Assembly (NCBI GenBank): GCA_943789275.1
Contig: CALSTM010000001.1
Coordinates: 150,001-182,000 of the forward strand
From: Candidatus Poseidoniaceae archaeon
GTDB lineage: Archaea > Thermoplasmatota > Poseidoniia > Poseidoniales > Poseidoniaceae
Length of the DNA stretch: 32,000 nt
Direction: 5' to 3'
The first letter of the stretch is position 1; each line of letters opens with the position of its first letter. Made by a program: the position numbers and the translations under genes. Positions 1-32,000 of this stretch are shown here, piece by piece. Below the pieces are notes generated by a model. The model was not told the DNA's origin. It saw only the letters and a list, made by a program, of their open reading frames with translations, and did no database searches.

Positions 1-14251: not shown

Positions 14252-15208
14252 TTAAGTACGGAGATGAGTGACCAGTCGAGCAGTAAGGGCGTCCAATTGA
14301 ATCTGTTCTCCACCGCCTTCTACCAATCGATAGTCAACTTCAGCCATCCATTCGGTCATGTCAAGTTTCGCTTCTTCTGTAAGAAAATCAGCGGTGTAAA
14401 GTTCACGGTGAAGTTGGTTCACAAAGTCGGTTCCGGCAAGTCCGTACTTATCCAGCAATTCTCTCAAGCGCCGTCGTGCGGCGTGGAACCCATCATCTCT
14501 GCAGGCCATAAGGTACTGGTGCAGGGCTTCAGGAGGCGCGGTTGCCGACGTTTCATAGATCAAGTCACGGCTGATGTTCATATCCAATGCTGCAGCCACT
14601 TGAAGTCCGGTGAGAGCTTTTCTTAAGTCGCCTTGTGAAATACGTGTTAATGCTTCACCGGCATCGTCTGCTAACTCAACACCTTCCTGCTTGGCAACAT
14701 GGTGGATTTGTGCATTGACGTCAGCATCTGCTAAAGGCCGGAATCTAAAGACAGCACAGCGAGATTGGATGGGTTCAATAATTTTTGATGAGTAGTTGCA
14801 CGAGAGAATGAATCTGCATGTTTCTGCATACTGTTCCATAATCCGGCGTAAGGCGCCCTGTGCATCGTTGGTAAGGGCATCAGCTTCATCCAAGAAGATT
14901 ATTTTGAACGATGCTTGACCGTAAGGTGCAGTTCGAGCAAACTGTTTCACTTTGGTACGTATGCTTTCCAATTTCCGCTCATCAGAGGCGTTCATTTCCA
15001 AGAGATTACGGCGGAATTCTGGGCCAAATACATCCTTTGTGAGAGCCATTGCTGCCGTAGTTTTCCCAGTTCCTGGAGGTCCTGCAAACAGCAAGTGTGG
15101 AAATTCTTTCTTTTCCGAGTAGATTGTCAAGCGTTGAACAACAGCAGCCTGTCCACGAATTTCAGTGACAGACTGAGGTCGGTGTCTTTCAACCCACAGT
15201 TCACTCAT
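14252..15208 (-). CDS. rfcS: replication factor C small subunit (clamp loader)
   Basis: ATG 15208 gives MSELWVERHRPQSVTEIRGQ. The protein has Walker A (FAGPPGTGKTT), Walker B / DEAD-like (IIFLDEADALT) and the SRC motif (PIQSRCAVFRF). At 318 aa it is typical of the family. The track ORF extends to a TTG at 15298. No intein is present. Confidence 0.93.
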   Translation of the reverse strand: MSELWVERHRPQSVTEIRGQAAVVQRLTIYSEKKEFPHLLFAGPPGTGKTTAAMALTKDVFGPEFRRNLLEMNASDERKLESIRTKVKQFARTAPYGQASFKIIFLDEADALTNDAQGALRRIMEQYAETCRFILSCNYSSKIIEPIQSRCAVFRFRPLADADVNAQIHHVAKQEGVELADDAGEALTRISQGDLRKALTGLQVAAALDMNISRDLIYETSATAPPEALHQYLMACRDDGFHAARRRLRELLDKYGLAGTDFVNQLHRELYTADFLTEEAKLDMTEWMAEVDYRLVEGGGEQIQLDALTARLVTHLRT

Positions 15209-15347
15209 GTGACGATGTCGTTGCCGAGCCTCCTTGAACATTCTCCTCACAAACGAAGAGATTTCCGCTCGAAACGGGCAACTTTTCGAATCTCTCAACT
15301 GTAATGCCGTACGGTGTTTTCATGCGGTGTAAGCGAAAAGACAGTAT

Positions 15348-18300
15348 ATGGAGGAGGGCTTGAAGGCATTGAGCCCCATGCTACGCGAGACTGCCCCCCG
15401 CCGAACCGCTTTGACAATCTTCCTCGTCTCGATGTTCCTGTTCGCAGATGTTCTTCTGCCTCAGTCCATCGATTTTGAACAGAAACTCGATGATTCACCG
15501 CGTATATCTTACGCCATATCGACGCAATCTGTACTTTCTGATACGCACATTATGGAAGCGAATCCATCCAGCAACTACAATGTTTCATCGAGTGGTTTTA
15601 TTGGGACTTCGGTCAACGGATTTGAGAGCAGAATCCTCATGGACTTTGCTATGAATTTCACCTCTGCAGACTCGATTCAGTCAGCAACATTGAACATCGT
15701 TTGTGATACGAGTTCATCGTCTCCTTCTGCAATGAATATTTACACAGCATCTCCAAGTTCGTGGAACTCGAGTCTTGTCACATGGTATCAAAACGATTTG
15801 GGCTCGCCATGGGGTGAAGCAGGTGCAGATGGTGCAAATGACCGCAGTGCTTGGGAACCACCATTCCGAGCAGTGTCCAATGGAACATATGCCATTAACG
15901 TGACCGCATTTGCTCAAGAAGCAGCCTCAACCAATCAACCCCACTTCAGCGTCCTCATTTCCGGATTAGGTTCTCATTTCGAATGTAAGATGTCTGAAGC
16001 TTTACCGGTGAGTGATCGGCCTGAACTGGTGCTTGTCACATCGGCAGTGGCAGCCGGGAACGGTGGTTCAGTCGTGTCAAACTTCGCCGACGACGGTTTG
16101 CCTTTAATGACGGGAGACCTCATCTTGACAGCAGATACTACACCGACCCTTTCTTACGATTCGTTGGTGGGAACACATGTCGAATACCAACTCTCACTCG
16201 ACTCGGAATTCAAGGATTTCTCCGACCTTGCATGGCACTATTCGACCATGCAGAACAGTTTTACAATGTCCGGTACAAGCGGTTCGTTCACTCTTCCTTC
16301 GTCCGAGCAATTCGATAACGGTTCTCGAGTCTATTACCGGGTAAGAAGCCTTGATACGACCGACACGCTCAGTACATGGTCCACGACAGAAACTTTCCTG
16401 CTTCCTGCACACACAGTTACCGATAACGGTGACGGCTCGGCAAGTATCGAGGTAACTCGAAACCAATTGGGTGATGTTGGGACATTCATCGAAGATTCCT
16501 ATTCCAACGAACTGAGCAAGAACACGAAAAACGGTGCTTCAACAACCCTTCAAACCAGCGTCACTTCAAACAAGGAATCTCTTGTTCATCTGCGAGTAAA
16601 TTTACCGCTTCTTGGCCTACCATCCAATGCTACAATTCTCGATGCGCAAGTAAACCTAACTCGTGATTCCTCAGCGAACAATCCAATGCTTTCGATGCAC
16701 GAAATGGCATCAACTGAATGGGTCGAAAACGAATTGACATGGAACAGAGAATCGAATGCAAACAGTTGGTCCGATGGAGGACGGGTGTTTGCATCGACGG
16801 CATCTGCAACTGGATTCAACGGTTCGCAAACCAGTTCCAACTTTGGGTTTGGCTTCACCGACGTATTGCAATCATGGGTTGAGAACGGAGAATCAGATGC
16901 ATCAGAATTTATGATTACTGCAAGAGGGAAGGACGAAGCATACTCCACCACAGGTACCAAAACCATGACGTTTTTCAGTACTGAAGCCACGCTTGAATCG
17001 AATCAACCTCACGTTTTCGTGAATTATCGATGGGGACCAAGTTCTCCACTCGCTGATGTCATCTTAACCGGTCCAGCAGAGGACGAAGCAGTTTGGAACC
17101 AATCAGGACACAATTTCACTGCGAATCTCACGCCTTCGATTACCTGGACTCCATCTGCTACGAACAATGAGATGCTGTTGCAGATGGCCACAGATGAACA
17201 ATTCAGAGACCTGACCATGTCGCTCAACACCGGTGTGGACAATGATTTCTCGCCTTCCGATGGCATACTCAACTTGACGGGTGAAAATACATTGACAGCC
17301 GGAAACATGTATTTCTGGCGAATGGCTTACCTTGACTCTGATGGCCGACAAGGGCCTTGGTCTTCATCGAATTTCCTCGTGAGTTCCCTTGAAAGCACTT
17401 GGCTTGGTGGTGAACGCTCAGAATTTAGAATGAAGCATGGAAACGGTACAACAGACGGGTTGTATCCTGAATGTCTCGACACGTACATCGACAGCGGTAC
17501 GCCAAATCAAAACTACAACGATGAATCAAAAATTCTCATATCGTACAACACTTACCCGATTGAAGCGTTAGGTCTATTGAACTGCAACCTCCGTTCGAAT
17601 CTCCTGCCGGCAGGATACGCTGTCGAATCTGCACAACTCTCGATGGTTGTGGCCAGTACTCCATCGAATTCACCGCGTGTTGCCGTTTGGGAAAACACGC
17701 TCAGCAACTGGACGGATAGCGGTGCGACGTGGAACTCTTATGATGGAACCAATTCATGGGCAACTGCAGGCGCAAAGGGCTCAGAGCGTTCCTCCCTTCT
17801 CGATTCAGTTCAACTTGATTCTACCTTTTCAAACGGCGACCGCATCTTTTGGAACGTCACACTGGGTGTTCAAAACGCAATGCGCCAAAACAGCAGTGCT
17901 GACTTCATGATTGGTATACTTGGTGTTGGTTCAGGTTCAGACCGTGAAGTGCAACTTTATCCAGGATTTGCTGCTGATGTCCGTAAACCCGAATTGACCT
18001 TTGTCTATGTGCCGGGCTCAAACGTGGTTCCTGTTGACCCAGTGCCGGTCTCTCCACTCAACGGCTCATGGTCGATGGGTACCGGTGTTGACCAAACGCC
18101 GATTCAACGTCCAACGCTTGAGTGGTCCTTCGGAAATACCGCTGGCGTCGGCGGATGGGCAGTGCAACTTGACAAATCAGAAACGTTCGATTCAGCATCG
18201 CTTCTCACCAGCACTTCATGGAACGATGCAGGCTTTGACGCAGCGAACCTCTCCTATACTCCTACCACTGATTTGGACGATGGTTCAACTTGGTATTGGC

Positions 18301-21300
18301 GCGTTCGAGCGATCTCACCGACCAACCAAATTGGAAACTGGTCAAACGCATTTACCTTTGCTGTTCCAGATTTGACCACTTGGCAAACATGTTCCGATGG
18401 TTCTTGTGCTTCAGTGGAATTGCATCACAGAGAGGCCATGCCGGATTTGAATTTACCGAACTTTGTCGACACCTATGTTCTCCAGTCGGGTTCCGGTTCG
18501 TCCACTACCTATGACACTTCAAGCCAACTGAAAGTCGGTGCAACCAGCAACAATGTGCAAGCACTTTCGCTGCTACGTATTCCGTTGAATTCCTTACCTC
18601 AGCCGGCGAACGCTCGCATCACGGGTGCTGAACTGAATCTGTATTCTGAGTTCAATTCAGCCGTAGGTGAGCCAATTGCCGTACGGCCTGTGTATCAAAA
18701 TTGGAACACGTCCGCAAACGGACTTACGTACGACGGCATCAACAATTGGTCACAGCCAGGTGCTCGAGACCTCGGTGTTGACCTTGGACCCTATGTTGAC
18801 CTGCAGGATTCAGTTGCTTCTGGCTGGATGAATTGGGATGTAAGCGAAGCTGTGCAAGCTGCACTAACGGCAGGTTCATCGACACTCTCACTGGCCATTT
18901 ATGCATCAAATGACATTACTTCGTATTCCAACGGACCCAATGTTGTGACCTTCACTTCCACAGACGGCGCATCATCTCAACACCCGTGGTTGAACTTAAC
19001 TTGGTCCAACGGCACAGGTTCAGTACCCGCAACATCCGGTGTCAACGCTGGACCAGCGAACGATTCACTGTCTTGGGATGCATCATCCCATGCCTTGATT
19101 TCAGATGAAACCCCTCTTTTCTCTTGGACGTATCCATCTTCAGTCTCTGCTGACGCATGGCGGGTCCATATTTTTGCTGACCCGAGCGATGACATGGCAG
19201 GGCGATATACCTTTGATTCACGGGACGTTCCGGCACAGTTCGATTTGACGAACTTAACATTCTTGCCGAGTTCTCCTGTTGACTACTCCCAAACCGTTCG
19301 GTGGACCGTTCAGCCGATTTTACTCGGAATGATTGGCCCTCAAAGTACCTCAACTGTCTTCCACGTACCGGACGCAGATTCTGGAGAAGTTAATTCTACA
19401 CATGCATGGGTGACTTTGCAAGAAGGTTCGATGGTCGAAGATCAGGGCTATCCAATGATTACCATGGACACCACGCTGAATGGAGGTAGTATTTTCGCCA
19501 ACAACGGTGCTTCACAAAATCTCATCGTCGGGCGTAGTCCTTCCAACAGTCTTCTGCGAACCAGTTCTCTCATCGAGATGGATTTCTCCTCGTTACCGCT
19601 TCCAGCAATCTACGAAGTGACGAATGCAACACTGACGCTAACTGGGGTTTCGGGAAGTGGAGAAGTGTTTGTGACCGTTTCTGAAATGATTACACAGTGG
19701 GATGAATCCTCAAGTTGGGCGTTCCCCGGTAACAACACGACCTCTTGGGTCGGAGTTGGCGCATACCATTCTGATGATTCCAATATTCCTGAAACCCAAG
19801 GTTTCTGGATGAATGAATCGACGGAGTTTGAAATCAACGTGACATCGATGCTTCAGCACGCTGTTGAGAGAGGCCAACAAAGCCTCAATATCATTCTGCA
19901 AGCGGAAGAGTCGATGGGAACAGTCTCTGGAATCTATTACATTGCGAGCAGTGAGAATGCAGCTATTGACGAGCGTCCTAAACTCACGATAAGTTACGAG
20001 CTCGATACCCCGTGGAATCCGACCAGCCCGTCAAACCTTGGGCCGGTTGACGGTTCAACGCTTTGGAATCTCACTTCACCACTTCCAGCGGGCGCTGATG
20101 GAGTTGAAACCAATTGGACATCTGCCGATTCCAATCAAACTCAATGGGTTCTTTGTGGCGCTATGGACGCTCGTATGGTCGAAGAACTTGAGTGTTTCAA
20201 TTCGACTGCGTCCACATTTGATACCGATTTGAACATCACTTGGGATGCTCAGAACCTCTCAGCATTCATTGAAGGTCTCGAACAGGCTGATGAATGGAAG
20301 TATTGGCGCGTAAGAGGCGACCAAGATGTGCGAATTGGTCATTGGTCTCACGTTCACAAATTCCGCATCCCGGACGTGAATCCGTATGATGCTTCTACTG
20401 ATGGCCTTGGGAATTACACGGTCACCCTCACACGTGGTGCCATCTTTGAGAACACGGGTCTTCTTCCAGCAGTGCCGGATGCGGAAATCTCTTCCTCGAG
20501 TACGGTGAATCTTGGTCTATCAACTGCAATGAACTTAGGGACTTCAGCGTCGGGTACCGGTGAAAGTCAAATTCTCATGGAGTTTGATCTGAGTTCACTT
20601 CCATGGCCAGCTGCAATTACACCCACATCCATGTTGCTCAATTTGTACCGAACAGGTGTGACAGGAACTTCAGCCACGACCGTGTCTGCACACGCTTGCT
20701 CTCCGTTTGTAGAATCAAGCGTGAATTGGAACACCAATGTCCCATGCCAGTCCAGCGAAATTACTCGCTCGACACTCACTTTGAGCCCTGCGACAGGTTG
20801 GGCTTCTTGGGATTTAACGAGTCTGGCTCAAAGCAATATTGCCAACGGTAATTTGACCATGACCATTCTACTGAAGACGGTCGGTTCACCATCGACAAGC
20901 CACGCATTCTATTCTTCGGATGGAAGCGCTACAGAGTATAGACCTCAGCTTGTCATCGACTATGTCGATAACGTCAACGGTATATTGCCGCCAGCCCAGC
21001 CTACACTCACATCCCCTCAAGACGGCTCAGTGCTTTACAATGTGTCCGGTGATGTACTCCAATCGGATGACCGGCCAGTTCTCGTTTGGTCGCCAGTTTC
21101 TGGCGCTACGGGGTACACCCTCACCATCGCCAACGAAACTGGAGTTGTCAAATACAATTCGTGGGAATCTTCGGCCATTACATCAACGACGTTTAGATTT
21201 GCGAATTCACTTACAAGCGGTGAAGTGTTTACTTGGTGGGTGCAAGGGGTCAATCAATCGATTCCTGGCCCATCGTCACCACGATGGACCTTTGCGATTG

Positions 21301-24300
21301 GTTCACCGAACCATGTGGATAACGGCGACTTAACCTACACCTACACGTTCCAGACTGGGAATGAAGTGTCCCAGTTTGGACACACCAACATTCGAGAGAC
21401 TCACCTTAGTGAGGCATATCCATCGACGAACTTTGGTGGTAATGATGTTTTGGAACTCGGTACCAACTTTGGTTCGAACTCAGGACTTCAATCCCACCTT
21501 ACCTTTGCATTGGACAATGGACAAGTTCCACTCGCTATGTATTCAAACGTTCACTCAGCAAGTGCAGGGTTCTACCTCGATTCTTGGACAGCAACGGGTG
21601 GCGCATCGGAAATGACATTCAGTGTGCACCGAATCCTCAACCCTCTATGGGCCCAATCCTCATCGACTTGGAATGAATCCTCCAGTGCCTCTTCGGGTGC
21701 CTGGGGTGCGCCTGGTATGCAAGCAGGAGTCGACTATGAAGCAACGCCGATCACCAGTTTTGTCGATTCCAACATGAACGAAGACCGATGGATTTGGTTT
21801 GATATCGGTGTCAATGGGATGCTTATCGATAACGACAATGCATGGATCATAATCGGTACCCCGAATCAAGGCACGCTTCTGGCGAATATTTACTCAAGCG
21901 AACATTCTGAAGCAGACTATCGCCCAATGATTTTGCTGAACCATACCGATGTCACTACAATTGATATTTCACCAACTGCGCCAACGACGGATGCGGATAG
22001 CACTGTGTCGTTTTCCAGCGTCGTATATGACCATCTCAGTATGGCATCAGGAGCGCCGGTTGTATGGAGCGCTAGCAACGGTTCGATTTCCCAATCTGGA
22101 GTCTTCACGCCTTATGCAACAGGCCAACATACCGTATCTGCATGCTTTGGAATCATCTGCAGCAGTGAAACGGTCACGGTCACTCCGGGCTCGCCAGTGG
22201 AACTGATTGTAACCCCTGAAACTGCAATTATCTCTGCTGACGACTCCTTACAAATCAGTGCTTATGTTGTCGACCAGTTTGGCAATACAGTATCTGGTCA
22301 AACCATCAACTACTCACCGAGCAACGGCAGTATGGATTCTTCGACTGAAGGACTGTTCATGCCGATGGCGAGTGGTACTCAAACGGTCGATGTCACATGG
22401 AACGGTGTTATGATGACCCCACAAACCATCACTGTATCCGTTCTTGTTGAGACAGGCATTCCAGCTTACTTTGTCCTCGAAGGTTGCCAAGGTGCAGTAC
22501 CCGCAGGCATACTTTGTGCCGTCACGCACACGCTTTACGACCAGTTCGGAAACGAGATTATCGATAACAGCGAAGCAGGTGATTTCACTTGGACAACGAC
22601 CAATGGAAATTACAGTGAATCTACCGATGAGTATTTCCCTGACCATGTGGGCGATTGGTACCTCAACTTGACATCAACATCAGGTGCTTCTGGCTCTTTG
22701 ATGATTACCGTCGACCATGGCCAGATGGCAAGTCTTGAGTTGGCTGCCTCCTCAACTTCAATCACTGCAGACGAGCAAGTATGGATTAACACCACTCGTA
22801 TCGACGTCCGAGGAAACCGTTTGCCGGTTCTTCTTGAACTGGATAACTGGGTCACTCCACAGGACAGCCAATTGCTGCCTGGCGCACCTGCGATTTGGTC
22901 ACCAACTTCACGCGGTGCTAAAATCATTCAAGCAACCTACGAAACCATTACTTCTGAGATCACAGTTACTGTACAAGAAGGAGCAATCGTGTCGCTCATT
23001 TTAATCGTTGACAACAATGTTTCGACTTGGCAAAATTTCGATATCACTTCGGATGATATTCTCGATGTGAAGGTCAAGGCATACGACCAGAAAGACAACC
23101 GTTGGATTGTATCAGCGAATTGGAGTTTACTTCATCCAGATTGGACATCACAAACAGCGCTCGAACAGTTGTCTGGCGACGAAACATCGTTTGTCCCTTA
23201 TCTTGCATCGACTGAACATTACACCATTACAGCAGTGTACGATGATGGAACAATGACTCACCAAGTAAGCATCAATGTCACCGTTTCCCACGGTGACTTG
23301 AACTCTGTTTCCATAGTTGCAACCGGTAACGATGGATTAGCAAACACCGTTTTCGATATCACTTCGGATGAACACATCGACTTTACCGCTGCTCTTGCTG
23401 ATTTGGATACAAACCCAATCGATTCGTCAATCCTCGGATGGTATTTGACCAATCTCGATACTGGCGACACGTCGGTAATTACCGATGAACTGCTTGCCAA
23501 CGGTATGCGTTGGGATGCTTCGGCAGTTGGGAACTGGTCGATCTCCGCTTCAGCAGTGAGTGATTCAGGATACAACATCAGTGACGCTGTTTCAGTTTCC
23601 GTTGTCCATGGCAAGGCCGTTCTCGTTGAGGCCGTTCTCGATGCAACCACTCAAACAGCTGGCCAAGAAATCACGATGGTTGTAACTGGAACGGATTCGG
23701 ATGGAAACACATTCCCCCAACTTGTTGAATGGTTGGAGAATGATGTCGCTGTGGCCAACATTACAGCAGGTGAAAATGAAGGAACGTATGTTTACTTGGC
23801 GACCACAGCCGGTGCGCATTCATTGAAGTACACGACTGGCTCAACTGATGCTACTGTTGTGGTCACCGTTGAAGCACAGCGTATTGTCGACTCTCTTCAG
23901 ATTGATATCTCATCGACGACGGTTGACCAATTATCAAACTTTACAGTGACTGTAAAGGCTTTTGACATGTATCTCAACCAAATTGAAGTTCCACCAAGTG
24001 CGAATATCGATGCGACTGGACGAGCAGAAGTTTTGCAAAAAGGTCCGGGCGTTTGGAATGTGATTACTCTTGATGACGGGCAACAAACTGTGACGATTAC
24101 CGCTGGAAAAGTAACTGAAGAAAGGAACATCGAAGTCGAAGGAAACATTGGTGGATTCTTCAAGGCCGGTGGGCCATTGTACTACGTCGGAACCGGTCTT
24201 CTCGTGATTGTTAGCATTGTTCTTCTCGGCTTACTGGTCTCTGTGCTACGTGGTGGTGACTCAGGTTACGATGATGACGATGACGAGTATGATTACGATG

Positions 24301-27407: not shown

Positions 27408-29060
27408 TCATTCTTCGCTTTCATCGGATTCGAAAGCCAAGAAGAATTCATCGATGTCGATGACTCCGTTTTCGTCCAGGTCGGCGTTGTGGAATATGCA
27501 TCGTGATTCATCGACAGAATACTCAAAACCGAGCGCTTTCAAAGCGCTTTGGAATTCACGCAGGGTGAGGTGATTCTTACCGCCAAGGTCAGCAGCATGG
27601 AATGCTGCGAGGCGTCGTTCATGTTCGGCAACAGTCGTAAACTTGAATTGCTCTCGAAACGATTGAACCGGTGTCCTTTGATATATGGCGTGCTTTTTGC
27701 CGTAGAGGTAGTAGGTTGCAGCACCTGAAAGAACCGCTGCGCCACCGCCAATGAATGCTTTTGTGCCGATGAAACTGATCAGTACGGCACCAGCAAGGAT
27801 GCCCCAGATGTGGATATAGGGGTACAATGGGGCTTTGTATTTTGGATTCCAATCGTGCTCCTTACTTGTTCTTCGAAGAATAATCACACATGTGTTGATC
27901 ATAATGAAAATCATGATTTTGAATCCAGAGGCAAGTTTGACCACGTCCTTCAGTGGAACAAACAGAATCGCTAATCCCATAGCGACCCCGGTTACTAAAA
28001 TCGGCCAATGCGGTGTTTCAAAGCGAACATTGACTTCTTCGAGAGCTTGGGGTAGCAGGTTGTCGCGTGACATAGCAAACAAAAATCGAGACGAAGCCAA
28101 TATTCCTGCTAAGGCCATGGAAATCATTGTGAGAACGGACAAAATCGCTGCGAATATTCCGAACTTTGTTCCGGCTACTTTCTCAGCGAAAACAAAAATC
28201 GGGTTTTCTATAACGACTCCATCTTGAAGCCACCATTCACCAGGAATCGCAGCCGTCATGAGGTAGGCAATAGCAGAATAGAGGACAGTTGCAATCAGCA
28301 GGGAGAGCATGATTCCGGCAGGGAGGTTACGTTCAGGATTCTTTACTTCACCGCCAATGGCAGCGACCTTTGTTACACCTGCATAGGCTACAAACACGAA
28401 TGCTGCAGCTTCTGCAAGCGACCACACGCTTGCATCAAAGGCCTCAGTGAAAGGTCTCTTCGCATCAAAGTCATCGACAAAGAGTGCAGCAATACAGATG
28501 AATACCAACAAGGCGACCGTCGAGAATACAATCGGCGTTTGAATGGCTTTCACCTTTGAAACACCGAAGATGTTGACCATCGTGATGAGTACTAAGGCGC
28601 TCATGGAAAGTACCATGATGCTGATCTCCACGTCAAAATACGTCGTAACAACGATGAGATAAGCCGAAAAGCCAATCAAAGCAAAAGCGGATTTGAGTAA
28701 AAAAGAGGCCCACAGCCCGAGGCCGCTGATCGTTCCAATAAGCGGGCCGTAGGTTCGTTCCAAATACACATAAGACCCTCCACTGGAAGGCATGCCAGAA
28801 GACAATTCCGATTTTGAGAGTGCGCCGGGAAGGACGACAGAAGCTGCCAGAAGATAGGCCAGCCATATTCCCGGGCCCATGATTTCAGCAGCAAATGTTG
28901 GCGTCACAAAAATACCAGGTAACATAGCTGAGAGCGAAATGATGACTACACCAGCAAGTCCAGTGGTTCTTTTCAACGTGTTTTTCAGCTCGGTGCCCGC
29001 AGAAACGAGCACGCTTTTAGGTTTCGAACTTGCCATGTCAAATCCCCGATTTCCGACCAT
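27408..29060 (-). CDS. APC-superfamily amino acid permease with C-terminal EF-hand pair
   Basis: The 550-aa ORF has an ATG start (ATG 29036 is an alternative). The core has about 12 TM helices with APC-type motifs (SLSAMLPGIFVTP.., LSKSELSSGMPSSGGSYVYLERTYGPLIGTISGLGLW). The C-terminal 70 aa are soluble and contain EF-hand loops. Confidence 0.85.
   Translation of the reverse strand: MVGNRGFDMASSKPKSVLVSAGTELKNTLKRTTGLAGVVIISLSAMLPGIFVTPTFAAEIMGPGIWLAYLLAASVVLPGALSKSELSSGMPSSGGSYVYLERTYGPLIGTISGLGLWASFLLKSAFALIGFSAYLIVVTTYFDVEISIMVLSMSALVLITMVNIFGVSKVKAIQTPIVFSTVALLVFICIAALFVDDFDAKRPFTEAFDASVWSLAEAAAFVFVAYAGVTKVAAIGGEVKNPERNLPAGIMLSLLIATVLYSAIAYLMTAAIPGEWWLQDGVVIENPIFVFAEKVAGTKFGIFAAILSVLTMISMALAGILASSRFLFAMSRDNLLPQALEEVNVRFETPHWPILVTGVAMGLAILFVPLKDVVKLASGFKIMIFIMINTCVIILRRTSKEHDWNPKYKAPLYPYIHIWGILAGAVLISFIGTKAFIGGGAAVLSGAATYYLYGKKHAIYQRTPVQSFREQFKFTTVAEHERRLAAFHAADLGGKNHLTLREFQSALKALGFEYSVDESRCIFHNADLDENGVIDIDEFFLAFESDESEE
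27411..27620 (-). other. EF-hand pair (one canonical, one degenerate Ca2+-binding loop) at the permease C-terminus
   Basis: Loop 2 is DLDENGVIDIDE (27447-27482). It fits the 12-residue EF-hand consensus at positions 1, 3, 5, 6, 8, 9 and 12 (D-x-D-x-N-G-x-I-D-x-x-E) and has flanking helices (SRCIFHNA / FFLAFE). Loop 1 is DLGGKNHLTLRE. It keeps positions 1 and 12 and the hydrophobic position 8, but lacks ligands at positions 3 and 5. Confidence 0.7.
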
Positions 29061-29144
29061 TAGAGGCCTAGTATTCGACTACAAGCAACGATACTCCTTA
29101 TTTTCTTGTATCGGATAATGTGTAAGTGCGTCGGAATACGGTAA

Positions 29145-30572
29145 TTATTCAAGAACCGGGGCCTTGGCGATGACCTTCATCTCTACCGCAATTGGTGTAG
29201 GCAAGGCTCGAATCGCTAGTGTTGTGCGAGTTGGTCCAACCTTACCCAGCGTTTCAGCCCAAACTTCGTTGTATCCTTTGAAATCCCGATCCATGTCGAC
29301 AAGGAATGAAGTAACATCCAAAACATCGTTAATCGAACCACCTGCTTCTTCAAGGATGCGTGTGATGTTTTCGACCACAGCATGTGTTTGTGCTTTGATG
29401 TCGTAATTGAGCGTCTTTCCATCAGCGTCATGTATTGGACCGCCAGGAATCGAATTGGTCCCAGGTTGGCGCGGTCCAACACCAGAGAGGTACAACAAAT
29501 CCCCAACTCGGCGTGCGTGCGGATAGGCACCAACGGGTTTTGGAGCTGCATTGCTGTTGACAGAATCATCACTTTCAGTAGGCTCCCAAAGGGCGGGTCC
29601 ATTGGTTTGTGTGGGTGCAGTTGAGGGCGATTGATTCACGGTTCCTTCTTCATCGTTTTGCGCATCCAAAACATTTCGTTCCCCTAAGAAGTACTCGACA
29701 TCGTCTTCATCATACTCCTTGTCGCCAGCGCCCGATGCTGTAGGGTCGAGGTGTACAACTGCACCACCAGCACCATGCAATGCTTCGTAGGCTAGGACCT
29801 CACCCGTCAGATTGTTTCTGTTTTGGTTCATTCCAGAGAGCCACCACATTGGTTTGAATGCAACGACTTTGTTGACACGTATTTGCTGATGTATGGTTCG
29901 TGAAAGTTGACCGACATCTTCGAGTCGACCTTCGCCTAAGAATTCCAAAATTTTACGGTTCCATTCATCGTCTTTCAACGAGTGAATTTGATCGTCCAGT
30001 GGATCAATTGGCTTCGTGAACATTCTGTTTGAAAGTGACATTGCAGTAATGGCAACCGCTTTTCGTCCAGTTGATTTGACAACATCCATACACGCTTTAG
30101 CAAGAACAGTCGTTTCCGCACGGTTTGCATACACATTCGAGGAAACGATGACTGCTGGTATGGCGTTGTCAGGGTTGAGTAATTTCAGTGCCACCACTGA
30201 GCCAACATCGATTGGAAATCCATGATAAGCAACTGTTCGGCTCTTTAAGCCACGCTTCTCGTTGGCTTTGTTCCATGCGTGAGCGAAGTTTTCATCGATG
30301 TTGAACGAATAGGGGATGGAACCCAAATCGTGGAAGTCATTGTCCACCATGACCCATTCAGGATTTGGGTCAGCAATGATTTGATGTCCAATGATGCTTG
30401 GCCACGTCGTCGAGTAAATGATGAGAAGGTCTGCCCCACTGTCCTTGATTCGTTGCGATGCTTCAGAAAAGGCATCTCGCAAGCGACCCCAACCTTCGTT
30501 TTGGTCTGCTGCTAAAACGGTATGTGGATGGACCGGCACGATGTACGAGCCTACCAGTTCTCCGTTGCTCAT
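29145..30572 (-). CDS. fusion protein: degenerate LigB-type (class III extradiol dioxygenase) alpha-like subunit, acidic linker, and RidA/YjgF/UK114 domain
   Basis: aa 1-275 are homologous to the upstream gene product (VPVHPHTV vs LAPHPPHLV, HGFPIDVGS vs RVDYGTITTG). However, they read YSTTWPS where the partner has LSPHWQT, and MSLSNRMF where the partner has NSLSHRHF. aa 341-475 (29148-29552) are a clear RidA-family domain (APKPVGAYPHARRVGDLLYLSGVGP...HAVVENITRILEEAGGSINDVLDVTSFLVDMDRDFKGYNEVWAE..GPTRTTLAIRALPTPIAVEMKVIA). The ATG overlaps the upstream stop codon (ATGA at 30569-30572). Confidence 0.8.
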   Translation of the reverse strand: MSNGELVGSYIVPVHPHTVLAADQNEGWGRLRDAFSEASQRIKDSGADLLIIYSTTWPSIIGHQIIADPNPEWVMVDNDFHDLGSIPYSFNIDENFAHAWNKANEKRGLKSRTVAYHGFPIDVGSVVALKLLNPDNAIPAVIVSSNVYANRAETTVLAKACMDVVKSTGRKAVAITAMSLSNRMFTKPIDPLDDQIHSLKDDEWNRKILEFLGEGRLEDVGQLSRTIHQQIRVNKVVAFKPMWWLSGMNQNRNNLTGEVLAYEALHGAGGAVVHLDPTASGAGDKEYDEDDVEYFLGERNVLDAQNDEEGTVNQSPSTAPTQTNGPALWEPTESDDSVNSNAAPKPVGAYPHARRVGDLLYLSGVGPRQPGTNSIPGGPIHDADGKTLNYDIKAQTHAVVENITRILEEAGGSINDVLDVTSFLVDMDRDFKGYNEVWAETLGKVGPTRTTLAIRALPTPIAVEMKVIAKAPVLE

Positions 30573-31483
30573 TCACTCGCCTCCTTGTGGTGGCGTTCCG
30601 GCCATTCAACAATGGCGTTTCCAGTTCCGATGATGGTGCCGTATCCGTGCAGGATGCCCGGATAATTGGGGACGTCGAGCGTTGAGAGGAGCCATGACAA
30701 TCCCCCGCCATCGCTTTCTGCTATCGCCTGTTCAGTAAATTCTGGCATTTCATCAAGGATACGTTGCGATTGACCAGTTCGGAAGTATTCAATCATACGC
30801 ATGTCCCAGAGATGCATGGCATGACTGGCAATATGTTCCTTACTCATATCTTCAGGAATGGCGGATTCAGTGGTGAAATGTCGATGGGAGAGTGAATTGC
30901 TGGCCAAAACAACAACTTTCTTGCCACTTGCAAGGATTGCTTCTCGAGTCACACGGCCGAGTTCAATCATCATCTCCTGCATGACTTCAACCGAGTAGTA
31001 ATCTCTTGAACGGTTGCTTGAAATGACAACAAGTGGCTTGTCCCACTGAGGATTGAACATATGTCCAGTGGTAATTGTCCCGTAGTCGACTCGAAAGTCA
31101 GGGTTTTCCATCATCTTGACAGCGAGCCCAGCATCAGCTGCTCGGTCGTGAATTTGACGAGACAAATCGACATCGATGTTGAGATCATAGTGGTAACGGA
31201 ACAGGTTTGGGAACACGGGGTCCACCGAGAGGCTCTTGAACGAAGGTAGCCCAAGGAAATGTGTCCCAATGTATGTTTGCCAGTGTGGGGAAAGTAAGAC
31301 GATAGCATCGTAATCAACATTGGCAAGTGATTCTCGCAAGCGCTCATACCCCCATCGCAATTGTTCCCATCCACCTTCTGCAGTGGGTTCATTTTGCTCC
31401 GGATTTTCAGCATACACCAGGTGGGGAGGGTGTGGTGCTAAGCAGCCTGCGACGATTTCGCCCTTCGACATGAGCAAACCCAT
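30569..31483 (-). CDS. LigB-type class III extradiol ring-cleavage dioxygenase, catalytic (beta-like) subunit
   Basis: Candidate metal and catalytic residues are present in the family order: GCLAPHPPHLVY, IVLLSPHWQT, LASNSLSHRHF, AIAESDGGG. The track ORF begins with TTG at 31552. ATG codons at 31531, 31483 and 31471 are alternatives. The later ones place the first His about 13-17 residues from the N-terminus, as in LigB/AmnB-like proteins. Confidence 0.8.
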   Translation of the reverse strand: MGLLMSKGEIVAGCLAPHPPHLVYAENPEQNEPTAEGGWEQLRWGYERLRESLANVDYDAIVLLSPHWQTYIGTHFLGLPSFKSLSVDPVFPNLFRYHYDLNIDVDLSRQIHDRAADAGLAVKMMENPDFRVDYGTITTGHMFNPQWDKPLVVISSNRSRDYYSVEVMQEMMIELGRVTREAILASGKKVVVLASNSLSHRHFTTESAIPEDMSKEHIASHAMHLWDMRMIEYFRTGQSQRILDEMPEFTEQAIAESDGGGLSWLLSTLDVPNYPGILHGYGTIIGTGNAIVEWPERHHKEASE

Positions 31484-31572
31484 GCATCGGGGGATTATAT
31501 CGGCATCGGAGAATGCCTCTTCTCTTACCATCTTGACCGAACCCTCAAACAAGGTGGAGTTTTGGGTGTAAT

Positions 31573-32000
31573 ATGGAGCCGGCAGAGGTGGATGTTGAAG
31601 TCCCGGTTCGCACCCCTTTCTTGATGCGAGCGTTTGATTTCAATACCGGCTTACGGCACATTATCGCTCCAGCGCTTATCGGCGTGGTCTTGGGTGGTTT
31701 CTGGCAATACAGTGTCATGCCGAACATTGGTGAAATCAATTTGCCAAATCCGATTCACGGTGCGTTCTTCATCAGTATTCTTTTGTCTCCACTTCTCTAT
31801 CGAATTCTCGTTGGAGACGATATGTCTCGGTGGATGGAATACACGTTCGGCCTCACCTTGCTTGGCCTGATTTTCTCGGTCATTTGGCTTTCAGGTTGGG
31901 GTGCAGTATTTTGTGGTGGATACGGTGCTTTGTTGGTGTGGGTTTGGATCAGCACAGACTGGGGGCGCTATGACCTTCCTCCGTTCCGTTACGGATTGTG
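31573..32000 (+). CDS. integral membrane protein, N-terminal fragment (continues beyond the window end)
   Basis: Frame 1 is open from ATG 31573 to the window edge (142 codons, no stop). It reads MEPAEVDVEVPVRTPFLMRAFDF..IIAPALIGVVLGGFW..GAFFISILLSPLLYRIL..YTFGLTLLGLIFSVIWLSGWGAVFCGGYGALLVWVWI, which gives several TM helices. It is absent from the ORF track because no stop codon is reached. AGGTGGAG lies 13 nt upstream. Confidence 0.5.
   Translation, partial: MEPAEVDVEVPVRTPFLMRAFDFNTGLRHIIAPALIGVVLGGFWQYSVMPNIGEINLPNPIHGAFFISILLSPLLYRILVGDDMSRWMEYTFGLTLLGLIFSVIWLSGWGAVFCGGYGALLVWVWISTDWGRYDLPPFRYGL

Follow-up and report, generated by a model that had tools for sequence, protein, structure and literature searches.

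A giant membrane-anchored surface protein of Poseidoniales with seven CBM96/DNRLRE-type modules alternating with six FN3-like spacers on an Ig-like stalk

What does a surface protein of 3073 amino acids, built from two strictly alternating kinds of module, do for a marine archaeon, and does it bind material outside the cell or build the cell's own surface? The gene lies in a stretch of 32,000 nucleotides (the window) from contig CALSTM010000001.1 of a Candidatus Poseidoniaceae archaeon, and its protein is the largest gene product of the locus. Poseidoniales (Marine Group II, MGII) reportedly make up the most abundant archaeal group in the surface ocean, and they have yet to be cultured (PMC6461757). 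The proposal that they attach to particles has so far relied chiefly on genes for archaellum, thrombospondin and flotillin, and the literature that we searched says nothing about the MGII envelope. The explanation that we favour, giving it a little less than an even chance, is that the giant protein is a multivalent lectin-like surface rod. Its main competitor, which we hold to be rather unlikely, is a structural envelope component, S-layer-like or forming a canopy, in which the CBM96 fold serves as a building block and not as a binder of foreign ligands; the stalks of the giant protein and of its paralogue(s) would then be membrane-anchored pillars, and the 13-module head would build a regular coat via fixed module-module or module-glycan contacts.

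The gene occupies an uninterrupted reading frame of 3073 codons on the plus strand (15348..24569, from the ORF list and translation), and its product is a real type-I membrane-anchored surface protein of Poseidoniales that occurs in both families. When the whole protein was compared with itself by BLAST, only the identity match appeared, and the modules were delimited by fragment BLAST and iterated HMMs instead. Self-built HMMs place seven A modules (172-200 aa) in alternation with six B modules (107-122 aa), with no exception, as a preliminary description made from the sequence had proposed; this exact (A-B)x6-A array is followed by eight Ig-like domains, one transmembrane helix and a cytoplasmic tail. 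The real start may be the ATG at 15378 (Met11), because the orthologue consensus opens M-x6-R, which fits Met11. Promoter, terminator and tRNA scans found nothing relevant. The features of the locus are as follows, all on the plus strand.

15348..24569, +, whole gene: 3073-aa type-I membrane surface protein, probably a glycoprotein (ORF list, translation)
15402..15473, +, N-terminal hydrophobic segment, aa 19-42, a probable signal peptide that would be cleaved (Kyte-Doolittle scan)
15522..16037, +, A1, CBM96/DNRLRE module, aa 59-230 (curated and self-built HMMs, motifs)
16080..16433, +, B1, FN3-like spacer, aa 245-362 (self-built HMM, Pfam scan, motif)
16476..17027, +, A2, CBM96/DNRLRE module, aa 377-560 (curated and self-built HMMs, motifs)
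17067..17408, +, B2, FN3-like spacer, aa 574-687 (self-built HMM, motif)
17439..18008, +, A3, CBM96/DNRLRE module, aa 698-887 (self-built HMM, motifs, dN/dS)
18048..18398, +, B3, FN3-like spacer, aa 901-1017 (self-built HMM, structure model)
18453..19004, +, A4, CBM96/DNRLRE module, aa 1036-1219 (self-built HMM, structure model)
19047..19400, +, B4, FN3-like spacer, aa 1234-1351 (self-built HMM, structure model)
19410..19997, +, A5, CBM96/DNRLRE module, aa 1355-1550 (self-built HMM, motifs)
20037..20402, +, B5, FN3-like spacer, aa 1564-1685 (self-built HMM, motif)
20421..20963, +, A6, CBM96/DNRLRE module, aa 1692-1872 (curated and self-built HMMs)
21009..21329, +, B6, FN3-like spacer, aa 1888-1994 (self-built HMM, motif)
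21345..21944, +, A7, CBM96/DNRLRE module, aa 2000-2199 (self-built HMM, motifs)
21951..24131, +, stalk of eight Ig-like beta-sandwich domains, aa 2202-2928 (AF2, Foldseek, repeat HMM)
24177..24245, +, transmembrane helix, about aa 2944-2966 (hydropathy, conservation)
24252..24452, +, cytoplasmic tail, acidic (poly-D/Y) and Pro-rich (translation)
24453..24566, +, conserved Trp-rich cytoplasmic C-terminal motif RVDDDGTEW..GTWWYR..W.EW.E (orthologue conservation)
24611..27259, +, stalk-only paralogue, 882 aa from the Met at 24611, co-operonic with the giant gene

The A modules are of the DNRLRE/CBM96 type, a family resemblance that the preliminary description had already pointed out. In scans of the translated protein, seven stretches match CBM96 (Pfam PF24517; E = 2.9e-49, 167.5 bits against a cut-off of 26) and seven match DNRLRE_dom (NCBIfam NF033679; E = 1.3e-95, 318 bits against a cut-off of 34), with A6 as the top stretch for both, and A1 additionally matches Disaggr_repeat (PF06848, E = 3.6e-13). 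A single-sequence search of the PDB gave no match, so that profiles were needed; the A-module profile finds 8WAB (E = 8.5e-8) and 7VBO (E = 1.6e-3). The AF2 model of B3-A4-B4 has a pLDDT of 89.9 and a pTM of 0.85, from which a fixed geometry between the modules is predicted, and such rigidity would suit a structural coat. In the fold comparison, which rests on A4 as the sole A module with a structure model, the high-confidence model superposes on both solved CBM96-type binding modules, on 8WAB with a Foldseek E of 2.7e-9 and a TM of 0.79 relative to the target at 17% identity, and on 7VBO with an E of 2.2e-6 and a TM of 0.72 relative to the target.

The motifs by which the two module types had been recognised are real, though looser than was stated. 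An opening D[TS][YH], which had been ascribed to every A module, is present in four of the seven (A1 DTH, A2 DSY, A3 and A4 DTY), whereas A5 opens with DTT, A6 with DAE and A7 with ETH. The W-x-E...TWN-like motif is seen in all seven, in degenerate form. In the closing pattern, described as [RQKH]-P-x-L-x(3)-[YWH], the Pro is invariant throughout, but the remainder varies more than claimed (RPELVLV, QPHVFVNY, KPELTFVY, HPWLNLTW, RPKLTISY, RPQLVIDY and RPMILLNH). For the B modules, the closing strand pair given as Y-[YFW]-W-R-V-R...G-x-W-S is recognisable, again in a looser form (YYRVR, FWRMA, YWRVR, RWTVQ, YWRVR and TWWVQ, each followed by G/S-x-[WQS]-S).

That the B modules are FN3-like holds at the level of the fold, but their sequence matches remain below threshold. 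Curated FN3 and Ig models yield only a sub-threshold match to Ig_Rha78A_N (13-18 bits against a cut-off of 27.4), and the B-module profile finds only non-significant FN3/Ig matches among PDB sequences; one orthologue carries a precomputed PF00041 match. In the AF2 model the B3 and B4 segments are all-beta, in keeping with the seven-strand sandwich of an FN3-like domain, and Foldseek with the modelled B modules returns the FN3 arrays of fibronectin, contactin, neogenin and cytokine receptors, with E values of 1e-7 to 1e-5.

The eight-Ig stalk is likewise borne out, both by a sequence-repeat HMM (eight units, aa 2211-2928) and by eight sandwich units in the AF2 model, which is all-beta with a pLDDT of 89.1 and a pTM of 0.42. 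Against curated bacterial Ig-like models the stalk stays below the cut-off (Big_1, 21.5 bits against 34.9). Foldseek with the stalk model returns NUP210, DSCAM Ig1-8, the GhpA neck and the S-layer proteins Sap, SbsC and EA1; the matches to bacterial S-layer proteins, found among other multi-Ig proteins, are what a structural envelope component might be expected to give, whereas the low pTM suggests a flexible tether and not a rigid pillar. Directly before the transmembrane helix lies a conserved motif, GGFFxAGGxLYYVG. N-x-S/T sequons are enriched (59 against 41 +/- 5.6 in shuffled sequences), 14 of them are kept in at least 15 of 19 orthologues, and the protein is probably N-glycosylated once exported. 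It is also acidic, with a pI of 4.08 overall, a pI of 4.0-4.5 in the modules and 1% Lys, a composition common to all three putatively exported proteins in the window. The C-terminal membrane anchor, the sequons and the acidic composition are all traits of archaeal S-layer glycoproteins, and the conserved sequons and Lys-poor, acidic chain are consistent with a structural role; against that role, the Pfam and NCBIfam scans found no match to S-layer family models, and at ~320 kDa the protein is far above typical S-layer subunits. To our knowledge, many Thermoplasmatota have no S-layers at all, which also speaks against an S-layer-like coat.

No catalytic family was found in the whole-protein scans (Pfam, NCBIfam), in agreement with the preliminary description; almost the whole chain is taken up by modules, stalk, transmembrane helix and tail, with no gap left that could hold a catalytic domain. 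Hence the giant protein lacks the attached catalytic CAZyme module by which CAZy defines a CBM. The Trp-rich C-terminal peptides match no Pfam family, even at E <= 10, and presumably resemble the DUF2510-type GWY..YWDG..W motifs. A profile search for carriers of the Trp-rich motif gave only 23 matches, and the eight examined all proved to be C-terminal pieces, on short contigs, of the proteins of this operon.

Within the protein, the copies share 13-27% identity, and no module is repeated at the DNA level, the only DNA repeat being 3 x 27 nt in the Pro-rich tail (24329-24409). Modules at the same position share 33-48% identity between orthologues, as against 17-25% between positions, and 51 of 52 best matches pair equivalent positions, so that the modules are orthologous position by position. 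We recovered ~90 colinear full-length relatives (2936-3140 aa, down to 29% identity) from both Poseidoniaceae and Thalassarchaeaceae, and every one has the same 13-module order. Indeed, among the best 150 of 14,721 profile matches (from 1.84 billion representatives), every full-length A/B alternator is ~3000 aa long and arranged as (AB)6A. Purifying selection acts on every module (dN/dS 0.025-0.156; 0.076 for the gene), with A3 the most constrained at 0.025; the Trp-rich C-terminus, B6 and A6 are among the most conserved segments, and divergence is greatest in the distal modules A1 and A2, which is what one would expect of the end that faces outward. The identical order in relatives, the position-wise orthology and the purifying selection strongly support the idea that this is an old, maintained architecture. 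All seven positions have retained their individual sequence character since before MGIIa and MGIIb split apart.

This invariance bears on what the protein does. The varying repeat number and homogenised repeats that mark repeat-variable adhesins are both lacking in the giant protein, and adhesins do not usually keep one and the same number of modules in all full-length relatives, which weighs against a lectin-like rod. A fixed count fits a structural role equally well, and the strictly fixed number and order of modules in both families, together with orthology by position, are what one would expect of a geometry-constrained lattice.

The surroundings of the gene are as constant as its modules. 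The giant gene stands in conserved synteny among housekeeping genes and is always followed by one or two stalk-only paralogues, and a Trp-rich cytoplasmic C-terminus is common to all of these proteins. Wherever a GTDB contig continues beyond the giant gene, a match to the paralogue follows directly downstream, and the same holds for the MGIIb-type loci. In the window, the listed ORF of the paralogue has a TTG start at 24548 that overlaps the giant's stop codon; its product consists of a signal segment, eight Ig-like domains (eight HMM repeat units), a transmembrane helix, an acidic tail and the Trp-rich C-terminus, and its Ig-like domains align in the same order with those of the giant's stalk (24% identity over 696 aa, E = 5e-26). 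Synteny among housekeeping genes is consistent with an envelope component, and the co-operonic stalk-only paralogue recalls two-component archaeal S-layers. In the Sulfolobales, one operon encodes both SlaA, the large outer protein made of many beta-sandwiches, and SlaB, the stalk protein that is anchored in the membrane. The likeness of the giant/paralogue pair to SlaA/SlaB would be one of analogy only, in the co-operonic pairing, for there is no detectable homology and the giant protein bears its own stalk and transmembrane helix.

The founder of CBM96 is TM6-N4, the alginate-binding module of alginate lyase Dp0100 from Defluviitalea phaphyphila (7VBO; PMC9971899). The A modules belong to the same Pfam family and share its beta-sandwich fold (TM 0.72 to A4) and the core V7, W84, W-x-E..TWN and RP-x-L, and the founder enzyme also embeds its CBM96 among FN3 modules. 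However, TM6-N4 occurs once, as an accessory part of a lyase that a bacterium secretes, whereas the giant protein has seven copies, no enzyme, an archaeal membrane anchor and an acidic surface. In a comparison of seven positions across 61 orthologues, in which the alignment of remote loops is uncertain, the ligand residues of the founder, the only CBM96 mapped by mutagenesis (K10, K22, K25, K27, K31, R36 and Y159), are not conserved at the A positions, except for R36 in A1 (97%) and A7 (62%) and K25 in A4 (69%); the aligned columns vary among orthologues too, and conservation is likewise absent at the Ca2+ ligands of the founder. That the ligand residues are not kept is in keeping with a purely structural use of the fold.

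In both structure and sequence, the A modules match 8WAB best. Deposited as 'DNRLRE domain-containing protein', it is a CBM that belongs to a chondroitinase and binds chondroitin sulphate, and it is a single enzyme-attached module, unlike the array of the giant protein. Methanosarcina surface proteins and disaggregatase contain one or more DNRLRE domains (Adindla et al. 2004, PMC2447325); these too are archaeal surface proteins, linked to the giant by the Disaggr_repeat match of A1, but no strict FN3-like alternation, seven-slot array or stalk-paralogue operon has been described for them. A further point in favour of a structural component is that the first DNRLRE domains to be described came from surface and S-layer proteins of archaea. 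Other multi-DNRLRE arrays are found in metagenomic proteins such as P0143, P0145 and P0087, with 3-7 DNRLRE modules and beta-sandwich spacers of ~75-120 aa; their spacers, read by eye, are PKD-like in P0145 and of another Ig-like type in P0143, they do not match the B profile, and copy numbers vary.

How, then, might the lectin-like rod that we tentatively prefer work? The single C-terminal transmembrane helix bears the eight-domain Ig-like stalk, which in turn carries a rod of seven non-equivalent CBM96/DNRLRE beta-sandwich modules with six FN3-like spacers between them, and this rod would offer a multivalent lectin-like binding surface. Judged roughly from the usual size of such domains, a fully extended fibre would measure about 80-90 nm. 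The spacers would fix spacing and orientation, and the seven A positions would probably differ in their specificity for polysaccharide-rich material. The most plausible ligands would be uronic-acid or sulphated exopolymers of algae and particles, a guess made because of the known ligands of the CBM96 family. The stalk-only paralogue(s) may co-assemble with the giant's stalk, and the Trp-rich end present on all of these proteins may link them to one common partner in the cytoplasm. Acidic polysaccharides are the ligands of both solved relatives (7VBO, and 8WAB by its entry title), and MGII have been reported in association with particles and phytoplankton blooms (PMC6461757, PMC6864105), which argues for the rod. 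On the other side, few polysaccharide hydrolases are reported from MGII genomes, and the very acidic, Lys-poor modules disfavour direct binding of polyanions. Since conservation does not extend to the ligand residues of the founder, and the chain has no catalytic domain, the multivalent and multi-specific binding of glycans is something that we only infer.

The rod and the coat might also be combined. In this reading, which taken as a whole we think unlikely, the giant protein and its stalk-only paralogue(s) would together be the MGII cell envelope, a lectin-built canopy in which seven non-interchangeable CBM96-fold modules form a lattice, possibly by binding the N-glycans of their neighbours, on eight-domain pillars above the membrane that the shared Trp-rich peptide ties to a cytoplasmic partner. 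More improbable still, the giant protein might bind glycans or capsule of its own or a sister cell and so organise the glycocalyx or cell-cell aggregation. The analogy here is the disaggregatase repeat, which recognises Methanosarcina's own methanochondroitin and which A1 matches; many sequons on the giant protein and its neighbours, and the flotillin and adhesion functions proposed in the literature for MGII aggregation, would fit as well, but there are no capsule or glycan biosynthesis genes next to the giant gene in the window, and MGII were reported to be mostly free-living at one coastal site. An assembly chimera or broken gene is refuted by the identical 3073-aa sequence on several independent contigs and in two NCBI records, by a 45%-identical orthologue on a 1.2 Mb polished contig, by the colinear relatives and low dN/dS given above, and by the lack of DNA repeats able to drive mis-assembly.

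The giant protein has already been deposited as "DNRLRE domain-containing protein", and we found no description of it in the literature on CBM96, DNRLRE, MGII adhesion or the Poseidoniales S-layer; the fixed 13-module order, the position-wise orthology, the purifying selection, the synteny and the stalk-only paralogue(s) that follow it are new here. Its presence in both families and the purifying selection in every module mark a function that the cells cannot lose, and this makes it a prime candidate for how MGII build their surface or attach to particles, and a concrete, clonable target for asking what MGII bind or how that surface is built. It also provides a natural case of a repeat protein with 13 individually indispensable modules, which bears on how specificity evolves in lectin and CBM arrays. 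One apparent short form, the 1763-aa ABABA protein P0101, clusters with a 3076-aa full-length member and stands alone on an 8.8 kb contig; we reject it as a natural variant of the array and regard it as a probable deletion or assembly variant.

The giant surface protein has the module order A-B-A-B-A-B-A-B-A-B-A-B-A without exception when boundaries are drawn with HMMs iterated on the protein itself, as the preliminary description had proposed.

15348-24569, + strand: giant protein, open over 3073 codons
aa 59-230, 377-560, 698-887, 1036-1219, 1355-1550, 1692-1872, 2000-2199: A modules (self-iterated HMMs)
aa 245-362, 574-687, 901-1017, 1234-1351, 1564-1685, 1888-1994: B modules (self-iterated HMMs)

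Two independent curated libraries each recognise seven stretches, Pfam with CBM96 (PF24517, E 2.9e-49) and NCBIfam with DNRLRE_dom (NF033679, E 1.3e-95), and A1 additionally matches a disaggregatase-related repeat (E 3.6e-13); the NCBI label already on the protein is "DNRLRE domain-containing protein". The copies are as diverged as first described (13-27% identity within the protein), and the gene has no DNA-level repeat matching the modules, its sole DNA repeat being three 27-nt tandem units (24329-24409) that code for Pro-rich repeats of the PTSGPTGPA type in the cytoplasmic tail. All of the motifs originally listed for the modules occur, but in a looser, more degenerate form than was written, and just one residue, the Pro in the RP-x-L motif that closes the module, is invariant across the seven A copies. 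Mis-assembly, which had been doubted from the outset, is excluded, because the identical 3073-aa protein is present in NCBI records MDA8546526.1 and MDA8727538.1 and in several contigs, and a polished contig of 1.2 Mb carries an orthologue with 45% identity. Translation could begin at the first ATG (15348) or at the ATG at 15378 (Met11), the latter agreeing better with the orthologue consensus M-x6-R-x-T; the divergent RFC-S gene starts with TTG at 15298, leaving a gap of only about 50-80 nt.

The proposed resemblance of the A modules to DNRLRE/CBM96 domains is borne out by structure. A profile built on the seven A modules matches 8WAB (E 8.5e-8), deposited as "DNRLRE domain-containing protein" and, going by the entry title, the chondroitin-sulphate-binding CBM of a chondroitinase, and 7VBO (E 1.6e-3), the founding member of CBM96, which binds alginate. 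For B3-A4-B4 (aa 901-1351), an AlphaFold2 model based on an alignment of 56 orthologues reaches pLDDT 89.9 and pTM 0.85, and therefore both the folds and their relative placement are predicted with confidence. In Foldseek searches against the PDB, the modelled A4 superposes on 8WAB (E 2.7e-9, TM 0.79 relative to the target) and on 7VBO (E 2.2e-6, TM 0.72), while the modelled B modules retrieve FN3 arrays (fibronectin, contactins, neogenin, cytokine receptors). The FN3-like assignment of B thus stands by fold but not by sequence, since the B modules fall under the threshold of every curated model and of the PDB sequence profile search. The stalk (aa 2198-2925) is modelled as an all-beta string (pLDDT 89.1), with a low pTM of 0.42 that suggests domains joined by flexible links; it matches multi-Ig proteins, bacterial S-layer proteins among them, and a repeat HMM resolves the eight units previously counted. 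A type-I topology is predicted from a hydrophobic stretch near the N-terminus (aa 19-42) and one helix near the C-terminus (about aa 2944-2966), with a cytoplasmic tail that is poly-acidic, then Pro-rich, and ends in a Trp-rich motif. Pfam and NCBIfam scans match no catalytic family in the protein, and the stretches not covered by modules, stalk, helix or tail are all too short for a catalytic domain, in keeping with the earlier reading.

This architecture is maintained throughout the group. A protein search yielded 64 relatives that range in identity from 100% to 29% and are nearly all 3017-3132 aa long, with Candidatus Poseidoniaceae among the source names, and a second search with the most distant relative as query recovered full-length members named Candidatus Thalassarchaeaceae (MGIIb). 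With each GTDB species represented by a single genome, a scan picked up 348 matching stretches; of the best 80, nearly all are filed under the names Poseidoniales, Poseidoniaceae or Poseidonia or under broader archaeal names. Three giant-bearing contigs with typical Poseidoniales neighbours (L027, L061 and L071) are filed under Verrucomicrobiales, Salipiger bermudensis and Rhodobiaceae MAGs, which probably reflects binning contamination of those public genomes. The module count is constant, with (AB)6A in every full-length relative recovered and coordinates nearly unchanged. Among 1.84 billion representative proteins a profile search found 14,721 matches, and within the best 150 all full-length proteins that show the A/B alternation have (AB)6A and about 3000 aa; shorter ones start or stop within a module or look truncated. 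One 1763-aa relative on an 8.8 kb JGI contig (P0101) has A-B-A-B-A only, in front of an intact stalk, transmembrane helix and tail; a full-length protein of 3076 aa falls in the same cluster, and P0101 represents either an uncommon variant with an in-frame deletion or an artefact of assembly. Other DNRLRE arrays differ from the giant in their spacers, one of which is PKD-like by eye.

Across 11 species, modules at the same position share 33-48% identity versus 17-25% between positions, and when the modules were matched against four distant orthologues, 51 of the 52 had their best match at their own position. These sequence comparisons indicate that the duplications predate the split of the two Poseidoniales families and that the modules have not been homogenised since. 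Relative to L008, the closest species-level relative, the whole protein has a dN/dS of 0.076 and the individual modules range from 0.025 to 0.156, as expected of the old, maintained architecture first suggested. Conservation is fairly even, lowest in A1 and A2 and highest in B6, the C-terminal Trp motif and A6.

What such an array does may be read in several ways, which are not fully exclusive. We tentatively regard the giant as a multivalent lectin-like surface rod: the A modules belong firmly to a family with two solved members that bind acidic polysaccharides, binding by the founder being characterised (PMC9971899); the fold is retained in the A4 model, all seven copies are under constraint, and the array would form the outer end of a predicted surface protein from a group for which links to particles and blooms have been reported (PMC6461757, PMC6864105). 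Limiting this reading, the founder's alginate-binding Lys/Arg/Tyr residues and Ca2+ ligands are not conserved at any A position, and the aligned columns vary among orthologues too. The modules are also very acidic and Lys-poor, a composition common to all three exported proteins of the window (cytoplasmic proteins lie at pI 5-7.3); the protein carries no enzyme, and glycoside hydrolases are reported to be scarce in MGII genomes. Unlike repeat-variable adhesins, the giant has an invariant module count, which suits a structural role constrained by geometry no less well than glycan binding. An S-layer-like structural component is the main rival, somewhat less likely than the rod, and a role in self-glycan recognition or aggregation is improbable. 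Sequons are enriched (59 observed versus 41 +/- 5.6 expected), and 14 of them recur in 15 or more of the 19 orthologues compared, which would suit a glycosylated envelope protein.

The surroundings of the gene are conserved as well. Its housekeeping neighbours are archaeal (eRF1-like gene, FTHFS, flotillin, carboxyl transferase, GatD, RFC small subunit), and where the contig reaches, the 80 GTDB loci carry, in this order, a 305-aa membrane protein, RFC-S on the opposite strand, the giant and a protein of ~880 aa. The last is a stalk paralogue, found wherever the contig runs past the giant gene, and the two form a core also present in both MGIIb-type loci.

24548-27259, + strand: stalk paralogue, 882 aa, likely start Met at 24611, immediately downstream and overlapping the giant's stop codon
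24453-24566 and 27160-27256: Trp-rich C-terminal motif DGT..GxW[WY]..W..GxW..E-stop in giant and paralogue, also in the L081 (MGIIb-type) paralogues

Aligned over 696 aa, the paralogue is 24% identical to the giant's stalk (E 5e-26) and colinear with it. Besides eight Ig-like repeat units it possesses its own signal segment and transmembrane helix, with an acidic tail and a Trp-rich C-terminus related to the giant's. Two paralogues of this kind, of 1101 and 817 aa (L081 9509-12814 and 12819-15272), occur in MGIIb, both ending in this type of motif, which the giant shares with every co-operonic stalk paralogue. The giant's copy is conserved at least as well as any ectodomain module; the motif has no Pfam match and resembles DUF2510-type GWY..YWDG..W peptides. 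The colinear stalks and related termini point to proteins that may co-assemble through their stalks and share a cytoplasmic partner.

The component domains are already known: the founder enzyme, like the giant, combines CBM96 with FN3, and archaeal surface proteins with DNRLRE repeats were described in 2004 (PMC2447325). We found no published description of a strict (AB)6A array with position-specific identity, of its conservation across both Poseidoniales families, of an operon with stalk-only paralogues or of the shared Trp-rich cytoplasmic terminus. The giant, its function being inferred, offers a solid starting point, open to testing, for work on the cell surface of an important uncultured group.

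Several other genes in the window deserve mention.

7021-9819, + strand: 932-aa predicted exported protein, Big_9/cadherin-like domains, C-terminal transmembrane helix
13097-14014, + strand: 305-aa protein, no Pfam family
27408-29060, - strand: amino-acid permease with a pair of EF-hands fused at its C-terminus (L081 counterpart 16144-17474)
29145-30572, - strand: LigB-type extradiol dioxygenase and RidA/L-PSP domains in one ORF
30569-31552: second LigB-family gene, adjoining the LigB/RidA ORF

In each of the 63 GTDB loci with enough upstream sequence, the 305-aa protein is encoded two genes before the giant (41-95% identity); judged by eye, its N-terminus is basic, its hydrophobic segments look membrane-like and its C-terminal domain bears sequons. 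The 932-aa protein is acidic and Lys-poor like the giant (pI 4.05) and keeps its syntenic place in most loci (32-86% identity); Pfam matches nothing in its N-terminal third, and the protein holds an HWGMGGHG stretch that looks, by eye only, like a degenerate hydrolase nucleophile elbow. The permease/EF-hand fusion lies near the giant's operon in MGIIa and MGIIb loci alike.

Follow-up and report, generated by a model that had tools for sequence, protein, structure and literature searches.

The closest described relatives of the locus analysed here are the aminophenol-cleaving enzymes AmnBA and CnbCaCb and the pathways in which they act. In the known amnBACD pathway, the semialdehyde formed by ring cleavage turns spontaneously into picolinate, and in the canonical amn operons the Rid-family genes amnJ and amnD already flank amnBA (PMC3790839). 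For the related enzyme CtAPD, the part of PMC5291488 that cites Li et al. 2013 gives H13, H62 and E251 as the 2-His-1-carboxylate Fe(II) ligands and Y129 and H195 as second-sphere residues. The deaminases of the pathway form a specialised clade that does not hydrolyse 2-iminopropanoate, and 2-aminomuconate has a half-life of ~160 min (bioRxiv 10.64898/2026.06.05.730449).

We analysed a window of 32,000 nucleotides from a marine archaeon of the abundant Marine Group IIa (MGIIa; Poseidoniaceae). Two of its open reading frames, 30569..31552 and 29145..30572 (both on the minus strand), encode a pair that is probably a translationally coupled, heteromeric Fe(II) extradiol dioxygenase of the AmnBA/CnbC type. 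Its alpha subunit bears a tethered Rid domain of the 2-aminomuconate deaminase (AMD) clade, and an ALDH would act between the steps of the two.

The first of these genes, amnB-like, was listed as reaching a TTG at 31552, where the region given in the first-pass annotation also ends (31552). We place the start at the ATG at 31471 (M28, MSKGEIV), since this codon is kept across 80 distinct upstream sequences of MGIIa loci while the sequence 5' of it diverges. The gene thus spans 30569..31471 (minus strand) and encodes 300 aa; the alpha-Rid fusion gene, 29145..30572 (minus strand), encodes 475 aa. As had been noted before, the two paralogous class III dioxygenase genes overlap by the ATGA at 30569-30572: these 4 nt, read directly from the sequence, belong both to the 3' end of amnB and to the start of the fusion gene. 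Together with a Shine-Dalgarno-like AAGGAGG (30580..30586, minus strand) within the 3' end of amnB, 7 nt ahead of the fusion-gene ATG, the overlap indicates translational coupling. In the distant homologues L141, L093 and L091 the two genes likewise overlap, by 4 or 8 nt, and amnB adjoins the fusion gene in nine of ten fusion-protein clusters, immediately upstream and often with a 4-8 nt overlap. Upstream of amnB, ~26 nt from its ATG, lies the A/T-rich box GATATAAT (31494..31501, minus strand), a candidate archaeal TATA box whose position would imply a leaderless or very short-leader transcript. Such a box (GATATAAT, GATATAGC, GATATATC, CCATATGA or GAATTAAA) stands at equal distance in most other MGIIa loci, and its flanks diverge.

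AmnB matches the Pfam LigB family (PF02900) with 69.0 bits against a cutoff of 26.3. Its PDB matches are the beta subunit of 2-aminophenol 1,6-dioxygenase (8ihg_A, E=5e-106), 3vsg_B (9e-104) and 7txy_B (7e-90), and alignment A1 gives 52-54% identity to CnbCb and AmnB, both catalytic beta subunits. In the same alignment all five active-site positions (H13, H62, Y129, H195 and E251 in CtAPD numbering) are kept, in line with the His/His/His/Glu-type positions that the first-pass annotation had read in the upstream product. We therefore predict that AmnB provides the catalytic beta subunit of an Fe(II) extradiol dioxygenase of the 2-aminophenol 1,6-dioxygenase type. Against the HpaD_Fe model of 3,4-dihydroxyphenylacetate 2,3-dioxygenase (TIGR02298), AmnB scored 75.4 bits, below the NCBIfam equivalog cutoff of 315.95, and this assignment was rejected; its match to the DHPA dioxygenase 8iq8 reached only E=2.6e-5.

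The fusion protein begins with an AmnA/CnbCa-like, non-catalytic alpha-subunit domain (residues 1-280 of 475; 29733..30572, minus strand), whose LigB match (40.4 bits) covers residues 15-268. Its best PDB matches are alpha subunits, 3vsg_A (1.3e-36) and 8ihg_B (9.8e-33) among them, with E-values from 1.3e-36 to 5e-32 against 4.8e-27 for the best beta subunit. At the positions of H13, H62, Y129, H195 and E251 it carries V, T, V, N and N, a degeneracy equal to that of AmnA and CnbCa (alignment A1). Essentially all of the 83 other fusion proteins examined are equally degenerate at the active site, two rows of this comparison being misaligned by over-extended ORFs. By this alignment the metal site of the alpha domain is lost: the domain is LigB-like and retains no full metal site, in line with the ligand loss first noticed in the downstream paralogue. 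Matches and alignment together support a predicted heteromeric alpha/beta enzyme like AmnAB and CnbC, in which one subunit is catalytic and the other degenerate, as had been proposed. AmnA-like domains are also found joined to ABC permeases (P0210, P0219).

An acidic, predicted disordered linker (residues ~281-335; 29568..29732, minus strand) follows. Its acidic character had been described correctly, and its length is ~55 aa, not the ~65 aa first given. In the AF2 model, residues 281-334 have a pLDDT below 50. Two short motifs, EYDEDDVEYFxGERNVLD and GPALWEPT, are conserved in the linkers of MGIIa; between lineages both length and sequence vary, down to nearly no linker in P0130 (alignment A2).

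The remainder of the protein, residues ~336-475 with the stop codon (29145..29567, minus strand), is a Rid (YjgF/YER057c/UK114) domain of the 2-aminomuconate deaminase type. The Pfam match to PF01042 (Ribonuc_L-PSP; 83.7 bits against a cutoff of 27.3) covers residues 342-470 and profile positions 3-120 of 121. The domain is thus complete, as first described, and the profile searches suggested at that stage place LigB and Rid regions alike above their cutoffs. The best PDB match is the 2-aminomuconate deaminase 6izh_A (96.9 bits), and the best generic RidA reaches 77.9. A loop insertion of ~13 residues is common to the domain and 6izh: the 25-residue loop aligns to the 22 residues of AmnE without large gaps, and generic RidAs show a gap of ~13 residues there. 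The arginine of the GPTRTT motif, which we take to be the active-site arginine (Arg105 of Salmonella RidA) with the role described in the RidA literature, aligns with the R of P-A-R in PH0854, TTHA0137, ST0811 and AmnE and is invariant in alignment A2. Scored as canonical RidA (TIGR00004), the domain reaches 81.7 bits, below the NCBIfam subfamily cutoff of 106.25, and so does not count as a housekeeping RidA. In a library of 1.84 billion proteins, the closest relatives of the domain are ALDH+Rid, ALDH+3xRid and ACMSD-family+ALDH+Rid fusions, and in the one such fusion tested the ALDH part matched AMSDH best. Sequence comparison thus points to the AMD clade, with a PDB margin over generic RidA that is moderate (97 versus 78 bits).

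The first-pass annotation had allowed for a frameshift or assembly error joining separate amnA and Rid genes. A single window cannot in principle exclude such an error, and we found no other support for it and give it no credence, since the identical 475-aa protein occurs on at least 22 independent contigs, the two-domain architecture is repeated in more than 3,000 homologous protein clusters, and the fusion persists, with different linkers, in lineages at only 35-41% identity. All of the best 120 homologues, from independent assemblies, contain both Pfam domains in 464-487 aa. Among 599 candidate stretches of a species-representative genome collection, 571 encode a fusion relative (a total of at least 571), and the best 80 matching stretches of this collection are nearly all from Poseidoniales. 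The fusion is also present in many soil and marine bacteria. In 80 further loci with a GC content of 0.26-0.72, it is 37-43% identical to the distant fusion used as query (P0130) and 44-81% identical to the best of three reference fusions.

We examined the genes around the pair. An APC-family amino-acid permease with a C-terminal EF-hand pair (27408..29060, minus strand; Pfam AA_permease_2, 9e-40; EF-hand_7, 3e-8) lies 84 nt downstream of the fusion gene. Most MGIIa loci have it behind the fusion gene (it is missing, for example, in L023-L028), a position that makes it a candidate importer of the pathway substrate. Divergent from amnB lies the 5' part of a small membrane-protein gene (31573..32000, plus strand), which is cut by the window end. 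MGIIa loci keep this gene in the same place, and the full-length proteins of L001-L008 (158-175 aa) have no Pfam match. Past the window end, at ~1.7-3.2 kb, lies an AmnC-like ALDH that is syntenic in ~80 MGIIa species. Its best PDB matches are 2-aminomuconate-6-semialdehyde dehydrogenases (E about 1e-139); the ALDH of L001 (5422-6882) scores 468 bits to AMSDH 4u3w versus 400 bits for the best other ALDH, and the best NCBIfam model is 2-hydroxymuconic semialdehyde dehydrogenase (TIGR03216, 547 bits, below cutoff). In MGIIa, panB, a LON-N-domain gene and an opposite-strand gene stand between the ALDH and amnB, so that it is not part of the amnB transcript; in the bacterial homologues L089, L093 and L141 it is directly upstream of amnB. 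Of the pathway genes first described as missing from the window, the dehydrogenase is therefore present just outside it, ~1.7 kb past the end, and the statement holds for decarboxylase and hydratase: 4-oxalocrotonate decarboxylase, 2-oxopent-4-enoate hydratase, aldolase and acetaldehyde dehydrogenase were absent among the called genes within 10 kb in the MGIIa loci L001-L008.

The wider conserved cluster comprises a luciferase-like monooxygenase, a PF06089 asparaginase-II-like hydrolase, the AmnC-like dehydrogenase, AmnB and AmnA-Rid, with an SDR also among the neighbours. Of 83 loci, 50 have a KynB-type (kynurenine formamidase) gene after the fusion gene (the copy of L141 matches 4cog, E=7e-45), and tryptophan 2,3-dioxygenase (TDO, kynA) is found in five loci of four lineages. 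The survey of LigB-RidA fusion neighbourhoods that had been suggested thus links the pair, beyond the adjoining amnB, to AMSDH-like ALDH, KynB and TDO. In MGIIa loci, TDO and KynB genes are absent within 10 kb, and no locus with annotated neighbours contains KMO, kynureninase, HAAO or ACMSD. In ~25 loci of one soil lineage, a KDPG/KHG aldolase, the fusion gene and a kynurenine-formamidase-like gene occur with no amnB within 10 kb; in such lineages alpha-Rid may not always be partnered by an adjacent beta subunit.

In the order of steps that we infer, AmnB, which would hold the 2-His-1-carboxylate iron site, and AmnA would open the ring of an o-aminophenol to give 2-aminomuconic 6-semialdehyde. 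The AmnC-like, NAD-dependent ALDH would oxidise the semialdehyde to 2-aminomuconate, and the Rid domain, on its flexible ~55-aa tether to the metal-free AmnA, would release ammonium from the enamine/imine by hydrolysis, leaving 2-oxohex-3-enedioate (4-oxalocrotonate). Coupled translation would set a 1:1 ratio of AmnB to AmnA-Rid, and the fusion would hold the deaminase where unstable intermediates arise, the semialdehyde otherwise cyclising to picolinate. Since the known deaminase substrate, 2-aminomuconate, is made from the ring-cleavage product by AmnC, the fusion would tie step 3 to step 1; the direct channelling of the ring-cleavage product to deamination put forward in the first-pass annotation skips this dehydrogenase step and is not implied. 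A Rid trimer on an alpha2beta2 core would represent a symmetry mismatch.

That true channelling would apply if the order were swapped, with Rid deaminating 2-aminomuconic 6-semialdehyde directly to 2-hydroxymuconic semialdehyde, in competition with picolinate cyclisation, and the ALDH acting as 2-hydroxymuconic semialdehyde dehydrogenase. We consider this unlikely, although Rid is fused to the dioxygenase and not to the dehydrogenase, the most direct way of intercepting the dioxygenase product, and the best NCBIfam model of the ALDH, albeit below cutoff, is TIGR03216 (547 bits). A semialdehyde deaminase is also reportedly part of the 4-amino-3-hydroxybenzoate pathway of Bordetella sp. 10d. Both 2-aminomuconic 6-semialdehyde and 2-aminomuconate presumably offer Rid enzymes the same 2-amino-acid end, and the former is known to be lost in part to picolinate (PMC3790839). 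However, those members of this Rid clade that have been characterised take 2-aminomuconate as substrate (PMC6742747; bioRxiv 10.64898/2026.06.05.730449), the best PDB matches of the ALDH are AMSDHs, and the same clade is elsewhere joined to the dehydrogenase, an arrangement that agrees at least equally well with the canonical order.

The ~25 soil loci without amnB within 10 kb, like the AmnA-like domains joined to ABC permeases (P0210, P0219), would also suit an alpha-Rid protein largely independent of AmnB, that is, a stand-alone deaminase with the degenerate LigB-like domain as a ligand-binding or oligomerisation module and an adjacency to amnB that is only operonic. This seems improbable: amnB is immediately upstream in the window and in nine of ten fusion clusters, every AmnA/CnbCa homologue of solved structure is obligately paired with a beta subunit (3vsg, 8ihg, 7txy), and the amnB of the soil loci could sit elsewhere in the genome. 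Less credible still, to the point of being very improbable, is a catechol/DOPA-type extradiol dioxygenase whose Rid domain is a generic RidA against reactive enamines (e.g., 2-aminoacrylate), unrelated to ring cleavage. AmnBA-type enzymes do cleave catechol as well (PMC10470539), and the domain keeps the generic RidA arginine and scores 81.7 bits to TIGR00004; yet it is nearest to 2-aminomuconate deaminase and to AMSDH/ACMSD-fused Rid domains, within a specialised clade that leaves 2-iminopropanoate unhydrolysed, the deaminase is the pathway-specific marker of the amino branch (PMC10470539), and AmnB is 52-54% identical to the aminophenol enzymes, against a match of only E=2.6e-5 to DHPA dioxygenase 8iq8.

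Returning to the aminophenol dioxygenase with its tethered deaminase, the likely source of its substrate is kynurenine or N-formylkynurenine, converted by the luciferase-like monooxygenase and the asparaginase-II-like hydrolase, an assignment less secure than those above. The kynurenine formamidase and TDO genes beside the pair in relatives point to a tryptophan/kynurenine-derived o-aminophenol rather than to DOPA or catecholamines; of the two substrate classes first left open, the aminophenol-like one is thus favoured over the catecholamine-like one. We tentatively raise the possibility that AmnB/AmnA-Rid is the ring-opening core of an undescribed tryptophan/kynurenine catabolism that bypasses kynurenine 3-monooxygenase, kynureninase, 3-hydroxyanthranilate dioxygenase and ACMSD. 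The luciferase-like flavin monooxygenase would oxidise the aryl ketone of kynurenine (or of N-formylkynurenine) in a Baeyer-Villiger reaction, and the asparaginase-II-like hydrolase would split the beta-aspartyl aryl ester or anilide so formed into L-aspartate and 2-aminophenol or, alternatively, 2-formamidophenol for deformylation by KynB. AmnBA, AMSDH and the tethered deaminase would then convert the aminophenol to 2-oxohex-3-enedioate and ammonium. If this is true, Marine Group II archaea, in which an amino-acid permease stands where relatives have TDO and KynB, could use the route to gain carbon and two nitrogens by scavenging the exogenous kynurenines of sunlit seawater, such as those that arise from photo-oxidised tryptophan.

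Compared with known systems, the pair is alike to AmnBA (Pseudomonas sp. AP-3; 8IHG) and to the 2-amino-5-chlorophenol 1,6-dioxygenase CnbCaCb (Comamonas CNB-1; 3VSG-3VSJ) in its two paralogous LigB-fold subunits, in their beta-then-alpha order, and in a beta subunit (52-54% identical) that keeps H13/H62/E251 and Y129/H195 where alpha has lost them. It differs in its archaeal host, in the linker and Rid domain added to the C-terminus of alpha, and in a locus without adjacent amnC or nearby amnE/F/G/H lower-pathway genes. With the 2-aminomuconate deaminases (AmnD or AmnE of Pseudomonas sp. AP-3, 6IZH, its best solved relative at 96.9 bits; NbaF; fungal and Burkholderia AMDs), the Rid domain has in common the Lp2-type extended loop insertion, the conserved arginine and the AMSDH pathway context. 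Known members, however, are free-standing proteins of ~140 aa that form trimers or hexamers (PMC6742747), whereas the covalent link to a dioxygenase subunit seen here should constrain or reshape the oligomeric state of the domain. The first three chemical steps (dioxygenase, dehydrogenase, deaminase) would be identical to those of the canonical amnRJBACD(FEHG)/cnb operons, whose MarR regulator, nitroarene-reducing genes and lower pathway are absent here; the neighbours are instead the luciferase-like monooxygenase, PF06089 hydrolase and SDR, to which relatives add kynurenine formamidase and TDO. The bacterial and fungal kynurenine lower branch (HAAO, ACMSD, AMSDH, AMD) has AMSDH and AMD in common with our system, and kynA (TDO) and kynB too in bacterial relatives, but LigB-type AmnBA here takes the place of the cupin HAAO, and the luciferase-like monooxygenase and asparaginase-II-like hydrolase would stand in for the missing steps. 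The same three early enzymes occur in the ARO bacterial microcompartment of Actinobacteria (7TXY dioxygenase), which physically keeps the reactive early intermediates together (PMC10470539); it does so with a protein shell and an unfused alpha subunit, whereas the archaeal system has a covalent fusion.

The two minus-strand genes at the centre of this analysis had been placed at 29145-31552 by the first-pass annotation, which described two LigB-type dioxygenase genes with a RidA domain fused to the downstream product. The upstream gene (amnB) is listed as an ORF at 30569-31552, encoding 327 aa from a TTG codon, and the downstream gene, encoding the 475-aa AmnA-Rid fusion, spans 29145-30572. 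The genes overlap by four nucleotides (ATG 30572-30570, TGA 30571-30569), and a perfect AAGGAGG lies 7 nt ahead of the fusion-gene ATG (30586-30580, minus strand). The described ORFs, the ATGA overlap and the Pfam domains all held, with matches far beyond chance. The coordinates stood for the fusion gene but not for the upstream end of amnB: we rejected TTG 31552 as its start, since an ATG at 31471 (MSKGEIV...) is kept in 80 distinct upstream sequences from Marine Group IIa (MGIIa) loci, while the preceding sequence is divergent and often carries in-frame stops. This ATG also agrees with the N-termini of solved homologues. About 26 nt upstream of it, an A/T box (GATATAAT, 31501-31494, minus strand), with an equivalent in most relatives, looks from its sequence and position like an archaeal TATA box preceding a leaderless or short-leader mRNA. 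The results of sigma-70 promoter and terminator scans were set aside, the host being an archaeon.

The upstream product scores 69 bits against Pfam LigB (cutoff 26.3), and its PDB matches include the beta subunit of 2-aminophenol 1,6-dioxygenase (8ihg_A, E=5e-106), 3vsg_B (9e-104) and 7txy_B (7e-90), with 52-54% identity to characterised beta subunits. An alignment with these enzymes showed that it retains all five active-site residues, with H13, H62 and E251 as Fe(II) ligands and Y129 and H195 in the second sphere (numbered as in the Comamonas enzyme, where their roles have been described; PMC5291488), which identifies its sequence as that of an AmnB/CnbCb-type catalytic beta subunit. The Pfam search also recovered LigB in the downstream product (40.4 bits, residues 15-268), followed by Ribonuc_L-PSP (83.7 bits, residues 342-470). 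Its residues 1-280 best match non-catalytic alpha subunits (3vsg_A, 1.3e-36; 8ihg_B, 9.8e-33; 7txy_A, 5e-32), and the five active-site positions are occupied by V, T, V, N and N, as in AmnA and CnbCa. The loss of metal-site residues first read from the sequence is thus borne out by the alignment, and within this translationally coupled pair only AmnB has an intact iron site.

The C-terminal ~140 residues of the fusion form a Rid domain, which falls below the NCBIfam cutoff for canonical RidA. Among solved structures it comes closest to the Pseudomonas sp. AP-3 2-aminomuconate deaminase (6izh, 96.9 bits, versus 77.9 for the best generic RidA); both have an extended loop not present in generic RidAs. 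The Rid arginine is found in GPTRTT. The nearest Rid relatives in a library of 1.84 billion proteins include domains that are 45-60% identical to the window's and are themselves parts of fusions: an aldehyde dehydrogenase (ALDH) with three tandem Rid domains (P0124), an ALDH with one Rid domain (P0249 and fragments), an ACMSD-family amidohydrolase with ALDH and Rid (P0218, 1014 aa), and TrmO_N with Rid (P0250). In P0124, the dehydrogenase portion is closest to 2-aminomuconate-6-semialdehyde dehydrogenases (AMSDH). These "Rosetta-stone" fusions to ALDH and ACMSD-family proteins place the window's Rid domain in the 2-aminomuconate deaminase clade. P0218, a three-in-one protein of the kynurenine lower branch, seems noteworthy in its own right. 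Members of the clade speed the deamination of 2-aminomuconate and not that of 2-iminopropanoate, human RIDA is inactive on 2-aminomuconate, and the uncatalysed half-life of this compound is ~160 min (bioRxiv 10.64898/2026.06.05.730449). The deaminase gene is taken to mark the amino branch and to set it apart from the catechol branch (PMC10470539).

Between the two domains lies an acidic linker (residues ~281-335, encoded at 29568-29732, minus strand) with pLDDT below 50 in an AlphaFold2 model whose overall pLDDT of 64.8 is moderate and which we used solely to assess linker disorder. Linker length and sequence differ between lineages, as seen in an alignment of fusion proteins. Within MGIIa, two short motifs are conserved, EYDEDDVEYFxGERNVLD (residues ~283-301) and GPALWEPT (~321-328), the former partly retained in P0121, which is 53% identical. 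Both motifs might serve to dock a partner such as the dehydrogenase or the beta subunit.

The first-pass annotation had allowed that a frameshift or assembly error joined two separate genes. This is ruled out: the exact 475-aa protein occurs on at least 22 contigs of up to 754 kb, and the fusion is kept down to 35% identity. We found more than 3,000 homologues, and the 120 listed all carry both domains (464-487 aa). In a one-genome-per-species collection, 571 of 599 candidate stretches encode a relative of the fusion, and clustering at 50% identity exposed further full-length fusions (P0121, P0123 and P0130, at 35-54% identity). A metagenome scan seeded with these three yielded 80 further loci, many from soil and with GC contents of 0.26-0.72, whose fusion proteins are essentially all degenerate at the catalytic positions (two rows are misaligned owing to over-extended ORFs). 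Two contigs in bins labelled Rhodobiaceae (L068, CALDQY010000115.1) and Verrucomicrobiales (L074, NZEQ01000011.1) have an amnB and a fusion gene of MGII type, 76-78% identical to those of the window, with full MGIIa synteny in L074; both most likely reflect binning contamination. Separately, P0210 (983 aa) and P0219 (1034 aa) place an AmnA-like LigB domain (31-32% identical) behind an ABC branched-chain-amino-acid permease domain (BPD_transp_2), with a BD-FAE/Abhydrolase_3 hydrolase domain also attached in P0219. Databases name the fusion only automatically, for instance "Rid family hydrolase" or "2-aminomuconate deaminase". We found no description of an alpha-subunit-deaminase fusion in the Rid-family survey (PMC4433059) or elsewhere in the literature searched, nor any relevant paper on a LigB-Rid fusion or on the presence of these genes in Marine Group II.

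The window comes from the chromosome of an MGIIa archaeon and carries archaeal housekeeping genes (eRF1/Pelota-like, GatD, RFC small subunit and formate-THF ligase). Among species-representative genomes, the 80 closest matches are nearly all labelled Poseidoniales/Poseidoniaceae and include the original MG-II genome (CM001443.1). A tRNA at 12872-12998 (minus strand) was detected by Rfam (52.6 bits) and not by ARAGORN; its 127-nt span on a 71-position model indicates a predicted intron of ~50 nt. As a GatD-like ORF (11424-12923) overlaps this tRNA, its TTG start is probably over-extended. Two plus-strand genes overlapping by 22 nt encode what are probably cell-surface proteins, one of 3073 aa (15348-24569) with CBM96 and disaggregatase-repeat matches and one of 903 aa (24548-27259) with a transmembrane segment at its C-terminus and an acidic tail. 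The fusion gene is followed by an APC-family amino-acid permease (27408-29060, minus strand) that ends in an EF-hand pair (EF-hand_7, E=3e-8). On an archaeal amino-acid transporter such a calcium-binding tail is unusual, and other MGIIa loci also have the combination.

No dehydrogenase gene lies inside the window, as had been noted from the sequence, but the same contig continues beyond it. With the fusion gene oriented on the plus strand, the extended region (L001) reads, towards amnB, a 428-aa protein, an asparaginase-II-like protein (PF06089), a 486-aa ALDH, a LON-N-domain protein, PanB and a small opposite-strand membrane protein. The seven best PDB matches of the ALDH are all AMSDHs (468 bits, versus 400 for the next ALDH). 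This gene order is kept in ~80 MGIIa species; since these genomes are closely related, such synteny is by itself weak functional evidence. MGIIa loci also contain nearby genes for a short-chain dehydrogenase/reductase (SDR) and a BD-FAE-type alpha/beta hydrolase, the former sharing 40% identity with the SDR that heads the bacterial operon in L089. The SDR and BD-FAE/Peptidase_S9-type hydrolase genes are paired (L001 1-1068; L005 13461-15059) within 10 kb of the amn genes, on a side that varies by species.

Synteny in distant relatives is strong evidence for a functional link. On the bacterial-looking contigs L089 and L090, where the fusion protein is 41% identical to the window's, an uninterrupted same-strand array encodes an SDR, the 428-aa orthologue (42%), the asparaginase-II-like protein (56%), ALDH (46%), AmnB (57%) and AmnA-Rid. 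In L141 and L152, six genes with 4-nt overlaps encode a 428-aa-type protein, an asparaginase-II-like protein, ALDH, AmnB, AmnA-Rid and, at the end, a PF04199 protein; this is a genuine homologue of kynurenine formamidase (KynB; 4cog, E=7e-45, full length), and a divergently transcribed tryptophan 2,3-dioxygenase (TDO; PF03301, E=2e-64) adjoins the cluster. L117 runs from a PLP-decarboxylase through TDO, SDR, the 428-aa-type protein, the asparaginase-II-like protein, one small ORF, ALDH, AmnB and AmnA-Rid to a KynB-like gene, and TDO recurs in L125 and L157.

To count neighbours, we dropped all-against-all clustering of six-frame ORFs, which suffered from shadow-ORF noise in high-GC DNA, for targeted tblastn maps. 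Across 83 loci not seeded with MGIIa, many of them truncated, AmnB stands ahead of the fusion gene in ~50 and a KynB-like gene follows it in 50, with ALDH in 30, the hydrolase in 26 and the 428-aa gene in 22. When the fusion proteins were clustered at 65% identity, AmnB was a neighbour in nine of the ten clusters, ALDH and the asparaginase-II-like hydrolase in seven each, the 428-aa-type and KynB-like proteins in six each, and TDO in two. Kynurenine 3-monooxygenase, kynureninase, 3-hydroxyanthranilate dioxygenase and ACMSD were found in none of the loci with annotated neighbours. Eleven soil loci (twelve with L106, a duplicate of L105) hold a 415-440-aa protein with no Pfam match between ALDH and amnB (L105, 6090-8667, with a tandem duplication; L103, L104, L107, L109, L116, L119, L133, L138 and L156), and a FadL/TodX-type outer-membrane channel gene lies upstream in three such clusters with annotated upstream genes (L097, L109 and L116).

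The components come from families already known, and steps one to three follow the textbook 2-aminophenol branch. There, AmnBA produces 2-aminomuconic 6-semialdehyde, which spontaneously cyclises to picolinate, AmnC oxidises it to 2-aminomuconate, and the deaminase releases ammonium and 4-oxalocrotonate (PMC3790839). In this canonical order, the fusion joins step 1 to step 3. With a deaminase-clade Rid domain on a disordered tether and an AMSDH-like ALDH in the conserved neighbourhood, we are fairly confident that the AmnB/AmnA-Rid complex would cleave an o-aminophenol, that the ALDH would oxidise the semialdehyde and that the tethered Rid domain would deaminate 2-aminomuconate. The channelling first proposed, in which Rid acts on the semialdehyde itself and ALDH then on 2-hydroxymuconic semialdehyde, accords with the identity of the fusion partner, a dioxygenase, and with the top NCBIfam model of the ALDH (TIGR03216). 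We regard it as unlikely, as characterised members of the Rid clade act on 2-aminomuconate; the fusion to a deaminase-type Rid stands, but a direct hand-over does not follow from it, the known deaminase substrate being made by AmnC.

Function of the alpha-Rid protein without AmnB is suggested by ~25 loci of one soil lineage (L118 9196-11961; L111, L122, L126-L140 and others), in which a KDPG/KHG aldolase, AmnA-Rid and a KynB-like gene are tightly packed with no amnB within 10 kb and the fusion's LigB domain is degenerate here too. No family could be detected for a 330-aa ORF lying ahead of the aldolase in L118, which is perhaps not a gene. For the window, the gene overlap and ribosome-binding site make this very improbable. 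A catechol or DOPA dioxygenase joined to a generic RidA, set beside the Rid comparisons, is hardly credible at all.

2-Aminophenol or a close analogue is favoured as the ring-cleavage substrate, given the 52-54% identity of AmnB to aminophenol enzymes, the lack of ACMSD in the annotated loci and the AMSDH and deaminase partners. The recurring kynA/kynB, luciferase-like monooxygenase and asparaginase-family hydrolase genes suggest a source for the aminophenol. The 428-aa protein has no match in Pfam, NCBIfam or the PDB by sequence and profile searches. Its AlphaFold2 model is poor (pLDDT 50), and the 47 best Foldseek matches of this model are all luciferase-like oxidoreductases, type II Baeyer-Villiger monooxygenases among them; the L089 orthologue exceeds the PF00296 cutoff, and some NCBI/JGI records name the family luciferase or LLM-class oxidoreductase. 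We accept the fold class, a divergent luciferase-like (LLM-class) flavin or F420 oxidoreductase, and assign no specific function. Kynurenine is an o-aminoaryl ketone; if it were oxidised by a Baeyer-Villiger reaction in which the aryl group migrates, the product would be the beta-(2-aminophenyl) ester of L-aspartate, from which a hydrolase recognising the beta-aspartyl carbonyl would free L-aspartate and 2-aminophenol. Were N-formylkynurenine the substrate, the final step would fall to KynB, with 2-formamidophenol as its target. A known pathway with similar logic is the 4-hydroxyacetophenone monooxygenase/esterase route. TDO and KynB are absent within 10 kb of the fusion gene in MGIIa loci, and the permease, SDR and hydrolase genes there fit uptake of exogenous kynurenines. 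We offer the route as a whole, built on gene context and chemical plausibility, as a tentative proposal with a modest chance of being right; no paper describing a kynurenine-to-2-aminophenol or Baeyer-Villiger route was found in the literature searched.

In the surface ocean, MGIIa count among the most abundant archaea; they are uncultured, their diet is mostly inferred, and these conserved genes offer a concrete substrate class, o-aminophenols and possibly kynurenines. The conserved gene company, with none of the four canonical middle enzymes in any annotated locus, hints that tryptophan catabolism has a missing branch, whose in vitro reconstitution would take six proteins. The protein itself is a naturally occurring fusion in which a ring-cleaving dioxygenase contributes its scaffold subunit and the other part is a deaminase acting two steps later. 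AmnBA and CnbC are alpha2beta2 enzymes. Rid proteins form trimers whose active sites lie where subunits meet, and the AP-3 deaminase is a hexamer of two trimers (PMC6742747). The fusion thus joins two-fold and three-fold oligomerisation modules, which may force an unusual higher-order assembly; the long flexible linker would permit, for example, (alpha-beta)6 with two Rid trimers. The purpose of the fusion, we infer, is fixed stoichiometry and proximity for unstable intermediates. The ARO microcompartment of Actinobacteria meets the same intermediate problem by encapsulating the early enzymes (PMC10470539), whereas here a covalent tether would do the job of the protein shell, keeping self-cyclising intermediates under control.
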